From an uncultured bacterium (GTDB taxonomy: Bacteria; Planctomycetota; UBA1135; UBA2386), in NCBI GenBank assembly GCA_937952215.1, contig CALFZH010000008.1, forward strand, positions 34,661 through 98,660: 64,000 nucleotides of DNA, written 5' to 3'. The notes beneath the pieces were generated by a model. It saw nothing but the letters and a program-made list of their open reading frames with translations. It did not search any database and had not been told where the DNA came from. Positions 1-64,000 of the stretch are shown piece by piece. The translations under genes and the position numbers were made by a program. How positions within the stretch are numbered: position 1 is the stretch's first letter; every line of letters begins with the position of its first letter.

Positions 1-1556
1 TCGACGGCGACGCATCTTCGATCGAGCGCGACGTCCCGGTCGCTGACCTGCGGCCCGGCGATCGCGTGCGGGTTCGCCCAGGCGAGCGCGTGCCGAGCGA
101 TGGCGTCGTGCAGCACGGTAGTTCTGCCGTGGACGAATCGCTGCTCAGTGGCGAGAGCATGCCAGTGGAGAAGGGGCTCGGCGACCGCGTCGTTGGCGGC
201 AGCATGAACACGTCCGGTGCGCTGCTCGTTCGCGTCGAGCACGCGGGTGCGGAGACCGCGCTGGCGCGGATCACCGCCGCGGTCGAACTGGCCCAGGGAT
301 CGCGGGCACCAATCGCTCGGTTCGCTGATCGAGCCAGTGCGGTGTTCGTTCCGATCGTCCTGGTGCTGGCGCTGGTGACGTTCGGCCTCTGGTGGTCGAT
401 CGACCCGACCTGGGGCGGGCTGCCGGTGGCGATCGAGTACATGGTGGCGGTGCTCGTGATCGCTTGCCCGTGTGCGCTCGGCCTTGCGACGCCTGCGGCC
501 GTTGCCGTCGGTGCTGGACGCGGTGCGGAACTCGGGGTCATGTTTCGAACCGGCGCGGCGATCGAACAGGCAAGCCACATCGACACCGTGCTGTTCGACA
601 AGACCGGCACGCTGACGACCGGCCGTCCTGATGTGGTTGCCGTCGAGCCGCGCCCCGGCATCGCGAGCGAGGAACTCCTGCGCCTTGCCGCGGCGGTCGA
701 GTTGTCGAGTGAGCATCCGTTTGCCCGTGCGGTCGTCGGTGCGGTGCAGGCGCGTGGGCTCGCGCTCGACGTAGCAACGCAGTTCGTCTCTGTTCCAGCC
801 ATGGGGGTGATGGCGCGTGTGGGCGGCTTCACCGTTCGCGTCGGCAAGCCCGAGTGGCTCGCCCAGCAAGGCATCGACGTCGCGGCGGTTGCTCCGCGCG
901 TCGCGGCGCTGGCGTCAGGTGGGGTCACGCCGCTTCTCGTGGCGCGAGATCGCGACCTACTGGGGGTGATCGGCCTCGCCGATGCGCTGCGGCCCGAGGC
1001 ACGGGCGGCCGTGAAGCATCTGCGCGCGATGGGGATCCGTCTCGGGATCCTGTCGGGAGACAAGCAGGGCGTCGTCGCTGCGATTGCGCAGCAAGTCGGT
1101 ATCGACGAGATCGCTGCGGAGCTGCTACCTAACGACAAGACCCGACGGATCGCCGAAACGAAGGATGGAGGGCAGCGCGTCGCGATGGTCGGCGATGGCG
1201 TCAATGACGCCCCGGCACTGGCGACCGCCGACCTGGGGATCGCAGTCGGCACCGGCACCGACGTTGCTGCGGCAGCCTCGGACGTCGCGCTACTGCGAGG
1301 TGGGCTCGCGGGCGTGCCTGTAGCCATCGCCTTGGCCCGAGCAACCATGCGCACGATTCGGCGCAACCTGCTGTGGGCGTCGGTCTACAACCTGCTCGGC
1401 CTGCCGATCGCGGCCGGCGCGTTCGCGGGACTGGGCATCGTCTTGTCGCCGGTGTACGCCAGTGCCGCCATGTCGCTGTCCAGTGTGTCTGTCCTGTTGA
1501 GTTCCCTCATGCTGCGGCGTTTCCGCAGCGCGAGCGGAGCGGAGATCGTGCGGTGA
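1..1556 (+). CDS. Heavy-metal-translocating P1B-type ATPase, C-terminal ~518 aa (5' end lies outside the window)
   Basis: Reading frame is open from nt 3. Motifs present: [11 protein letters not shown] (TGES), [12 protein letters not shown] (CPC metal site), [10 protein letters not shown] (phosphorylation site), [10 protein letters not shown] (hinge). Stop is TGA at 1554-1556. Confidence 0.93.
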
Positions 1557-1606
1557 GCTGCCACGGAGAGCGTGAGGGCGACGCCGCGGGACTACCGGAC
1601 CGCGTG

Positions 1607-2143
1607 ATGCACGAACTCGTTGCTGGCCACCGCGATTTCGTCGCGTTCGTGGAACGGCGCGTCGGCGACCGCACCATAGCCGAGGACGTCGTGCAGGACG
1701 CTTTCGTGAAAGGTCTGGAACGCGGCGGCGAACTGCGTGCCGACGAGTCGTCGCGCGCGTGGTTCTACCGCGTGCTGCGCAACGCGATCATCGACCGGCA
1801 CCGGCGATCAACGACTGCCGGCGCTCGGCTTCAGGCACTAGTCGACGAACTGCAGCGCGCCGAGTCGCAGCGGGCTGCCGAAGCCGATCGCGAGCTATGT
1901 AGCTGCATCGGCCGGCTGATCGACACCCTGCCGCCCGATCAGGCCACGGCCTTGCGTCGCATCGAGCTGGACGGTGTCGCGGTCAAGGACTTCGCTGTCG
2001 AAGCAGGGCTCGGAGAGAGCAACGCGGGGGTGCGCGTGTTCAGGGCGCGCAAGGCGCTGCGCGAGCAAGTGACGAGGGCTTGCGGAACGTGTGCGGAACA
2101 CGGTTGCTTCGACTGTTCGTGCCGCAAGCCACAGGCTGGCTAG
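1607..2143 (+). CDS. ECF sigma-70 factor with Cys-rich C-terminal extension (CorE-like / ECF44-like)
   Basis: Sigma2 region (DVVQDAFVKGLE..., WFYRVLRNAIIDRHRR) and sigma4 region (ALRRIELDGVAVKDFAVEAGLGESNAGVRVFRARKALR). A CSC motif sits in the linker (ELCSCIGRL). The C-terminus is CGTCAEHGCFDCSC. ATG at 1607; an alternative GTG at 1553 overlaps the ATPase stop (GTGA). No anti-sigma gene is adjacent. Confidence 0.85.
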   Translation: MHELVAGHRDFVAFVERRVGDRTIAEDVVQDAFVKGLERGGELRADESSRAWFYRVLRNAIIDRHRRSTTAGARLQALVDELQRAESQRAAEADRELCSCIGRLIDTLPPDQATALRRIELDGVAVKDFAVEAGLGESNAGVRVFRARKALREQVTRACGTCAEHGCFDCSCRKPQAG

Positions 2144-2211
2144 CCAAGGTGCAATGCCGCACCGCCGCGATCCGGTCGCGCTGCCCCGGCTGAGGCAGGG
2201 CGACGCAGAAC

Positions 2212-2502
2212 CTACTTCTTCTGCGCGGGCTGCCCGCCTGCCGCCATGCCTTCCAGCACCTTGTCGACGTTCGTCGTCGCAGGATCGTAGTGGACGGTGA
2301 TCTCGGCGTTGCCCGCCGTGATCTCGGCCCCCTTCACACCCGGCAGCTTCTCCAGCGTGGCACGCACGCCGGCAACGCAGCCGCCTCAAGTGGGCTTCTT
2401 GTCGAGGACCAACATGGCGTCCTTCGTCTCGATTGACACCGGATTGGTCGCGCAACCCGCGAGGGCGATCGCGGCCAGCAACACCGGGGATGCGAACCTC
2501 AT
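2212..2502 (-). CDS. HMA-domain lipoprotein with in-frame TGA at the first Cys position of the CxxC motif (candidate selenoprotein, 96 aa)
   Basis: My translation: MRFASPVLLAAIALAGCATNPVSIETKDAMLVLDKKPT-[TGA 2388..2386]-GGCVAGVRATLEKLPGVKGAEITAGNAEITVHYDPATTNVDKVLEGMAAGGQPAQKK-stop. Lipobox is LAGC. The ATG overlaps the stop of the upstream paralog (ATGA). The frame stays open and HMA-like after the TGA. Confidence 0.6.
2354..2370 (-). promoter_or_regulatory. Candidate bSECIS-like hairpin downstream of the in-frame UGA
   Basis: RNA is GGCGUG-CGUGC-CACGCU, a 6-bp stem (one G.U pair) with a 5-nt loop containing GU. It starts 15 nt after the UGA. The hairpin is short and the genome is 70% GC, so this is weak evidence on its own. 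Confidence 0.35.
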
Positions 2503-2822
2503 GCCTTCACCTTCGCGCCGGACTCACCGGCAGCGACCAGCTTCGCGACCATGTCGGCCGGTTTGATCTTGGCGGCGTCGTAGTGGACGGTGAAGTCCTT
2601 GTCGCCGGCCTTGATGTCGATCTGGCTGATGCCGTCGACCTTCCCAAGGGCACCGCGCACGGCGGTGACACATCCCCCTCAAACGGTCTTGCCCAACTCC
2701 AGCTTGACCTGCGACACGGTCGCGGCAGCACCCGGCGTCGGGTTGTTCGGAGCAGTTGGCTCCGGCTTGCTGCAGGCGACCAGGAACAGCGCACAGACGC
2801 TCGCGGCGAACAGTCGGTTCAT
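2499..2822 (-). CDS. HMA-domain lipoprotein with in-frame TGA at the first Cys position of the CxxC motif (candidate selenoprotein, 107 aa)
   Basis: My translation: MNRLFAASVCALFLVACSKPEPTAPNNPTPGAAATVSQVKLELGKTV-[TGA 2681..2679]-GGCVTAVRGALGKVDGISQIDIKAGDKDFTVHYDAAKIKPADMVAKLVAAGESGAKVKA-stop. Lipobox is LVAC. A GAGGA RBS lies about 10 nt upstream of the ATG at 2822. Confidence 0.6.
2651..2667 (-). promoter_or_regulatory. Candidate bSECIS-like hairpin downstream of the in-frame UGA
   Basis: RNA is CACCGC-CGUGC-GCGGUG, a perfect 6-bp stem with a 5-nt loop CGUGC (the same loop sequence as the paralog). It starts 11 nt after the UGA. Confidence 0.35.
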
Positions 2823-2997
2823 GATCTCATTTCCTCGATGACAACCCCGCGAAAGTTCGCGGTGGGCGAGAATCCTAGGCTGCACTTGGTATCGCACCAG
2901 GGGAAGGCGCAGGTGCCGCCTGTGGTGCAGCTCGGAGTGTCGCGCCGTTCTCACCTTCGCGGCCCTACGATGCCGGGCCGCTCTTCAGCCCGTCAGG

Positions 2998-3879
2998 ATG
3001 ACCATGCGAGTCGCACTCCAGATGCTCTGTTCCCTCTGCTTCGCCTTGTGCTTGCCGGCGCAGCAGCCCGACCGGAAGCCGGTTGGTGTGGTGCTCGGCG
3101 AGGCAGGCTCGGTGCTGCCCGACGGCAGCTTCCGCATCGACCTGCCGCGCAAGGAGTCGGTCCTGCGCAACAAGTTCGGTTTCGTGGTCCCGCCGTCCAT
3201 GGTGCTGACCTACGCGGCGTTCGCGGGCACGCCTGAGCGCGCGATCGTGGTGGGCGACACCTGCATGTTGCCCGTGGAGGTCAACCCGGTGCTCGACGAG
3301 CTGAGGAAGGGCAACCTGGAGATCGTCGCGATCCACAACCACATGCTGGGCGGCAGCCCCAACTTCATCTTCCTGCACTTCCAGGGCTCGGGTGCGGCGA
3401 TGGACATGGCCAAGGCGATCCGCGCCGCGTGGGATCAGATGGGCAAGCAACCCGCGGCGGCAGCACCGGCGGCGGCGACCCCGCCTACGCCCGACTGGAA
3501 GGCGGTGTCCGACGCCGTCGGCCTGCCGGGCGCGATGCAGAAGGACGGCATGTTCAAGATCGCGTTGCCGCGCCCGCAGTTGGAGACCAGCATCGATGGG
3601 CAGCGGCTTCCCGCGGGCGTCGGGCTCGCCTGCTGGGTTGGTTTTGCGCCTTGCGAGTGCGGGCGAACGATGGTCATGGGCGACACCTGCCTGCTCCGGA
3701 GCGAGTTGCAGCAGGCCATCGATGCCTACCGCAAGCACGGCATTCGCATCGTCGCGATCCACAACCACATGCTCGGAACGAGTCCCGAGCTGATCTTCTG
3801 CCACTTCACGGCGGAAGGGGACGCGATGGAGCTGGCGCGGGCCATCAAGGTGGTGTGGTCGCCGCTGCGAGCGAAGTAG
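2998..3879 (+). CDS. Secreted tandem-repeat protein, LppY/LpqO-like (DUF1259-type)
   Basis: N-terminal signal peptide. There are two internal repeats, each with GDTC(M/L)L...E(V/L)...IVAIHNHMLG(G/T)SP..IF.HF.(G/E)GDAM..A.AI...W. Family assignment is from memory of the HNHM / F.HF motifs. Confidence 0.7.
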   Translation: MTMRVALQMLCSLCFALCLPAQQPDRKPVGVVLGEAGSVLPDGSFRIDLPRKESVLRNKFGFVVPPSMVLTYAAFAGTPERAIVVGDTCMLPVEVNPVLDELRKGNLEIVAIHNHMLGGSPNFIFLHFQGSGAAMDMAKAIRAAWDQMGKQPAAAAPAAATPPTPDWKAVSDAVGLPGAMQKDGMFKIALPRPQLETSIDGQRLPAGVGLACWVGFAPCECGRTMVMGDTCLLRSELQQAIDAYRKHGIRIVAIHNHMLGTSPELIFCHFTAEGDAMELARAIKVVWSPLRAK

Positions 3880-3968
3880 GCGCGCCCTGTCGAGGGCGAC
3901 CGAGTTCGTGCGCCTCGGTGTCGTGGCCTCCTACGGGGGCTGGGAACGCGGCTCGGATCCCTGCGCGT

Positions 3969-3985
3969 GACGTTGAGTCAACGTC
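3969..3985. repeat. Perfect 8-1-8 palindrome GACGTTGA-G-TCAACGTC
   Basis: Seen directly in the non-coding stretch between the DUF1259 gene and the tRNA fragment. Confidence 0.6.
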
Positions 3986-4198
3986 GGTGGCACCGAGCCC
4001 CTGCGCGCTCCTCGGTCACTTGGTAGGACTGCCAAGTTAAGGCGTTGACTACCACGAACCGGCGGAACGAGGCGCGATCCAGCGCGACGCCTTGCGACTC
4101 CCGCCGCCCGCTCGTAACCTTCGGCCTGTTCTCGGATTCGCGCACCAATCCGTTCCTTTTCCAGCCGCTCCGCAGGATGCGGGCGGGAGGGCCAGGAA

Positions 4199-4246
4199 TG
4201 CATGGGGTGCAGGGGGTCGGAAGTTCAAATCTTCTCGCTCCGACCA
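4199..4246 (+). other. tRNA-Pro(GGG)-like 3' fragment (anticodon loop to CCA end), lacking the 5' half; probable att-site remnant
   Basis: Sequence is TGC-ATGGGGT-GCA GGGGTC GGAAG-TTCAAAT-CTTCT CGCTCCG-A-CCA. It contains an anticodon loop with GGG, a variable loop, a T-arm, the acceptor 3' strand and an encoded CCA. The terminal ...CCG-A-CCA implies the C1-G72 pair typical of bacterial tRNA-Pro. I found no matching CGGAGCG 5' acceptor strand or D-arm upstream. Confidence 0.6.
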
Positions 4247-4317
4247 TCTTTGACTTCTGCCGCAAGGCGTCTCGCGGCGGCCGCCCGGAGTGCTCGCGCG
4301 GCACCGGTAGCTCGCAG

Positions 4318-4337
4318 TTTGACAGTCGACTGTCAAA
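4318..4337. repeat. Perfect 20-bp palindrome TTTGACAGTCGACTGTCAAA
   Basis: Seen directly. It lies about 60 bp upstream of the integrase-fragment ORF. It could be an operator or recombination-directionality site; function is unknown. Confidence 0.6.
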
Positions 4338-4398
4338 GTGAGCGGGCAGCCATGAAGAGGTTGAACGACGCGCACGCGAACCGCAGCGGTTCGATGCG

Positions 4399-4635
4399 GT
4401 GCCATGCGACGGCATGGCAACCACCGAGAGCGAGCGAAAGGAACGTCGTCGGGCGAAGCCCCCGAAGATGGGGCGACACAGCAGCGGGCAGGCCAGGGTG
4501 ACCCTCGGCGGCAAGGTCCTCCACCTGGGCCTCAGGGGATCCGCCGAGGCACACGAAAACTACGCGCGACTAGACTCGAGCCGCGCTGCTGCCGAAGCGA
4601 AGGTCGCTCGAATCCGCGCCAGCGACTTCGCGTAG
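4399..4635 (+). pseudogene. Tyrosine-integrase N-terminal fragment (relic)
   Basis: KPPKMGRHSSGQARVTLGGKVLHLGLRGSAEAHENYARL matches the conserved N-terminal arm-binding segment of many phage-type integrases (SGQarVtlnGk..yLG.yGS.es...Y.rl). The ORF stops after 78 aa and no catalytic domain follows in any frame. Confidence 0.55.
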
Positions 4636-4927
4636 ATCGCGCGGCGCGCTACGCGGCCGACGGTGCTGGCATCGGCGATGCGCAGCCGTAGGTGCCAAGC
4701 AGCAGACAAGAGCAGGGGGAACGCCGGCGGCGGCGGGCCGCACATAGGCAACTCACGAAGTCGCAGATTGCTGATGAGGGCCTTTGCAGGCTGGCTTGGT
4801 GCACCGGCGCGCCGATCGGTGGCACCGGCCGCGAGAATTCGCGCGCGATCGGCCTCAGACCGCTGCGCGGACCCAAGCCGACGGGGTCGGCAGCCGGCGC
4901 CGCAGTCGCTAGCCTGCCCGCTCCCCG

Positions 4928-5398
4928 ATGATCGCGCTCACCGGCATCAGCAAGCGACACCGCCACCAGGTCCTGTTCGTCGACGCCTCGCTGCAGCTCG
5001 ACCCCGGCGAGAAGGTCGGCCTGACCGGCCCCAGCGGTGCCGGCAAGTCGACCGTGTTCCGCCTGATGACAGGCGAGGAGAAGTCCGACGAAGGCGACGT
5101 GCAGATGCCCGAACGCCTGACCATCGGCTGCTTCCGCCAGGATATGCGTGAGTTATCCTGCCGCTCGGTGCTCGACGAGGCGATTGCCGGCAGCGGCAAG
5201 GTCGGTGCCTTGCTCCACGAGCTCGAGCAGCTGCAGCACGACATGTCGGACCCCGACAAGGCCGACGACAGCGGATGGTCGCCCGGCGCGGACCTCGCAG
5301 TTCGCGGCACGGCACCGCGTCTCGACGACATCGAGACGGCCGACGATCTGTTCGGCAACCAGCGCGACGGCGTGCTGAAGGTCGCGATCGCGCCGTGA
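4928..5398 (+). pseudogene. ABC-F ATPase N-terminal fragment (truncated)
   Basis: MIALTGISKRHRHQVLFVDASLQLDPGEKVGLTGPSGAGKSTVFRLMTGEE... is an ABC-F type first NBD with a Walker A motif. Similarity is lost after about 110 aa. There is no LSGG signature or Walker B, and the ORF is 156 aa versus more than 500 aa expected. Confidence 0.6.
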
Positions 5399-8124
5399 GC
5401 GACGCGCGACGCGGAGCCGACCGGAACGGGCGCTGGCATGCCATCGACGGTCGCCTTGCGATCGAGGCCGTCGGCTCGGATGCGGTAGCCGGACTGTCGG
5501 CGTCCGAAGCGCACCAGCGCCTGCTGCGCGGCGGGCCCAACGCCCTGCCGGAGCCGCATCGTCGCTCGCTGTTGTCGGTGTTCGCAGCACAGTTCCGGAG
5601 CCCGCTGATCTACCTGCTCCTCGCCGCTGCAGGCCTGGCACTGGCGCTCGGACACACGCAGGACGCCGCGGTGATCTTCGTCGTGCTGCTGGCGAACGCC
5701 GTCATCGGCGCCGTGCAGGAGGGCCGCGCCGAGCGTTCGCTGGCGGCGCTGCGCAAGCTGGAGACGCTGAAGGCGCGCGTCGTCCGCGACGGCGAAGAGC
5801 AGGTGGTCGCGGCGCGCGAGGTCGTGCCGGGGGACATCCTCGTGGTCGAGGCCGGCGATGCGATCGCCGCCGATGCGCGGCTCCTGGATGGCGTCGCCTT
5901 GCAGCTCGCCGAGGCCGCCTTGACCGGAGAGTCGGTGCCGGTCGGCAAGCACCTGCTGCCCGTCGCTCCGAACACGCCGTTGGCAGACCGCAAGAACATG
6001 ATCTACGCGGGCACGCACGTGACGGCCGGACGTGCGCGCGCCGTCGTCGTCGCGACCGGGCTCGAGACCGAGATCGGACGCATTGCGACCCTGGCGGAGC
6101 AGGCGGTCGAACCGAAGACGCCGCTCGAACTCCGCATCGCGTGGTTCGGCCGTGCCGTCATGGTGGCCGCGCTCGTCATGTTCGCACTGGTGCTCTGGAT
6201 CGGCGCGCTCGGCGGCATCCCGTTCGGCGAGATCCTGATGGTCGGCATCAGCCAGGTCGTCAGCATGGTGCCCGAAGGGCTGCCGGTCGCGATGACCGTC
6301 GTACTTGCGGTCGGCGTCCAGCGCATGGCCAAGCGCAAGGCGGTCGTTCGGCGCCTCGCCGCGGTCGAGACGCTTGGCTCGACGACCGTGATCTGCACCG
6401 ACAAGACCGGCACGCTGACGAAGAACGAAATGACCGCCACGGCGGTGCACCTGCCGGACGGCTGCGACCTCGCGGTGACCGGCGCCGGCTACGAGCCGGT
6501 GGGCCGCTTCCAGGCGGGGGGGCGCGAGTTCGACCCGGCGCAGCACGCCGGGTTGCGAGAACTCCTGGACGCAGTGGCGTTGTGCAACGACGCGCAGCTG
6601 CGCGGCCCGGAGCCGAACGGCGGTGGTCGCTGGCAAGCCGTCGGGGACCCGACCGAGGTGGCGCTGTTGTCGCTGGCCATCAAGGGCGGCGTCGTGCCGA
6701 GCGAGCTTCGGCGTCGATGCCCCCGGCGAGCCGAGCTGCCGTTCGATCCACAGGCGCGCATGATGGCGACGCAGCACGACACCAGGGCGGGATCGCGCGT
6801 CTACCTGAAGGGCGCGCCCGAGGTCGTGTTCGCGCTCACCAGCGGCGGCTCGGTGCCAGCGCTCGCCGAGGCAGTCGACAAGATGGCGGCGCGGGCGCTG
6901 CGGGTACTGGCGGTGGGCGTCGTCGACGATGCGACGATCGACGGCAGCAGCGGCATTGGCGCTCTTGCCGGCCGCGTGCGGATGCTCGGCCTCGTCGGAC
7001 AGATCGACCCGCCGCGGGCCGAAGTCGAGGCCGCCGTCGCGCAGTGCCGCGACGCTGGCATCCGGCCCGTCATGGTGACCGGTGACCACCGGCGCACCGC
7101 GCATACGATCGCCCGGGCACTCGGCATCGCTCGAGACGGCGACACCGTCGTCGACGGCGTCGAGCTCGAGAGCATGAGCGACGACGAGCTGGCGGCGCGC
7201 ATCGACGCGGTCGCCGTCTTCGCGCGCGTGCATCCGGCGCAGAAGCTGCGCATCGTCGACGCGTTCCAGCGACGCAACCACGTCGTGGCGATGACCGGCG
7301 ACGGCGTCAACGATGCGCCGGCGCTGGTCAAGGCCGACGTTGGCGTCGCGATGGGCTTGACTGGCACCGAGGTCGCCAAACAGGCCGCCAAGGTGGTCAT
7401 CACCGACGACAACTTCGCGACCATCGTCGCCGCCGTGGAGGAGGGGCGGGTCATCTACGGCAACCTCAAGAAGCTGATCCTCTACCTGTTCACGACGTCG
7501 ATCGCCGAGGTCGTGGTCCTCCTGTCGGCACTGCTGCTGGGCTACGCGCCGCCGCTGTTGGCGGTGCAGATCCTGTGGATCAACCTCGTCACCGACGGCA
7601 TGTTGACCATCACGCTGATCATGGAGCCCGCCGAGGGCGACGAGATGCAGCGGCGACCGGTGCCGCGCCAAGAGTCGATCCTGAGCCGGTCGATGCTGGT
7701 GCGCGTCGCGTTCATGGTCCTGGCGATGGCGGTTGCGACGCTGGGCTGGTTCGTCTGGCGGCAGGCGCAAGGCGTGCCGTTCCCGCAGGTCCAGACCGAG
7801 ACGTTCACGCTGCTCGCGGTCTGCCAGTGGTTCAATGTGCTCAGCTGTCGCTCGCAGCGGCGCTCGGCGCTGACCATGAGCCTGCTGCGCAACCCGTGGT
7901 TGATCGGCGGCTTGGTGCTCGGCAACCTGCTGCAGGCGGCCGTAATATTCTTCCGCCCGCTCGGCGACGTGTTCCACACGGTGCCGATCGGCTTCTGGAC
8001 CTTCTTCGCCATCGGCGCCGTGGCCAGTCTGCCGCTCTGGGTCGAGGAGCTGCGCAAGCTCGTGGCGCGCCGCTGGTTCACGGTTCAGGACGAGCGGCCT
8101 CGTCGCGCTCGGATCATTGAGTGA
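5395..8124 (+). CDS. Cation-transporting P-type ATPase, type II (Ca2+/Mg2+/Na+-like)
   Basis: A GTG start at 5395 overlaps the previous stop (GTGA). N-terminal region reads WHAIDG...GLSASEAHQRLLRGGPNALPEP. Motifs: [43 protein letters not shown]. There are 10 predicted TM segments. Confidence 0.93.
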   Translation: MSDARRGADRNGRWHAIDGRLAIEAVGSDAVAGLSASEAHQRLLRGGPNALPEPHRRSLLSVFAAQFRSPLIYLLLAAAGLALALGHTQDAAVIFVVLLANAVIGAVQEGRAERSLAALRKLETLKARVVRDGEEQVVAAREVVPGDILVVEAGDAIAADARLLDGVALQLAEAALTGESVPVGKHLLPVAPNTPLADRKNMIYAGTHVTAGRARAVVVATGLETEIGRIATLAEQAVEPKTPLELRIAWFGRAVMVAALVMFALVLWIGALGGIPFGEILMVGISQVVSMVPEGLPVAMTVVLAVGVQRMAKRKAVVRRLAAVETLGSTTVICTDKTGTLTKNEMTATAVHLPDGCDLAVTGAGYEPVGRFQAGGREFDPAQHAGLRELLDAVALCNDAQLRGPEPNGGGRWQAVGDPTEVALLSLAIKGGVVPSELRRRCPRRAELPFDPQARMMATQHDTRAGSRVYLKGAPEVVFALTSGGSVPALAEAVDKMAARALRVLAVGVVDDATIDGSSGIGALAGRVRMLGLVGQIDPPRAEVEAAVAQCRDAGIRPVMVTGDHRRTAHTIARALGIARDGDTVVDGVELESMSDDELAARIDAVAVFARVHPAQKLRIVDAFQRRNHVVAMTGDGVNDAPALVKADVGVAMGLTGTEVAKQAAKVVITDDNFATIVAAVEEGRVIYGNLKKLILYLFTTSIAEVVVLLSALLLGYAPPLLAVQILWINLVTDGMLTITLIMEPAEGDEMQRRPVPRQESILSRSMLVRVAFMVLAMAVATLGWFVWRQAQGVPFPQVQTETFTLLAVCQWFNVLSCRSQRRSALTMSLLRNPWLIGGLVLGNLLQAAVIFFRPLGDVFHTVPIGFWTFFAIGAVASLPLWVEELRKLVARRWFTVQDERPRRARIIE

Positions 8125-8758
8125 AGCGGCGCATCAGTTCGCCGAGGACGTGCAGGCCCTCGAAGATCTTGGCCATGAACGAGTGGTTGTGTTTGACCAA
8201 CACGAATTGTGGATGGTTCTGCCAGAGCGCGCGCAGCCGGCCGTCGAGTTCGATCGCGCGGGCGTTCGATTCGGTTCGTGTCGGGTTGCCGGTCTCGATC
8301 GAGAAGTTGCCGACCGCCGCCGTCTCGAAGAAGATCACAGCGTCATAGCGGGCGAGCTCGAGTTCCATCGACGTGCCGACCGCGGTGAAGAAGTCGACCC
8401 CGCCGTCGTTGCCAGGCCAATAGGCGCCACCGTCGACGGTGCCGCGGTCACAGAGCAGCACACGTCCCGGGAACCGGACCGACTGCAGGTCTTCGAGGTT
8501 GCGCTGCACCTGGTAGATCGCGCGCTGCGCCGCGCGGCGAGCTTCCGACTCCTCGGTGCGTGGAAACCCGCCCGCGAACAGCATTGTGGCGGCCTCGGGC
8601 ACGACCACCACTCGATCACCGATTTCGCGCCGGAACATGTCCGCCGCCGTGGTCTTGCCACCACCGGGTCCACCCGTGAGCACGATGCGACACAGGTGTT
8701 CCCCGGTGCTCGACTTGGCGGGCCGCATGGCGTTCGCGTCGCTCATCGCCGTGATCAT
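8114..8758 (-). CDS. P-loop NTPase, AAA_28 / NadR-kinase-like
   Basis: Walker A is LTGGPGGGKTT. The protein is about 200 aa with a single domain. It is convergent with the ATPase gene and overlaps its 3' end by 11 nt. Confidence 0.7.
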   Translation of the reverse strand: MITAMSDANAMRPAKSSTGEHLCRIVLTGGPGGGKTTAADMFRREIGDRVVVVPEAATMLFAGGFPRTEESEARRAAQRAIYQVQRNLEDLQSVRFPGRVLLCDRGTVDGGAYWPGNDGGVDFFTAVGTSMELELARYDAVIFFETAAVGNFSIETGNPTRTESNARAIELDGRLRALWQNHPQFVLVKHNHSFMAKIFEGLHVLGELMRRFTQ

Positions 8759-8883
8759 GCCTCGACCAAGGTGGGTAGCGATCGGAAGTCGGACAGCCGG
8801 GATTGTTCATGCCAGAGCCCCGGCAACCGCCGCCACTGCACCCGGCAGCGTGCGTCGGCAGCGGCGCAGCCCACGCGACGGTC

Positions 8884-10551
8884 TCAGGCGAATCGTCTGC
8901 CGATCCGGTAGGCGCTCTGCGCGTACTGCTCGAGCATGCGCTGCGTGTTGAAGAACGACCCGTTGAGGGCGATCGCGTAGCGCATGATCGGCACGTACGA
9001 CTCCGGGGCACCGGCGAACCTCGCCGCGATCGCCTCGAGCTTGTCGTAGAGCTGCGCCGCCTCACCGAGATCCGATCCGGGCTCCCAACTGTCGCCGATC
9101 GACCATCCGGTGACGCCCTCGACGTGCCCTTCGATCCACCAGCCGTCGAGCACGCTCAGGGACGGCACGCCATTGAGCGCGGCCTTCATGCCGCTGGTGC
9201 CCGATGCTTCCTCCGGCTTCTTCGGGGTGTTGACCCAGAGGTCGACGCCGGCGCAGAGCAGGCGTGCCAGGTCCATGTCGTGGCCCTCGAGATAGACGAT
9301 CTCGACGTCGCCCCGCAACCGTTCGGCTGCCTCGAACAGGCCACGGATCACCGCCAGCCCGGCACTGTCGCGCGGATGTGCCTTGCCTGCGTAGACGATC
9401 TGGACCGACTTGCCGAGCCGGCGCAGCCGCTCCGGGTCCGCGAGCAACAGGCCGGCGCGCTTGTACGGTGTCGCCCGGCGCGCGAAGCCCAACGGTATCT
9501 TCTCCATCGACAGGCGTCGGCCGGTGCGCTTCTCGATCTCGGCGATCAACTCGGCCTTGCACCGGGCATGCGCCGCAAGCAGTTCGGGGCCGGGAATGCT
9601 CACCGCATAGCGGAGGTTGTCGTTCTGCTGCCGCCAATCCGGGATGTGCCGGTCGTAGACCTCGCGAAACGCTGGCGCCGTCCAGGTCGCCGCATGCACA
9701 CCATTGGTGATCGACGTGATCGGGTAGCCGGGGTACATGCCGCGCGAGATCTGGCCGTGGCGCATGGCCACACCGTTGACATACCGCGAGAAGAACAGCG
9801 CCATGTGCGTGAGGTTGAGCACGCCATCGAGGCAGCAACCGATGTTGGTGAGGCGGTCGGCACGCGCTTGCCCCAGCACCTCCCGGGCCAGCCCGATCGG
9901 AAACTGGTCGTGACCCGCGGGCACGGGCGTGTGCGTGGTGAAGACGCAGCGATCCCGCACCCGTTCGATCGCCTCGGGCCCAGCACCGTCTTCGTGCTCC
10001 AGCAGAGCCAGTGCCAGGAGCGCCGAGTGCCCTTCGTTCAGGTGGTACACACGGATGTCCTCATGCCCGAGCGCGCGCAACATCGCCACCCCGCCGCAGC
10101 CGAGCACGGTCTCCTGCGCGAGGCGATAGCGCTCGTCGCCACCGTAGAGTCGATCCGTGATGGAGCGTTGCCACGGCGTGTTCTCGTCCAGGCACGTGTC
10201 GAGCAGGTAGACGGGCACCTCGCCGCCCGACCCGCCGTGTACTCGGTACTGCCAGGTGCGCACGGCCACGGCCTGGCCTTCGACGGTCACGGTGATGCGC
10301 GCCGGCAGATCCTGCAACGACGCCTCGGGAGTCCACGGGTCCGGGCTGCCGTGCTGCATGCCGTTCGCATCGAGCTGCTGTTTCAGGTAGCCGAGTCGGT
10401 GCACGAGGGTCACGGCCACCAACGGCAGCCCGAGGTCGGCGGCCGCGCGCAAGGTGTCGCCTGCGAGCACACCGAGTCCACCTGCGTAGGTCGGAATGGC
10501 GGACTCGAGGGCGACCTCCATGGAGAAGTACGCGATGCGGGCAGTGGACAT
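8884..10551 (-). CDS. glgP: Alpha-glucan phosphorylase (GT35, TIGR02094-type)
   Basis: MSTARIAYFSMEVALESAIPTYAGGLGVLAGDTLRAAADLGLPLVAVTLVHRLGYLKQ... and TSGMKAALNGVPSLSVLDGWW. The start was moved to the internal ATG at 10551. Confidence 0.9.
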   Translation of the reverse strand: MSTARIAYFSMEVALESAIPTYAGGLGVLAGDTLRAAADLGLPLVAVTLVHRLGYLKQQLDANGMQHGSPDPWTPEASLQDLPARITVTVEGQAVAVRTWQYRVHGGSGGEVPVYLLDTCLDENTPWQRSITDRLYGGDERYRLAQETVLGCGGVAMLRALGHEDIRVYHLNEGHSALLALALLEHEDGAGPEAIERVRDRCVFTTHTPVPAGHDQFPIGLAREVLGQARADRLTNIGCCLDGVLNLTHMALFFSRYVNGVAMRHGQISRGMYPGYPITSITNGVHAATWTAPAFREVYDRHIPDWRQQNDNLRYAVSIPGPELLAAHARCKAELIAEIEKRTGRRLSMEKIPLGFARRATPYKRAGLLLADPERLRRLGKSVQIVYAGKAHPRDSAGLAVIRGLFEAAERLRGDVEIVYLEGHDMDLARLLCAGVDLWVNTPKKPEEASGTSGMKAALNGVPSLSVLDGWWIEGHVEGVTGWSIGDSWEPGSDLGEAAQLYDKLEAIAARFAGAPESYVPIMRYAIALNGSFFNTQRMLEQYAQSAYRIGRRFA

Positions 10552-11088
10552 GAACGGTCGGTGGAGGGGCGCGGGTGTCGTTCGCTCACGCGAGATGGTG
10601 GCTGCCGCCACCCGTCATTGGCATCACGCCGCGGGCACCGCGGCGCGAGCAGCTCGCAGCACGTCGGCCGAAGCCGAAAGGGCCCGGTGCGGGCGATGCC
10701 GCGTGCAGGATGGAGATCGCCACGCCTGCGGCTTGTGTGAACGACCTTGGTCCATGCTGGCGCCGACCCAACCCAAGCCGATGAGACCGATGCGCATGCG
10801 CGCATCCTGTCGAGCGCCGGCGGCGCGTCAACCAGGGAAAGGGCCAGGCCGCCGCGGCCCGTCGGTGGTCGAGCCCCGTTGGTCGGCACGCTGTCCACCT
10901 TCCCGAATCGACTGCGCGTCCTGGCCCGGAAACGACTCACAGGCCCTCGACACTGCCACCCCAGCCAGGAAGGAAGTGTCCGATGACGTAGCCGCGAGCC
11001 ATGCCGTCGTCAGCGGCGCGGTCCATGGCGGGCGAACGGAACAAGTGCGCGAGGGTTGACGCGACCCCGGCCGGACGCCGACCCTGTT

Positions 11089-11175
11089 CCGCGCTGCCCG
11101 ATCGCTGATCGTCCACCGTGACCATCGTCTACATCGTCGTCCCGCTGCTGTTGCTGGCGGTGGTGCTCGCCGCCG
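11089..11175. repeat. 87-bp repeat, copy A (5' UTR plus first 19 codons of the K+/H+ antiporter gene)
   Basis: Matches 14066-14152 at 82 of 87 positions, aligned by eye base by base. Confidence 0.9.
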
Positions 11176-13370
11176 TCTGGCTCGATCGCTTCAGCGTGCC
11201 GGTGATCCTGGTCGCGCTCGGGCTCGGCATCCTGTTCGGCAGCGATGTGCTCAACCTGTGGCACTTCGACGACGTCGAGCTGACCAACAACGTCGCCAAC
11301 GTGGCGCTGTGTTTCATCCTGTTCCAGGGTGGCCTGGCAACCAAACGCGCCGACCTGCGCGCGGTGGCGCTGCCCGCGGGCGGCCTCGCGACCTGGGGCG
11401 TCGTGCTGACCGCGGCGGCGACGTTCGGCTGCCTGCACGGGTTGCTCGGCTGGTCGGTCGACAAGGCACTGCTGCTGGCAGTGATCACTTCGTCGACCGA
11501 CGCGGCGGCGACGTTCTCGATCCTGCGGCGGTACGCGTTGCCCAAGCGCCTCGCCTCGACCCTCGAGATCGAGAGCGCGGCCAACGATCCGATGGCGATC
11601 CTGATGACGCTGGTCGTGGTCGAGGCCCTGGCGTCGGGTGAGAGCCGCGGCTTTTTCGTGGTGCCGCTGATGGTCTGGAAGTTCCTTGCCGGACCGGCCT
11701 GTGGCTGGGCGATCGCGCGCGGGGCGGTGGCGATCTTCGACCGCCTCAACCCGCAGGATCGCGGCTACTACTACGTCCTGTTGCTCAGCGTCGTGCTGCT
11801 GAGCTTCGGTGCCACCGAGGCCGCGCACGGCAGCGGCATGCTGGCGGTGTTCACCGCCGGGTTGGTGATGGGCAACCGCCGCTTCGTCTACCGGCAGGGC
11901 ATCCGCAACTTCGCCGCCGCGCTGGCGATGATCGCCAACATCGGCGTGTTCGTGTTGCTCGGAGTGCTGGTGTTCCCCAGCCAGTGGGCGGGCGTCTGGC
12001 TCGATGGCCTCGTGCTGTTCTTGGTGTTGGCCTTCGTCGGGCGGCCGCTCGCGGTGTGGATCGGCACGGTCGGCATGCGCATCGGCTACCGCGAACGCCA
12101 CTTTCTGTGCTGGGCCGGGTTGCGCGGCGCGGTGCCGATCGTGCTCGCCACGTATCCGGTGGCGGCCGGCATGCCGATCGGCCAGGACATCTTCAACCTG
12201 GTGTTCTTCGCCGTGCTGCTGTCGGTGTCGATCCAGGGCTCGACGCTCGGTTGGCTCGCGAGCCGCCTGCGGCTGGCGTCACCGTCGCGGCCGCAACCGC
12301 GCTACTCGCTCGATCTGGTGACGATGGCGCACAGCGAACTCGATCTGGTCGTCGTCGACCTGCCGGATCCGAAGGGCTGCCCCGGCCCGCGCATCCGCGA
12401 CCTCATCCTGCCGCCGCGAGCGGTGATCACGTTGATCGCGCGCGGCAGCGAAGTGGTGCCGGCGACCGGCAACACGCGCCTGCTCGGCTGGGACCAGGTC
12501 ACCGTGCTGGCGCGGCCCGCCGACGAGGCAGCGGTGCGCGCCGCACTGACAGGTCCGTTCGCGGCCCCGGTCGAGCCGCTGTTGGTCGAGGCCGCCGCGG
12601 CGCCGGCGACCGCGCCGCGCGACGACGAGCTCGACGCGAGGCTGCAGCACATGCGCGACCATGTGGTCCTGCTCGGCCACGGGCGGGTCGGTGCGCTGCT
12701 CGCGGCGATGCTGCGGGCGCGCGACAAGCCGTTCGTCGTCATCGAGCAGGATCGATTGACCGCCGCGGCATTGTGCCGCCGCGGCGATCTCGCGGTCTGC
12801 GGCGATGCGGACGAGCCCGCGATGCTGGACCGGGCTCGCATCGCCACCGCCCGCCTGCTGCTGGTGACCACGCCGGACCCGCTCGTGGCCCGCGTCGCGG
12901 TCGAGTACGCGCACCGCACCAATCCGGCCATCCAGGCCCTGTGCCGCGTGCACTTCGACGAACAACGCGATCTCCTGCACCGCTTTCCGCGCACGCAGTG
13001 CGTGCACGGGGAACACGAGCTCGCCTACGCGATGGCGCGGCTCCTGTTGAAGAGCTTCGGCATCAGCGCGATCGAGAGCGAGGCAGCGATCATCGACGCC
13101 CGCCGCGGTGTGCGCGAACCGGGCGCGAGCCACACCGGCATCGTCGAACTGCACGTGCCGGCGGCGTCGCCGATCGTCGGCCGGACCCTGGCGAGCCTTG
13201 GGCTGCCAGCCGGTGCGTTGGTGATCACGATCGCGCGGGCCGGCGAGTTCGTGGTGCCGGGCGGGGGCACCGAGATCGCGGCCGACGACGCGCTGCTGCT
13301 GCTCGCCAACGCCGACCTCGCGCGCGCCGTCGAACGCATCATCGCCGGCCTGGGCCCTGCCGCGGGCTGA
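11118..13370 (+). CDS. K+/H+ (CPA1, NhaP2/CvrA-like) antiporter fused to TrkA_C - TrkA_N - TrkA_C (RCK) domains
   Basis: The N-terminal membrane domain of about 390 aa has the TDAAATFSIL motif. The C-terminal part includes the Rossmann motif VVLLGHGRVGALLAAML. GTG start. Confidence 0.88.
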   Translation: MTIVYIVVPLLLLAVVLAAVWLDRFSVPVILVALGLGILFGSDVLNLWHFDDVELTNNVANVALCFILFQGGLATKRADLRAVALPAGGLATWGVVLTAAATFGCLHGLLGWSVDKALLLAVITSSTDAAATFSILRRYALPKRLASTLEIESAANDPMAILMTLVVVEALASGESRGFFVVPLMVWKFLAGPACGWAIARGAVAIFDRLNPQDRGYYYVLLLSVVLLSFGATEAAHGSGMLAVFTAGLVMGNRRFVYRQGIRNFAAALAMIANIGVFVLLGVLVFPSQWAGVWLDGLVLFLVLAFVGRPLAVWIGTVGMRIGYRERHFLCWAGLRGAVPIVLATYPVAAGMPIGQDIFNLVFFAVLLSVSIQGSTLGWLASRLRLASPSRPQPRYSLDLVTMAHSELDLVVVDLPDPKGCPGPRIRDLILPPRAVITLIARGSEVVPATGNTRLLGWDQVTVLARPADEAAVRAALTGPFAAPVEPLLVEAAAAPATAPRDDELDARLQHMRDHVVLLGHGRVGALLAAMLRARDKPFVVIEQDRLTAAALCRRGDLAVCGDADEPAMLDRARIATARLLLVTTPDPLVARVAVEYAHRTNPAIQALCRVHFDEQRDLLHRFPRTQCVHGEHELAYAMARLLLKSFGISAIESEAAIIDARRGVREPGASHTGIVELHVPAASPIVGRTLASLGLPAGALVITIARAGEFVVPGGGTEIAADDALLLLANADLARAVERIIAGLGPAAG

Positions 13371-13539
13371 TGCAGCGGCATGCACTCTCGGCAGGAACTG
13401 GCGCCGGTGCTGCGTTGGCCGGTGGACGGCGTCGTTGGCCTGCGGCAGGATGACGGGTGCGGGTTCCGGTTGGTCCGGGACCGCTGCTTCCACCATCCAA
13501 CCCCGTATTGCCGCGTGACCGCTGACGTATTTCGAGTGC

Positions 13540-14064
13540 ATGGTGAATCGCATGCCTGATGTGGAACGTAGCGAAACGAACGGCCTGCCCGCCGCCACGC
13601 TGGAGCGCGCGGATCTGCAGCGGTTGTTCGACGCGCTGCAATCACGGGGCTTTGAAGTGTTGGGGCCGACGGTTCGCGATGGGGCGATCGTCTACGATCC
13701 GCTCTCAGGGCCGGCGCAGCTCCCGGCGGGCTGGACGGACGAGCAGCAGGGCGGGAGATATCGGCTGAGCAAGCGCGATGACGACGCGCTCTTCGGCTAC
13801 GTCGTCGGGCCACATTCGTGGAAGGGTGTCGACCGCGACTCACCCCTGCTCGCCCACGTCTTCGACGAGCGCGATCCCGGCGTGAAGCGCCTGATCGAGA
13901 CCGTCGTACAGACCGCCCACGCCCACCACCGCCCCGTTGGCATCTGCGGCCAAGCCCCCAGCGACCACCCCGACTTCGCCGAGTGGCTCGCCACCCTGGG
14001 CATCGACAGCATCTCCCTCACCCCCGACTCCCTGCTCGAGGTGGCCCGCCGCCTCGCGCCCTGA
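13540..14064 (+). pseudogene. Chimeric ORF: N-terminal fragment of an AsrA/HydB-like 4Fe-4S oxidoreductase fused to the last ~80 aa of PEP synthase (PpsA)
   Basis: Residues 20-95 ([35 protein letters not shown]...[11 protein letters not shown]) resemble the N-terminus of anaerobic sulfite reductase A / hydrogenase beta-like proteins. Residues 96-174 ([27 protein letters not shown]...[34 protein letters not shown]) match the PpsA C-terminus. The junction is at about nt 13825. Confidence 0.6.
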
Positions 14065-14065
14065 G

Positions 14066-14152
14066 CCGCGCTGCCCGATCGCTGATCGGCCACCGTGGCC
14101 ATCGTCTACATCATCGTCCCGCTGCTGTTGTTGGCGGTCGTGCTCGCCGCCG
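14066..14152. repeat. 87-bp repeat, copy B (orphan copy of the antiporter gene start; encodes VAIVYIIVPLLLLAVVLAAGHC-stop)
   Basis: 94% identical to 11089-11175. It lies between the chimeric ORF and the CaCA gene. Confidence 0.9.
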
Positions 14153-14171
14153 GACACTGTTGATTGCACGC

Positions 14172-15146
14172 ATGTCCGTCGCCTGGTCCCTGCTCCTGGT
14201 AGCCGCCGGCGTCGCGATCCTCGGTTGCGGCGCCGATGTGCTCGTCCGCGGTGCAGTGACGATCGCGCGACGTGCACGCATCTCGACGGCGGTCATCGGC
14301 CTCACCATCGTGTCGATGGGGACGTCTCTCCCCGAACTCACGGTCAGCGTCGCTGCCTCGCTGCGCGGCGCGGCCGACCTCGGCGTCGGGAACGTGATCG
14401 GCTCGAACCTCTGCAACATCGGCATCGTGCTCGGGCTCACCGCCCTGATGCAGCCGATGCGCGTGCATTCGAGCGCCGTGCGGCTCGAGTGGCCTTTCAT
14501 GTTCCTCGCCAGCTTCCAGGTCCTGCTGCTGGCGCGAGACGGGCTGCTCGACCGCCTCGAGGGCGGGTTCTTCGTGATCGGACTGGCGCTGTTCACGGCA
14601 TACGTGGTGCGTATCGGGCGCACCGAGGTGGCGGGCGAAGAGGCAGTGGACCTCTCGGAGGAGGTCCGCGAGCGGGAGGTGGCCCACGGCACCCGCGCGG
14701 TGGCCAAGGCGATGCTGTTCGTGGCGTCGGGAATCGCGCTGCTCGTCCTTGGCGGCGAGATGCTGGTGCTGGGCGCGATCGACCTCGCGCGCCTCGCCGG
14801 CATGAGCGAGCGCGTGATCGGCCTCACGATCGTCGCGATCGGGACCAGCGCGCCCGAGGTCGCGACTTCGCTGGTGGCCGCGCGGCGGGGCCAGAGTGAG
14901 ATCGCCCTCGGCAACGTGATCGGCTCCAACATCTTCAACATCCTCGGGATCCTCGGCGTGACCAGCCTCATCCGGCCAATCACGGTGGGCGCGGCGATGC
15001 TCGACAGCGACATGGTCTGGATGCTCGCGCTCTCGGCGGTGCTCTTCCCGATGATGCGGAGCCGTCTCGTGGTCTCGCGCGCCGAGGGCGGGCTGTTGCT
15101 GGGCGCGTACGGAACCTACCTGACGTTGCTGCTGTTGGGTCGGTAG
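14172..15146 (+). CDS. Ca2+/Na+ antiporter, CaCA (YrbG-like) family
   Basis: Two alpha-repeats are present: GTSLPELTVSVAAS...GNVIGSNLCNI and GTSAPEVATSLVAA...GNVIGSNIFNI. The start was moved to the ATG at 14172. Confidence 0.9.
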   Translation: MSVAWSLLLVAAGVAILGCGADVLVRGAVTIARRARISTAVIGLTIVSMGTSLPELTVSVAASLRGAADLGVGNVIGSNLCNIGIVLGLTALMQPMRVHSSAVRLEWPFMFLASFQVLLLARDGLLDRLEGGFFVIGLALFTAYVVRIGRTEVAGEEAVDLSEEVREREVAHGTRAVAKAMLFVASGIALLVLGGEMLVLGAIDLARLAGMSERVIGLTIVAIGTSAPEVATSLVAARRGQSEIALGNVIGSNIFNILGILGVTSLIRPITVGAAMLDSDMVWMLALSAVLFPMMRSRLVVSRAEGGLLLGAYGTYLTLLLLGR

Positions 15147-15220
15147 GGACGGCGGCCATCGCCGGGCTCGTGGCCACCTGAGCTCGCGAACCTCACGTTG
15201 CGACCGCCAAGGCGGTTGCG

Positions 15221-15483
15221 TCAGAAGATCCCGCCGACCAGCTGCGGCGTGTTCGTCGCGGCGACCGCGAGCCAGGCACCCGTCGCGGGGTCGACGTCGA
15301 TCGGCAGCGTCTGCTGGTGGAACGTGACCCCGACGATCGGCGGCACGTTCAGCAGCTGCAGCACCGAGGGTCGAGTCCTGAAGCGGGGTCGAACGGCTCC
15401 TCAGTTGGTGTCCAAGATGCTGGGGCCGAGGGTGCGGAAGCGCAGGAGGTCGCGACGATCCAGAGCAGCGCTGCGGGGCGCAT
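15221..15483 (-). pseudogene. Possible frameshifted mini-gene: signal peptide plus a terminal piece of the shared secreted-protein C-terminal module
   Basis: Frame a (15483..15349) reads MRPAALLWIVATSCASAPSAPASWTPTEEPFDPASGLDPRCCSC-stop. Frame b (to stop 15223..15221) reads ...VLQLLNVPPIVGVTFHQQTLPIDVDPATGAWLAVAATNTPQLVGGIF-stop. Frame b resembles the last strands of the C-terminal module (compare LVPPGIALHTQTVYLQIGLPNNIGQTNVVKV). Confidence 0.25.
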
Positions 15484-15521
15484 CGACGGGCAACGCGAGT
15501 GGGCAGGCGTGGCGGTCCGCT

Positions 15522-16274
15522 TCAGCGGATCACAACGTCGCCGTTGTGCGTGTCGATGACGAGCTTGCCCTTGCCGTCGCCGATCTTGCACGTCACGCGC
15601 CGCTTGGCGACCGTCGCTGGCCCCTCGAGGCGCGACGGCGGCGTGACCTTGCCGTTGTGCGTCGAGGCTTCGAGGCGCGTGCCGAGCCGTTCGTCGACCA
15701 CGACCTCGATGTCGCCGTTGTGCGAACGCAGCTCGCCGTCGAGAGGCCCGTCGCCCGACAGCTTCAACTCGACATCGCCGTTGTGCGTCGTCGCGACGAC
15801 GTGATGGGTCGTCAGGTTGCCCTTCACATCGCCGTTGTGCGTCTCGATCGCGGCCGACCCGCTCATTCCGACGGCGGCGATGTCGCCGTTGTGCGACGTG
15901 AGCTGCACGGCCAGTTCCGGCGGCACGGTCATGGTGAAGCGGAAGCCGGGCGACCGGTTCGACAGTTCTGCCGCGGGGTACTTGCCGTGGATCCGCAGTG
16001 TGTCGCCGACCTGTTCGCGCATCACCTCGAGCAGGTGCAGGTTGGCGTCGGCTTCGGCCTGCGAGTGCCCGCGCACCGACAAGTCGGCGCGCAGGGCGAT
16101 CATCGTCGCCTTGGCGTCGCCCGTGATCGTGATGTCGCCGTTGTGGCTCTCGCAGTGCAGCTTCTTCAGGCCGGCGATCGGCAGCGTGAACTCGAGGGTC
16201 TTCTCGGCCTTGTACTGCGGGAAGATGCACCCGGCGGCGAGCGCGCACGGCAACAGCAGCAGGTAGGTTCGCAT
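15522..16274 (-). CDS. DUF4097-type lipoprotein (putative adhesin-like beta-helix) with 7 HNG(D/K) repeats
   Basis: MRTYLLLLPCALAAGC has a lipobox. The motif S/T-HNGD-I/V recurs; at DNA level it appears as repeated gtcgccgttgtgcg on the + strand. Confidence 0.8.
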   Translation of the reverse strand: MRTYLLLLPCALAAGCIFPQYKAEKTLEFTLPIAGLKKLHCESHNGDITITGDAKATMIALRADLSVRGHSQAEADANLHLLEVMREQVGDTLRIHGKYPAAELSNRSPGFRFTMTVPPELAVQLTSHNGDIAAVGMSGSAAIETHNGDVKGNLTTHHVVATTHNGDVELKLSGDGPLDGELRSHNGDIEVVVDERLGTRLEASTHNGKVTPPSRLEGPATVAKRRVTCKIGDGKGKLVIDTHNGDVVIR

Positions 16275-16315
16275 GGTCGGGCGGAGGCTACGGGCGGGGT
16301 TCCGGAGATTCCGAA

Positions 16316-19300
16316 TCAGGGCAGCGGCCGGGTGTAGATCACGGTCAGGGACGGGCGGTTGGCGGGCGTGACGTCCTCGCGGGTGGCGAACCACTTGACG
16401 CGTTTGCCGGCGCCCTCGTCACCGACCAGGATCCAGCCGTTGTTCGCGACGGGCGAAACGGCCGCGCGCCATGCCTGGACGTCGGCGCCGAGGTTCCCAG
16501 AGACGTACTGGCCTTGGGGGTTGTCGACGATGATCGAAGCCGTTGGCGACCCCTGGAAATCGCCGCCCGGCGAGGTCCAGGCGGTCGAGAAGCTGCGATT
16601 GATCCAGGTTGCCCCGCCGCCCGCGGTCGCCAGGCCCTGGCCGGAGGACAGCGCGACGGCGGTGCCCTCGGTCCACGCTGCGTTCGCACGGTGGAAGTTG
16701 ATCGTGCGCGGCCCGGTCAGCTGCGACGCGCCCTGCGGCGTCGTATGGAAGAGCGTCAGCAGTGCGGAACTGACCGTCGACCCGGACGGGATCGAGGTCA
16801 CGTTGAAGCGGATCATCGCGCGCCGCGGCCCGTTGCTGTCGGCGTTGCCGGTGACCATGTCGACGCCAGCACCGTTGCTGAAGCTCTGCGCCGTCACGTT
16901 CGAGTAGATCGTGTTGTCCGCTGTCGGGCTGAGCGTGACGGTCTCGGTGTCGGAGACGATCGTCAGATTCTGCTGCACGGAGGCCGGGCCGCCGGGCCCG
17001 TCGACCGACAGCCGCACCACGAACACGCGCGTCGACGCAGTGGTGTTCGGGAAACTGCGGCTCGTGGGTGAGCCGGTCGCGGTCAGCGTGCCCTGGGCGT
17101 TCACGAAGTCGAAATCCCAGTTGAAGGTCGTCGGCGATCCCGTCGACGTGCTGGTGAACGTGACCGTCTCCGACTCGTAGGCCGAGGTGCGGTTCGCGCC
17201 ACCCACCTGCATCGTGAAGTTCGCCGTGCTCGTCACGGTGATGACCTGGGTCGCGGTGTCGACGCCGCCTGGCCCCGTGGCCGTCAACGTCACCGTGGGC
17301 GTGCCACCGTTGGTGAAGACGTGCGTCGGGCTGGTCGTGGTCACCGGCAGGCTGCCGTCCCCGAAGTCCCAGCTGAAGCTGACGGCGCCGGTCGACGTGT
17401 TGGTGAACGTCACGGACAGCGGCGCGGGCCCGGACGTCACCGACGACGTGAACGCCGCGTTGACCGGCGCGAACACCTGCACCGCGCCGTTCTTGATCTC
17501 GGTGTCGGTGCCGGCCTCGTTGGTCACGACCAGCCGCACGTTGTAGGTGCCAGGCGCCGCGTAGCTGAACGTCGGGTTCTGCAGCGTCGAGTCGATGAAG
17601 CCGTCGTTGGTGAAGTCCCACTGCCAGCTCGTCGGCGACTGCGTCGACGTGTCGGTGAACTGCACCAGCAACGGCGCCACGCCGCTGGCCGGCGTGAACG
17701 TGAAGTCGGCGACCGGCGCCTCGACCGCGATGATCAGGTTGGTCGCGACGAACTCGTCCGTGAGGGTCTCGCCCGCTCTCACCTTGCTGGCGACGAGCCG
17801 CACCGAGTAGACGCCCGGTGTGGCGAACACGCGCGTCGGGTTCTGTTCGGTCGAGTCGATCGTGCCGTCGTTCTCGAAATCCCACTGCCAGCTGGTCGGC
17901 GCGCCGGCCGACGTGTCGGTGAACGTCACCGACAGCGGTGCAACGCCGCGCACTGGCGTCGCGGTGAAGCCGGCGAACACGCCCGCCGTCTCGTCGAGGA
18001 ACCCGACGACCAGGTTCGTGCTGTCACAGGCGCCGAGGTTCGTCGCCGCCGTCGCGTAGGCCAGGAAGCCGGTCTGGAAGCTCTCGCTGCCGGCGAAGCT
18101 GCCGAGCATCGCGCTGCCCGACGCGCCGTTGGCGTCGGCGCCATCGTTCGCAGTCAGGCTCACGCGGAACGGCAGGACGTAGCCCGTCGCGAGGGGTGGC
18201 ACTTCGACCAGGAACACGTCGGCGGCTTTGTTGCGGTCGGGACTGCTGCTCTTCACGTCGATGTTGTCGGCCTCCGAAGTGAACACGACGCTCGTGCCAT
18301 CGGTGCCGATCACGGGGTTCGTGGCGTTGCCGTTGCCGATCGCCGAGGCGGTCGGTGTCGCGCTCTGGTTCAGCAGGGTCGAGGTTCCCCCGCCGTTGGT
18401 GCTGTCGAACAGGAACACGTTGGTCGCTGCGACCAGCCCCGGTGCCAGGTTGGTCGCGGCGGACTGGAACGCCACCAGGATGCGCCCACTGGCGGCGACG
18501 TGGATGCTCGGCGCACTGCTGGGGCCGCCGAATGCCTCGACGCCGCCGCTGGTCACGCTGCTGCGCACCTTGGTGAACGGTGAGGCTGCGTCGATGCGCG
18601 TGTGGAACACGTCGCGCACCCCATTGAGGTCGGCGGCGATCAGGTTGGTGGCGGCGCTCTCGAACGCGACGCCGACGCCGGTGGCGTCGAGCGCGGGGTT
18701 CGTGGACGTGCCGTTGCCGCCATTGCCAGTGTTGCCGATCTGGTGACTGACCAGCTGCGTCCAGTTGGTCGCGATTCGCCGCACGAAGATGTCGGTGCCG
18801 TTGCCGTTGGCGTTGCCGAACGGCGTCACGAGGTCGGTGGCCGCCGACGTGAACACCACGACGTCGCCGGTGGCGCCACCGATCGACGGCTGCGTCGAGG
18901 CGCCGTTGCCGGCGGCGGCAAGGCCGTCACGGGCGCTGACCAGCACGTGGTCCAGCGACTGGGCGACGAGGTTGATGCCGCCCCGCGACGGTGCGCCGTT
19001 CGCGTCTTCTTCGACGCGCACCTGCACGATCACCCGGAACACGTCGGTCACGGCGTTGGCGTCGCCGGCCGCAATGTCGCTGGCATCCGACTCGAACACG
19101 ACGTGCACACTGCCTACCGGATTCGTCGCCCCGGGGTTTTTCGGATCGAACGCGGCGTTCGGCACCCACAGCAGTTTCGGCCGCCGCGACGCGCCGTTCG
19201 CCGCATTCGTGGTGCCGCTGGCGCGGCTGACGAGCGTGACGTCCTTCACCGCGGCCGCACCGGTGACGACCCGGCCGCTCGCGTTCCAATCGCGGATCTC

Positions 19301-20128
19301 CTGGATGAAGTTGCGAGAGCCGCCGGGCACCGTGCGCGGCACGCCGTCCTCGTCCTCCGGCTCGAGCACGCCGTCGTGGTCGTCGTCGGCGATGCCGTTG
19401 CGACCGCCGGCGGTCGGCAGGATGCCGGAGTCGAGCGCCCACAGCACGCGGGGGTCGGTGACGAAGTGCTCGACTTCGTCGATCGGCACGCGCGTCGCGC
19501 GATCGGCGAGCTGCGCCACCGTCTCGGTGCGCATGTCGAACGACGCGGCCGGCGCCTGCCAGGCCTCGACCGGGAACGTCGTGAGATCGGTGTGGCACGG
19601 CACGCACGTCGCCGGGTCGTTGATCGGGAACGTCGGCCCCGGCGCCGGACCGAAGTGCGGCAGCGGCGACGACGCGAACGCCTGCGTGGTCGCGGCCTGC
19701 ATGCTGTGGCAGGTCGTGCAGCGCGGGTGCCGGAACTTGCCGGCGAGCGACTGGCTGAACGCACGGGTCTCGATGTCCTGCGCCACGACCGCGGCGAGGA
19801 ACACGTCGCTGGCGCCGTTCTGGTCGCTCGTCCCGTCACGGCTGAGTCGCGTACCGGCTCCATCGGCGTTGTCTGCCGGTGCTGCGGTCGTGAAGCCGAG
19901 CAGCACGACGTCGCGCGCGGGGAGGTTGCCGATCGCGGGGATCACCACGCCCGCCACCGCAGCCTCGGCCGCCGGGTCGGTGGGAATCACGCCGAGGTCG
20001 ATGCCGACGCGCAGGTTGGCACGCGACTGCGATGCCGGCGGGAAGTTCTTGCCCAGGCCCGACGAGCAGGCGTTGAACCAGACGAGAAGTACCAGGGCGA
20101 GGAAGAGAAACAGCGAGCGTGCCGGCAT
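16316..20128 (-). CDS. Giant secreted multidomain protein (1270 aa): two CXXCH motifs, PD40/TolB-like repeats, four PKD domains and a DNRLRE-type C-terminal domain
   Basis: Start is at MPARSLFLFLALVLLVWFNAC. Heme motifs: RCTTCHS and TCVPCHT. At least six repeats of the form V(V/A)F.S.A(T/S)(N/D)L...D(V/I)F. PKD repeats carry APL.V.FT(D/N)TS...W.WDF.(N/D)DG. The C-terminus reads DNTIYSN...RRAMIRFNVTSIPSGSTVSSALLTL. The part of the 1879-aa ORF upstream of 20128 is antisense to real + strand genes. Confidence 0.85.
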   Translation of the reverse strand: MPARSLFLFLALVLLVWFNACSSGLGKNFPPASQSRANLRVGIDLGVIPTDPAAEAAVAGVVIPAIGNLPARDVVLLGFTTAAPADNADGAGTRLSRDGTSDQNGASDVFLAAVVAQDIETRAFSQSLAGKFRHPRCTTCHSMQAATTQAFASSPLPHFGPAPGPTFPINDPATCVPCHTDLTTFPVEAWQAPAASFDMRTETVAQLADRATRVPIDEVEHFVTDPRVLWALDSGILPTAGGRNGIADDDHDGVLEPEDEDGVPRTVPGGSRNFIQEIRDWNASGRVVTGAAAVKDVTLVSRASGTTNAANGASRRPKLLWVPNAAFDPKNPGATNPVGSVHVVFESDASDIAAGDANAVTDVFRVIVQVRVEEDANGAPSRGGINLVAQSLDHVLVSARDGLAAAGNGASTQPSIGGATGDVVVFTSAATDLVTPFGNANGNGTDIFVRRIATNWTQLVSHQIGNTGNGGNGTSTNPALDATGVGVAFESAATNLIAADLNGVRDVFHTRIDAASPFTKVRSSVTSGGVEAFGGPSSAPSIHVAASGRILVAFQSAATNLAPGLVAATNVFLFDSTNGGGTSTLLNQSATPTASAIGNGNATNPVIGTDGTSVVFTSEADNIDVKSSSPDRNKAADVFLVEVPPLATGYVLPFRVSLTANDGADANGASGSAMLGSFAGSESFQTGFLAYATAATNLGACDSTNLVVGFLDETAGVFAGFTATPVRGVAPLSVTFTDTSAGAPTSWQWDFENDGTIDSTEQNPTRVFATPGVYSVRLVASKVRAGETLTDEFVATNLIIAVEAPVADFTFTPASGVAPLLVQFTDTSTQSPTSWQWDFTNDGFIDSTLQNPTFSYAAPGTYNVRLVVTNEAGTDTEIKNGAVQVFAPVNAAFTSSVTSGPAPLSVTFTNTSTGAVSFSWDFGDGSLPVTTTSPTHVFTNGGTPTVTLTATGPGGVDTATQVITVTSTANFTMQVGGANRTSAYESETVTFTSTSTGSPTTFNWDFDFVNAQGTLTATGSPTSRSFPNTTASTRVFVVRLSVDGPGGPASVQQNLTIVSDTETVTLSPTADNTIYSNVTAQSFSNGAGVDMVTGNADSNGPRRAMIRFNVTSIPSGSTVSSALLTLFHTTPQGASQLTGPRTINFHRANAAWTEGTAVALSSGQGLATAGGGATWINRSFSTAWTSPGGDFQGSPTASIIVDNPQGQYVSGNLGADVQAWRAAVSPVANNGWILVGDEGAGKRVKWFATREDVTPANRPSLTVIYTRPLP

Positions 20129-20311
20129 GGACGTGACCTGCGGGTTCGATGCGACGACGGCGAACGAGGCGTGCAGCCTACCGGAACACGCAGGTGGAAC
20201 GACGTGGCAGTTGGCGCGGATCGCCCGGTGGCGGCGACACTTCGCGCCGCTCGGACGTGGCCTTCTCCTCGGCGCGCGCCGATACTGCTTCCCGTCGTCG
20301 CGCGAATCCGC

Positions 20312-22024
20312 ATGAAGAACCGCCTCCTCCTCGTCGCCGGTCTCGGTCTCGCCGCTGCCGGGTGCAAGTTCCTCGCCAGCCAGATCATCGACTACACCGA
20401 GTCGTGGTCGAGCGGCATGCCGAAGAGCCGCGGATCCCTGGCGGGCGGCCTGCAGGCGGGTGAGTGGGTCTACTACTACGAGTCGGGCAAGCCGCGGGCG
20501 AAGGGCGGCTACGCCAACGACCGCCAGCGCGGCGCGTGGACGTACTACTACGAGAGCGGCGTCGTCGAGCGCGCGGGCGCCTTCGACGAGAAGGGGCTGC
20601 GCAGCGGCGAGTGGACGATGCAGTACCCTGACCAGACCCCGCAGGCGCGCGGCAGCTACGTCGCGGACTTCGAAGACGGCCCCTGGCAGTTCTTCGCCGC
20701 GGACGGCTCGCTCGAGCGGGCGGGCCAGTTCGAGGCGGGCCAGTTGTCCGGGCTGTGGCGCTACTTCCACAAGGGTGGCCGACCGCGCGCGGAAGGCATG
20801 TACTGGCGCGGCCAGCGCGTCGGGCCCTGGCGCACCTGGGATGAGCGCGGCGCTGCATCGACGCAGGACTTCGGCAGTCGTCCCGGCGTGCAACTCGTCC
20901 GCGAGACCTGGCCCGACGGCAAGCCGCGGCGTGCTGGCGCCTTGCTGAACGGCGCGCCGGCCGGCCGCTGGACGACGTGGCATCCCAATGGCGAGAGCCG
21001 GTTCTGCTGTGCGCTGAATGGCGCCGTGGCGAGCGGCGTGTTCGAGGCGCGGGACGCGACGGGCGCGGTCGTCGCGCAGGGTCGTCTCGTCGACGGCTCC
21101 TTCGCGGCCGGCTCGCTCGCGGTCGTCGCCGGCGCCACGCGCGAGATCGCCGCGTCGCCGCCGCCGGCATCGGACGCGAAGGAATGGGCGGACGCCGCTG
21201 CACTCGCAGCGCTGACTCCCGAAGCCACGGTGGGGTTGTTCGCGCGGGAGGCCCGTTCGCCGGTCGGCGGCGACGCGCTCGTCGTGCGGTTGCCGGACAA
21301 CGCGCCGCCGGCGGTTTCCGATCCGTCCGTGACCGCCGTGGTGCAGAGCATCGACGACGGTCCGGCGCGCATTCCCGCGCCGATGCAGCCCGACCTGTCG
21401 CCGAAGCAGAAGCAGGAGATGAAGGACTACGTCGCCGAGTACTCCGACGGACCCCGGACCACGGGCGGCGGCAGTCTGCTCGACAAGTACCGTTCGACGC
21501 CCAATTCGCCGCGACCGCAGGGCACCGGCGAGTTGAAGGACTGGTACGGCAAGCCGCTGCCGTTCAGCGAGATGCGAAGCGTCGACGGTGGGTCCATCGA
21601 CCTCACGCAGTACCACGGCAAGAAGAAGGTGATGATCGTCGTGCTGCGCGGCTTCCTCGGCGAAGTGTGCTGCTACTGCATCGCGCAGACCAAGGCGCTG
21701 GCGCAGTCGCGCGCGCGGCTCGAGCAACTCGGCATCGAGGTGCTCGTCATCTACCCGGGCGCCAAGGAGAACGAGGCCTCGTTCGAGCAGGCCTACAAGC
21801 TGACCTTCAACGAAGGCGGGCCGCCCTACCGCGTCTTCTACGATCCCGACCTTGCACTCGTGACCAAGCTCGGCATCGAAGGCGACCTCGCGTCGCCGTC
21901 GACGATCGTGGTCGACGAACAGGGGCTGATCCGCTTCTTCTACAAGGGCGAGCACCGCGCCGACCGACCGGCTGCGAAGAAGCTGGTCGAGGTCATCGAG
22001 GGCATGAGCGGGAGCGGCAAGTGA
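20312..22024 (+). CDS. Lipoprotein with N-terminal MORN/YwqK-type repeats and a C-terminal redoxin (AhpC/TSA-like thioredoxin-fold) domain
   Basis: MKNRLLLVAGLGLAAAGC has a lipobox. Repeats have the form G.W.(Y/T/F)(Y/W)...G......G.Y. The C-terminus reads KKVMIVVLRGFLGEVCCYCIAQTKAL...PSTIVVDEQGLIRFFYKG. Confidence 0.8.
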   Translation: MKNRLLLVAGLGLAAAGCKFLASQIIDYTESWSSGMPKSRGSLAGGLQAGEWVYYYESGKPRAKGGYANDRQRGAWTYYYESGVVERAGAFDEKGLRSGEWTMQYPDQTPQARGSYVADFEDGPWQFFAADGSLERAGQFEAGQLSGLWRYFHKGGRPRAEGMYWRGQRVGPWRTWDERGAASTQDFGSRPGVQLVRETWPDGKPRRAGALLNGAPAGRWTTWHPNGESRFCCALNGAVASGVFEARDATGAVVAQGRLVDGSFAAGSLAVVAGATREIAASPPPASDAKEWADAAALAALTPEATVGLFAREARSPVGGDALVVRLPDNAPPAVSDPSVTAVVQSIDDGPARIPAPMQPDLSPKQKQEMKDYVAEYSDGPRTTGGGSLLDKYRSTPNSPRPQGTGELKDWYGKPLPFSEMRSVDGGSIDLTQYHGKKKVMIVVLRGFLGEVCCYCIAQTKALAQSRARLEQLGIEVLVIYPGAKENEASFEQAYKLTFNEGGPPYRVFYDPDLALVTKLGIEGDLASPSTIVVDEQGLIRFFYKGEHRADRPAAKKLVEVIEGMSGSGK

Positions 22025-24393
22025 GCGGCACCGATCCCGATACGCCGAAGAGGCGCCCGGAATCCACGCAGCCGTTCCGGCCCGCGGGCGCGCCGCAGCA
22101 GCAGCAGCCGGAACCGGCCGAGAACCTGCCGCTGATCCCGGGCATCACGCTGCAGTACGAGATCGCGCGCGGCGGCATGGGCGTCGTCTACAGCGGCCGC
22201 CAGGACTTCCTCGACCGGCGCGTCGCCGTGAAGCTGCTGTCGGTCGAACTCGGCGGTGAGTCGTTCGTCCAGCGCTTCCAGCGCGAGGCCAAGATCCTCG
22301 CCGGCATCAAGCATGCGAACATCGTCGCGTGCCACCTGGCCGGGCAGACCGACGAGGGCCAGTCGTACCTGGTGATGGAGTTCATCGACGGGCCGAGCCT
22401 CAAGAAGTGGATCGCCGACCACGGGGCGGTGCCGGTCAAGGCCGCGCTGCGCACGGCGCGCGCGACGGCGCAAGCACTCGCCCATGCGCATTCGCTCGGC
22501 ATCATCCACCGCGACGTCAAGCCCGAGAACATCCTGCTCGAGACGGTGACGTCGACCGCGCTCGACATCCACTTCCCGTTCACCCCGAAGGTGGTCGACC
22601 TCGGCCTCGCGCGCGCGTCGGAGGGCAGCGCCAGCCTCGGCCTCACTTCGCCCGGTTCGGTGATGGGCACGCCGGCGACGATGTCGCCCGAGCAGTACGA
22701 CGAGCCCGACACCGTCGACTTCCGCACCGACATCTACGGGCTCGGCTGCGCGCTCTACGAGATGCTGGTCGGCCAGCCCGCGTTCCGCGGCAAGAAGCTG
22801 TCGGAGATCGTCGCGAGGAAGCGCGAGCCGATGGCGCCCGATCCCTGCCTCGAGAATGCGGCCGTGCCGAGCGCCGTCGGCGCGCTGGTGCAGTCGATGT
22901 TGGCGCCGAATCGCGACGACCGGCCGAGCAGCTACAAGGAACTCGACGAACAGATCGCGGCGCTGCTCGACGTGCTGTCGGTGTCGGAGTCCCGGCCGAA
23001 GATGCGCGATCTGGGCGCGACGCAGGCGACGATGTTCCATCGGCCGCAGCCGTCGAAGCCGCCGGCGGCCGCGCCGCAGCCGGCGCCACAGTCGTCGCCA
23101 CAGGGATCGCCGCCTCCGCCGGTCGCCAACACGACGAGTCCGGGGTTGCTGCGCACCGCCGAGTTGAACTTCCTCGCCGGCGACGGCGCGCCCAACGCCG
23201 CCGCCGAACCGGCCGCTGCGTTCCAGAGCCGTCCGCCGGCCCCGCCGCCCGCCAAGGACGAGTCGACGAAGAGCAACCTGCGCACTGCCGACATCGGCGT
23301 TGCCTCCGCGGGCAACGCGGGCGAAGCGCCGAAGAAGCGGACGGGCCTGATCGCGGGCTTGGCGGCCGGCGTGATCGGGCTCGGCGCCGTCGGTTACCTC
23401 GTCTCGCAACCGGGTTCCTCGCCGTACGAGACGCCAGGGCCCGGACCCGGGCCGCAGCCGCAGCCGCAGCCGCCGAAGCCGCGGCCCGGGGCGTCCAAGA
23501 ACCAGGCGCCCGTCGTCGCGACGATCAAGGGGCCAGCGCGTGAGGACCTGGGCCGCGCGTTCGAACTTGAGGTCGACGCGAGCGACGCCGACAACGACGC
23601 GATGACCTACGAATGGTCGTGGTCACCGGAGGAGCTGGTGTCCTTGCGCGGGTCGAGCACCGGCAAGAAGGCGCGCTTCCAGTTCTCGGAAGGACTGCCC
23701 GGCGTCGAATGCGTGTTCCACGTCGACGTGCGCGACGGCAAGGAGACCACGCGCCAGAGCCACAAGGTGGTGCTCGGCAGCGTGCCGGCGACGCGACCGC
23801 TCGACGGGTTCAACACCCCGGGCTCGCCGTGGCAGATCGATCGGGTCGAAGGGCGGCGATGGACCGCGGTCACCGATCCCAACGATCCGCACGTGTCGTG
23901 CCGCGCATCCCGCGAGCTGCGCACGATGCGGATCGCGCTCGGGGACGAGCCGTATTGGGAATGGTCGGGGTCCGTGGCATCGGGGGACGAAGAGGGTCGC
24001 TTCGCGAAGATCGGGCTGCGGTTCGAGTTCGGCGACGTCGGCTGGGCGGTGGTGTCGCAGTGCGAGGCGATCGGCGCCGGCAAGCTGCGCGGCCAGATCG
24101 AGATCGTGCAGGTGACGCGCACTGGCGAGGCCTGGATCCACACGCCGCTCGGCACCCCGGTGCGCGTCGAATGGACGCAGTCGGAGGACGACGACTACCG
24201 CGGTGCGTTCAGCGTCCAGCGTCGTGCGGACACCTTGTCGCTCCAGGTCGGCAAGGCCGTGCAGCCGCTCGAAGGCTCGCTGGTGATCGAGTCGGCGGCG
24301 CCGGTCACGTTTCCCGTGCCGGCGGGGGCAGCGGGGCAGCTCACGCTGTTCGTCGACGGCGGCATCGGCCGCTTCCGCATCGACCGCCGCTGA
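22021..24393 (+). CDS. Transmembrane Ser/Thr protein kinase with Pro-rich linkers and an extracytoplasmic domain of about 300 aa
   Basis: GTG start at 22021 overlaps the upstream stop (GTGA). Kinase motifs: ARGGMGVVY, VAVKLL, IIHRDVKPENILL, VDLGLA, GTPATMSPEQ. TM segment: LIAGLAAGVIGLGAVGYLV. The external part has a PKD/cadherin-like repeat (NQAPVVATIKGP...DASDADNDAMTYEWSW) followed by an unassigned domain. Confidence 0.9.
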   Translation: MSGTDPDTPKRRPESTQPFRPAGAPQQQQPEPAENLPLIPGITLQYEIARGGMGVVYSGRQDFLDRRVAVKLLSVELGGESFVQRFQREAKILAGIKHANIVACHLAGQTDEGQSYLVMEFIDGPSLKKWIADHGAVPVKAALRTARATAQALAHAHSLGIIHRDVKPENILLETVTSTALDIHFPFTPKVVDLGLARASEGSASLGLTSPGSVMGTPATMSPEQYDEPDTVDFRTDIYGLGCALYEMLVGQPAFRGKKLSEIVARKREPMAPDPCLENAAVPSAVGALVQSMLAPNRDDRPSSYKELDEQIAALLDVLSVSESRPKMRDLGATQATMFHRPQPSKPPAAAPQPAPQSSPQGSPPPPVANTTSPGLLRTAELNFLAGDGAPNAAAEPAAAFQSRPPAPPPAKDESTKSNLRTADIGVASAGNAGEAPKKRTGLIAGLAAGVIGLGAVGYLVSQPGSSPYETPGPGPGPQPQPQPPKPRPGASKNQAPVVATIKGPAREDLGRAFELEVDASDADNDAMTYEWSWSPEELVSLRGSSTGKKARFQFSEGLPGVECVFHVDVRDGKETTRQSHKVVLGSVPATRPLDGFNTPGSPWQIDRVEGRRWTAVTDPNDPHVSCRASRELRTMRIALGDEPYWEWSGSVASGDEEGRFAKIGLRFEFGDVGWAVVSQCEAIGAGKLRGQIEIVQVTRTGEAWIHTPLGTPVRVEWTQSEDDDYRGAFSVQRRADTLSLQVGKAVQPLEGSLVIESAAPVTFPVPAGAAGQLTLFVDGGIGRFRIDRR

Positions 24394-25075
24394 GCGGTCG
24401 TTGTGGGTCTGCTCACGGGGCCCGGGACGCCGATCGCGAACGAGATCGGGTCGCCGTCGATGCCGAGTGCTTCGTGCTGAGCGCGCTCACGGTGCGGAAC
24501 TTTGCCCGACGAGGGCAGGTCTTAGCCGCTCGGGAGTGATGACAGTTGCGGGTTCAAAGCCCTCTCTGCACGCAGCTCGACGCCTGCTGGCCCAAGCAAC
24601 TGGAAGATCGACATGAACTACCGACACTTGCGGAGGACGGACCGGACGCTGTGTAACGCCGCTGCCAAGTGGAGGTCCGCTGTTGCGCCCTGGAGTCACC
24701 GTGCAACCTCGAGTTCTGGGAGAGGGTCAAAGGCCCGAAGGATCAAATCGACCGCCTGCGCATTCCGACCAAGGCTGGGGTTTGGTCCAACAGGGTCGGC
24801 AACCCTGACGTCACGGCCGACGTCGAGAAAATCGAGAGTGCTGGCCAGAAGACGGGTATCACTGACTGGAGACACCACAAGTCAGCGTGTCCATCGGAGT
24901 CTTCGGTCGTCGTGTTCGACCGCCCGTCCTTCATGATGGAACCGGGAAAGTAGAGCCTCGACTTGCAGATTCGCGCCCTGTCATCGCCGGACTGTGACTG
25001 CCCAACTCCTGGCGCAGCCTTCGAGGCATACTTCCGGCGCCGGAGGCCAGTCACCGAGGATGATCCGCCCAGCGC

Positions 25076-25510
25076 GTGGTTGGCGGAATGGACCGTTACG
25101 ACGCATCCAGCGAGCGGAACCCCATTCTCGTAATGGAACGCTTGGGCTCATCGACGAACACGCGGTGGAATCCACGAACTTGGCTCAGCGCTGCCATGGC
25201 AGGCCTTGTCACGGGTGTTGCAGTTGGTGCCGCCTACCACGTCGGAACGTACGACGACATCCGTATGCCCTGGGGGGCAGCGCCGGTTTACGCGGTGTGG
25301 GCGGAATACGGGCTTGTCTTCGTGACAGTCGTCGTCGGTGCCCCGACGGTTCTGTCGGCGTGTATCGCGGCAGGAGTGCTTGCGATCTGCGTCCTCGTGA
25401 TGATTCGAAAGCCCCGCCTCGCCTGGCCCGCGGGCATGTGCGTGGCTCTCTGCTTGGTCAGCGCGATCGTCGTCATCCATGTGCGTTGCTGGATGCAGAT
25501 GCCTTGGTAA
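25076..25510 (+). CDS. Hypothetical membrane protein (3-4 TM) in a lower-GC patch
   Basis: Hydrophobic segments include LSAAMAGLVTGVAVGAAY, AVWAEYGLVFVTVVVGAPTVLSACIAAGVLAICVLV and MCVALCLVSAIVVIHV. I recognise no family. The start is uncertain. Confidence 0.4.
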   Translation: MVGGMDRYDASSERNPILVMERLGSSTNTRWNPRTWLSAAMAGLVTGVAVGAAYHVGTYDDIRMPWGAAPVYAVWAEYGLVFVTVVVGAPTVLSACIAAGVLAICVLVMIRKPRLAWPAGMCVALCLVSAIVVIHVRCWMQMPW

Positions 25511-25688
25511 GCGTCGGGCTGGCGCGCGGGGCGTAGCGCGTGCAAGCATAGATGGCTGCGCACCTCGCATGTCCGTCAACGGACCACGGCTTTCGCGTGG
25601 AACGCGCGGGCAAGGCTTGGCGAGCGTCGGACCCAGGGAACGAACACCGCGGGCCTGGCAGCGGCATCCGCCTCTCCAGCAGATCATC

Positions 25689-26510
25689 TCACAGCGTCCA
25701 AGCCACGCCGATCGTGAACCAGATCGGGTCGTCGTCGATGCCGAGGTCGTGGAACCACTCCTCGATCGCGCGGTCGAGGATCAGTGAGCCATGCACGCCC
25801 GCGCGCACCTGAGTGCGCTTGTCGTACTGCCACTTGACGACGATCTCGCCGCGCAGGTCGGCGAGGCCGGCCTCCTCGATTCCGTACATCCACAGACTCT
25901 GCGTCTTCGACGCGTAGCCGAGCGAGCCGTCGAGGCCGAGGCTCAGGTTCTCGAGCACGTTGCCGAGCGGGATGTCCTCGGCGACACCGCCGCGAACGTA
26001 GGTGCCCTCGACCTCGTCGTAGTCGTAGTGCAGGCTGACGTAGGGGTTGGCCTCGAGCACCGAGCCCGTCGCCCGCACGAACACCTCGCTGGTGCTGCCG
26101 CGTTCGGCCCGGGCGGCGCTGGCGAAGAACTCGGTGCCGTTCGGCAGGATGTAGTTGTGGATGCCCGCGGTCACCGCGACATCGCCGAACTGCCGCTGCC
26201 AGCTGGCGAGCAGTTCGATCTGCGTGAAGCGGCCGGCGTGGCCGTCGGGAAACCACGCCGCGCCGGTGTCGTTGCGCAGATCCATGTTCGCCTCGACCTC
26301 GACGCCGAGGCGGTCGCCGTGCACGGTGTTCATGCCGATGCCGAGCTTGGGCTGCAGCACCCCGCGGTCGACGAGCGTCATGCCGCGGTGCACGAAGCGC
26401 GTCGCGTACTGACCGGCGAAGGCGACCGAGGCGCGTTCGTTCTCGGGGACGAAGCAGCCGGTCAGGAGCAGGGACACGATGGCAAGGGAGCCTGTGGTGC
26501 GGCGATGCAT
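25689..26510 (-). CDS. Outer-membrane beta-barrel-like lipoprotein
   Basis: MHRRTTGSLAIVSLLLTGC has a lipobox. The sequence shows an alternating amphipathic beta-strand pattern. The start was moved to 26510. Confidence 0.7.
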   Translation of the reverse strand: MHRRTTGSLAIVSLLLTGCFVPENERASVAFAGQYATRFVHRGMTLVDRGVLQPKLGIGMNTVHGDRLGVEVEANMDLRNDTGAAWFPDGHAGRFTQIELLASWQRQFGDVAVTAGIHNYILPNGTEFFASAARAERGSTSEVFVRATGSVLEANPYVSLHYDYDEVEGTYVRGGVAEDIPLGNVLENLSLGLDGSLGYASKTQSLWMYGIEEAGLADLRGEIVVKWQYDKRTQVRAGVHGSLILDRAIEEWFHDLGIDDDPIWFTIGVAWTL

Positions 26511-26580
26511 GCTGTCTCCGGGCGAAACGCGACGGGCGGAACGGCGCGCAGTGTCGATGCGGGCCCACGCCATTGCAACG

Positions 26581-27387
26581 ATGCAACGCGTCGCGGTGCG
26601 TGGCTGCGTATGCTCGCGCGCCGCGCCGCCCTTGTTCCGCCTACTTCTCCACCGTGGTTGGACCGTGGCACTCGTCGGCGCCGCGTGCACACCGATGCGC
26701 GGTTCGGCGCAGCTCGGCTACGCCCAGGTCGAACTCGCTGGCGGCATCGCGTTGTCGTCGGCCGGCAGCACGAGCTCGGTGCAGGACATCGGCCCGACCT
26801 TCGGCCTCGGCGATCGGCGCGATTCGCCGTACGTGCGGACGACGGCGGCGGTCGGCGACGTGACGCTGACCGCGGCTGCCTTCGCCCTGCGCGAGACCGG
26901 CACGGGCACCCTTGCCACCTCGTTCGGCGGCCTGGTGGCTGGCACTTCGGTCGCGACCGACTTCGAGCTCGCGAGCCTGCAGCTGACGGCCGCGTACGGC
27001 TTCGATCTCGGCCCGGTCACGATCGCGCCAGGTGCAGCGCTCGACGTGTTCGCGCTCGACATCCGCGTCAGCGCCGACCCACAGAACCGCGAAGAAGTCG
27101 ACGACGTGGTCGCGGTGCCGCTGCCGTTCCTGCGCGCCGTCGTGCCGTTCGGCGCCTGGCGGGCGACCGCGGAACTGGGCTGGCTCGACGCGCACGATCT
27201 CACCGGCGCCGACGGCCGCTTCGTGGACGGCTCGGTCATGGTCGAGTGGCAGCTGAACGAGTCCTTCCATTTTGTCACGGGATGGCGCCACTTCGCCGTC
27301 GATGCCAGCGGTGACTCGGGCGACGATCGGGTCGCCGTCGACCTGGACGTGCGCGGCTGGTTCGTCGGCGGTGGGGTAGTGTTCTGA
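26581..27387 (+). CDS. Outer-membrane beta-barrel protein (paralog of the next gene)
   Basis: C-terminus is DVRGWFVGGGVVF (terminal Phe). It shares the FG(G/I)....G...ATSFGG/DYGG..AG..VAT..E pattern with 27438..28196. The start codon is uncertain. Confidence 0.7.
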   Translation: MQRVAVRGCVCSRAAPPLFRLLLHRGWTVALVGAACTPMRGSAQLGYAQVELAGGIALSSAGSTSSVQDIGPTFGLGDRRDSPYVRTTAAVGDVTLTAAAFALRETGTGTLATSFGGLVAGTSVATDFELASLQLTAAYGFDLGPVTIAPGAALDVFALDIRVSADPQNREEVDDVVAVPLPFLRAVVPFGAWRATAELGWLDAHDLTGADGRFVDGSVMVEWQLNESFHFVTGWRHFAVDASGDSGDDRVAVDLDVRGWFVGGGVVF

Positions 27388-27437
27388 CGCTTCCTCACTG
27401 GCCGCAACGCCTTGGCGGCTCCATGCTTCCTGTGCCC

Positions 27438-28196
27438 ATGAACAAACTGCTGCTGTGGCTCGTGGCGTTGTCGTCCTTGACGGCGTGCGCCGGACAGAAG
27501 TACCGGGTCGACGTCGGGCCGTTCTTCGCGCGGGCGCGCGGCGACGTCGCGCTGCAGAACGCAGCTGGCTCGCTGCAACTCGGCCAGGTGCAGAACGACG
27601 TCGAATCGGACCTCGGGCTCGGCGAGACCGAGCCGTCGCCGTACCTGCGCGGGCAGTGGGATCGTGATCGGCACCGGGTACGTCTGCACGGCTTCGGCAT
27701 CGACAGCGAAGGCTCGGGAACCCTCGCCGGCGACTACGGCGGCATCCTGGCAGGCTCGGTGGTGGCCACCGAGATGGAGTTCCTCTCGATCGCCGCGAAC
27801 TACGGCTACGAACTGCTGCGCGGTCGCAACCACCGCGTCGCCGTCGGCGGGCAGCTCGGCTTCTATTCGCTCGACGTCGAAGCTCGTTCGACTCCTGGCC
27901 TCGAGTCGGTCGAGACCAGCGTGCTGGTGCCGATGCCGTTCGCGGAAGTGGAGGCGCTGCTCGGCAAGTTCACGCTCGGCACGAACCTGGCCTGGATGAC
28001 GGCGAGCCTCCGCGACGCCAAGGGCATCTACATCGATCTCGAAGCCTACGCGCGGTGGAGCGCCGCACCCGACTTCGACTTCTTCGCCGGCTATCGCTTC
28101 GTGTCGCTCGACGCCGCGGGCAAGGCCACGTCGCGCGACTTCGATGCGGACGTCGACGTGCAGGGCTTCTTCGTCGGCGCCGGCATCCGCTTCTGA
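27438..28196 (+). CDS. Outer-membrane beta-barrel lipoprotein (paralog of the previous gene)
   Basis: MNKLLLWLVALSSLTAC has a lipobox. C-terminus is DVQGFFVGAGIRF. Confidence 0.75.
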   Translation: MNKLLLWLVALSSLTACAGQKYRVDVGPFFARARGDVALQNAAGSLQLGQVQNDVESDLGLGETEPSPYLRGQWDRDRHRVRLHGFGIDSEGSGTLAGDYGGILAGSVVATEMEFLSIAANYGYELLRGRNHRVAVGGQLGFYSLDVEARSTPGLESVETSVLVPMPFAEVEALLGKFTLGTNLAWMTASLRDAKGIYIDLEAYARWSAAPDFDFFAGYRFVSLDAAGKATSRDFDADVDVQGFFVGAGIRF

Positions 28197-28214
28197 TCGC
28201 CGCGCATCGCGACT

Positions 28215-29504
28215 TCACCGGTCGCGCAGCGCGTGCCGCGCGGCCGCGAGCAGCCGCTGCTCGTGCTCCTCGAACGCCGCGGCTGGCCCCAGCCGCTGGA
28301 CGTCCGCGAGGGTGAGGCGGACCAGGACGTCGGGCACGACGCCTTCCGCCTGCAGGCCCACCCCCGTGCGGTCGACGACGCGCAGCGAGCCGAAGCGCAG
28401 CGTGCTGCCGTCGGGCGCCTGGGTGGTCTGCACGGCGGCCTCGGCGCCCGCGGTGCGCTCGCCGATCACGATCGCACCGGCGTGACGCTGCAGCACGCGC
28501 GCGACGTGCTCGGCGGTGCTGCCGGTCAGCGCGCTCGTCAGCACCACGAGCGGACGCTCGAATGTCGGCGGTCGCGGCTGCCATTCGCTGAGCACGAACG
28601 ACTCGAGGGTCAGCAGGCCGAACCACGCCGTCGTCGGTCGCGACGGCACCAGCACGACCTCGACCGGCTCGCGCAGGAAGCGGCCAGCGAACTGCTGGCC
28701 GAGCGACCAGCGGCCGCCGAGGTTGCGCCGGAGGTCGAGCACGAGTCCGGCGAGATCGCGGGACTCGTCGAGTGCGCGCTCGGCGGCGGCGACGCTCGGC
28801 TCGTCGTCGAAGCTGCGCAGTTCGATGCAGGCGAATGGCGCCGCGGCGCGCGCCGACAGGAGCGCGGCGTCGTTGCCGAACGGCCCGAGCACGCTCACGC
28901 GGCGCTCCGTGCGCGGCGGCGGCCGGCGCATGACGTGGCGGGTCACGGCGCCGTTCGCCCACCGCAGCTGCAGATCGACGGTCGAACTCGGCGGGCCGAG
29001 CAGCAGGTTGCCGACGAGCGACAGCACGACCGGGGAGCCCTGCACGCGCCAGAGCTCCGGATGGTCCGCGCCGAGCGATCTGCCATCGGGTGGTGTTGGC
29101 GCGCGATGCGCCGGCCATCCGACCACGTGCAGGCGACCTTCGATCGGCATCACGACGAAGCCCTCGACGTCGAGCAGCGAGGTCGGCGCTTCGCCAGCCT
29201 CGACGAGACGCTCGGGCGGCACGGCCAGCGAGACGTGCAGGTCGCCGAGCTCGCTGAGCATGCCGGTGAGCAGGTGGTAGAACTCGTGCGGCCGCGTCGC
29301 GAACGGCACCGCGCCCCGGTAGCGGCGGCGCAGTTCGTTCCAGTCGAGTTGCTGGCCGCCGAACAGCGGATAGTCGTCGGCGAGCGCCTGCCAGTGGCTG
29401 TCGAACACCGCGAGTCGCTCGACCGCGGGTTCGCCGAGCGAACTGAAGTGGCAGGCGCCTGCCAGCGCGAGCGCCAGGCTCGCGGCGATCTCTCGGCTGC
29501 GCAT
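28215..29504 (-). CDS. S41-family (tail-specific/C-terminal processing-like) peptidase lipoprotein
   Basis: MRSREIAASLALALAGAC, then LVLDLRRNLGGRW and VVLTSALTGSTAEHVA (Ser nucleophile context). Confidence 0.75.
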   Translation of the reverse strand: MRSREIAASLALALAGACHFSSLGEPAVERLAVFDSHWQALADDYPLFGGQQLDWNELRRRYRGAVPFATRPHEFYHLLTGMLSELGDLHVSLAVPPERLVEAGEAPTSLLDVEGFVVMPIEGRLHVVGWPAHRAPTPPDGRSLGADHPELWRVQGSPVVLSLVGNLLLGPPSSTVDLQLRWANGAVTRHVMRRPPPRTERRVSVLGPFGNDAALLSARAAAPFACIELRSFDDEPSVAAAERALDESRDLAGLVLDLRRNLGGRWSLGQQFAGRFLREPVEVVLVPSRPTTAWFGLLTLESFVLSEWQPRPPTFERPLVVLTSALTGSTAEHVARVLQRHAGAIVIGERTAGAEAAVQTTQAPDGSTLRFGSLRVVDRTGVGLQAEGVVPDVLVRLTLADVQRLGPAAAFEEHEQRLLAAARHALRDR

Positions 29505-29636
29505 GGCGGCACGTTCGCGCGCATTCGCGTCGCGCACCAGCGGCGATGCCGGATTCCGAAGCTGCGCGCCGCCCGCCGCTCACGAACCGGGTCGGTTCGC
29601 TACGATCCCCGTCCGACCGATCCCCGAGGAGTGCCC

Positions 29637-30851
29637 ATGCGAAACGCCGTGCCGAGTCTGCCGTTCCTCGTCGTGTTCGCCGCCCACGCCGCGCCGGCGC
29701 AGACGACGCATCTCGTCGGCCCCGGCGGATTGCCGCAGATCCGCGCCGCGCTCGCGGTCGCCGTGCCCGGGGACATCATCCATGTGCTGCCGGGCACCTA
29801 CGCGCAGTTCGACGCCAACGTCGGCGTCACGATCCGTGCGCTCGTTCCCGGCACGGTCACGATCGCCTACGACCCCGCCTTCGCACCGGCGAGCTGCCAG
29901 GCGTTCCCGATCGCGTGTTGGAGCACGGAGGGTCCGACCTGGTTTCGTCCGCCCGCCGGCCAGCACGTTCACGTCGTCGGGCTCAACTTCGCGCCGACGT
30001 GGAACGCCACCTGGTTCTGGCACTCGGTGCAGGTGACGAGCGGCCGCGTCACCTTCGACCAGTGCGTGATCCAGATCGTCAACCGTACGGCGCTGACGGT
30101 CTCGCAGGCCGCGGTGCACTTGCAGGACTCGCTCGTGCAGTGCACGAGCGGTTCGAGCGGCGTGCCCTATCCGAGTTTCGTCGCGACGAACGCCGACGTC
30201 ACCGCGGTCGGCTGCCAGATCTACGGCGCCCCGGCGGCCCCGTTCGGTCCGCAGCAGTTTCCGCAGCCGGGCCTTCGCCTGATCGGCTCGCGCTTCCAGG
30301 GCAGCGGCCTCACCGTGACCGGCGCCAACCAGTCGATGGGACCGGCCGGGGCGCCCGCGATCTTCGCCGACTCGGCATCGCTCGCCTGGATCACCGACTC
30401 GACGTTGGTCGCCGGCCAGGCCCACTGCGTGATCGAGGGCTCGCTGGGCGCGGTGCACGTCGACCGCTGCACGATCACGCACAACGCGCCGAACTGCGTG
30501 GCCGGCACGTCGTGGCCGTTCCTGCTCGGCGTCGAGCGCATCGCCCCGCTGCAACCGGGTGCCGTGTTCGAGCTGCGCTACCGCACCGAGCCGAACGGCG
30601 TCGTCGGGATCTTCGCGAGCCACCTGACGGGCACCGTCGACTTCACGCCGCTGCTGGCGCAGCCATCGTGGCTCGGCGACAACCAGTGGTTCGTCGCTGG
30701 TGTCGTGGCGGCGGACGCGACCGGCCTTGCCGTGGCGACGTGGGCGATCCCGAACGGCCCCTTCAGCGATCGCACGCTGTGGTTCCACGGCGTCAGCGGC
30801 CTCACGTTTCCGTTGCAGGGGAGCGCGCTCGCCGGCGGCGTCGTTCGTTGA
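29637..30851 (+). CDS. Secreted right-handed beta-helix-like protein carrying the shared C-terminal module
   Basis: A GAGGA RBS lies 7 nt before the ATG at 29637. A signal peptide is present (MRNAVPSLPFLVVFAAHAAPAQT). Short turn-rich repeats are seen. The 872-aa track ORF is a run-on upstream of this start. Confidence 0.7.
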   Translation: MRNAVPSLPFLVVFAAHAAPAQTTHLVGPGGLPQIRAALAVAVPGDIIHVLPGTYAQFDANVGVTIRALVPGTVTIAYDPAFAPASCQAFPIACWSTEGPTWFRPPAGQHVHVVGLNFAPTWNATWFWHSVQVTSGRVTFDQCVIQIVNRTALTVSQAAVHLQDSLVQCTSGSSGVPYPSFVATNADVTAVGCQIYGAPAAPFGPQQFPQPGLRLIGSRFQGSGLTVTGANQSMGPAGAPAIFADSASLAWITDSTLVAGQAHCVIEGSLGAVHVDRCTITHNAPNCVAGTSWPFLLGVERIAPLQPGAVFELRYRTEPNGVVGIFASHLTGTVDFTPLLAQPSWLGDNQWFVAGVVAADATGLAVATWAIPNGPFSDRTLWFHGVSGLTFPLQGSALAGGVVR

Positions 30852-30855
30852 GGGC

Positions 30856-31245
30856 ATGACGACTCCGTCGCGCTTCGTCTGGAACCCCGGCGCGTGGTTT
30901 GGCGCGCTGACGGGCTGCACGGCGTGGATGTTCCTGCTCGGGCTGTTCCTGTGGCGGGACGACCGCGGTGTCGCCGTGCTCGCACTGCTCGGCGGCGCGC
31001 TGCTGGTCGCGCTCGGCGTCGTGCTGTGGCGGCGGCGCGGTGCGCTGACGGCGTACGCCGCGATGCAGACCTTGTTCGCGGCGATGGCGGTCGTCGTGGC
31101 CGCCGTCGTCATCGTCGGCAACGCCAGCGGCCTCGCGACGCCGACGCCGCCCGGGCACGTGTTCGCGGACTGGCTGCCGTACTGGACGATCGCGATCCCG
31201 CCGGCCCTGATGGCGTTCTTCGCCGTACTGGAGAACCGTGGCTGA
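30856..31245 (+). CDS. Small integral membrane protein (4 TM)
   Basis: Hydrophobic helices; start at MTTPSRFVWNPGAWFG. Confidence 0.55.
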   Translation: MTTPSRFVWNPGAWFGALTGCTAWMFLLGLFLWRDDRGVAVLALLGGALLVALGVVLWRRRGALTAYAAMQTLFAAMAVVVAAVVIVGNASGLATPTPPGHVFADWLPYWTIAIPPALMAFFAVLENRG

Positions 31246-32416
31246 CGCGCGACGGGAGGACATGGACGTCTTGGCCGCGGACGCGGCCCGCGCGACCTTG
31301 GTCGGTCGTGTGTTCTGCCCGGGCGTCGGCCCGTGCCTCGTCGTGATCCGCGGCGGCGCGGTGATCGACATCACCAGCCGCGCCGCGCCGACGATGCGCG
31401 ACCTGCTCGAGCTGCCGGATCCAGCCGGTCACGTCGCCAGTGCCGATGGTGCCCGCATCGCCACGGTCGCCGAACTGGCGGCGAACTCGTTCGAGGCGCG
31501 CCGCGACCTCGGCAAGCCGTGGCTGCTGGCGCCGTTCGACCTGCAGCCGGTGAAGGCGGCGGGCGTGACGTTCGCGGTGAGCCTGCTCGAACGCGTGATC
31601 GAAGAGCAGGCGCGCGGGGATCGCACCAAGGCCGAGGCGCTGCGCGGCCAGATCCAGGAACTGCTCGGCAGTGAATTGGCGACCCTGCGGCCCGGGTCGC
31701 CCGCTGCCGCCGAAGTGAAGCGGCTGCTGATCGCGCGCGGGCTGTGGTCGCAGTATCTCGAAGTCGGCATCGGCCCCGATCCCGAGGTGTTCACCAAAGC
31801 ACCCCCGATGGCCGCGGTCGGTCACGGCGCCCACGTCGGCATCCCCCCGTTCTCGCAGTGGAACAACCCGGAGCCCGAGGTCGTGCTCGCGGTCAGCAGC
31901 CGCGGCGCGATCGTCGGGGCGACGCTCGGCAACGACGTCAACCTGCGCGACGTCGAAGGTCGCTCGGCTTTGCTGCTCGGCAAGGCGAAGGACAACAACG
32001 CGTCGGCCGCGATCGGGCCGTTCGTGCGCTTGTTCGATCGGCACTTCACGCTCGACGACGTGCGCACGACGGTCGTGCGGCTCGAGGTGCGCGGCACCGA
32101 TGGCTTCACGCTGACTGGCGAGAGCTCGCTCGCGCGCATCAGCCGCGATCCCGCTGATCTCGTGCAGGCGACGATCGGGCACCACCAGTATCCGGACGGG
32201 TTCGCGCTCTACCTCGGGACCATGTTCGCGCCGGTCCAGGATCGCGACGGGCCGGGCAAGGGGTTCACGCACCACGACGGCGACGTCGTCGTGATCGCGG
32301 CGGAACGGCTCGGCCGGCTGGTCAACACGGTGCGACCGACGGCGGCGTGCGCGCCGTGGACGTTCGGCGCCGGGGCGCTGATGAAGAACCTCGCGGGCCG
32401 TGGCCTGCTCGGGTGA
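31238..32416 (+). CDS. Fumarylacetoacetate hydrolase (FAH) family protein, ~390-aa COG3970-like form
   Basis: WSQYLEVGIGPDPEVFTKAPPMAAVGHG, GNDVNLRDVEGRSALLLGKAKDNNAS and GTMFAP. An alternative start is the ATG at 31262. Confidence 0.8.
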   Translation: MADARREDMDVLAADAARATLVGRVFCPGVGPCLVVIRGGAVIDITSRAAPTMRDLLELPDPAGHVASADGARIATVAELAANSFEARRDLGKPWLLAPFDLQPVKAAGVTFAVSLLERVIEEQARGDRTKAEALRGQIQELLGSELATLRPGSPAAAEVKRLLIARGLWSQYLEVGIGPDPEVFTKAPPMAAVGHGAHVGIPPFSQWNNPEPEVVLAVSSRGAIVGATLGNDVNLRDVEGRSALLLGKAKDNNASAAIGPFVRLFDRHFTLDDVRTTVVRLEVRGTDGFTLTGESSLARISRDPADLVQATIGHHQYPDGFALYLGTMFAPVQDRDGPGKGFTHHDGDVVVIAAERLGRLVNTVRPTAACAPWTFGAGALMKNLAGRGLLG

Positions 32417-32419
32417 CGC

Positions 32420-32896
32420 GTGAGCCGCAAGGTCACCTACGTGCTGGCGGCGGCGGCGTTCGGCGTGCTCGCCGCGTTCGTCGTCTTCGCGGCGATCGTG
32501 TGGCTCGGCGTGATGGGGTGGGAGAAGTTCCGACCGGTCTGGATCGGTTCGATGGTGCCCGCCGTGGTGATCGCGGCTTGGCTCGTGCGGCCGATCCTGG
32601 GTCGATCGAGCGCAGCGATGCTCGTGGTCGGGTCGCTGTTCGCCGTGGCGTCGGCGGCGCTGTTCGGGTTCGGCCTGGTGTTCACCGGCGGCATCGGCGC
32701 CGAACTTGGCATCGGCGAAGTGCTCGCGCTGGCCGCCTACGGGGGCCTGATGGGGGTGGTCGCCTGCGTGCTGCTGGGGTTGGTCACGTTCCCGCTCGGC
32801 TTCGCTGGCGCGTGGCTGCTGCATGCCGTTGACCGCGGTGTTGCGTCGATGTCGCCGCGCGGCGCGCCATCGGATGCCGCCCGCCACGAGCGGTGA
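32420..32896 (+). CDS. Integral membrane protein (4-5 TM), hypothetical
   Basis: GTG start. The ORF is strongly hydrophobic and 158 aa long. Confidence 0.55.
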   Translation: MSRKVTYVLAAAAFGVLAAFVVFAAIVWLGVMGWEKFRPVWIGSMVPAVVIAAWLVRPILGRSSAAMLVVGSLFAVASAALFGFGLVFTGGIGAELGIGEVLALAAYGGLMGVVACVLLGLVTFPLGFAGAWLLHAVDRGVASMSPRGAPSDAARHER

Positions 32897-33009
32897 GATC
32901 GCGCCTCGGCGGGCAGGACGCCTCGTTCGGCGCCGATCCCCAGACAGCCCGTCGATCGCCCCGTGACGGATCGGGCGCCGCAGCGGACACTGCGCGCCTC
33001 GTCGCCACC

Positions 33010-34602
33010 ATGCCGTTCCACCGTTCGCTCGTCGTCCTCCTGAGCTGCGCCGCATCGGTGGTCGCCCAGGACCGCTCGGCGAACCAGAAGGCGCTGCTGT
33101 CCCTGCTGCCGGACGAAGCCGTCGCGGTCGTCGTCATCGACGATCCGCGCTTGGCGGTGACCGAACTGCGGGCGGCGCTCGGGGACGTTCCGCCGGCGCT
33201 GCGCGAACACTTCGGCTTCGCGGCGTGGGCGGGTCTCGCCGCGGCCTGGATCGCGGTCGACGGCGACCCGGCTTCGTTCGCGGCGACGGTCGCTGGCGGC
33301 GGCGCGGTCGTCGCGGTCCTGCCGGCGCCGAACGGTCCGCGCCTGATCGCGTTGCTGCGGCCGAACGACCTCGCCGCGACCGAGGCCTGGTTCGCGAAGT
33401 TCGTCGAGCGCACGCCGCGCGCGACCTACGGCGAACTGCTCGTCGTCGGCTCGCACCAGGACCTCGTCGCCCGCATGCAGCGACGATTCGGCGAGGACGG
33501 GCCCGTGAGCCGGTGGGCGGATGTCGACTTCGGGCCGCCAGCACCGCTGCGCAGCGCGATCGACCTCGCCAGCGTGCGCGCGGCAGCGGGTGAGCAGGCG
33601 AAGCCGTTCGCCGAGCACGATGCCGGCGCCCGCTTCCTGCTGCTGCCGTTGCTGCACGCCGCGACCACTGCCGAGTTTGCGACGTTCTCGCTCGCTGGCG
33701 GCGAACGTCTCGTGCTCCGCGCGAGTGCCGCGGCAAGCGCGCGCAGCGGCTCGTGCCGCGACCTGTTCGCACCACCGACCGCCAGCGGCGCGCTGGCCCT
33801 GCCCGCGGGCGGCCTGTCGGTGCTGCGCCTCGACCGCAGCGTGCGCGCGCTGCTCGCGCAACCCGAACGCTTCCTGGCGCCGGCCGAAGTGCTCGCGGTG
33901 CAGGGCTTCCTGTCGATCGCCGACGCGATCGACGGTGCGCACAGTTCGTTCGTCGACGACCTGCTCGGCGGCCTCGAAGAGCCGCTGGCGTTGCACGTGC
34001 TGCCCGTCACGCCGCCGCCCGACGCCGGACCGTCGCGCCTGCAGCTGCCCGGCTTCGCGGTGGTCGCTCGCGTGAAGGACCCCGCGGTGCACGACGTGCT
34101 CGGTCGCATGGCGCAGGCGTTCGTGCTGATCGCCAACGCCGAGCGCCAGCAGCGGGGCCAGGCGCCGTTCCCGCTGCGGACGCGGTCGACGGAGGCCGGC
34201 CACGGCTTCGTCGCCGAGCCGCTGCCGTGGCGCGGGCCGGGTGATCCGCCGATCGAGCAGGGCCTGTCGCCGACGCTGTGGTTCGAGAACGGCCACGTCG
34301 TGCTCGCGAGCACGTACGACGCGGCGATGGCGATGGTGGCGGCGACGCGCGCCGAAGAGCGCGACGCGCGCGGCGGCGATCTGCTGGTGCTGCGCGGCCC
34401 GGAGTGGGCGGATGCGATCGCGGCGAGCCGCGACGTGCTCGAGACCGGGCGCGTGCTCGACGAGGGCGAGACCCCGGCCGTGGCGAAGCGGTTCTTCGAC
34501 GTGCTGCTCGTCGTCGCGCGCTCGCTGCGCGAAGTAGCGCTGCACGTCGAATGCGACGACGCGCGCGCGACGCTCGAGCTGTCGCTGGATCGCGTGCGAT
34601 GA
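33010..34602 (+). CDS. Secreted hypothetical protein (530 aa), first gene of a 4-gene coupled operon
   Basis: Signal peptide MPFHRSLVVLLSCAASVVAQ. The stop overlaps the next start (ATGA). Confidence 0.6.
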   Translation: MPFHRSLVVLLSCAASVVAQDRSANQKALLSLLPDEAVAVVVIDDPRLAVTELRAALGDVPPALREHFGFAAWAGLAAAWIAVDGDPASFAATVAGGGAVVAVLPAPNGPRLIALLRPNDLAATEAWFAKFVERTPRATYGELLVVGSHQDLVARMQRRFGEDGPVSRWADVDFGPPAPLRSAIDLASVRAAAGEQAKPFAEHDAGARFLLLPLLHAATTAEFATFSLAGGERLVLRASAAASARSGSCRDLFAPPTASGALALPAGGLSVLRLDRSVRALLAQPERFLAPAEVLAVQGFLSIADAIDGAHSSFVDDLLGGLEEPLALHVLPVTPPPDAGPSRLQLPGFAVVARVKDPAVHDVLGRMAQAFVLIANAERQQRGQAPFPLRTRSTEAGHGFVAEPLPWRGPGDPPIEQGLSPTLWFENGHVVLASTYDAAMAMVAATRAEERDARGGDLLVLRGPEWADAIAASRDVLETGRVLDEGETPAVAKRFFDVLLVVARSLREVALHVECDDARATLELSLDRVR

Positions 34603-35918
34603 ACGACCTGCTGCAGCCGTGGGAGCCGAGCCGAGGGGATCGCTTCGATCTGGCGAAGGCCGGCCATCTGCTGCGGCGCGCGGGCTACGGCGGCTCGCTG
34701 TCGCTGCGGCTCGACCTGGTCGCGGCGGGTGTCGCGGCCGCGGTCGATCGTGTCGCCGGTCCGGCGCCGGCAGCGCCGCTGCCGCCGCCCGAACGGCTGC
34801 AGGACGTGATCGCGTTCGGCGACATCGCGCGGGTCCGCGCCCACCGCGTGTGGCTGGCGCTGCACGGCGAGCCGGTGCTGCGCACGCGCATGAGCCACTT
34901 CTGGCACGGCCACTTCGCCACGAGCAACCAGAAGCTGCAGGACCCGCGGGCGATGGCGTTGCAGCTCGCGACGTTCGATGGCGCGGGCCTGCTGCGCTTC
35001 GACGAACTGCTGGCGGCGATGTGCCGCGACCCGGCCCTGCTGCGCTGGCTCGACAACGACGGCAACAAGAAGGGCAAGCCGAACGAGAACTTCGCGCGCG
35101 AGCTGTTCGAGCTGTTCACGCTCGGCCGCGGCCACTACTCGGAAGCCGACGTGCGTGAAGCGGCGCGCTGCTTCACCGGCTGGCACGTGCGCGACGGCGC
35201 CTTCCGCTTCGCGGCGAATCTGCACGACGACGGCGAGAAGGAACTGTTCGGGGCGCGCGGCCGGTTCGGCGGCGACGACGTGATCGCGGCCGTCGTCGCG
35301 CGGCGCGAGTCGGCGGAGTTCCTCGCCGACCGCTGGCTGCGCTGCTTCGTGCATCCGGAACCGGAGCGCGTCGAGATCGACGCGTTGGCCGCGGTCTACG
35401 AACGCTCGCAGCGCTCCGTCTACGCCACGCTGACGACGTTGCTGCGCAGCCGGCTGTTCTTCTCGCCGCGTGCACGCGGCGCCAAGGTGAAGAGTCCCGC
35501 CGACTTCGTGCTCGGCACGGTGCGCGCGCTCGGTGCGCACGCAGCACCGATGGAACTGGCGGCGGCGATGGCCGCCCTCGGCGAGGCCTGGTGCGAGCCG
35601 CCATCGGTCGAGGGCTGGCACGGCGAGCGTGCGTGGCTGTCGCCGGCGTCCTGGCTGCTGCGGTCCAACTTCGTCGCCGACCTGCTCGCCGGCCGCACCG
35701 GCAAGTTGCAGCCGGCGCCGGCGGCGCTGTTCGCGCGCAGCAAGACGCCAGCCGAGATCGCCAACCGCGCCGGAGTCCTGTTGCTCGACGGCGCGCTCGC
35801 CAAGAACGACGCCGACCACCTCGCCGCGGTCGCGGCGGCGCATGGCGCCGACCACGCCGCTGCGGCCGTCGCCGTGCTGCACGCGGCGGCGTGCCTTCCC
35901 GACTACCAGCTCGCCTGA
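34599..35918 (+). CDS. DUF1800 family protein
   Basis: HLLRRAGYGG, FWHGHFATS, NENFARELFELFTLGRGHYSE.DV.EAAR.FTGW. Confidence 0.85.
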   Translation: MNDLLQPWEPSRGDRFDLAKAGHLLRRAGYGGSLSLRLDLVAAGVAAAVDRVAGPAPAAPLPPPERLQDVIAFGDIARVRAHRVWLALHGEPVLRTRMSHFWHGHFATSNQKLQDPRAMALQLATFDGAGLLRFDELLAAMCRDPALLRWLDNDGNKKGKPNENFARELFELFTLGRGHYSEADVREAARCFTGWHVRDGAFRFAANLHDDGEKELFGARGRFGGDDVIAAVVARRESAEFLADRWLRCFVHPEPERVEIDALAAVYERSQRSVYATLTTLLRSRLFFSPRARGAKVKSPADFVLGTVRALGAHAAPMELAAAMAALGEAWCEPPSVEGWHGERAWLSPASWLLRSNFVADLLAGRTGKLQPAPAALFARSKTPAEIANRAGVLLLDGALAKNDADHLAAVAAAHGADHAAAAVAVLHAAACLPDYQLA

Positions 35919-35920
35919 GG

Positions 35921-37150
35921 ATGCCGATGACGCTCGATCGCCGTTCGTTCCTGCAGTTCGCGGGTGCGGTCCCGCTGTGGTGGGGACTGCGTGGTGGTGG
36001 GGCCCTCGCGCCGCTCGGCGACGATCGCACGCTGCTCGTGCTCGAACTGGCCGGCGGCAACGACGGACTCAACACGGTGATCCCCGTCGACGACGAACGC
36101 TACGCGCGCCTGCGGCCGAAGCTCTCGGTCGTGCGGAGCGGGGCGCATCGCCTCGTCGACGGCACGGCGCTGCACGGTGCGCTCGCGAAGGTGCACGGGC
36201 TGGTCACGGGCGGGCGCGCGACGGTGCTGCACGGCGTCGGCTATCCGCGGCCCGACCGTTCGCACTTCCGCAGCCGCGACATCTGGCACGTCGCGGACCC
36301 GGCGCACGTGCGCGTCACGGCCGCGACGACGGGGTGGCTCGGTCGGGCCGCGGACACGATCGCGCGCGAGTCCGCCGGCGTGCCGGCGGCGGCGGTGGGC
36401 GGGCTCGAGGTGCCGTTGCTGCTGAAGAGCGAACGCACCGCGGTGCCGAGTCTGCGCCGCGTCGAGGACTTCCAGTGGCTCTCGGCAACGGCGCGCGGAC
36501 CGGTCGGCTCGGCGTCGCCGACGCGCGCGGTGGTCGCGGCCGGCGAACGCGCGGGCGGCACGGGCGACGACCTGCGTGCGTTCGTCGCGGGAACCGCCTC
36601 GCGCGGCGTGGCGCTCGCCGACGACTTGTCGGCGGCGCTCGCACGCTACCGGCCGAAGGCGGACTACCCGGGCGGACAGCTCGGCAACGACCTGCGGCTC
36701 GCGGCGCAGCTCGTGGTGTCGGGCTTCGGCACGCGGCTCCTGCACCTGTCGTTCGGCGGCTTCGACACGCACGCGCGGCAGTTGCCGACGCACGCGGGGC
36801 TGCTCGCGCAGCTCGATGCAGCGTTGGCTGCGTTCGTCGCCGATCTCGACGGTCATGCCGCCGCTGAGCGGGTCGTCGTGCTCGTGCACAGCGAGTTCGG
36901 CCGGCGCGCCGCGGAGAACGCGAGCCAGGGCACCGACCACGGCGCTGCCGCTCCGGCGTTCGTGCTGCTCGGCGGGGCGCGCGGCGGCGTGCTCGGGCCG
37001 GTGCCGGACCTCGGCACGCTCGACGACGGCGATCCGATCGCGACCACGGACTTCCGTTCGGTCTATCGCGACCTGCTCACTTGGCTCGGCATCGACGCAG
37101 CTCGTGTGCTCGGCGGCGAGCACGTGTCGGCGGGACTGTGGGGGTCGTGA
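35921..37150 (+). CDS. DUF1501 family (sulfatase-fold) protein with TAT signal
   Basis: MPMTLDRRSFLQF, LAGGNDGLNTVIP, GYPRPDRSHFRSRDIW, FGGFDTHA, SEFGRR..EN.S.GTDHG. Confidence 0.88.
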   Translation: MPMTLDRRSFLQFAGAVPLWWGLRGGGALAPLGDDRTLLVLELAGGNDGLNTVIPVDDERYARLRPKLSVVRSGAHRLVDGTALHGALAKVHGLVTGGRATVLHGVGYPRPDRSHFRSRDIWHVADPAHVRVTAATTGWLGRAADTIARESAGVPAAAVGGLEVPLLLKSERTAVPSLRRVEDFQWLSATARGPVGSASPTRAVVAAGERAGGTGDDLRAFVAGTASRGVALADDLSAALARYRPKADYPGGQLGNDLRLAAQLVVSGFGTRLLHLSFGGFDTHARQLPTHAGLLAQLDAALAAFVADLDGHAAAERVVVLVHSEFGRRAAENASQGTDHGAAAPAFVLLGGARGGVLGPVPDLGTLDDGDPIATTDFRSVYRDLLTWLGIDAARVLGGEHVSAGLWGS

Positions 37151-38457
37151 CCAGGCCGCCGCGATCGTGGGTTGTGGTCACGACCGTCGCGCTTCTCGCG
37201 GCGGCTGCGGCGTGGTTGCTGTGGCCGCAGCCCGACCCCAAGCAGATGTCCGTCGCAGGACTCGTAGCGTGCGTGGCCCAGAGCACGCACGTGCGCGACG
37301 ATCTTGCCAGCCGGGCGAGCAGCGAACTCCACTCCCGACCCCGTGGCGAGGTGTTGGCGGCGCTCCGCGCGATGGTCGCGGATCCTGGTTGCGAGCATCG
37401 GGCCGCGGCGATCGGTCAAGTCGCCTGGCTGCTCGACCATCGCAAGGCGGCGGATGCCGAGCACGTTGCCTGCGAGGCGATGCTCGTCGCGGCGCTCGAC
37501 GACGCGTCGAGCGAGGTCCGGTTCGGGGCCCTGTTCGCGCTCGCCATGTGGCTCTCCGGGCACCCGTCCGCGGGCAGTGAAACCATGTTGCGGGCGATTC
37601 GACGCGCACTCGCCGAGCCGGATCCGTCTTCGATCTGGTGCGCGTCGCTCGCTGCGATGCACGCTGGCCCGCTGGCGTTGCCGCTGTTGGAGGATGTGTT
37701 GGCCCGCCTCGAGACCGAACCGAGCATGCGGTTCATGCTGGCCTGTGCGCTGGGCGGCATGGCTCCCGACGAGCCGCGGGTGATCGCGGTGCTCACGGCG
37801 CAGCTCGACGACGACGTAGCGAACGTGCGCTCCGCAGCGGCAGGCTGGCTCGCCAGTGGAACCCCCGGCAGCGTCGACGCCACCGTGCTCGAACGACTTT
37901 GCAGTCGGTTCGAACGCGACGACGAGTCGAACGACGTGCGCGCCGCGTGCCTCGAAGCGTTCGCCCACCACGTGGCCGGACCCGACGAAGCGGCGGCGTG
38001 CATCCCACTTGCGCTGGCTGCCGGTGCGTGGTTCGCCTTGGAGCACCGCTTCGTTGCGACGCTCGCGAACCTCGGACGCAAGGCGCCGCACGCGCCGGCG
38101 ACCGCGGCGTTGCTCGCCAGGTTGCGCGCGATGACCGACGGTGCCGAGTGGCGGTCCAAGACCGACGTGGCCTGCGCCCTGGCGCGCATCGCCGCCGCCG
38201 CCGGCGACCAGAAGACGCTCGACGAGCAGTTGGCGATCCTGCGTCAGGACCTCGCCGACCTCGAGACAATGGATGAGCTCGAGTTGTCGTTTGCTCCGAC
38301 GAGTCTGCCCGAGACGCTGGTCGAACTCGTGAACGCCGGTGCGGCGCCCGAGGTGCTCGAACCGCTGCGAGCTGTGCTGCGGCGGTTCGCTGCTGCCGAA
38401 CGCGGTTGGCAACGGCGCTGGGCCGAACGCCAGCTCGCCCTGCTGCCGCCGCAGTGA
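37147..38457 (+). CDS. Membrane-anchored HEAT/ARM-like repeat protein
   Basis: A GTG start overlaps the DUF1501 stop (GTGA). TM segment WVVVTTVALLAAAAAWLLW. HEAT-like segments recur (ALDDASSEVRFGALFAL, QLDDDVANVRSAAAGWL, ERDDESNDVRAACLEAF). Confidence 0.65.
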   Translation: MTRPPRSWVVVTTVALLAAAAAWLLWPQPDPKQMSVAGLVACVAQSTHVRDDLASRASSELHSRPRGEVLAALRAMVADPGCEHRAAAIGQVAWLLDHRKAADAEHVACEAMLVAALDDASSEVRFGALFALAMWLSGHPSAGSETMLRAIRRALAEPDPSSIWCASLAAMHAGPLALPLLEDVLARLETEPSMRFMLACALGGMAPDEPRVIAVLTAQLDDDVANVRSAAAGWLASGTPGSVDATVLERLCSRFERDDESNDVRAACLEAFAHHVAGPDEAAACIPLALAAGAWFALEHRFVATLANLGRKAPHAPATAALLARLRAMTDGAEWRSKTDVACALARIAAAAGDQKTLDEQLAILRQDLADLETMDELELSFAPTSLPETLVELVNAGAAPEVLEPLRAVLRRFAAAERGWQRRWAERQLALLPPQ

Positions 38458-38466
38458 CCGTTCGGG

Positions 38467-39393
38467 CTACGCGGTCTTCGGCTTCGCCGCCGCGAGCTTC
38501 GCCAGCACTTCCTCGGCCCACGGCCGCGGCGCCAGCGGGAAGCCCAGCCGCGCCCGGCTCTCCAGGTAACTCTGCGCCACCGCGCGCGCGAGGTTGCGGA
38601 TGCGGCCGATGTAGCCGGCGCGCTCCGTCACGCTGATCGCGCCGCGCGCATCCAGCAGGTTGAACGTGTGCGCCGCCTTCAGCAGCTGCTCGTACGCCGG
38701 CAGCGCGAGCTGCTGCGTCATCAGGTGCTGCGACTGCTTCTCGTGCGCGGCGAATGCCGACAGCAGGAACGCCACGTCGCTGTGTTCGAAGTTGTAGGCG
38801 CTCTGCTCGACCTCGTTCTGGTGGAACACGTCGCCGTACTTCACCCCGTCGGCATAGACGAGGTCGAACACGTTCGGCACGCCCTGCAGGTACATGCACA
38901 GCCGTTCGAGTCCGTAGGTGATCTCGCCGGTGATCGGCCGGCAGTCGATGCCGCCGACCTGCTGGAAGTAGGTGAACTGCGTCACCTCCATGCCATTGAG
39001 CCACACTTCCCAGCCGAGTCCCCAGCAGCCGAGCGTCGGGTTCTCCCAGTCGTCCTCGACGAAGCGCACGTCGTTCTGCTGCAGGTCGAAGCCGACCGCG
39101 CGCAGCGAGCCGAGGTAGAGGTCGAGGATGTTCGCGGGTGCTGGCTTCAGCACGACCTGGAACTGGTAGTAGTGCTGCAGGCGATTGGGATTGTCGCCGT
39201 AGCGACCGTCCTTCGGCCGGCGGCTCGGCTGCACGTAGGCGGCCTTCCACGGCTCGGGGCCGATCGCGCGCAGGAACGTCGCGGTGTGGCTGGTGCCGGC
39301 ACCGACCTCCATGTCGTAGGGCTGCAGCAGCGTGCAGCCCTGCTGGTCCCAGTAGGCCTGCAGGCGGAGGATGAGTTGCTGGAACGTCAGCAT
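38467..39393 (-). CDS. glyQ: Glycine--tRNA ligase alpha subunit
   Basis: [70 protein letters not shown]; full length, 308 aa. Confidence 0.97.
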
Positions 39394-39505
39394 CGGCGCG
39401 CGGCGATCCTACGGCGCGTCGACGGAGGCGCCAGTTCTCGGCGGGGGCAACGCCGCGGGTGGTTGCGGCGCGCGCTGCGCCGCCTGGGCGCGACCGGGAG
39501 CCGCC

Positions 39506-39865
39506 TCAGTCGCGTGCGAACCACGCCCGCACGCTGCGCGCGCGCAACCAGAACCAGAGCATCGCGGCATGGACGATGAACTTGCCGGCGAGCGAGGCGT
39601 AGTCGCTCCCGTCGACGCGGCCGAGCGCATGCAGGATCGCGAACACCGTGGCCGCGCCGGTCGCGAACGCGTGGGCGACCACGGCGAGCCAGCGCGCCGC
39701 GCGCACGCGCGCAACGATGCCGAGCGCGATCCCCCAGGCGACGCCGGCGATCGTCAGCATCGCCCAAGCGGGCAGCGGTGGTTCCCCGGCCAGGGTCCAG
39801 CCGACGAAGGCGCCGCCGAACAGCAGGTAGAGCCCGCTGAACACCGTGAGGATGGTGGGGCGCAT
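39506..39865 (-). CDS. Small integral membrane protein (4 TM), hypothetical
   Basis: The ORF is a hydrophobic 119 aa and lies upstream of glyQ on the same strand. Confidence 0.5.
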   Translation of the reverse strand: MRPTILTVFSGLYLLFGGAFVGWTLAGEPPLPAWAMLTIAGVAWGIALGIVARVRAARWLAVVAHAFATGAATVFAILHALGRVDGSDYASLAGKFIVHAAMLWFWLRARSVRAWFARD

Positions 39866-39933
39866 TCGCTGGCGAACATAGCTGCCGCGGTGCTGGAACG
39901 CGGGCGACGACGGTGCGTATTGCCGCCCCCTCG

Positions 39934-40332
39934 ATGACGCACCGCCCCCGACATGCGCGCCGTTCGTGGCTCGCCCGCCATCACGAGTGGATCGCGCTCG
40001 TCGTGGTGATCGTCCCGCTTCTGCACTGCGCCTGGTCGCCGCCGAAGTCCTGAATCGAGGACGAACTGCTCACTGCCCGGGCGGCAGATGACGTGCGAAC
40101 GCTGGCGGCGGCAGCGCGTGAGTACCGCGAGTGGCACGGCGTCTGGCCGGCCCACGGCGACCTGCGGACCTTGGCGCCGACGCTGCGTGACGTGGACCAA
40201 TGGGGGCGGGCGTTCCGCTGCACCGTGGTTGCGGGCGGGCTCGAAGTCCGTTCGGCCGGCGTCGACGGGGTCTTCGCCACCGCTGACGATGTCGTGTTCC
40301 AGGCCAGCGATCCTCAACAAGCCGCCGGTTGA
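39934..40332 (+). pseudogene. GspG/pseudopilin-like protein interrupted by an in-frame TGA (40051-40053)
   Basis: My translation: MTHRPRHARRSWLARHHEWIALVVVIVPLLHCAWSPPKS-[TGA]-IEDELLTARAADDVRTLAAAAREYREWHGVWP...DQWGRAFRCTVVAGGLEVRSAGVDGVFATADDVVF. This is a TM helix followed by the GspG-like pattern A..D...L..A...Y....G.(Y/W)P ... D.WG..(Y/F) ... S.G.DG...T.DD. There is no canonical prepilin G-F-T-L-x-E site. Confidence 0.4.
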
Positions 40333-40442
40333 GGGCGAGGCCGGTTGCCCGACCTGTCGTCCACCGGGTAGGTTTCCCGCGCCCCGTCGGACCGACAGCG
40401 GTCCGGCGCCCCGTCCCTAGCCCTCGACCCAGAGGTACTTCC

Positions 40443-43076
40443 GTGCGACTTTCCCTCGTTTCCATCGGTGCGGCCGTCGGTGTGGCTGCGATTCTCGCGC
40501 CGCACGCTCGCGCACAGCATTGGGTGAACTACGTCGATGCGACGAGCACCCGCCTCTCCGCGCCATCCGCCCTCACCGATCCCGACGAGAAGGACTACGC
40601 GTACGGGGACTTCGACAAGGACGGCGACCTGGACCTGGTCTGCGTGCGCAAGCAGCCGTGGATCACCACGGGCCACCGCAGCAACATGCTGCTGATGAAC
40701 GAGAACGGCGTGCTGGTCGATCGCACGTCGCTCTACGGCACCCACACGTCGGTTGCCGGCAGCCAGGGCATGCTCGACCTGACGAACGACCGCGATGTGT
40801 GCGTGGTCGACGTGAACGGCGACACGTGGCCGGACCTGGTCACTGCGACGACGCTCACGCACGGGCAGCCCGACTACATCCGCCGGCCGCGCATCTACAT
40901 CAACCGTGGCAGCTCCGGCGGCAACTGGCTCGGCTTCACGTTCGACGACCACACGCGCATCCTCGACAACGTCGCCCAGAACGGCAATTCGTCGTGGAAC
41001 GGTGAACACCGGTTCTGCACGGTGTCGGCCGGCGACATCGACGGCGACGGCGATCAGGACCTGTACTTCGGCGACTACGAAGACGGCCCCAGCCGCTCGG
41101 TCGACGTCAACGACCGGTTGCTGATCAACAACGGCCTCGGCTACTTCGTCGACGACTCCGTGGCGCGCATGACCGCAGCGATGCTGCAGTCGGAGTTCGC
41201 GATGGCCTCGGCGATCATCGACATGAACCAGGATGGGCTCCTCGACATCATCAAGGACACCGCCCTCGTCGCGCCGCAGCGCGTGCAGATCTCCTACAAC
41301 AACCCGGCGGCCGTCGGCACCTTCAACATCCTGCAGCAGGCCTACGGCAACACGCCCTACCACTTCTCCGTCGGCGACCTCAACAACGACAACCTGCCGG
41401 ACCTGATCTTCAGTGACGACGGTGCCGACCGCTACAAGTTCATGACCGGCGTGTCGGGCGGCCAGGCGACGTTCTCGCCCGACTTCGCGTTCTCGTACAC
41501 CGCACCCGACGGCGACGACGGCTTCGCGGGCAACAACTACATCGTCGACCTCGACAACGACGGCTTCCGTGACGTCGTCATCTGTGACGTCGACGTGCAG
41601 ATCAGCGGCTGCGACCGCCGCACCCGCATCTACCGCAACCTCGGCAACGTGCCGAATGTGACGCTGCAGGACCAGATCGTCGGCGGCGCCTCGGCGAGCA
41701 TCCCGCTGGCGGATCTCCGGGGCGTTCACGACATCGCCATCTTCGACATCAACGGCGACGGCTGGAAGGACATGGTCATCGGCCGGTGCACGGGCACCAA
41801 GGTGTGGATGTGCGTGCCGCCGCCCACGCTGACGCTCACGTACCCTGGTGGTGTGCCGACGACGGTGGCGGTGGGCGCCGCCCAGACGCTCGACGTCACG
41901 GTGGCCGGCACGGGCTCGTTCGTGCCGCAGGCGGGGACCGGCAAGCTGTTCGCTTCGGTGAACGGCGGCTCCTTCGTGATGTCGTCGATGACCGACATCG
42001 GCCCGGGCCAGTACCGCGCGACGTTGCCGGTCCTGAACTGCCTCGACAACGTGCGCTTCTACGTGCGCGTCGACGACCAGTTCGGCACTGCGAACTTCGG
42101 CCCGACGGCGGCGCCGACGACCACGCACCTGGCCTACGGTGCGGCCGGCATGTCGACGCTCTACGCCGACGGCTTCGAAGGCTCGGTGCTCGGGTGGACG
42201 GTGACGAACACCACGCTGACTGCCGGCGCGTGGCAAGTGGCAGCGCCGATCGCGACGTTCGCCAGCGGCATTCCATCGGCGCCGGGTGAAGACGGCGAGC
42301 CGGGCACGACGACGACCAAGTGCTGGGTGACGCAGAACGGCGTCGCCGGCGGCGCGGCGTCCGCGTCGGACGTCGATGGCGGCCCGACCGACCTCGTGTC
42401 GCCGGTGCTCGACTTCGCGGGCACGGACGGCTTGATCAGCTACCGGCGCTGGTTCTTCTGCTCGAACTTCAACGACAACCTCACGGTGTCGGTCTCCAAC
42501 AACGGCGGCTCGACCTGGACCACCGTCGAAACGGTGACGCATGCCACCGCCGCGCCGACCAACCAGTGGACCTCGCGGCAGTTCCGCGTCGGCGCCTACG
42601 TGACGCCGACCGCGAACGTGCGGGTCCGCTTCCGCACCTCGGACAACCCCAACGACTCGACGACCGAGGCGGCGTTCGACGCGTTCAAGGCCGAGGCGTT
42701 CAGTTGCGCGCCGTGCCAGCAGGTGATCCCGCTGGCGACGAACGGCAACGCGACGATGTCCGTGTGCGGCGGCAACCCGGCCGTGCCGGGGGCGTTCCTC
42801 ACGGTGAAGGTCGCTTCGCTGCCGAGCCTCGCGATCGCCTACGTCGTGTACGACTTGCCGCTGATCCCGACGCCCTGGCAGGGCGGCACCCTCGTGTCGC
42901 CCGCGCCGATCCTGTTCGGCGAGATCATGGCCGATGCCAGCGGCACCTGGGCGCTGCCGGCACCGCTCGGTGGCCTGGTGCCGCCGGGGATCGCGCTGCA
43001 CACGCAGACGGTCTACCTGCAGATCGGACTGCCCAACAACATCGGGCAGACGAACGTGGTCAAGGTCCAGTGGTGA
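40443..43076 (+). CDS. Secreted FG-GAP/VCBS-repeat beta-propeller protein with the shared C-terminal module
   Basis: GTG start with signal peptide VRLSLVSIGAAVGVAAILAPHARAQ. Repeats: GDFDKDGDLDLV, VDVNGDTWPDLV, GDIDGDGDQDLY, IDMNQDGLLDII, GDLNNDNLPDLI, VDLDNDGFRDVV, FDINGDGWKDMV. Confidence 0.88.
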   Translation: MRLSLVSIGAAVGVAAILAPHARAQHWVNYVDATSTRLSAPSALTDPDEKDYAYGDFDKDGDLDLVCVRKQPWITTGHRSNMLLMNENGVLVDRTSLYGTHTSVAGSQGMLDLTNDRDVCVVDVNGDTWPDLVTATTLTHGQPDYIRRPRIYINRGSSGGNWLGFTFDDHTRILDNVAQNGNSSWNGEHRFCTVSAGDIDGDGDQDLYFGDYEDGPSRSVDVNDRLLINNGLGYFVDDSVARMTAAMLQSEFAMASAIIDMNQDGLLDIIKDTALVAPQRVQISYNNPAAVGTFNILQQAYGNTPYHFSVGDLNNDNLPDLIFSDDGADRYKFMTGVSGGQATFSPDFAFSYTAPDGDDGFAGNNYIVDLDNDGFRDVVICDVDVQISGCDRRTRIYRNLGNVPNVTLQDQIVGGASASIPLADLRGVHDIAIFDINGDGWKDMVIGRCTGTKVWMCVPPPTLTLTYPGGVPTTVAVGAAQTLDVTVAGTGSFVPQAGTGKLFASVNGGSFVMSSMTDIGPGQYRATLPVLNCLDNVRFYVRVDDQFGTANFGPTAAPTTTHLAYGAAGMSTLYADGFEGSVLGWTVTNTTLTAGAWQVAAPIATFASGIPSAPGEDGEPGTTTTKCWVTQNGVAGGAASASDVDGGPTDLVSPVLDFAGTDGLISYRRWFFCSNFNDNLTVSVSNNGGSTWTTVETVTHATAAPTNQWTSRQFRVGAYVTPTANVRVRFRTSDNPNDSTTEAAFDAFKAEAFSCAPCQQVIPLATNGNATMSVCGGNPAVPGAFLTVKVASLPSLAIAYVVYDLPLIPTPWQGGTLVSPAPILFGEIMADASGTWALPAPLGGLVPPGIALHTQTVYLQIGLPNNIGQTNVVKVQW

Positions 43077-43125
43077 GCCGTACCGGCTGACCGATCGGCG
43101 CGCCGAAAGCAGCCGTTCGACACGA

Positions 43126-43166
43126 CCCGGGCGACGCGATGGCGTCCCCCGGGTTGTGTTGTTTTC
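43126..43166 (+). terminator. Rho-independent terminator after the FG-GAP gene
   Basis: CCCGGGCGACGC-GATG-GCGTCCCCCGGG forms a 12-position stem with one mismatch, followed by TTGTGTTGTTTTC. Confidence 0.7.
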
Positions 43167-43226
43167 GTGCTAGACTCGAACGACCCTCGCGGTTCTTGCC
43201 CGCCGCGCCATCCGGGTTTGCACCTC

Positions 43227-45074
43227 ATGCGTTCCTCTCGCTCCTTCGTGTTCATCGTCGCCGCGACGGCGTCGACGCTCGCCGCCCAGAGTCCACAGCC
43301 GAAGATGGGTGCGCCGCTGAACGGCCTCACCGCCGGACAGCTGCAGCGCTTCCAAGCCGGTCGCGTCGACTTCACGCACGTCTTCCAGGCGTCGCAGGGC
43401 CTCGGCCCGATCTTCAACCAGACGAGTTGCGGCTCGTGCCACAACAACCCGGTCGGCGGCCCGGGCGGCCAGTTCGTGACGCGCTTCGGCTACACGGACG
43501 GCAAGGGCAACTTCGATCCGCTGACGGCCCTCGGCGGCTCGCTGCTGCAAGCGAACGCGATCAACCTCGCCTGCCAGGAATTCGTGCCTGCCATCGCCAA
43601 TACGACGGCGCAACGCATCACGACGTCGGCGCTCGGCATGGGACTCATCGAGGCCATCGCCGATGCCGCGATCGCGGCGCGCGAGACCTCGCCGCCGAGT
43701 CCGAACGTCAGCGGACGCGTGCACTGGGTGCAGCCGCTCGAGACGCCGGCGGGTCCGTTGCGCGCTGGCCGGTTTGGCTGGAAGGCGCAGGTGGCGACGA
43801 CGCTGACGTTCTCCGGCGACGCGGCGCAGAACGAACTGGGCTTCAGCAACCGCCTGGTGCCGTTCGACAACGCCCCGAACGGCAATCTGGTGTTGCTGGC
43901 GCAGTGGGACAGTGTGCCGGACCCCGAAGACGGTCCGGACGCACAGGGCAACCACTTCATCGACCGCGTCACCGACTTCCAGCGCTTCCTCGCCGCGCCG
44001 CCGCAGACGCCGCGCAGCGGCATGACCGGCGCGACGATCTTCCAGAACGTGGGGTGCGCCGACTGCCACACCGTGTCGTTCACGACCAGCAACGACCCGT
44101 CGCTCGAGGCCGCGATCCGCAACAAGGTGATCCGGCCGTACTCCGACTTCCTGGTCCACGACATGGGCATCGCCGCCGACTTCATCGTGCAGGGCGACGT
44201 GAACGGCCAGGAGCTGCGCACGCCGCCGTTGTGGGGCGTGCGCAAGCGCGACCCGCTGTGGCACGACGGCCGCATCGTCGGCGGCACGCTGCAGTCGCGC
44301 GTGCTCGGACCGGGCGGCGTGATCGATCAGCACGCGGCGTTCGGCAGTGAGGCCTTGCCGTCGGCGACGGCGTTCCAGGCGCTGTCCCCGGCCGACCAGC
44401 TCAAGGTCGTCGCGTTCCTCGATTCGCTCGGCCGGCGCGAGTTCGACGCCAACGGTGACGACGTGCTCGACCAGACCGACCTCGCCGCGTTCCTGGCTGC
44501 GCGCGGCGGCGCCTACGGGCCCGACACGCCGCAAGCAGTGTTCGACTTCGACCAGAACGGCTGGGTCGACAACCAGGACCTCGCCGCGTTCGCCCAGGTC
44601 TACGAGGTCGACTGCAACAACAACGGCACCAACGACCTGCAGGACGTGCTGAGCGGTTTCTCCGCCGACGCCAACGAGAACTACCGGCCCGACGAGTGCG
44701 AGTTCTGCCAGCCGAACCTCGGCTTCGCCGGTGCTGGCACGCTGGCCCTGAAGGTCTGCGGTGACCCGGTGGTGACGACGGGCGCCCGCGCGACCTTCGA
44801 AGTGACGGGCGGCCAACCGGACGGACCGCTGGTCGTCGCCATCGGCTTCGCGTCGAATCCGTACCTGATCACGCCGACCGAGTACCTGGTGCCGCTCGAG
44901 CCGCTGGCCGCCGTGGTCGACACGTTCCTGCTCGACGGAACGGGGAAGAAGCGCGCCGTCATCCAGTCCGGCCCGTTCGGGCCGCCGATGACCTTCGTGC
45001 TCCAGGCAGCGACGTTCAGCGGAACCGTGTGGGACCTCTCCAACGCGGTGGAGATCCTCTTCACCCACTGGTGA
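43227..45074 (+). CDS. Di-heme oxidoreductase/peroxidase-like protein (DUF1111 family) with an EF-hand/dockerin-like segment and the shared C-terminal module
   Basis: Signal peptide. Heme motifs are SCGSCHNNP and GCADCHT. Other motifs: GRFGWKAQ and LRTPPLWGV. DANGDDVLDQTD and DQNGWVDNQD are Ca-binding-like loops. Confidence 0.85.
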   Translation: MRSSRSFVFIVAATASTLAAQSPQPKMGAPLNGLTAGQLQRFQAGRVDFTHVFQASQGLGPIFNQTSCGSCHNNPVGGPGGQFVTRFGYTDGKGNFDPLTALGGSLLQANAINLACQEFVPAIANTTAQRITTSALGMGLIEAIADAAIAARETSPPSPNVSGRVHWVQPLETPAGPLRAGRFGWKAQVATTLTFSGDAAQNELGFSNRLVPFDNAPNGNLVLLAQWDSVPDPEDGPDAQGNHFIDRVTDFQRFLAAPPQTPRSGMTGATIFQNVGCADCHTVSFTTSNDPSLEAAIRNKVIRPYSDFLVHDMGIAADFIVQGDVNGQELRTPPLWGVRKRDPLWHDGRIVGGTLQSRVLGPGGVIDQHAAFGSEALPSATAFQALSPADQLKVVAFLDSLGRREFDANGDDVLDQTDLAAFLAARGGAYGPDTPQAVFDFDQNGWVDNQDLAAFAQVYEVDCNNNGTNDLQDVLSGFSADANENYRPDECEFCQPNLGFAGAGTLALKVCGDPVVTTGARATFEVTGGQPDGPLVVAIGFASNPYLITPTEYLVPLEPLAAVVDTFLLDGTGKKRAVIQSGPFGPPMTFVLQAATFSGTVWDLSNAVEILFTHW

Positions 45075-45102
45075 GGAACGCCGTCGCGGCGGGTGCGCGT
45101 TC

Positions 45103-46221
45103 TCAGCGCCCGCCGCGCAGCGCGGCCGCGACCTCGACGGCGACCCACGCGTTGCCCTCGGGCGTCATGTGGCCGCGGAACCAGCGCCGCTGCAAGGAAG
45201 CGTCGGCAGCAGAGCGTTCCTGGAACTGCGTCGCCAGGTCGAGCGTGGCGATGCCGTGCGCGCTGGCGAAGCGCAGCACCTCGACCGCCGAGGGCTCGGG
45301 ATCGGGGCCTTGCAGCACGACGAGCAGGCGCGCGCCAGCGTCGCGGCATTTCGCGGCGAGTCGCGTGAGCAGTCGTTTGCCGATCTCGGGGCCGCGGCCG
45401 ACGAGCGAGGGCACGGCGACCTGCTTCTCGTTCTCGAACCACCAGGTGCGAACGGTGTTGGCCAGCACGGCGTCGACCAGCGCGCTGTGGCCGAGCAGGT
45501 CCTTCCACGCCTTGCCGGCGTCGGCGGAAGCCTCGGCGTGGTCGATCGGCACTCCGCGCAGCACCAGCCCGTCGCCCTCGAAGTCGAACCACGGCACCGG
45601 CGTGTAGCGGCGGCGGAACTCGCACCGCACCAGATCGTCCGGGATGAAGCTGACGACCACCGCCTCGACGCGTCGGCGCTGCAGCGAGTCCTCGGCGCGC
45701 AGCACAGCCTGCGCGAGGCTGTAGCCGAACACGCCGCCGTTGACGACGCGCTGCTGCAGGATGCGTTCGAGACGGGCCGGCCAGGTCGCGTCGTCGTCGA
45801 CCTCGTCGCCGAACGTGAACGAGTCGCCGACCGCCACGATCGCCGCGTCGCCAGGCGGCGGCGGGCCGTCGCCGTTCTTGCGCATGCCGTCGGCGTCGAT
45901 CGACACGCGGGTGCCCCAGTGGTTGTCGGTGCTCGCGAAGTTCGGCCGCGGCGAGTAGCCGAGCACGGGGTGCAGTTCGGCCGGGTAGTTGCGCCGCATC
46001 ATGTCGGTGCGCAGCTCGCGGAAGCTGCCGAAGTGCAGCGGCGCGCGCACTGCCCGGATCGCCAGTTCGGCGACCAGCAGCAGTGCGGCGCGGGGGCTAG
46101 CGCGAACAGCAGGCGCCGGCGGCGGGGCGGCATCGCCGCAGCATGCCGGCGGCGCGGGCGTCCGGCCATGTCGGCCTGCCGTGGGCAGTCCGCCGAGTCG
46201 CGTCCTCGTCGGCGCTGCCAT
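45103..46221 (-). CDS. SGNH/GDSL-family hydrolase, membrane-anchored
   Basis: IVAVGDSFTFGDEV is the GDS block, followed by VNGGVFGYS. N-terminal hydrophobic segment is AALLLVAELAI. An alternative start is at 46002 (MMRRNYP). Confidence 0.7.
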   Translation of the reverse strand: MAAPTRTRLGGLPTAGRHGRTPAPPACCGDAAPPPAPAVRASPRAALLLVAELAIRAVRAPLHFGSFRELRTDMMRRNYPAELHPVLGYSPRPNFASTDNHWGTRVSIDADGMRKNGDGPPPPGDAAIVAVGDSFTFGDEVDDDATWPARLERILQQRVVNGGVFGYSLAQAVLRAEDSLQRRRVEAVVVSFIPDDLVRCEFRRRYTPVPWFDFEGDGLVLRGVPIDHAEASADAGKAWKDLLGHSALVDAVLANTVRTWWFENEKQVAVPSLVGRGPEIGKRLLTRLAAKCRDAGARLLVVLQGPDPEPSAVEVLRFASAHGIATLDLATQFQERSAADASLQRRWFRGHMTPEGNAWVAVEVAAALRGGR

Positions 46222-46320
46222 GGGCACGGCGGTTCCCGAGGACGCAGGGTCTCGCTTCGTCCGGACACGCCGCCATGCCAGCGGGTTGACCGGATTCGTG
46301 ATCGCGGCGAGCCTCTGCGC

Positions 46321-48030
46321 ATGCGTTCTCGTCTCGCTGCGGCACTCGCCGCGTCGTCCCTGCTCACCGCGCTCGCCGCGCAGACGCCGGTCGTGACCTG
46401 GGCCGGCGAGACGATGCGGCTGCGCTCGGCGAGCGTCACCGCGGGCACGGGTGGGGCGTGGAACGTCACGCTGCAGATGGAGAACGACAACGTCAACGCC
46501 TCGCTGCCGTCGAGCTTCCGCCGGTGGTGGCACTGCCAGATCGCGAACCTGCCGGCCGCCGGCGCGACGCTCGTCATCAGCGTCACGAACGCCGGCTACA
46601 CCGACATCATCCTGCCGGTGTGGGCGCTGTCGGCCGATGGCGTCACGTTCGGGTCGTACGGCCGCGTGCCGACGAGCGCCTTGCCGGTGCTGCAAGGCGG
46701 CAGCACGCATCGCTTCACGCTGGTGACGCCACCGAGCGTGCCCGCGATCCGGCTCGCCAAGTACTTCCCGTACTCGGTGACGCGCAAGGACGCGTGGCTG
46801 GCGACGCTGGCTGGCCATCCGCGCGTGCGCTCGATCGTCTCGCTCGGCAATTCGCAGCAGGGGCGCCCGATCCACAAGATCCAGCTGACCGACAGCAGCG
46901 TGCCCGATGCGCAGAAGCAGCGCGTGTGGATCCACGCCGGCATCCATCCGTCGGAGACCACGAGCTACTTCACGGTCGAGGGATTCGTCACCTGGCTGCT
47001 GTCGGGCAATCCGTACGCCGAGGTGCTGCTCGACCACGCGTTGATCGAGCTGGTCCCGATGGCCAACCCCGACGGCGTGTTCCTGGGCAACTACCGCGTC
47101 AACGCGAACTCGGTCAACCTCGAGAACGAGTGGGCGTCGCCGTACACGAGCACGCAGCCGGAGATCGTCGCGCTGCGCACCGCGATCGAGGGCTACATGG
47201 GCACGGTCGCGAGTCCGGGCAGCAACCCGATCCGGGTGCTGCTGAACATGCACAGCTCGCACAACGTCAACTACCCGTTCCACTTCCAGCACGTCAGCAA
47301 CCCGAACTGGAACGCCACGACGAACAACACTGGCGTGATCCCGGTGGTCAACCTCGTCGAGGGCCAGTGGATCGTGCGCTTCAAGGCGCGCAGCCCGTTC
47401 GTGAACCTCGGCACCACGCAGAGCAGCTCGCTGACCTCGCGCCCGTTCGTCGAGTCGATGTGCCACGACCGGTGGACCGCGCAGAACGGCTGGCTCAACG
47501 CGCCCGGGTTGCAGTCGCCGGTCATGGCGATCACGTTCGAAGGCACCTACGGCCGCGGCCCGGACACGGTGGCGTGGAACACCGAGGCCGACTATCGAAC
47601 CTGCGGCGCCGAGATGGGGCTGGCCTTGTTCGACCACCTCGGCCTGGCGCTCACGGCCAGCGCGGTCGCCTACGCGGGCCCCTGCGCCGTGGCGACGCTG
47701 TCCGCCGCGCTGAACCCGCAGCCCAACGGCAGTCATCAGGCCAACCTGCAGGTCGTCGGCGCGGTGTCGCAGGCGCTCGGTCTGCTGGCGCTGGGCGCAC
47801 AGCAGCAGGCGGTGCCGCTGCCCGAACCGTATGCGGCGTGCACGCTGCTCTGCACGCCGGACGTCGTGGCGACGTTCGTCTGCGACGGCGCCGGCATCGG
47901 CACCTTCTCGTTCCCGATGCCCGCGATCCCCGGCATCGGCGCCTTCCTGCAGGCGTTCACCGTCGACGCGACGCAGCCGAGCCTGCCGCTCGACGCGACG
48001 AACGGGCTGCGCATCCAGAACGATTACTGA
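46321..48030 (+). CDS. Secreted M14-family zinc carboxypeptidase with the shared C-terminal module
   Basis: Signal peptide MRSRLAAALAASSLLTALAAQ. IHAGIHPSETTS is the HxxE zinc site. Also PMANPDG and LNMHSSH. Confidence 0.85.
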   Translation: MRSRLAAALAASSLLTALAAQTPVVTWAGETMRLRSASVTAGTGGAWNVTLQMENDNVNASLPSSFRRWWHCQIANLPAAGATLVISVTNAGYTDIILPVWALSADGVTFGSYGRVPTSALPVLQGGSTHRFTLVTPPSVPAIRLAKYFPYSVTRKDAWLATLAGHPRVRSIVSLGNSQQGRPIHKIQLTDSSVPDAQKQRVWIHAGIHPSETTSYFTVEGFVTWLLSGNPYAEVLLDHALIELVPMANPDGVFLGNYRVNANSVNLENEWASPYTSTQPEIVALRTAIEGYMGTVASPGSNPIRVLLNMHSSHNVNYPFHFQHVSNPNWNATTNNTGVIPVVNLVEGQWIVRFKARSPFVNLGTTQSSSLTSRPFVESMCHDRWTAQNGWLNAPGLQSPVMAITFEGTYGRGPDTVAWNTEADYRTCGAEMGLALFDHLGLALTASAVAYAGPCAVATLSAALNPQPNGSHQANLQVVGAVSQALGLLALGAQQQAVPLPEPYAACTLLCTPDVVATFVCDGAGIGTFSFPMPAIPGIGAFLQAFTVDATQPSLPLDATNGLRIQNDY

Positions 48031-48062
48031 CGGAGCGGGCGGCGGCGGTATCCTGCCGACCC

Positions 48063-48926
48063 GTGAGCTACCGCGTCGAGCTCCCGGTCTTCTCGGGGCC
48101 CATGGATCTGCTGCTGCACCTCGTGAAGCAGCAGGAGGTCGACATCCACGAGGTTCGCATCGCGCGCATCCTCGAGGACTACCTCGCGCACCTGCGCGTG
48201 CTGCAGCAACTCGATCTGCAGGACATCGGCGACTTCCTGGTGATGGCCAGCACGCTGATGGAGCTGAAGTCGCGCGAACTGCTGCCGAACGAGGCGGTCG
48301 AGATCGAGCAGGAGCTCGATCCGCGCGACGACCTGATCCGGCGCCTGCTCGAGTACAAGCGGTACCGCGATCTGGCGCGTGAACTGGACGCGCGCGCCGA
48401 CGTGCGGGCGCGCATGGCGCCGCTGGTGCTGCCGCAGCCGCCGCACCTCGTCGACCCCGCCGACGAAGACCTGCTGGACCTCGGCGAACTGGGCATCTGG
48501 GACCTGACGTCGGCGTTCGCGAAGCTGCTCGACGAGATCGGCCAGCAGGGCCCGATGCACGTCGAGGTCGAGAAGCGCGACGTCGGCTTCTACACGGCGC
48601 GGCTGCTCGCGACGTTCCGGCAGCGCCGCGAGGTGAAGTTCTCCGAGATCTTCGACCGCACCGAGGGGCGCTACGGGCTGATCGGCACGCTGATCGCGCT
48701 GCTCGAGATGATGAAGCAGGGCTACCTGCGTGCGATGCAGGATCGTTGCTTCGACGAGATCCACCTCGCGTTCCGCGGCGACGACTCGGTCACCGCCGAC
48801 CAGATCCTCGCCGGCATCAGCGCCGACGAGGCACGCGAGCGCGAGCAGGCGGAAGCGCGGGCGCAGATGGCGGAGACTTCGGAGTCCGCGCAACCGGCGG
48901 CGGCCGACGACGCGTCCGCCGGCTGA
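48063..48926 (+). CDS. scpA: Segregation and condensation protein A
   Basis: LPVFSGPMDLLLHLVKQQEVDIHEVRIARILEDYLAHL...FLVMASTLMELKSRELLP. GTG start. Confidence 0.88.
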   Translation: MSYRVELPVFSGPMDLLLHLVKQQEVDIHEVRIARILEDYLAHLRVLQQLDLQDIGDFLVMASTLMELKSRELLPNEAVEIEQELDPRDDLIRRLLEYKRYRDLARELDARADVRARMAPLVLPQPPHLVDPADEDLLDLGELGIWDLTSAFAKLLDEIGQQGPMHVEVEKRDVGFYTARLLATFRQRREVKFSEIFDRTEGRYGLIGTLIALLEMMKQGYLRAMQDRCFDEIHLAFRGDDSVTADQILAGISADEAREREQAEARAQMAETSESAQPAAADDASAG

Positions 48927-48958
48927 TCGGGCGACGCCCGACGAAGCCGGCACCGATC

Positions 48959-49600
48959 TCAGGAGTGCGGTCGATTGCGTGGCCCTTCGCGTCCGAGCAG
49001 CGCCGGCAGCCGCGACGCGAGCGCGCGCAGCGCCTTGCCGCGGTGGCTGAGCCGGTCCTTGGTGGCTGCGTCGAGCGTGGCGAACGTCTTCGCCGGATCG
49101 CCGCCGAACTCCGTCGGCACGAAGATCGGGTCGTAGCCGAAGCCACCTTCGCCGGCCGGCGCGGTCAGCAGCGTGCCGGTGCAGCGTTCCTCGATCGCCG
49201 CGAGCACGGCACCGTCGGGGCCGCACACGCACACGCTGCAGACGAAGTGCGCGGTGCGAGCCGGTGCGGGCACGGCTCGCAGTTCTTCGAGCAGGCGCAG
49301 CAGACGGCCGCGGTCGTCGAGCCCCGGGCCGCCGTAGCGCGCCGAATGCACGCCGGGCCGGCCGCCGAGCGCGTCGACGCACAGGCCGCTGTCGTCGCCG
49401 AGTGCGGGAGCGCCCGCCAGCTTCGCGAGCAGCGACGCCTTGACGAACGCATTGCCGGCGAAGTCCGGGCGATCCTCGACCGGAGCGAACGGCGCGCCGA
49501 GGCGATCCGGCGTGCGCAGTTCGATCGCCAGCGGCTGCAGGATGCGGGTCAGCTCCGCGACCTTCTTCTGGTTGTTCGACGCGATCCAGAGCAGCGCCAT
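48959..49600 (-). CDS. rdgB: Non-canonical purine NTP pyrophosphatase (RdgB/HAM1)
   Basis: MALLWIASNNQKKVAEL, DDSGLCVDALGGRPGVHSARY, GEGGFGYDPIF and SHRGKAL. Confidence 0.93.
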   Translation of the reverse strand: MALLWIASNNQKKVAELTRILQPLAIELRTPDRLGAPFAPVEDRPDFAGNAFVKASLLAKLAGAPALGDDSGLCVDALGGRPGVHSARYGGPGLDDRGRLLRLLEELRAVPAPARTAHFVCSVCVCGPDGAVLAAIEERCTGTLLTAPAGEGGFGYDPIFVPTEFGGDPAKTFATLDAATKDRLSHRGKALRALASRLPALLGREGPRNRPHS

Positions 49601-49611
49601 CGGCACCTCGT

Positions 49612-50334
49612 TCAGATGCCGAGCGACTTCTTCTGCAGTTCGATCAGCGCAGCGCACGTCGCCTGGCCCATCGCGACCATTTGCTGGAACTGCTCGATGG
49701 CGAACGGGCGCTTCTCGGCGCCGCCCTGCACTTCGATCAGCCGCCCGTCGGCCGCGCCGACGATGCTGAGATCGACTTCGGCCGAGCTGTCCTCCTGGTA
49801 GTCGAGGTCGACCATCGGCGTGCCGCCGACGACACCGACCGACACCGCCGACACCAGCCCGCGCAGGGGCCACTTCGGCAGCATCTTCTGCTCCTCCATC
49901 CACAGCAGCGCGTCGTAGAGAGCGACCACCGAGCCGTTCACCGACGCCGTGCGCGTGCCGCCGTCGGCGGACAGCACGTCGCAGTCGACCCACAGCGTCA
50001 CCTCGGGCAGGGCAGCGAGATCGACGGCGCACCGCAGGGCCCGGCCGATCAGGCGCTGGATCTCGAAGCTGCGGCCATCGAGCGGTCGGCCGGTGCGGCC
50101 ATCGCGCGGCTTCCGCGGCTGGCCAGCGCCAGGCAGCATCGAGTACTCCGCCGTCAGCCAACCGCCCTGGTGACGGTTGTACATCCACTGCGGAACCTGG
50201 TCCTGCACCGACACCGTGCACAGCACCTTGGTCTTGCCGCACTCGACCAGGACCGACCCGGGCAGGTCGGTGTAGGAGCGGGTGAACGTGACGGGCCGGG
50301 GCTGATCCGGCGGACGGTTGTTCTTGCGTGCCAG
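49612..50334 (-). CDS. rph: Ribonuclease PH, probable CTG start
   Basis: The track ORF starts at V (50226), inside the conserved domain. The in-frame upstream sequence (L)ARKNNRPPDQPRPVTFTRSYTDLPGSVLVECGKTKVLCTV aligns with the canonical RNase PH N-terminus. A GGAGGA RBS (50346..50341) lies 6 nt before the CTG (50334..50332). No ATG, GTG or TTG lies between the in-frame TAG (50364..50362) and 50226. Confidence 0.85.
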   Translation of the reverse strand: MARKNNRPPDQPRPVTFTRSYTDLPGSVLVECGKTKVLCTVSVQDQVPQWMYNRHQGGWLTAEYSMLPGAGQPRKPRDGRTGRPLDGRSFEIQRLIGRALRCAVDLAALPEVTLWVDCDVLSADGGTRTASVNGSVVALYDALLWMEEQKMLPKWPLRGLVSAVSVGVVGGTPMVDLDYQEDSSAEVDLSIVGAADGRLIEVQGGAEKRPFAIEQFQQMVAMGQATCAALIELQKKSLGI

Positions 50335-50361
50335 GGGTGGTCCTCCGAAGGGCGGAGCACC

Positions 50362-51561
50362 CTACCCGGCTGCGAGGACCGTGGCGAGCGCAGTGCGCAG
50401 TTCGTGGGCGCCGAACGGCTTCTGGATGTGGTGCAGGTGCGGCCAGCGCGCGCCGCCGGCGACGCGGCCCGGGGCCAGCACGAAGATCTTCAGCTCGGGC
50501 GCGACCGTGCGGATCGTCGAGCCGAGCGCGTCGGCGTCGTCGAGGCGCTGCACGTCGTCGACGATCAGCAGTTCGAAGCGGTCCGGCGTCGCCTCGAGGA
50601 ACGTGCGGGCCGACGCGCCGTCGGCGCACGCGAACACCGCGCGCCCGGTGGCCTTCAGTTCGCTCGCGAGCATTGCCCGCACCGACGGATCGCTCTCGAG
50701 CACCAGGGCGCCGCCGTAACGATGCGCAGCCGCCGGTGCCGGCGGCGTCACGTCGATCGGCGCGGCGTCGGCGGCGGCGGCGGGGCTGGCGACCGGCCAT
50801 TGCACGACCGCGCGCACCGAACGGCGCGGCAGGTGCGTCAGCGCCAGTTCGCCGCCGTGCGCGGTGATCAACTGGCGCGCGGCTTCGAGGTCGAGCGCGA
50901 ACGCCGCATCGTCGTACGGAGAGCCAGCCGCCGCCTCGGCGTCGGCAACCCACTCGAGCGCGAACTCGAGCTGCACGCAGGCATGGCTCGCGGCGAAGCC
51001 CAGCTCGCTGACGATCGCGAGGTGCGTCGCGCCGCGCTCGGCGCGGAGCAGCGACGCGCACAGGAACAGCAGCGCATCGTGCGCCACGGCCGGCGGCACG
51101 GCGATCGGCGGCAGGTGCACCGACGGCTCGTGGCAGATCTCGAGGCCGAGTTGCTGCGCCTGCAGCTCGCGCTGGATGGCGACCAGCAGCGGTGCGATCG
51201 CGGTGACACCGCCGACGGTGGTCGGGCGGCGCGCGGCGATTGCGCGCAACTTGCGGTGCATGGTCCGCAGCCGCTGCACGGCGCCGAGCATGGCCTCGGC
51301 CGCGGCGGGCAGCCGTTCGTGGTCGGGGGCGGCCTCGATCAAGCGATGTGCCCCGACTTCGACGCCCGACGAGAGGCTCGCGAGTTCCTCGGCGATCGAA
51401 TGCGCGAGCTGCCGAGCCTCGACGGTGCATGGCGCGCGGACCGGGCCCGGGTCGGCCGGCGGCTTCGACGCTGTGCTGGCGCGTGCGTGCGCCCGTCGGC
51501 GCGCATGCGCGACGAACACGGCGAGCAGCGCGCCGGCGGCGAACCAGGCGAGTTCGATCAC
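50362..51561 (-). CDS. Membrane-anchored histidine-kinase-like protein fused to a receiver (REC) domain
   Basis: N-terminal TM segment. Candidate H-box is LAHSIAEELASL. The ATPase-lid region is degenerate (..LITAHGGELAL). The C-terminal REC has LVLESDP, ELLIVDD and KPF. Confidence 0.6.
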   Translation of the reverse strand: MIELAWFAAGALLAVFVAHARRRAHARASTASKPPADPGPVRAPCTVEARQLAHSIAEELASLSSGVEVGAHRLIEAAPDHERLPAAAEAMLGAVQRLRTMHRKLRAIAARRPTTVGGVTAIAPLLVAIQRELQAQQLGLEICHEPSVHLPPIAVPPAVAHDALLFLCASLLRAERGATHLAIVSELGFAASHACVQLEFALEWVADAEAAAGSPYDDAAFALDLEAARQLITAHGGELALTHLPRRSVRAVVQWPVASPAAAADAAPIDVTPPAPAAAHRYGGALVLESDPSVRAMLASELKATGRAVFACADGASARTFLEATPDRFELLIVDDVQRLDDADALGSTIRTVAPELKIFVLAPGRVAGGARWPHLHHIQKPFGAHELRTALATVLAAG

Positions 51562-51647
51562 GGGACGAGGGCGGGTCCGGGGACGAGCCGGGCCAAGCTA
51601 GTGCGATGCGCGAGCGCTGTCGAGTGGAGCGCCCGCGCGCCAGGCGG

Positions 51648-52576
51648 TTATCCGGAAGCAACGCCCAGGTGGAAGTCGTGCACCAGCGTGCCCTCGCAGT
51701 TGGCCGCTGGTGCTGCGACCACGGCGCCGTCGACGAGCAGCACGTCGTTCGCGCGCACCAGCGTGAACGCAACGAAGCTGCGGCCATCGCCGTCGACGAC
51801 CTCGCGCACCGGCGTGCAATCGTGCGCGATCGCCTCGCTCGGGATGCCGAGCCAGCGCAGCCGCAGTCGCTGGCGCGCGAGCCGGTTCTGCAGCGCGATG
51901 CGCACGTGCAGTTGCCGTTCGTCGACGCGACCCGCGAGCGTGATCGTGACGTCCCAGCCCGACGCGCTGCGACCGATGCGACCCTGCAGCTTCAGCCGCG
52001 AGCCAGCGGCGCTCTCGAGGTACTCGACCGGCTGCAGGAACTGCGCCGAGAACAGGCGCGGACGTTCGTCCGCCGCGCCGACGAAACCGTCGAGGCTGCC
52101 GTGGTCGGCGCGCGCCTCGAAGCGCAGGCAGTTGCTCGAGTGCAGTTCGGCATCGCGATCGACGAACAGCACGCCCTCCTTGCGGGTGAAGCGCACCCGC
52201 GCGCCACCGCTGGCGACCAGCAGGTCTTTGCGGCGGCGCAGTTCCTTGCCGGCTCCGGGCCGGCGAGCGCGATCGCCTCTTCGAGGCGGGCAGCGAAGCC
52301 GCGCGCGGTGCCGTCCTGCACGGTTCCGGACCACAGGTCCTGGTGGGTGTTCGCGGCGTAGGGCTGCAGGTGTTCGCGGCTGGCGGCGCAGGCCGCCATC
52401 GCCCGCTGCGCGCGCCACTGCAGCAGCTTGAGGTCGATGCGGCAGTCGGCGGCGCCAGGGCCTGGCGGCGCCCACGGTTCGGCGGGGGCGTCCGCTTGGC
52501 GAACGACGTTGGCGAGGGTCGCGGCGGCTCGGTCGGGGTGCGACCTCGGCAGAACGGGCATCGGCCGGATCTTCAT
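51648..52576 (-). pseudogene. Hypothetical gene with an apparent frameshift near 52250-52262
   Basis: Frame A (from ATG 52576) reads MKIRPMPVLPRSHPDRAAATLANVVRQ...WRAQRAMAACAASREHLQPYAANTHQDLWSGTVQDGTARGFAARLEEAIALAGPEP. The coding-like sequence then continues in another frame as GKELRRRKDLLVASGGARVRFTRKEGVLFVDRDAELHSSNCLRFEARADHGSLDGF...TLVHDFHL, ending at stop 51648. Confidence 0.4.
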
Positions 52577-52651
52577 CTGCGGTTGCCGGGGTTGCCACCG
52601 CCGCGTCGTCGGTTTCAGCGCGGCGAGCCAACTGCCGATGAGACCGCGCGA

Positions 52652-54061
52652 ATGAACCAGGTCCGAGTGCAGGGCGATCCGTTCGGTGATGGCGTCGTGG
52701 CGACGCGGCTGCGTGCGTTCGTGCAGCACGCCCACGAACGCGGCCTGCGCTGCGCGATCACGCTGCCGAGTGGTGGGCATCGACCGCTGCCCGACACCCT
52801 GGCGGCGATCACCGTCCCTGCCGTGTCCTCCTCGGCGCCGGTGGTGGTCTTCGCCGCGGCGCGAGAACTCGGCGACGCGGCGCTGGCGGCGGGTCTGCGC
52901 TGGCCGCGCGCCTGCGTCGTGATGCCGGCGACCGACGGCGCCGCGGTCGCGGGACTCGTCGACCGCGTGCGGGCCGAACTGCGCTGGGCCGGTGTCGCGG
53001 ATCCGGCGGCGGCGCTGACGGAACGCGAACTGCAGCCGTGGTTCGTGCTGCCGGTGCCGCCAGCCGACGGACCGATCGTGACTCTTCATGACGGCGATGC
53101 CGACAGCGGCGTCGCGTCGGCGATCGCCGCGTGGCGCGAAGTCGGCGCCGCGACCGGTCGGGGTCTGCGCGTCGTCGTGACGACCGACGAGCCGTCCGCG
53201 CTCGCGTTCGTCGGCGAAGTGCTCGGCGACGACGTGCTCGGGGTCGAGGTCGTGGTGGGGCCGTTCGCGCCCGTGCATCTGTTCGACGCCAGCCTCGTCG
53301 TGCTGCCATGGCGGCGAGTGGGCGGGACGCGGGCGCTCGTGCAGTCGCTCGCGGCCGGACGACCGGTCTGCGCGTCGTGGTTGCCGCCGGTGGCCGAACT
53401 GCTGCCGCCGGTCGCGGCGTGTCCGATCGTCGGCGACGTCGCGCCGGACGGGAGCTTCACGCCCGCACCCGGGGCCGTCGCGGCCGCGATGCGCGCGGGC
53501 CTCGAGCGCTGCCACGATGCGATCGCCGTGCGCACCTTCGTGCGCGAAGAACTGACGGCCGACCGCTCTTCGCCGCCGCCGTCGCCGATCCGCGGGCCTG
53601 GCGCGCGGCCAACCGTCGTGTTCGAGGTCGTGCTGGGCGACGACGGACCATCGGTCGCCGGCGGCATCGACGTCGTGCGTGCGGTCCTTGCCGACGACGT
53701 CGTCGACGTGCGCCTCGTCGCCACCGCGGTGGCGGACCACGGCATCGCGGCGCTGCGTGCGCGCGCCCCGGAACTGGTCTCGCGCCTGACGCGCGATCCT
53801 GGCGTCGTCGCGGCGTGGATCGGCATCCCCTCGCCGTGGTTGGCCGTGCGTCCACCGTGCCGGACGTTCGTCGCGGCGAACGCTACGCCCGTGCTGTCGT
53901 CGCACGCCGCACCGGACGTCGTGCTGCTGCCGGCGACGTTCGCGTCGGCAGTCGCACGAGGCCTCGCGGCGATCGCCGGCGTGCGGTGCGAGGAGCCGCT
54001 GGTGGCTCTGCCTGCGGCACCGCGCCGCACGACCGTTGCTCCGCTGGCGGCCGTGCGCTGA
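52652..54061 (+). CDS. Hypothetical protein with degenerate GT-B glycosyltransferase-like halves
   Basis: LRVVVTTDEPSALAFVGEVLGDD.LGVEVVVGPFAPVHLFDASLVVLPWRRVGGTRALVQSLAAGRPV resembles a GT4 C-terminal half that has lost the Glu of the E-x7-E motif. Assignment is weak. Confidence 0.4.
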   Translation: MNQVRVQGDPFGDGVVATRLRAFVQHAHERGLRCAITLPSGGHRPLPDTLAAITVPAVSSSAPVVVFAAARELGDAALAAGLRWPRACVVMPATDGAAVAGLVDRVRAELRWAGVADPAAALTERELQPWFVLPVPPADGPIVTLHDGDADSGVASAIAAWREVGAATGRGLRVVVTTDEPSALAFVGEVLGDDVLGVEVVVGPFAPVHLFDASLVVLPWRRVGGTRALVQSLAAGRPVCASWLPPVAELLPPVAACPIVGDVAPDGSFTPAPGAVAAAMRAGLERCHDAIAVRTFVREELTADRSSPPPSPIRGPGARPTVVFEVVLGDDGPSVAGGIDVVRAVLADDVVDVRLVATAVADHGIAALRARAPELVSRLTRDPGVVAAWIGIPSPWLAVRPPCRTFVAANATPVLSSHAAPDVVLLPATFASAVARGLAAIAGVRCEEPLVALPAAPRRTTVAPLAAVR

Positions 54062-54106
54062 CTGGCGCGGCTGGCATTCCGACCGCACCCGAGCTAGGAC
54101 GAGCCA

Positions 54107-54928
54107 ATGCACGAGCCGAACGACGCCACGATCACCGAGCGCCTGGCCTTCGCGGCGCGCATCGCCGAGGCGGCGGGGCACCGCTTGCTGTCGCTGCGCG
54201 CGAGCGGCCGCTGGCCGGACGAAGGCGTGCTCGGCGACGTCGCCGACCAGGCTGCCGACGGCTATCTGCAGGGTTCGCTGCGCGCCGCCTTCCCGGACGA
54301 TGGCATCCTGTCCGAGGAGACGAAGGACGCGCCCGAACGGCTCGCGCGGCGTTGGACGTGGATCGTCGATCCGCTCGACGGCACCAAGGAGTACTCGCAG
54401 GGCCGGCACGACTGGGCGGTGCACGTCGGGGCAGCGCTGGACGGGCGGCCGTTCCTCGGCGCGGTCGCGCTGCCGGCGGCGGGACGCGTCATGCGCGGCG
54501 TGTTGGCCGCGGGGCGCGTCGGCGCGTGGCTACAAGGCGAGGGCGGCGAATGGCCGACCGAGCTGGCGCGCGACGAGGGAGCGGCGAGCGGGCGTCGACT
54601 GCGCATCGCCGTCAGCCGCAGCCACACTCCCGACTTCGTCGCCCGGGTAGCCCGTGGCCTGGACGACGCCGAACTCGTGCCTTGCGGCAGCGTCGGCTTC
54701 AAGGTGGCGATGCTGCTGTTCGGTCGCGCCGACGTCTACGTGCACAAGAAGGGCCTGAAGGAGTGGGACACCTGTGCGCCCGAGATCGTCGCCCGCGCCG
54801 CCGGCTGGTCGGTGTGCCGGTTCGATGGCCAGGAGCAGCGCTACAACCGCCCGGACCCACGCAACGACGAGATCGTGGTCTGCCGGCCGTGGCTGCGCGA
54901 ACGCGTGCTGCGGCTGCTGTCGCCCTGA
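54107..54928 (+). CDS. cysQ: 3'(2'),5'-bisphosphate nucleotidase / inositol monophosphatase family
   Basis: ILSEET, WIVDPLDGTKEY, GSVGFK and EWDTCAPE. Confidence 0.85.
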   Translation: MHEPNDATITERLAFAARIAEAAGHRLLSLRASGRWPDEGVLGDVADQAADGYLQGSLRAAFPDDGILSEETKDAPERLARRWTWIVDPLDGTKEYSQGRHDWAVHVGAALDGRPFLGAVALPAAGRVMRGVLAAGRVGAWLQGEGGEWPTELARDEGAASGRRLRIAVSRSHTPDFVARVARGLDDAELVPCGSVGFKVAMLLFGRADVYVHKKGLKEWDTCAPEIVARAAGWSVCRFDGQEQRYNRPDPRNDEIVVCRPWLRERVLRLLSP

Positions 54929-55019
54929 AGTCCGGAGTGGCTGCCGATCGATGAACAGAACCCCGGTGCGTCCTGGCCTCCGGTATCCCGCCGCGTAACG
55001 TGCGCCCGCTCGCTCGCCG

Positions 55020-55898
55020 ATGACCCTCGTTCGCAACTACGACGCTGCCACCGCGACGCGGGGTGCGTGGCGCCACGCGCTCGGTCTGCTCGACTACCCG
55101 GCGTTGGTCTGGCGGAACCGGTTCATGGTGCAGAACTTCCTGCGCCGCGACCTGATGAGCCGGGTCAACGGCAGCTTCCTCGGCATCGGCTGGATGCTGC
55201 TGCAGCCGCTGTTCCTGTTCGCGGTCTACTTCCTGATCTTCGGCGTCTTCTTCGACCGTACCGGGCAGGGACCGAACGCCTCGTTCGCGATCTACCTGTT
55301 CTCGGGAGTGATCGTCTTCCACGCGCTCGCCGAGGCGACGACGCAGTGCAGCACGTTGATCGTCGACAACGGCAACCTCGTGAAGAAGGTGGCGTTCCCG
55401 GCGGAAGCGCTGCTGGTGCCGCCCGTCGCGTCGTCGATCGTCACCTACCTGGTCGGCGCCATCGTCTGCCTGATCGCCGGCCTGGCGATCGGCGTCGCGC
55501 GCCCTGGTTGGCTGCTGCTCGCGTGGCCGCTGGTGATGGCCGTGCAGTTCGTGTTCACGCTCGGTGTCGGCATGCTGCTCGCGAACCTCTACGTGTTCGT
55601 GCGCGACATCGCGCAGTTGTGGCGGATCCTGGTGATGGCGTGGATGTTCCTGTCGCCGGTGTTCTGGGCGCAGGACCAGCTCGAGGGCATCCCCGAGTGG
55701 GCGCGGTGGACGATGATGAACGTGAATCCCGCCTACCCGCTGCTGCAGGCGCATCGGCTGGTGCTCGGCGGCGATGCGGCCAGCCTCGGCCCGTTCTGGC
55801 CGCAGCTCGGCGTCGTTGCCGCGGCGTCGTTCGTCCTGTTCGTGGTCGGCTACGGCGTGTTCATGAGCCGCAAGCACAAGTACTCCGACCTGATCTAG
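55020..55898 (+). CDS. ABC-2 type polysaccharide/glycolipid export permease (Wzm/KpsM/TagG-like)
   Basis: RDLMSRVNGSFLGIGWMLLQPLFLFAVYFLIFG, six TM segments, and an ABC-2 signature region NGNLVKKVAFPAE. Confidence 0.88.
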   Translation: MTLVRNYDAATATRGAWRHALGLLDYPALVWRNRFMVQNFLRRDLMSRVNGSFLGIGWMLLQPLFLFAVYFLIFGVFFDRTGQGPNASFAIYLFSGVIVFHALAEATTQCSTLIVDNGNLVKKVAFPAEALLVPPVASSIVTYLVGAIVCLIAGLAIGVARPGWLLLAWPLVMAVQFVFTLGVGMLLANLYVFVRDIAQLWRILVMAWMFLSPVFWAQDQLEGIPEWARWTMMNVNPAYPLLQAHRLVLGGDAASLGPFWPQLGVVAAASFVLFVVGYGVFMSRKHKYSDLI

Positions 55899-55913
55899 GT
55901 CGGGTGCGGGCGA

Positions 55914-57128
55914 TCACGCCTTCTTCGGCTCGACGACCCAGCGGTGCGGCTGCAGGAAGAGCCCGACGTCCTTCGTGCGGTTGGCGACGATCAGGTTCTG
56001 CGACGCGGGCCGCTCCTCGAAGCGGTGCACGCCGTTCTCGTCGAACAGCCAGATCGGCACCGTGAACTCTCCGGACAGCAGGCTCAGCCCGTCCAGGAAC
56101 AGGGTCACGTAGCCCTCCGCGAAGTCGACGGTGACGCCCGCGAACTGCGTCGTGTGGCCGAAGCAGAGCGTGCCGTCGGTGCGCATCGCGCCGACCGCTA
56201 CGACGAGCTTCTCGCGCGTCGGGTTCTTCACGTGCACGCGCACCGCGGCGGGATCGCCGGGCGAGAAGCGGTTGCGCGGCTGGCCGGACGCCGGGTCGAT
56301 GATCGTGCCATCGACGACGTGCGGCAGGTTGGAGCGTCCCTTCGTCTCGGCCTGCGGCGTGTCGCGGAACGGCACGGGGTCGCCCGCGCCTTCGGCGATC
56401 TTGTTCTCGTAGGTCGCGTACTCGTTGGTGACCGTGATCGCGTCGGCGAGCATCTGCATGCGACCCTGCCGCATCCAGATCGCGTGCTCGCAGATCTGTC
56501 GCACGTCGTAGAGCGAGTGCGAGCAGAAGAACATCGACTTGCCGCGCTTCTTGTAGTCGAAGATCTTGTCGACGCACTTGCGCCGGAAGTTCATGTCGCC
56601 GACCGCGAGGATCTCGTCGATGATCAGCAGGTCGGGGTCGGTCGCGACCGCGACCGAGAAGCCGAGGCGGGCCGCCATGCCGGACGAGTAGGTGCGCACC
56701 GGCGCGTGGATGAAGTCGCCGAGTTCGCTGAAGTCGACGATCTCCTGGTACTTCTTCTGCGCCTCCTTGCGCGAGAAGCCCATCATCGCCGCGTTCATGA
56801 ACACGTTCTCGCGGCCGGTGAAGCCCATGTGGAACCCGGCGCCGAGCTCGAGCAGGCTGGTCACGCGCCCGCGCACCGAGTAGCTGCCGGACGTGGGGTA
56901 GGTCGTGCCGCTCAGCACCTTCAGCAGGGTCGACTTGCCTGCACCATTGGTGCCGACGAGGCCCATGCACTCGCCGGGCTGCACCGCGAACGAGACGTCC
57001 TGCAGGGCCAGCACCTCACGGTGCCGCGGCCGCTTGTTCCACGGCATCTTCTCCAGCAGCTGATGGTACGGGTTCCCGTAGAGCCGGTAGGTCTTGCTGA
57101 GGTTCCGGGCTTCGATGACGGGTTCCAT
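55914..57128 (-). CDS. ABC-2 exporter ATP-binding protein (Wzt/TagH-like) with a C-terminal extension of about 150 aa
   Basis: Walker A is GTNGAGKST, signature is YSSGMAARL, Walker B is LLIIDE, followed by the H-loop. Residues from about 250 to 404 form an extra beta-rich domain. The start lies 5 nt after the cysNC stop. Confidence 0.9.
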   Translation of the reverse strand: MEPVIEARNLSKTYRLYGNPYHQLLEKMPWNKRPRHREVLALQDVSFAVQPGECMGLVGTNGAGKSTLLKVLSGTTYPTSGSYSVRGRVTSLLELGAGFHMGFTGRENVFMNAAMMGFSRKEAQKKYQEIVDFSELGDFIHAPVRTYSSGMAARLGFSVAVATDPDLLIIDEILAVGDMNFRRKCVDKIFDYKKRGKSMFFCSHSLYDVRQICEHAIWMRQGRMQMLADAITVTNEYATYENKIAEGAGDPVPFRDTPQAETKGRSNLPHVVDGTIIDPASGQPRNRFSPGDPAAVRVHVKNPTREKLVVAVGAMRTDGTLCFGHTTQFAGVTVDFAEGYVTLFLDGLSLLSGEFTVPIWLFDENGVHRFEERPASQNLIVANRTKDVGLFLQPHRWVVEPKKA

Positions 57129-57133
57129 GGCGA

Positions 57134-59077
57134 TCAGCGCAGCAGGCCGCGACTGCGCAGCAGCTCGAGCACTCGCTGCACGTTGGCGTCGACGCCGACG
57201 TTGACGGTGTCGAGCGTGATCGCCGGCTGCTCCGGTGCCTCGTAGGGCGCGTCGACGCCGGTGACGTTCGCGATCTCGCCGGCGCGCGCTCGCGCGTAGA
57301 GACCGTCGCGGTCGCGAGCCTCGCAGGCGGCGAGCGGGGCGTCGCAGAACACTTCGAGGAAGCGGTCGGCGCCGACGATCGCGCGCGCCTCGGCACGCTC
57401 GAAGCGCAGCGGCGACACCAGGGCGACGATCGTGCTGATGCCCTGCGCCAGGTTGAGCTTGGCGATCTCCGCGGCGCGGCGCTGGTTCTCCCAGCGGTCG
57501 GAGCCCCCGAAGCCGAGGTCGCGGTTGAGGCCGGCACGCAGCAGTTCGCCGTCGAGCACCGTCACGTGGCGGTTGCCGTCGAACAGCGCCTTCTCGAGCG
57601 CGTAGGCGACCGACGACTTGCCCGATCGCGGCAGGCCGGTGATCCAGGCCACGAACGGCTGTTGCCCGAGGCGCGCCTGGCGGGCCTCCGGCGTGACCAG
57701 GCGCTTGTGCTGCAGTCGCACGTTGCTGCCGGCGTCGGCGGCGCCGCGGCGACGGCGCGTCGTGTCGTCGGCGCTCCGGCGTTCGACGATCATGCCTGCG
57801 CCCACGGTGGCGTTGTGCATGCGGTCGATCAGGATGAACGACCCGGTCGCGCGGTTCTTGGCGTAGTCGTCGGCGGCCAGCGGCCGCGCGGTCTCGAGGC
57901 GGATGCGTCCGACCTCGTTCATCTGCAGCGCGTCGGCGCCTTCGCGGTGCAGCGTGCCGACGTTGATGCGGTAGCGCAGGTCGGTGACGGCTGCCGACGT
58001 CTGCTGCGTCGTCTGCTTGATCAGGTACTGCTTGCCGGCCTGCAGCGGCTGCTCGTGGAACCACACGACCATCGCCTCGACCGCGTTGTCGAGGGCCGGC
58101 GCGTTGTTCGGACTCACCAGCATGTCGCCGCGGCTGCAGTCGACTTCGTCCTCGAGCGTCACCACGACCGCCATCGGCGCCCACGCCTCCGGGATCGTGC
58201 CCTCGAAGGTGTGGATCGCCTTGACCTTGGTCTGCTTGCCGCTCGGCACGATCGCGACGGTGTCGCCCTTGCGGATCACGCCCGACGCGATGGTGCCGGC
58301 GAAGCCGCGGAAGTCGAGGTTCGGCCGCAGCACGTGCTGCACCGGGAAGCGCAGGTCGACGAGGTTGCGGTCGCTCGCGACGTGAACGGTCTCGAGATGG
58401 TCGAGCAGCGGGCTGCCCTGGAACCACGGCATCGAGGCGCCGCGGAACACCACGTTCTCGCCCTTCAGCGCCGACATCGGGATGAAGTGGATGTCGCGCA
58501 CCTGCAGGCGCGTCGCGAACTCCGAGTAGGCGCTGCGGATCTCCTGGAAGCGCGACTCGCTCCAGCCGACCAGGTCCATCTTGTTGACCGCGACGACGAA
58601 GTGCTGGATGCCGAGCAGCGAGCAGATGAACGAGTGCCGCCGCGTCTGCTCGAGCACACCGTGGCGCGCGTCGATCAGGATGATCGCGAGGTCGCAGTTG
58701 GACGCGCCGGTCGCCATGTTGCGCGTGTACTGCACGTGGCCTGGCGTGTCGGCGATGATGAACTTGCGGCGGTCGGTCGCGAAGTAGCGATGCGCGACGT
58801 CGATCGTGATGCCCTGCTCGCGTTCGGCCTGCAGGCCGTCGACCAGCAGCGCCAGGTCGACTTCCTCGCCGGTGGTGCCGAAGCGCGCCGACGCCTTCTT
58901 GGTCGCCGCCATCACGTCGTCGTGCACCGTCTGGCTGTCGTAGAGCAGGCGGCCGATCAGCGTCGACTTGCCGTCGTCGACGCTGCCGCAGGTCAGCAGG
59001 CGCAGCATCTCGCGCTGGCCGTAGCGGGCGAGGTACTGCTCGATGCCGAGTTCGTCGAGTTTCTGTGCGTAGCTCAT
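57134..59077 (-). CDS. cysN: Sulfate adenylyltransferase subunit 1 (CysN GTPase) fused to an APS-kinase-like domain (NodQ-type architecture)
   Basis: GTPase motifs are GSVDDGKST, DTPGH and NKMD. The C-terminal domain reads WITGLPRSGKSSVA...LDGELLRAGLNRDLGFGGSDRWENQRR, so the P-loop and DGD motifs diverge from canonical CysC. Confidence 0.92.
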   Translation of the reverse strand: MSYAQKLDELGIEQYLARYGQREMLRLLTCGSVDDGKSTLIGRLLYDSQTVHDDVMAATKKASARFGTTGEEVDLALLVDGLQAEREQGITIDVAHRYFATDRRKFIIADTPGHVQYTRNMATGASNCDLAIILIDARHGVLEQTRRHSFICSLLGIQHFVVAVNKMDLVGWSESRFQEIRSAYSEFATRLQVRDIHFIPMSALKGENVVFRGASMPWFQGSPLLDHLETVHVASDRNLVDLRFPVQHVLRPNLDFRGFAGTIASGVIRKGDTVAIVPSGKQTKVKAIHTFEGTIPEAWAPMAVVVTLEDEVDCSRGDMLVSPNNAPALDNAVEAMVVWFHEQPLQAGKQYLIKQTTQQTSAAVTDLRYRINVGTLHREGADALQMNEVGRIRLETARPLAADDYAKNRATGSFILIDRMHNATVGAGMIVERRSADDTTRRRRGAADAGSNVRLQHKRLVTPEARQARLGQQPFVAWITGLPRSGKSSVAYALEKALFDGNRHVTVLDGELLRAGLNRDLGFGGSDRWENQRRAAEIAKLNLAQGISTIVALVSPLRFERAEARAIVGADRFLEVFCDAPLAACEARDRDGLYARARAGEIANVTGVDAPYEAPEQPAITLDTVNVGVDANVQRVLELLRSRGLLR

Positions 59078-59985
59078 CAGAAGTAGCCCTCCCGCTTCTT
59101 CTGCTCCATCGAGCCGCCTTCGTCGAAGTCGATCACGCGGCCCTGCCGTTCGCTGTCGCGGCTGCGCAGCATCTCCTCGATGATCTTCGGCAGCGTGTCG
59201 GCGTTGCTCTCGATCGCGCCGGTCAGCGGATAGCAGCCGAGCGTGCGGAAGCGGACCATCTTGATCTCGGGCTTCTCACCGGGGTTCAGCGGCATGCGGT
59301 CGTCGTCGACCATGATCCAGGTGCCGCCGCGCTTGACCACCGGTCGTGGCTTGGCGAAGTAGAGCGGCACCATCGGCAGCTTCTCCTTGTGCACGTAGAG
59401 CCAGACGTCGAGTTCGGTCCAGTTGCTGAGCGGGAAGACGCGGATCGACTCGCCCTTCGCCACGCGGCAGTTGTAGAGGTTCCACAGCTCGGGCCGTTGG
59501 TTCTTCGGGTCCCACTGGTGGAAGCGGTCGCGGAAGCTGAACACGCGCTCCTTGGCGCGGCTCTTCTCCTCGTCGCGGCGCGCGCCGCCGAACGCGGCGT
59601 CGAACTGCCCGGCGGAGAGCGCCTGCTTGAGCCCTTCGGTCTTCATCACGTGCGTGTGGCGCTGCGTGCCGTGCACGAACGGGTTGATGTCGTCGCGCAC
59701 GCCGTCGGGGTTGATCCACTCGATGAAGTCGAGTCCGTACTCCTTCACGATCCAGTCGCGGAACGTGATCATCTCGCGGAACTTCCACCGCGTGTTCACG
59801 TGCAGCACCTTGAACGGGATTCGCGCCGGCGCGAACGCCTTCTGCGCGAGCCGCAGCATCACGCCGCTGTCCTTGCCGATCGAGTAGAGCATCACCGGCC
59901 GTTCGAACTCGGCGGCGACCTCGCGGATGATCTGGATGCTCTCGTGTTCGAGCTGCTCCAGGTGGGAGAGCGCGTAGTTGGTCAT
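59077..59985 (-). CDS. cysD: Sulfate adenylyltransferase subunit 2
   Basis: [57 protein letters not shown] and LGCYPLTGA. The stop overlaps the cysN ATG by 1 nt. Confidence 0.96.
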
Positions 59986-60605
59986 GGCGCGGTGGGCGTG
60001 GTCGGCGGCGCGAGCAGGCCGCGGCCGTGCAGGAAAGCGAGCAGAGCGTCGACGGAACGAGCGAGCGGCGCGTCGTTCGCGAGGCGCAGTTCGGGGCGCT
60101 CGGGCGCCTCGTAGGGCGAACTGATGCCGGTGAATTCCGGGATCGCGCCGGCCCGGGCCTTCGCGTAGAGGCCCTTCGGGTCGCGCGCCTCGCAGGTCGC
60201 GAGCGGAACGTCGACGAAGATCTCGAGGAAGTCGGCGCCGATCACGGCGCGCGCCGCAGCGCGGTCGGCGCGGAACGGCGAGATGAACGCGGTCAGGACC
60301 AGGACGCCGGCGTCCGCCATCAGGGCGGCGACGTGGCTGATGCGGCGGATGTTCTCGCTGCGATCCGCGGCGGAGAAGCCGAGGTCGGCGCACAGTCCGT
60401 GGCGCACGTTGTCACCATCGAGCACGTAGACGAGCCGGCCGGCGGCAGCGAGACGTTCCTCGAGCGCGCGCGCGACCGTCGACTTGCCGGAGCCCGACAG
60501 CCCGGTGAACCACAGCACGGCGCCGCGCTGGCGCAGCAGGCGCTCGCGATCGGCGCGGTGCACGGTGCCGTCGTGGCGGCGGAGGTTCTTGCTGGGCTCG
60601 GTCAT
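59982..60605 (-). CDS. cysC: Adenylyl-sulfate (APS) kinase, canonical
   Basis: [45 protein letters not shown] and [13 protein letters not shown] overlap with cysD. Confidence 0.95.
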
Positions 60606-61019
60606 CGCGGGCGGTTCGCCCGATCGGGGCGAGCAGGGTCGGTATCGCGAGCCCTGGTGTCAACCGTGCATCGGCCAGCGCGGGCTGCCGGCTGCATTCG
60701 CGCGTTGCCGTCGCCGCACGTCCGGTGCCACGGCGGTTCTCGCGGCACGAGACCTCTGGCACCGAGGCTGCACTGCCCGGGTGGGCGAACGGCGGTCTGC
60801 ACGTGGTCGCCTCAGGCGACCGGATTCGTCAGAAACAGGTCGTCCAAGGAGACCGGAATCCCGACCGCTTCGCGCGATCCGCCACCGCGGCGGTGGCCGT
60901 TGCGGTCCGCACGCACGACGGACCAAGGGCGTCCCTTTTCTCTTGGCTGGCAGCGCGGAAGTGTCGCCTTGGGACCTGCGCCTCGGCGCCTCTTCCGCGC
61001 CACGCAAAGAACCTCCGCC

Positions 61020-62549
61020 ATGCGAACCCTCCCCCTGTTTGTTGTCCTCGCCATCGCCTCCAGCGCCTTGGCCCAGACCACGGTCTATTCGAACTCCACG
61101 CCGCGCGCGGACGCGACGGTCATCGCCGGCAGCAACATCGGCGCCCCGGGCCTGGTCTACTGGGGTGGTTGGGCAACCGACGGTGCGCGCATGTTCAACC
61201 TCGGCGGCCGCGGCGTGAATGCTGCCGGCGACGCGCAGAGCACCTACTTCAACCGGCTCGATGCCTACAACCCGACGACGAACACCTGGACCAACCTGTC
61301 GGCGCAGGGTGCCGCGGGCGCGCCGTCGAACCGCTTCCGCATGGCGATGGCCTACGACCCGACGGCCAACCGCCTGGTCGTCTTCGGGGGCTCGCCCAGC
61401 CCTGGCGTTCCGCTCGCCGACTGCTTCGCGTTCGACCTGACGCTCAACACCTGGAGCGCGATCCCGAATCCCACGCCGGGTACGACCGGTCCGACGGCTC
61501 GTTGGGACGCGACGATGCAGTTCGACGCGGTACTCGGCGGTCTGTTGCTGTTCGGCGGCCAGACCGTGAACACACCGGCCACGCGATCCAACGAGACGTG
61601 GCTGCTCGCCGGCACCACCTGGGTGCAACTCACGCCCACGACCAGCCCGTCGGCCCGCGCCCTGCACTCGATGACGGCACGGTCGGCGCCCTACAACGAC
61701 ATCCTGGTGATCGCGGGCCAGGACGCCGGTGGCAACCTGAACGACACCTGGCGTTGGGACGCCGCCGCCCTGACCTGGGTGCAGGTCACGCCGATCAACA
61801 ACACCGTCCCGGTCACCTGGTCGAGCGGGGAAGGTGCGGTCTACGACTCGGTGCGCAAGGTCGTGACGATTCTCGGCGGCACCGGCACCGGCATCGCGCC
61901 GTCGAACTCCACCGCGGGGAACGGCTGGGTCAGCGAGTACGACTGCGTGAAGAACGAGTGGCGGGCCTTCGGCAACAACACGGTGACGCAGAACACCTCG
62001 CACCCGGTGTGGGGGCAGGTGCAGCGGAAGTGCATGGCCTTCCTGAACGGCAAGACCTACTTCTGGGGCGGTCAGAATCCGCCGACGATCGGCGACTCGA
62101 CCCTGGCCTTCGTGAAGGAGTACCAGGCGAACCCCGTGGCCACGGCCACGTCGTACGGGACCGGCTGCTCGGGCCCGGGCGGCCTGCTCTCGTGCGTCGC
62201 CAACGACCGGCCGTGGACCGGCCGCACGTGGTCGGCCACTTGCTCGGGCCTCGGGACCTCGACGTACGCGGTTCCCGCGTGGGGATTCAGCACCACGTCG
62301 CTGCCGCTGAGCACCGTCTTCCCGGCCGCGCCGGTGGGTTGCTGGATGCTCAACTCGGCCGACGTGATCGGCGACGTGGTGGTGCCGATCGGCGGCCAGA
62401 TCACGACCTCGTTGCCGCTCCCGTACGTGGCTTCGCTCGCGGGGGCCCAGATCAACCTGCAGATTGCGGAGGCCGAACTCGACGTCTTCTTCAACGTCGT
62501 CGGCCTCTACACCTCGAACGGCGTGTCGCTGCTGGTCGGCGCGCTCTAA
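61020..62549 (+). CDS. Secreted Kelch-repeat beta-propeller protein with the shared C-terminal module
   Basis: Signal peptide MRTLPLFVVLAIASSALAQ. Repeats have the pattern (Y/F)D...N.W.......P..R......(Y/F)D......(V/L)(V/L)FGG. Confidence 0.8.
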   Translation: MRTLPLFVVLAIASSALAQTTVYSNSTPRADATVIAGSNIGAPGLVYWGGWATDGARMFNLGGRGVNAAGDAQSTYFNRLDAYNPTTNTWTNLSAQGAAGAPSNRFRMAMAYDPTANRLVVFGGSPSPGVPLADCFAFDLTLNTWSAIPNPTPGTTGPTARWDATMQFDAVLGGLLLFGGQTVNTPATRSNETWLLAGTTWVQLTPTTSPSARALHSMTARSAPYNDILVIAGQDAGGNLNDTWRWDAAALTWVQVTPINNTVPVTWSSGEGAVYDSVRKVVTILGGTGTGIAPSNSTAGNGWVSEYDCVKNEWRAFGNNTVTQNTSHPVWGQVQRKCMAFLNGKTYFWGGQNPPTIGDSTLAFVKEYQANPVATATSYGTGCSGPGGLLSCVANDRPWTGRTWSATCSGLGTSTYAVPAWGFSTTSLPLSTVFPAAPVGCWMLNSADVIGDVVVPIGGQITTSLPLPYVASLAGAQINLQIAEAELDVFFNVVGLYTSNGVSLLVGAL

Positions 62550-62831
62550 CCGGCGTGCGGCCCGGACCGCGATGTTCCGCGCCCGCCGGTCATGCGTCGG
62601 CGGCGCGAACCCGCGTCGTGGACCCGGCTGGGCGGGTGCCTTCCAGGCGACCGTGACCGGCAACCGCGGGCACCCGTTCGCGAACCTGGTGGCCCCGCGA
62701 CATGCCCTGGTTGGTGCCGCCAGCCATCGCGCCGTCGAGCGGCTGTTGGCACCGCGGATCGAATCGCGAAGTCCACGATCCACCGCGCGCTTGCAGATTG
62801 ACGCGGCGGTGCGAGGATCGCGAGGACCCGC

Positions 62832-64000
62832 ATGAAGATCGCATGCATCGGTGGCGGCCCCGCGTCGCTCTACTTCGCCATCCTGCTGAAGAAGCGGCTG
62901 CCCGCGGCGGTGATCGACGTGCACGAGCAGAACCGCGCCGACGACACCTTCGGCCAGGGCGTCGTGTTCTCCGACGAGACGCTCGGCAACTTCGAGACCG
63001 CCGACCCCGAGAGCTTCGCGGCGATCCGCTCGAGCTTCGCCTACTGGACCGACATCGACACCTTCTATCGCGGCGTGAAGGTCACCAGCACCGGCCACGG
63101 CTTCTGCGGGCTCGCCCGCGTGCGGCTGCTGCAGATCCTGCACGAACGCTGCCGGGCGCTCGGCGTGCGGCTGCACTTCCAGAATCCGATCAGCGACTTC
63201 GACGGCGTCACCGCCAGCCACGACCTGGTGGTCGCCGCCGACGGCGTGAACTCGCGCGTGCGCGAGCGCCACGCCGCCGCGTTCCGCCCGCAGCTCGACT
63301 GGCGCAAGTGCAAGTTCGCGTGGTTCGGCACGACCAAGCGCATGAGCGCGTTCACGTTCGTGTTCCAGCCGACCGAGCACGGGCTGTTCCAGGTGCATGC
63401 CTATCCGTTCGAGAGCGGGCGCGGCACCTGGATCGTCGAGTGCCGTGAGGAGACCTGGAAGCGCGCGGGCCTCGATCGGCTCGACGAGCAGCAATCGGCG
63501 GCGTTCTGCGAACGGCTGTTCGCCGAACATCTCGCCGGCGAGAAGCTGCTGATCAACCGCTCGATCTGGCGCACGTTCCCGACCATTCGTTGTGGGTCGT
63601 GGCGGCACGGCAACCTCGTGCTGCTCGGCGATGCCGCGCACACCGCGCACTTCTCGATCGGCTCGGGCACCAAGCTGGCGATGGAGGACGCGATCGCGCT
63701 CGCCGACGCCGTCGCCGCGAACGCGACCGACGTGCCGCGCGCGCTGGCGGCCTACGAGGAGGCGCGGCGGCTCGACGTGCTCAAGGTGCAGCGCGCCGCG
63801 CAGACGAGCCTCGAGTGGTTCGAGAACAGCGAGCGCTACCTGGGCCAGCACCCCGAGCGCTTCGTCTTCAACCTGATGACGCGCAGCCGGCGCATCACCT
63901 ACCGCAATCTGCAGCAGCGCGATCCGGCGCTGGTCGCGCGCGTCGACGCGGTGACCGCGGCGGAGGAGGGGCAGGTGGTCGCGCCGAGCGCGTCGCCAGC
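62832..64000 (+). CDS. FAD-dependent monooxygenase (salicylyl-CoA 5-hydroxylase-like N-terminal domain), 3' end outside the window
   Basis: This gene is not in the ORF track because no stop falls within the window. My translation gives MKIACIGGGPASLYFAILLKK (GxGxxG), VVAADGVNSRVR and LLGDAAHTAHFSIGSGTKLAMEDAIAL. The frame is open for 389 codons to nt 64000. Confidence 0.85.
   Translation, partial: MKIACIGGGPASLYFAILLKKRLPAAVIDVHEQNRADDTFGQGVVFSDETLGNFETADPESFAAIRSSFAYWTDIDTFYRGVKVTSTGHGFCGLARVRLLQILHERCRALGVRLHFQNPISDFDGVTASHDLVVAADGVNSRVRERHAAAFRPQLDWRKCKFAWFGTTKRMSAFTFVFQPTEHGLFQVHAYPFESGRGTWIVECREETWKRAGLDRLDEQQSAAFCERLFAEHLAGEKLLINRSIWRTFPTIRCGSWRHGNLVLLGDAAHTAHFSIGSGTKLAMEDAIALADAVAANATDVPRALAAYEEARRLDVLKVQRAAQTSLEWFENSERYLGQHPERFVFNLMTRSRRITYRNLQQRDPALVARVDAVTAAEEGQVVAPSASP

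Follow-up and report, generated by a model that had tools for sequence, protein, structure and literature searches.

Two adjacent genes in a 64,000-nt stretch of Planctomycetota DNA (the window) very probably encode selenoproteins in which an internal UGA is decoded as selenocysteine (Sec). Each specifies a small candidate lipoprotein with a heavy-metal-associated (HMA) domain, and in each the UGA stands where HMA proteins carry the first Cys of their CxxC metal site, giving the motif U-G-G-C. The UGA is conserved, pairs with Cys in orthologues, is followed by a frame under selection and, in most family members, by a covarying hairpin.

Both genes lie on the minus strand, gene 1 at 2499..2822 (107 codons) and gene 2 at 2212..2502 (96 codons), and they overlap in an ATGA at 2502-2499, with gene 2 translationally coupled to gene 1. 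Translation gives exactly one in-frame TGA per gene, at 2679..2681 in gene 1 (residue 48) and at 2386..2388 in gene 2 (residue 39). An earlier note, made from the letters of this DNA alone, had placed the genes, their TGAs and the overlap at these coordinates, and all of them hold on re-translation. The note had also described a lipobox signal peptide and an HMA domain in each gene, an architecture that can be recognised in both. The lipoboxes, L-V-A-C in gene 1 (2772..2783) and L-A-G-C in gene 2 (2452..2463), occupy residues 14-17 and put the predicted lipidation site at Cys17 of both proteins. They were assigned by inspection, using the pattern [LVI][ASTVI][GAS]C rather than a signal-peptide predictor. 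The lipobox Cys column is invariant in a 19-sequence family alignment, and the gene 2 lipobox is conserved in orthologues. Scored with Cys replacing Sec, the two proteins reach 35.2 bits (gene 1) and 33.5 bits (gene 2) against Pfam HMA (PF00403), for which the gathering score is 24.8 bits. They are 30-31% identical to each other.

TGA is not reassigned here: it terminates 17 of the 22 other window genes checked, as well as gene 1 itself. Among the 24 window genes checked, the only internal stops are those of genes 1 and 2.

Alignment to solved HMA domains confirms that the TGA of both genes falls on the first Cys of M-T-C-x-x-C, and every aligned domain of known structure has Cys at that column. 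The strand preceding the TGA was also aligned to ATP7B and CopA domains, i.e. the domain spans the TGA. Structural support comes from an AlphaFold model of the Cys-type orthologue P0159, on which the fold was judged, rather than on the window proteins themselves. This model (mean pLDDT 82) has beta-alpha-beta-beta-alpha-beta topology (E38-43, H50-60, E66-71, E77-82, H89-98), with the first Cys of the C49 and C52 pair in the beta1-alpha1 loop. Its best PDB matches, CopP, MerP, HMA7 and CopZ, had target-normalised TM-scores of about 0.8, and the top matches were all HMA domains. The gene 1 and gene 2 proteins are predicted to share the HMA (ferredoxin-like) fold.

The TGA is found at the same column of both paralogues in seven of seven genome loci, all from Planctomycetota metagenome-assembled genomes, down to 45% identity. 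It is likewise kept in 10 of 10 metagenome loci and, as checked on DNA, in all five further representatives of 50%-identity clusters. The two positions that separate Sec from Cys vary (GG, KG, GA, TS, AG, MG, SA, TG), while the TGA and the Cys are invariant. A sequencing or assembly artefact, in which TGC or TGT was misread as TGA, has nothing in its favour beyond general possibility and is effectively refuted, since both genes show the TGA in more than 30 loci and assemblies that come from separate projects and assemblers (ENA, JGI, Logan, NCBI) and differ in their flanking substitutions. At least 10 independent assemblies share the identical four-fragment split in their gene calls, which also excludes a read or assembly error. 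In a sequence collection, 94 indexed blocks contain the N-terminal fragment in exact form.

In full-length orthologues with the same lipoprotein architecture, the UGA column is occupied by the first Cys of a CxxC. Nine such orthologues are in the family alignment (P0067, P0069, P0074, P0075, P0079, P0081, P0087, P0137 and P0158), and a tenth, P0159, came from a profile search. The comparison with homologues that the earlier note called for yields TGA at the aligned column in relatives of both paralogues, down to 45% identity, and CxxC there in the Cys-type orthologues. The Cys forms surfaced in profile and exhaustive searches; the single-sequence homologue search returned three truncated fragments only.

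The frame downstream of the TGA is under purifying selection and is translated. Past this codon, gene 2 differs from its counterpart in locus L001 at dN = 0.042 and dS = 0.609, and from that in L009 by six synonymous and no non-synonymous changes. For gene 1 compared with L017, dN is 0.049 and dS 0.511. Overall, dN/dS lies between about 0 and 0.3 in close and mid-distance pairs. Together with Pfam and PDB alignments that run across the UGA, this bears out the earlier observation that the frame stays open and HMA-like beyond the TGA.

These values weigh against the reading in which the TGAs are real stops of decayed or split genes, leaving lipopeptides of 47 and 38 residues and perhaps separate products of 53 and 51 residues begun at an internal GTG. 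Public gene calls do divide each gene in this way, and a GTG lies six codons past each TGA. However, dN/dS is far below 1, and the six codons from TGA to GTG, among them that of the invariant second Cys, show in-frame conservation. Without strand beta1, which precedes the TGA, and the metal loop at the TGA itself, the HMA fold would also be incomplete. Moreover, both paralogues keep the stop at one column across sequences only about 45% identical and in dozens of assemblies, which makes termination very unlikely. The earlier argument from this conservation against a random nonsense mutation is reinforced, as the column is the same in both paralogues at every Sec-type locus examined.

Each UGA is followed by a SECIS-like hairpin within the coding sequence. 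That of gene 1 (2651..2667, minus strand) is 17 nt long, starts 11 nt past the UGA and consists of a 6-bp stem (CACCGC/GCGGUG) closed by the loop CGUGC. The same geometry is found in most family members. In an alignment of 21 distinct Sec-type sequences, pairing holds in 99.2% of cells, and four of the six stem pairs show compensatory changes with both sides altered (24 cells). None of 500 shuffles matched the observed covariation, and registers slid along the alignment pair at only 14-60%. The gene 2 hairpin (2352..2372, minus strand) begins 13 nt after the UGA and has an 8-bp stem (CCGGCGUG/CACGCUGG), also with the loop CGUGC. It forms the inner helix of the minimum-free-energy structure and lies 3 nt farther from the UGA than the family register. 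It is invariant within the close clade, where its own register is without covariation support, and the distant gene 2 orthologues L012 and L021 have their hairpin in the gene 1 register. Of the earlier description, which gave both genes a 6-bp hairpin with a shared CGUGC loop, the two hairpins and the loop stand, but the second stem is 8 bp long rather than 6.

Folding energy is less informative. The hairpins are present, and that in the gene 1 register covaries, but in RNA folding, proposed earlier as a check, the energies of the 62 nt following each UGA do not stand out from those of shuffled sequences (z = +0.73 and -0.29; 69% G+C). Support for the hairpin thus comes from covariation, not from stability. 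Rfam gave no SECIS match in the window and seven loci at gathering thresholds, or on 2100-5300 at E <= 1.

The minimal SECIS of E. coli fdhF is a 17-nt upper stem-loop located 11 nt from the UGA, in which a G-U of the loop is needed for SelB binding. The gene 1 hairpin resembles it in length, in distance from the UGA, in its position within coding sequence and in the G-U of the apical loop. It differs in having a CGUGC loop, a stem that lacks the bulged U and no match to an Rfam SECIS model, and binding of SelB to it is putative.

Conservation of the UGA, translation of the downstream frame and a conserved stimulatory hairpin would equally be explained by readthrough that does not involve selenium. 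Either insertion by a near-cognate tRNA (that for Trp, Cys or Arg) or programmed readthrough stimulated by the hairpin would then leave a standard amino acid at the site of the first ligand. Consistent with such readthrough, neither the window nor the fetched loci yielded Sec machinery, as detailed below. Yet the UGA lies exactly at the metal-ligand Cys of homologues, a hallmark of Sec/Cys pairs, and a sense codon would be a simpler and more efficient way of encoding Cys or Trp. The hairpin's size, spacing and G-U loop are also like those of bacterial SECIS elements and unlike known readthrough signals. Cys-type loci are informative here. The hairpin is absent from L032 and L033 (two and one of the six pairs, respectively), despite a similar V-A-x-V-R helix start, whereas L031 keeps all six pairs. 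Since the L031 codon is TGT, one nucleotide from TGA, and its hairpin is kept, this locus probably represents a recent Sec-to-Cys switch, as would be expected if the UGA of its relatives encodes Sec. Readthrough without selenium is accordingly judged improbable, although somewhat less so than termination at the TGAs.

The genes selA, selB and selD and a tRNA-Sec were detected neither in the 64-kb window nor in any fetched locus. ARAGORN, run on the window and 13 loci, reported no tRNA-Sec; its sole predictions were a tRNA-Val (L010) and a 'tRNA-Glu' of 96 nt (L022). Rfam reported no tRNA-Sec in the window and seven loci, or on 2100-5300 at E <= 1. Searches with tblastn using E. coli SelA and SelD (approximate queries) gave no matches in the window or the fetched loci. 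The 96-nt element of L022 was considered as a tRNA-Sec and rejected, as it lies inside coding sequence and is unseen by Rfam. Full Sec machinery has been reported for some Planctomycetes (PMC4807772). When the window and loci were scanned for further Cys-flanked, in-frame TGAs, one candidate emerged, LPCVSS-U-C, conserved in L011 and L022, which was rejected as an antisense frame of a conserved plus-strand gene.

The earlier note named a P1B ATPase, a metal-sensing sigma factor and a DUF1259 protein as neighbours of the pair, and Pfam and NCBIfam matches bear this out. A copper-type P1B ATPase gene on the plus strand, of which the window contains the 3' part (1..1556), runs off the window start. 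Its product matches Pfam E1-E2_ATPase and Hydrolase, scores 483 bits against the copper-translocating model TIGR01511 (cut-off 397) and, by inspection, carries the Cu(I)-type transmembrane motifs CPC, YN and MxxSS. A full-length orthologue of this ATPase has an ordinary N-terminal HMA domain with GMTCAAC. The ATPase stop codon overlaps, in a GTGA, the start of an ECF sigma factor gene (1553..2143, plus strand; Pfam Sigma70_r2 and r4_2) that is convergent with gene 2. Inspection of this factor revealed a C-S-C in the linker between sigma2 and sigma4, before region 4, and a Cys-rich C-terminal tail, CGTCAEHGCFDCSC. CorE-like sigma factors are marked by a CXC in this linker and a Cys-rich C-terminal extension (PMC8999054), and the neighbouring factor is described as CorE-like from these motifs, as seen on inspection, rather than from an ECF group assignment. 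On the other side, a gene divergent from gene 1 (2998..3879, plus strand) encodes a DUF1259 protein with two PF07485 repeats (Pfam E = 4e-63). A scan of 2050-3050 for sigma-70 promoters and intrinsic terminators found neither.

Because of these neighbours, envelope copper handling is the role favoured for the pair, a reading whose chances are about even. The synteny of ATPase, sigma factor and DUF1259 gene is conserved in the close clade, and the copper assignment is weakened because the ATPase and sigma factor neighbours are restricted to that clade. The distant members in L011, L012 and L022 instead follow a protein of 840-917 residues that belongs to no recognised family, with no ATPase nearby.

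True selenoproteins could also serve another purpose, without partnership with a copper ATPase: as MerP-like scavengers of Hg(II) or of Ag, Cd or Pb, or as selenol/thiol redox proteins of the envelope. The absence of a copper ATPase beside distant family members is compatible with such a role, and MerP is among the top structural matches and is the best NCBIfam match of gene 2. Relatives already known to contain Sec are catalogued as mercury or heavy-metal transport proteins. CorE-like sigma factors, too, may respond to Cd or Zn instead of Cu (PMC8999054). Set against this, the scores for the MerP model TIGR02052 (33.1 bits for gene 1 and 36.7 bits for gene 2) are far under its cut-off of 92.55, no merT, merA or merR was seen near any family member examined, and the pair in the window's clade is syntenic with an ATPase that passes a copper-specific model and has Cu(I)-type transmembrane motifs. 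A role apart from copper is thus considered unlikely, though with an appreciable chance. MerP resembles the predicted products of the pair, as one exported HMA domain whose two ligands sit in the beta1-alpha1 loop, and its structures 1osd and 1afi match the fold. It differs in having CxxC, a signal peptide that is cleaved and not lipidated, and a place in merTPA operons.

Copper handling, if it is the role of the pair, could proceed as follows. During translation, the hairpin 11-13 nt downstream of the UGA, located in the sequence coding for the start of helix 1, would recruit SelB and Sec-tRNA(Sec). Reading the internal UGA as Sec would create a two-ligand Sec-x-x-Cys site in place of Cys-x-x-Cys. 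To judge from the lipobox, the precursor would leave the cytoplasm and receive a lipid at Cys17 that anchors it in the cell envelope. There, the selenolate-thiolate pair may take up a soft metal, with Cu(I) the likeliest ion, and either buffer it or hand it over in concert with the adjacent copper-exporting P1B ATPase, as the gene context suggests. Expression may, again judging by context, be under the control of the neighbouring CorE-like metal-responsive sigma factor. General Sec chemistry argues for advantages of selenium at such a site: a lower pKa, tighter and faster binding of soft metals and a site that would be easier to keep reduced in an oxidising compartment.

Similar selenoproteins provide a frame for these proteins. 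P-type ATPase selenoproteins with UxxC in the N-terminal HMA domain are known, for example ABB15669.1 of Carboxydothermus hydrogenoformans (PMC9312934, PMC13188914). They share with the present family the replacement of the first Cys of the HMA CxxC by Sec and a heavy-metal transport context, but their HMA domain is cytoplasmic and fused to the pump, whereas here it forms a stand-alone, probably exported lipoprotein encoded by a tandem pair. NF041115, the 'UxxU_metal_bind' (seleno)protein formerly named 'putative mercuric reductase' (PMC13188914), is also a small stand-alone HMA-type selenoprotein, and it is the best or second-best NCBIfam match of both window proteins. The scores of 37.4 and 35.3 bits, however, fall short of the cut-off of 95, and NF041115 has UxxU where the present family has UxxC with an invariant Cys. 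The review table that lists NF041115 makes no mention of a lipoprotein signal peptide (PMC13188914).

The MerT/CopZ fusion-like selenoprotein NF045683 also contains Sec and has an HMA/CopZ-like module. In contrast to it, the window proteins have no MerT membrane domain, and gene 1 scores 24.5 bits against a cut-off of 375 while gene 2 has no match. The CopZ, CopP and Atx1 chaperones share the fold and ligand geometry, and gene adjacency to a copper ATPase, but they are cytoplasmic and Cys-only, and every NCBIfam CopZ model scores far below its cut-off. The 'MerP selenoprotein' of the GOS data (Zhang and Gladyshev 2008) was considered as an earlier description of the family and set aside: no UxxC occurs in its reads (…APAGTUCQSGVQAV…), which do not resemble the present family. 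The lipoprotein family, which is sizeable, is absent from a 2026 selenoprotein inventory. The earlier suggestion of an unusual use of selenium stands in so far as the family fits no known Sec-HMA model (ATPase, NF041115 or MerT/CopZ fusion), but Sec at the same HMA position has already been catalogued in other proteins. The family therefore extends a rare known kind of selenoprotein and does not found a new one.

A broader proposal can be made only tentatively. The family may comprise widespread envelope-anchored metallochaperones of Planctomycetota that use Sec-x-x-Cys as a metal ligand, not as a redox centre, in capturing or relaying extracytoplasmic Cu(I) or another soft metal, with the tandem pair forming a two-step relay beside an exporting ATPase. 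If so, copper tolerance would be selenium-dependent in these wastewater and soil bacteria. To our knowledge, the selenoproteins characterised so far almost all employ Sec in redox catalysis, and Sec as a ligand of a transported metal is limited to a few, purely computational cases.

The family offers a convenient system for measuring the effect of selenium on soft-metal binding under the conditions of an oxidising compartment, as the fold is small, soluble and well understood and occurs naturally in Sec and Cys versions. The Cys version that has apparently just switched, with its hairpin still present, adds to this use. The very compact and highly conserved SECIS-like element (UGA, 11 nt, 6 bp, CGUGC) could also be used to search for further family members and perhaps for other Planctomycetota selenoproteins. 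Public annotation splits each gene at the UGA and names the pieces 'hypothetical protein' or 'copper chaperone CopZ' (IMG). Dozens of public records hold such split fragments, and a family model would correct them.

Translation of the minus strand over 2212-2822 confirmed the coordinates of two HMA-domain lipoprotein genes described in the earlier note, gene 1 (2822..2499) and gene 2 (2502..2212), together with their in-frame TGAs (2681-2679 and 2388-2386, respectively) and their ATGA overlap at 2502-2499. Gene 1 reads MNRLFAASVCALFLVACSKPEPTAPNNPTPGAAATVSQVKLELGKTV, the TGA, then GGCVTAVRGALGKVDG…KVKA and a stop; gene 2 reads MRFASPVLLAAIALAGCATNPVSIETKDAMLVLDKKPT, the TGA, then GGCVAGVRATLEKLPG…AQKK and a stop. 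The two proteins share 30-31% identity. With Cys written at the TGA, they score 35.2 and 33.5 bits against Pfam HMA, above the gathering score of 24.8 bits. In alignments with HMA domains of known structure (ATP7B, B. subtilis CopA, MerP, and CopZ), the TGA coincides with the first Cys of MTCxxC, as had been claimed. These alignments also cover the beta1 strand, N-terminal to the TGA, so an HMA domain could not be made from either half alone. One explanation for such internal TGAs would be a reassigned genetic code. Among 24 window genes checked, only gene 1 and gene 2 have internal stops, and TGA is the normal terminator of 17 of the 22 others and of gene 1 itself, which excludes reassignment.

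An AlphaFold model was made of P0159, an orthologue with Cys at the TGA position (Cys-type). Mean pLDDT is 82, rising above 90 across the domain. The predicted topology is beta-alpha-beta-beta-alpha-beta; C49 falls within the loop joining beta1 to alpha1, and C52 within the opening turn of alpha1. In the PDB, the model is best matched by CopP, MerP, HMA7, and CopZ (target-normalised TM-score ~0.8, rmsd ~2 Å).

A word-based homologue search returned only three proteins, all ending exactly at the gene 1 TGA. A scan of one genome per species yielded seven loci, all in Planctomycetota MAGs, and a metagenome scan yielded 10 further loci. The aligned codon is TGA in every locus of both scans, and the second gene, wherever present, likewise carries it, down to 45-49% protein identity. 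The two positions separating the TGA from the Cys differ among loci (GG, KG, GA, TS, AG, MG, SA); the TGA and the Cys themselves are invariant. Used as query in an exhaustive HMMER search, the portion of gene 1 after the TGA found ~20 clusters (50% identity) of 52-54-residue fragments beginning (M/V)RGAL, which are gene calls from a GTG six codons past the TGA. All five clusters checked on DNA encode a lipoprotein signal peptide, TGA-x-x-C, and an HMA domain. The same search also recovered full-length proteins (99-150 residues) with the same architecture, the C-terminal signature …AAGEKGAKVKS, and CxxC at the aligned column. Homologues with TGA and with Cys at this position, both envisaged in the earlier note, therefore exist and, on sequence grounds, form a classical Sec/Cys pairing. 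A profile search of 5.8 billion proteins gave 49 matches at E <= 1e-5, of which ~40 are half-length fragments of this kind, so Sec forms predominate in the family.

Selection on the codons after the TGA was estimated from Nei-Gojobori counts. For gene 2, dN and dS are 0.042 and 0.609 between the window and locus L001, and 0.025 and 0.469 between the window and L017; for gene 1, the latter comparison gives 0.049 and 0.511. Between the window and L009, gene 2 differs by six synonymous and no non-synonymous changes. With dN far below dS and the Pfam HMA match, the claim of an open, HMA-preserving frame past the TGA stands, and this pattern marks the frame as translated. A sequencing or assembly artefact was also considered. 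The assembly collection contains the exact N-terminal fragment of gene 1 in 94 of its indexed blocks. At eight of 10 places inspected (ENA, JGI, Logan, and NCBI, bioreactor sludge metagenomes included), all four gene calls of 47, 53, 38, and 51 residues are present; at the other two, L034 and L043, the fourth call is absent or truncated where the examined stretch ends. The recurrence of these split calls across the four sources rules out an artefact. In GenBank MAG records the fragments are called 'hypothetical protein' (e.g. MBX3463611-13, MBK8098645/47, MBL8738765-67) and in IMG 'copper chaperone CopZ', indicating that the family is unrecognised in current annotation.

In gene 1, the UGA is followed after 11 nt by the hairpin CACCGC-CGUGC-GCGGUG (2667-2651, minus strand). 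The minimal SECIS of E. coli fdhF is alike in its 17-nt size, its 11-nt spacing from the UGA, and the G-U in its loop. When 21 distinct Sec-type sequences are aligned in register, 99.2% of cells across the six stem positions are paired, and both partners have changed at four of the six, in 24 cells (C-G to A-U or U-A; A-U to G-C or U-A; C-G to U-A; G-C to A-U). None of 500 shuffles matched the observed pairing or covariation score, and sliding the 3' arm by 1-3 nt lowers pairing to 14-60%. Several compensatory changes replace the encoded residues in both arms (T to A along with G to S); conservation of the protein therefore does not account for the pairing. Cys-type orthologues provide a natural control that supports a tie between hairpin and UGA. 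Pairing is lost in L032 (V-A-T-V-R-K; 2/6) and L033 (V-A-G-V-R-K; 1/6). In L031, Cys-type orthologue P0074 (1658-1957; codon TGT, one step from TGA) keeps a perfect copy of the SECIS-like hairpin, and this looks like a very recent Sec-to-Cys conversion. Rfam SECIS models gave no match, and folding energy is ordinary for a sequence of 69% G+C, giving no signal. The earlier note had described a 6-bp hairpin after each TGA. A hairpin is present in both genes, with covariation in gene 1; in gene 2 of the window's clade the stem is 8 bp, not 6, and displaced by 3 nt (2372-2352, minus strand). This 8-bp hairpin is invariant among available sequences and hence has no covariation support, and the distant gene 2 orthologues L012 and L021 share the gene 1 register.

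Four independent lines of sequence evidence make it very probable that the UGA is decoded as Sec. In the most likely scheme, each UGA would be decoded via SelB, directed by the in-frame hairpin, and the protein would be exported and then lipidated at Cys17. In the envelope, its selenolate-thiolate site would bind a soft metal, Cu(I) or a different one, working alongside the copper exporter under a CorE-like sigma factor. Judging by genomic context, there is about an even chance that the bound metal is copper, and the same context suggests the partnership with the exporter. No selA, selD, or tRNA-Sec was found in the window or any locus examined, nor any sel genes in the rest of the 64-kb window. 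A 96-nt ARAGORN 'tRNA-Glu' in L022 (5087-5182) is a false positive and no tRNA-Sec; it lies inside the coding sequence of a large unknown protein and Rfam is blind to it. Complete Sec machinery has been reported in several Planctomycetes, namely Gemmata, Isosphaera, and two Porphyra-associated strains (PMC4807772).

The neighbours named in the earlier note, a P1B ATPase, a metal-sensing sigma factor, and a DUF1259 protein, were all recovered. The 3' part of the ATPase gene (upstream, plus strand) scores 483 bits against the copper-specific model TIGR01511 (cut-off 397), and inspection finds CPC, YN, and MxxSS, which are motifs of Cu(I)/Ag(I) pumps. In related loci, the full-length orthologue has an ordinary GMTCAAC in its N-terminal HMA; TGA is used there by the exported HMA proteins only. 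The ATPase stop codon overlaps a possible GTG start of the next gene (GTGA, 1553-1556), suggesting co-translation of the pump and its presumed regulator. This plus-strand gene encodes an ECF sigma factor; on inspection, its sigma2-sigma4 linker contains C-S-C and its C-terminal tail is rich in Cys (CGTCAEHGCFDCSC). CorE-like metal-responsive sigma factors have two signatures, a CXC-type linker motif and a Cys-rich C-terminal tail (PMC8999054), and the predicted protein bears both. Divergent from gene 1, the DUF1259 gene (2998-3879, plus strand) encodes a two-repeat protein; both repeats contain A-I-H-N-H-M-L, a possible metal-binding motif. The gene is broken into 67 to 157-residue pieces in several closely related assemblies in which the HMA pair is intact (these observations cover the window, L006, L013, L034, L037-L039, L041, and L043).

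The order DUF1259, HMA1, HMA2, sigma factor, ATPase is kept in the close clade. In L001, a MacB-type ABC exporter precedes the pair, and the sigma factor and an ATPase adjoin again. In the distant loci L011, L012, and L022, what precedes the Sec-HMA gene or genes is a protein of 840-917 residues that matches no Pfam or NCBIfam family. Because distant members differ in their neighbours, the copper link is good within the window's clade but weaker across the whole family. The 840-917-residue protein, acidic and conserved (L011 7400-9922, L012 7164-9917, L022 3389-5926), is encoded on the same strand as the Sec-HMA gene in these three most distant loci, ends ~80 nt before it, and may be a functional partner.

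Sec at the first HMA ligand position is already catalogued in a UxxC cation-transporting ATPase (ABB15669.1), the UxxU metal-binding selenoprotein NF041115, and the MerT/CopZ fusion selenoprotein NF045683 (NCBIfam). The Sec-HMA lipoproteins, which are real and under-annotated, therefore extend a known principle and add no new one. The window proteins fall far below the cut-offs of these Sec-HMA models and of MerP and CopZ models. A 2026 prokaryotic selenoprotein inventory contains neither an HMA lipoprotein nor any mention of PF00403, and full-text literature searches found no description of this family. What the GOS study called a 'MerP' selenoprotein is an unrelated 33-residue read. The selenoprotein family described here is new and solid, has natural Sec/Cys pairs, and carries a SECIS that is unusually clean. 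Its setting, in which Sec would serve as an exported metal ligand, is little explored; the concept has precedent.

Several relatives differ in organisation. L019, L020, and L022 have a single gene, not a pair. In one MAG, CAZIFB01, the entire module occurs twice, as copies that have diverged (L006 and L009). L002 looks chimeric, with an L001-like gene 1 and a gene 2 whose 3' end is identical to the window, and gene 2 of L011 (about 10340-10700) has a frameshift beside an N run, probably an assembly problem. A related HMA subfamily (P0098, P0108, P0112, P0115, P0122, P0134, P0142, and P0144) has C-x-x-C-C replacing CxxC and a conserved C-terminal (R/K)-(R/T)-W-V-(R/V) motif, without an obvious lipobox. 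The closest fused relative found by the family profile is P0198 (215 residues), a MerT domain fused to an HMA domain with an ordinary GMTCGGC.

Elsewhere, the window carries genes typical of a Planctomycetota chromosome (DUF1800/DUF1501, glyQ, RNase PH, Ser/Thr kinase). At 4213-4247 (plus strand), GGTCGGAAGTTCAAATCTTCTCGCTCCGACCA resembles a tRNA T-arm plus acceptor 3' end, where neither ARAGORN nor Rfam calls a full tRNA. The product of the ORF that follows (4399-4635, plus strand) looks, by eye only, like the N-terminal part of an integrase, and the two may mark where an element once integrated beside the metal module and left a scar. Another plus-strand ORF (4928-5398), with an ABC-ATPase-like start (Walker A GPSGAGKST) and only 156 residues, runs into the start of a P2-type cation ATPase gene (5275-8124) and is probably a truncated remnant.
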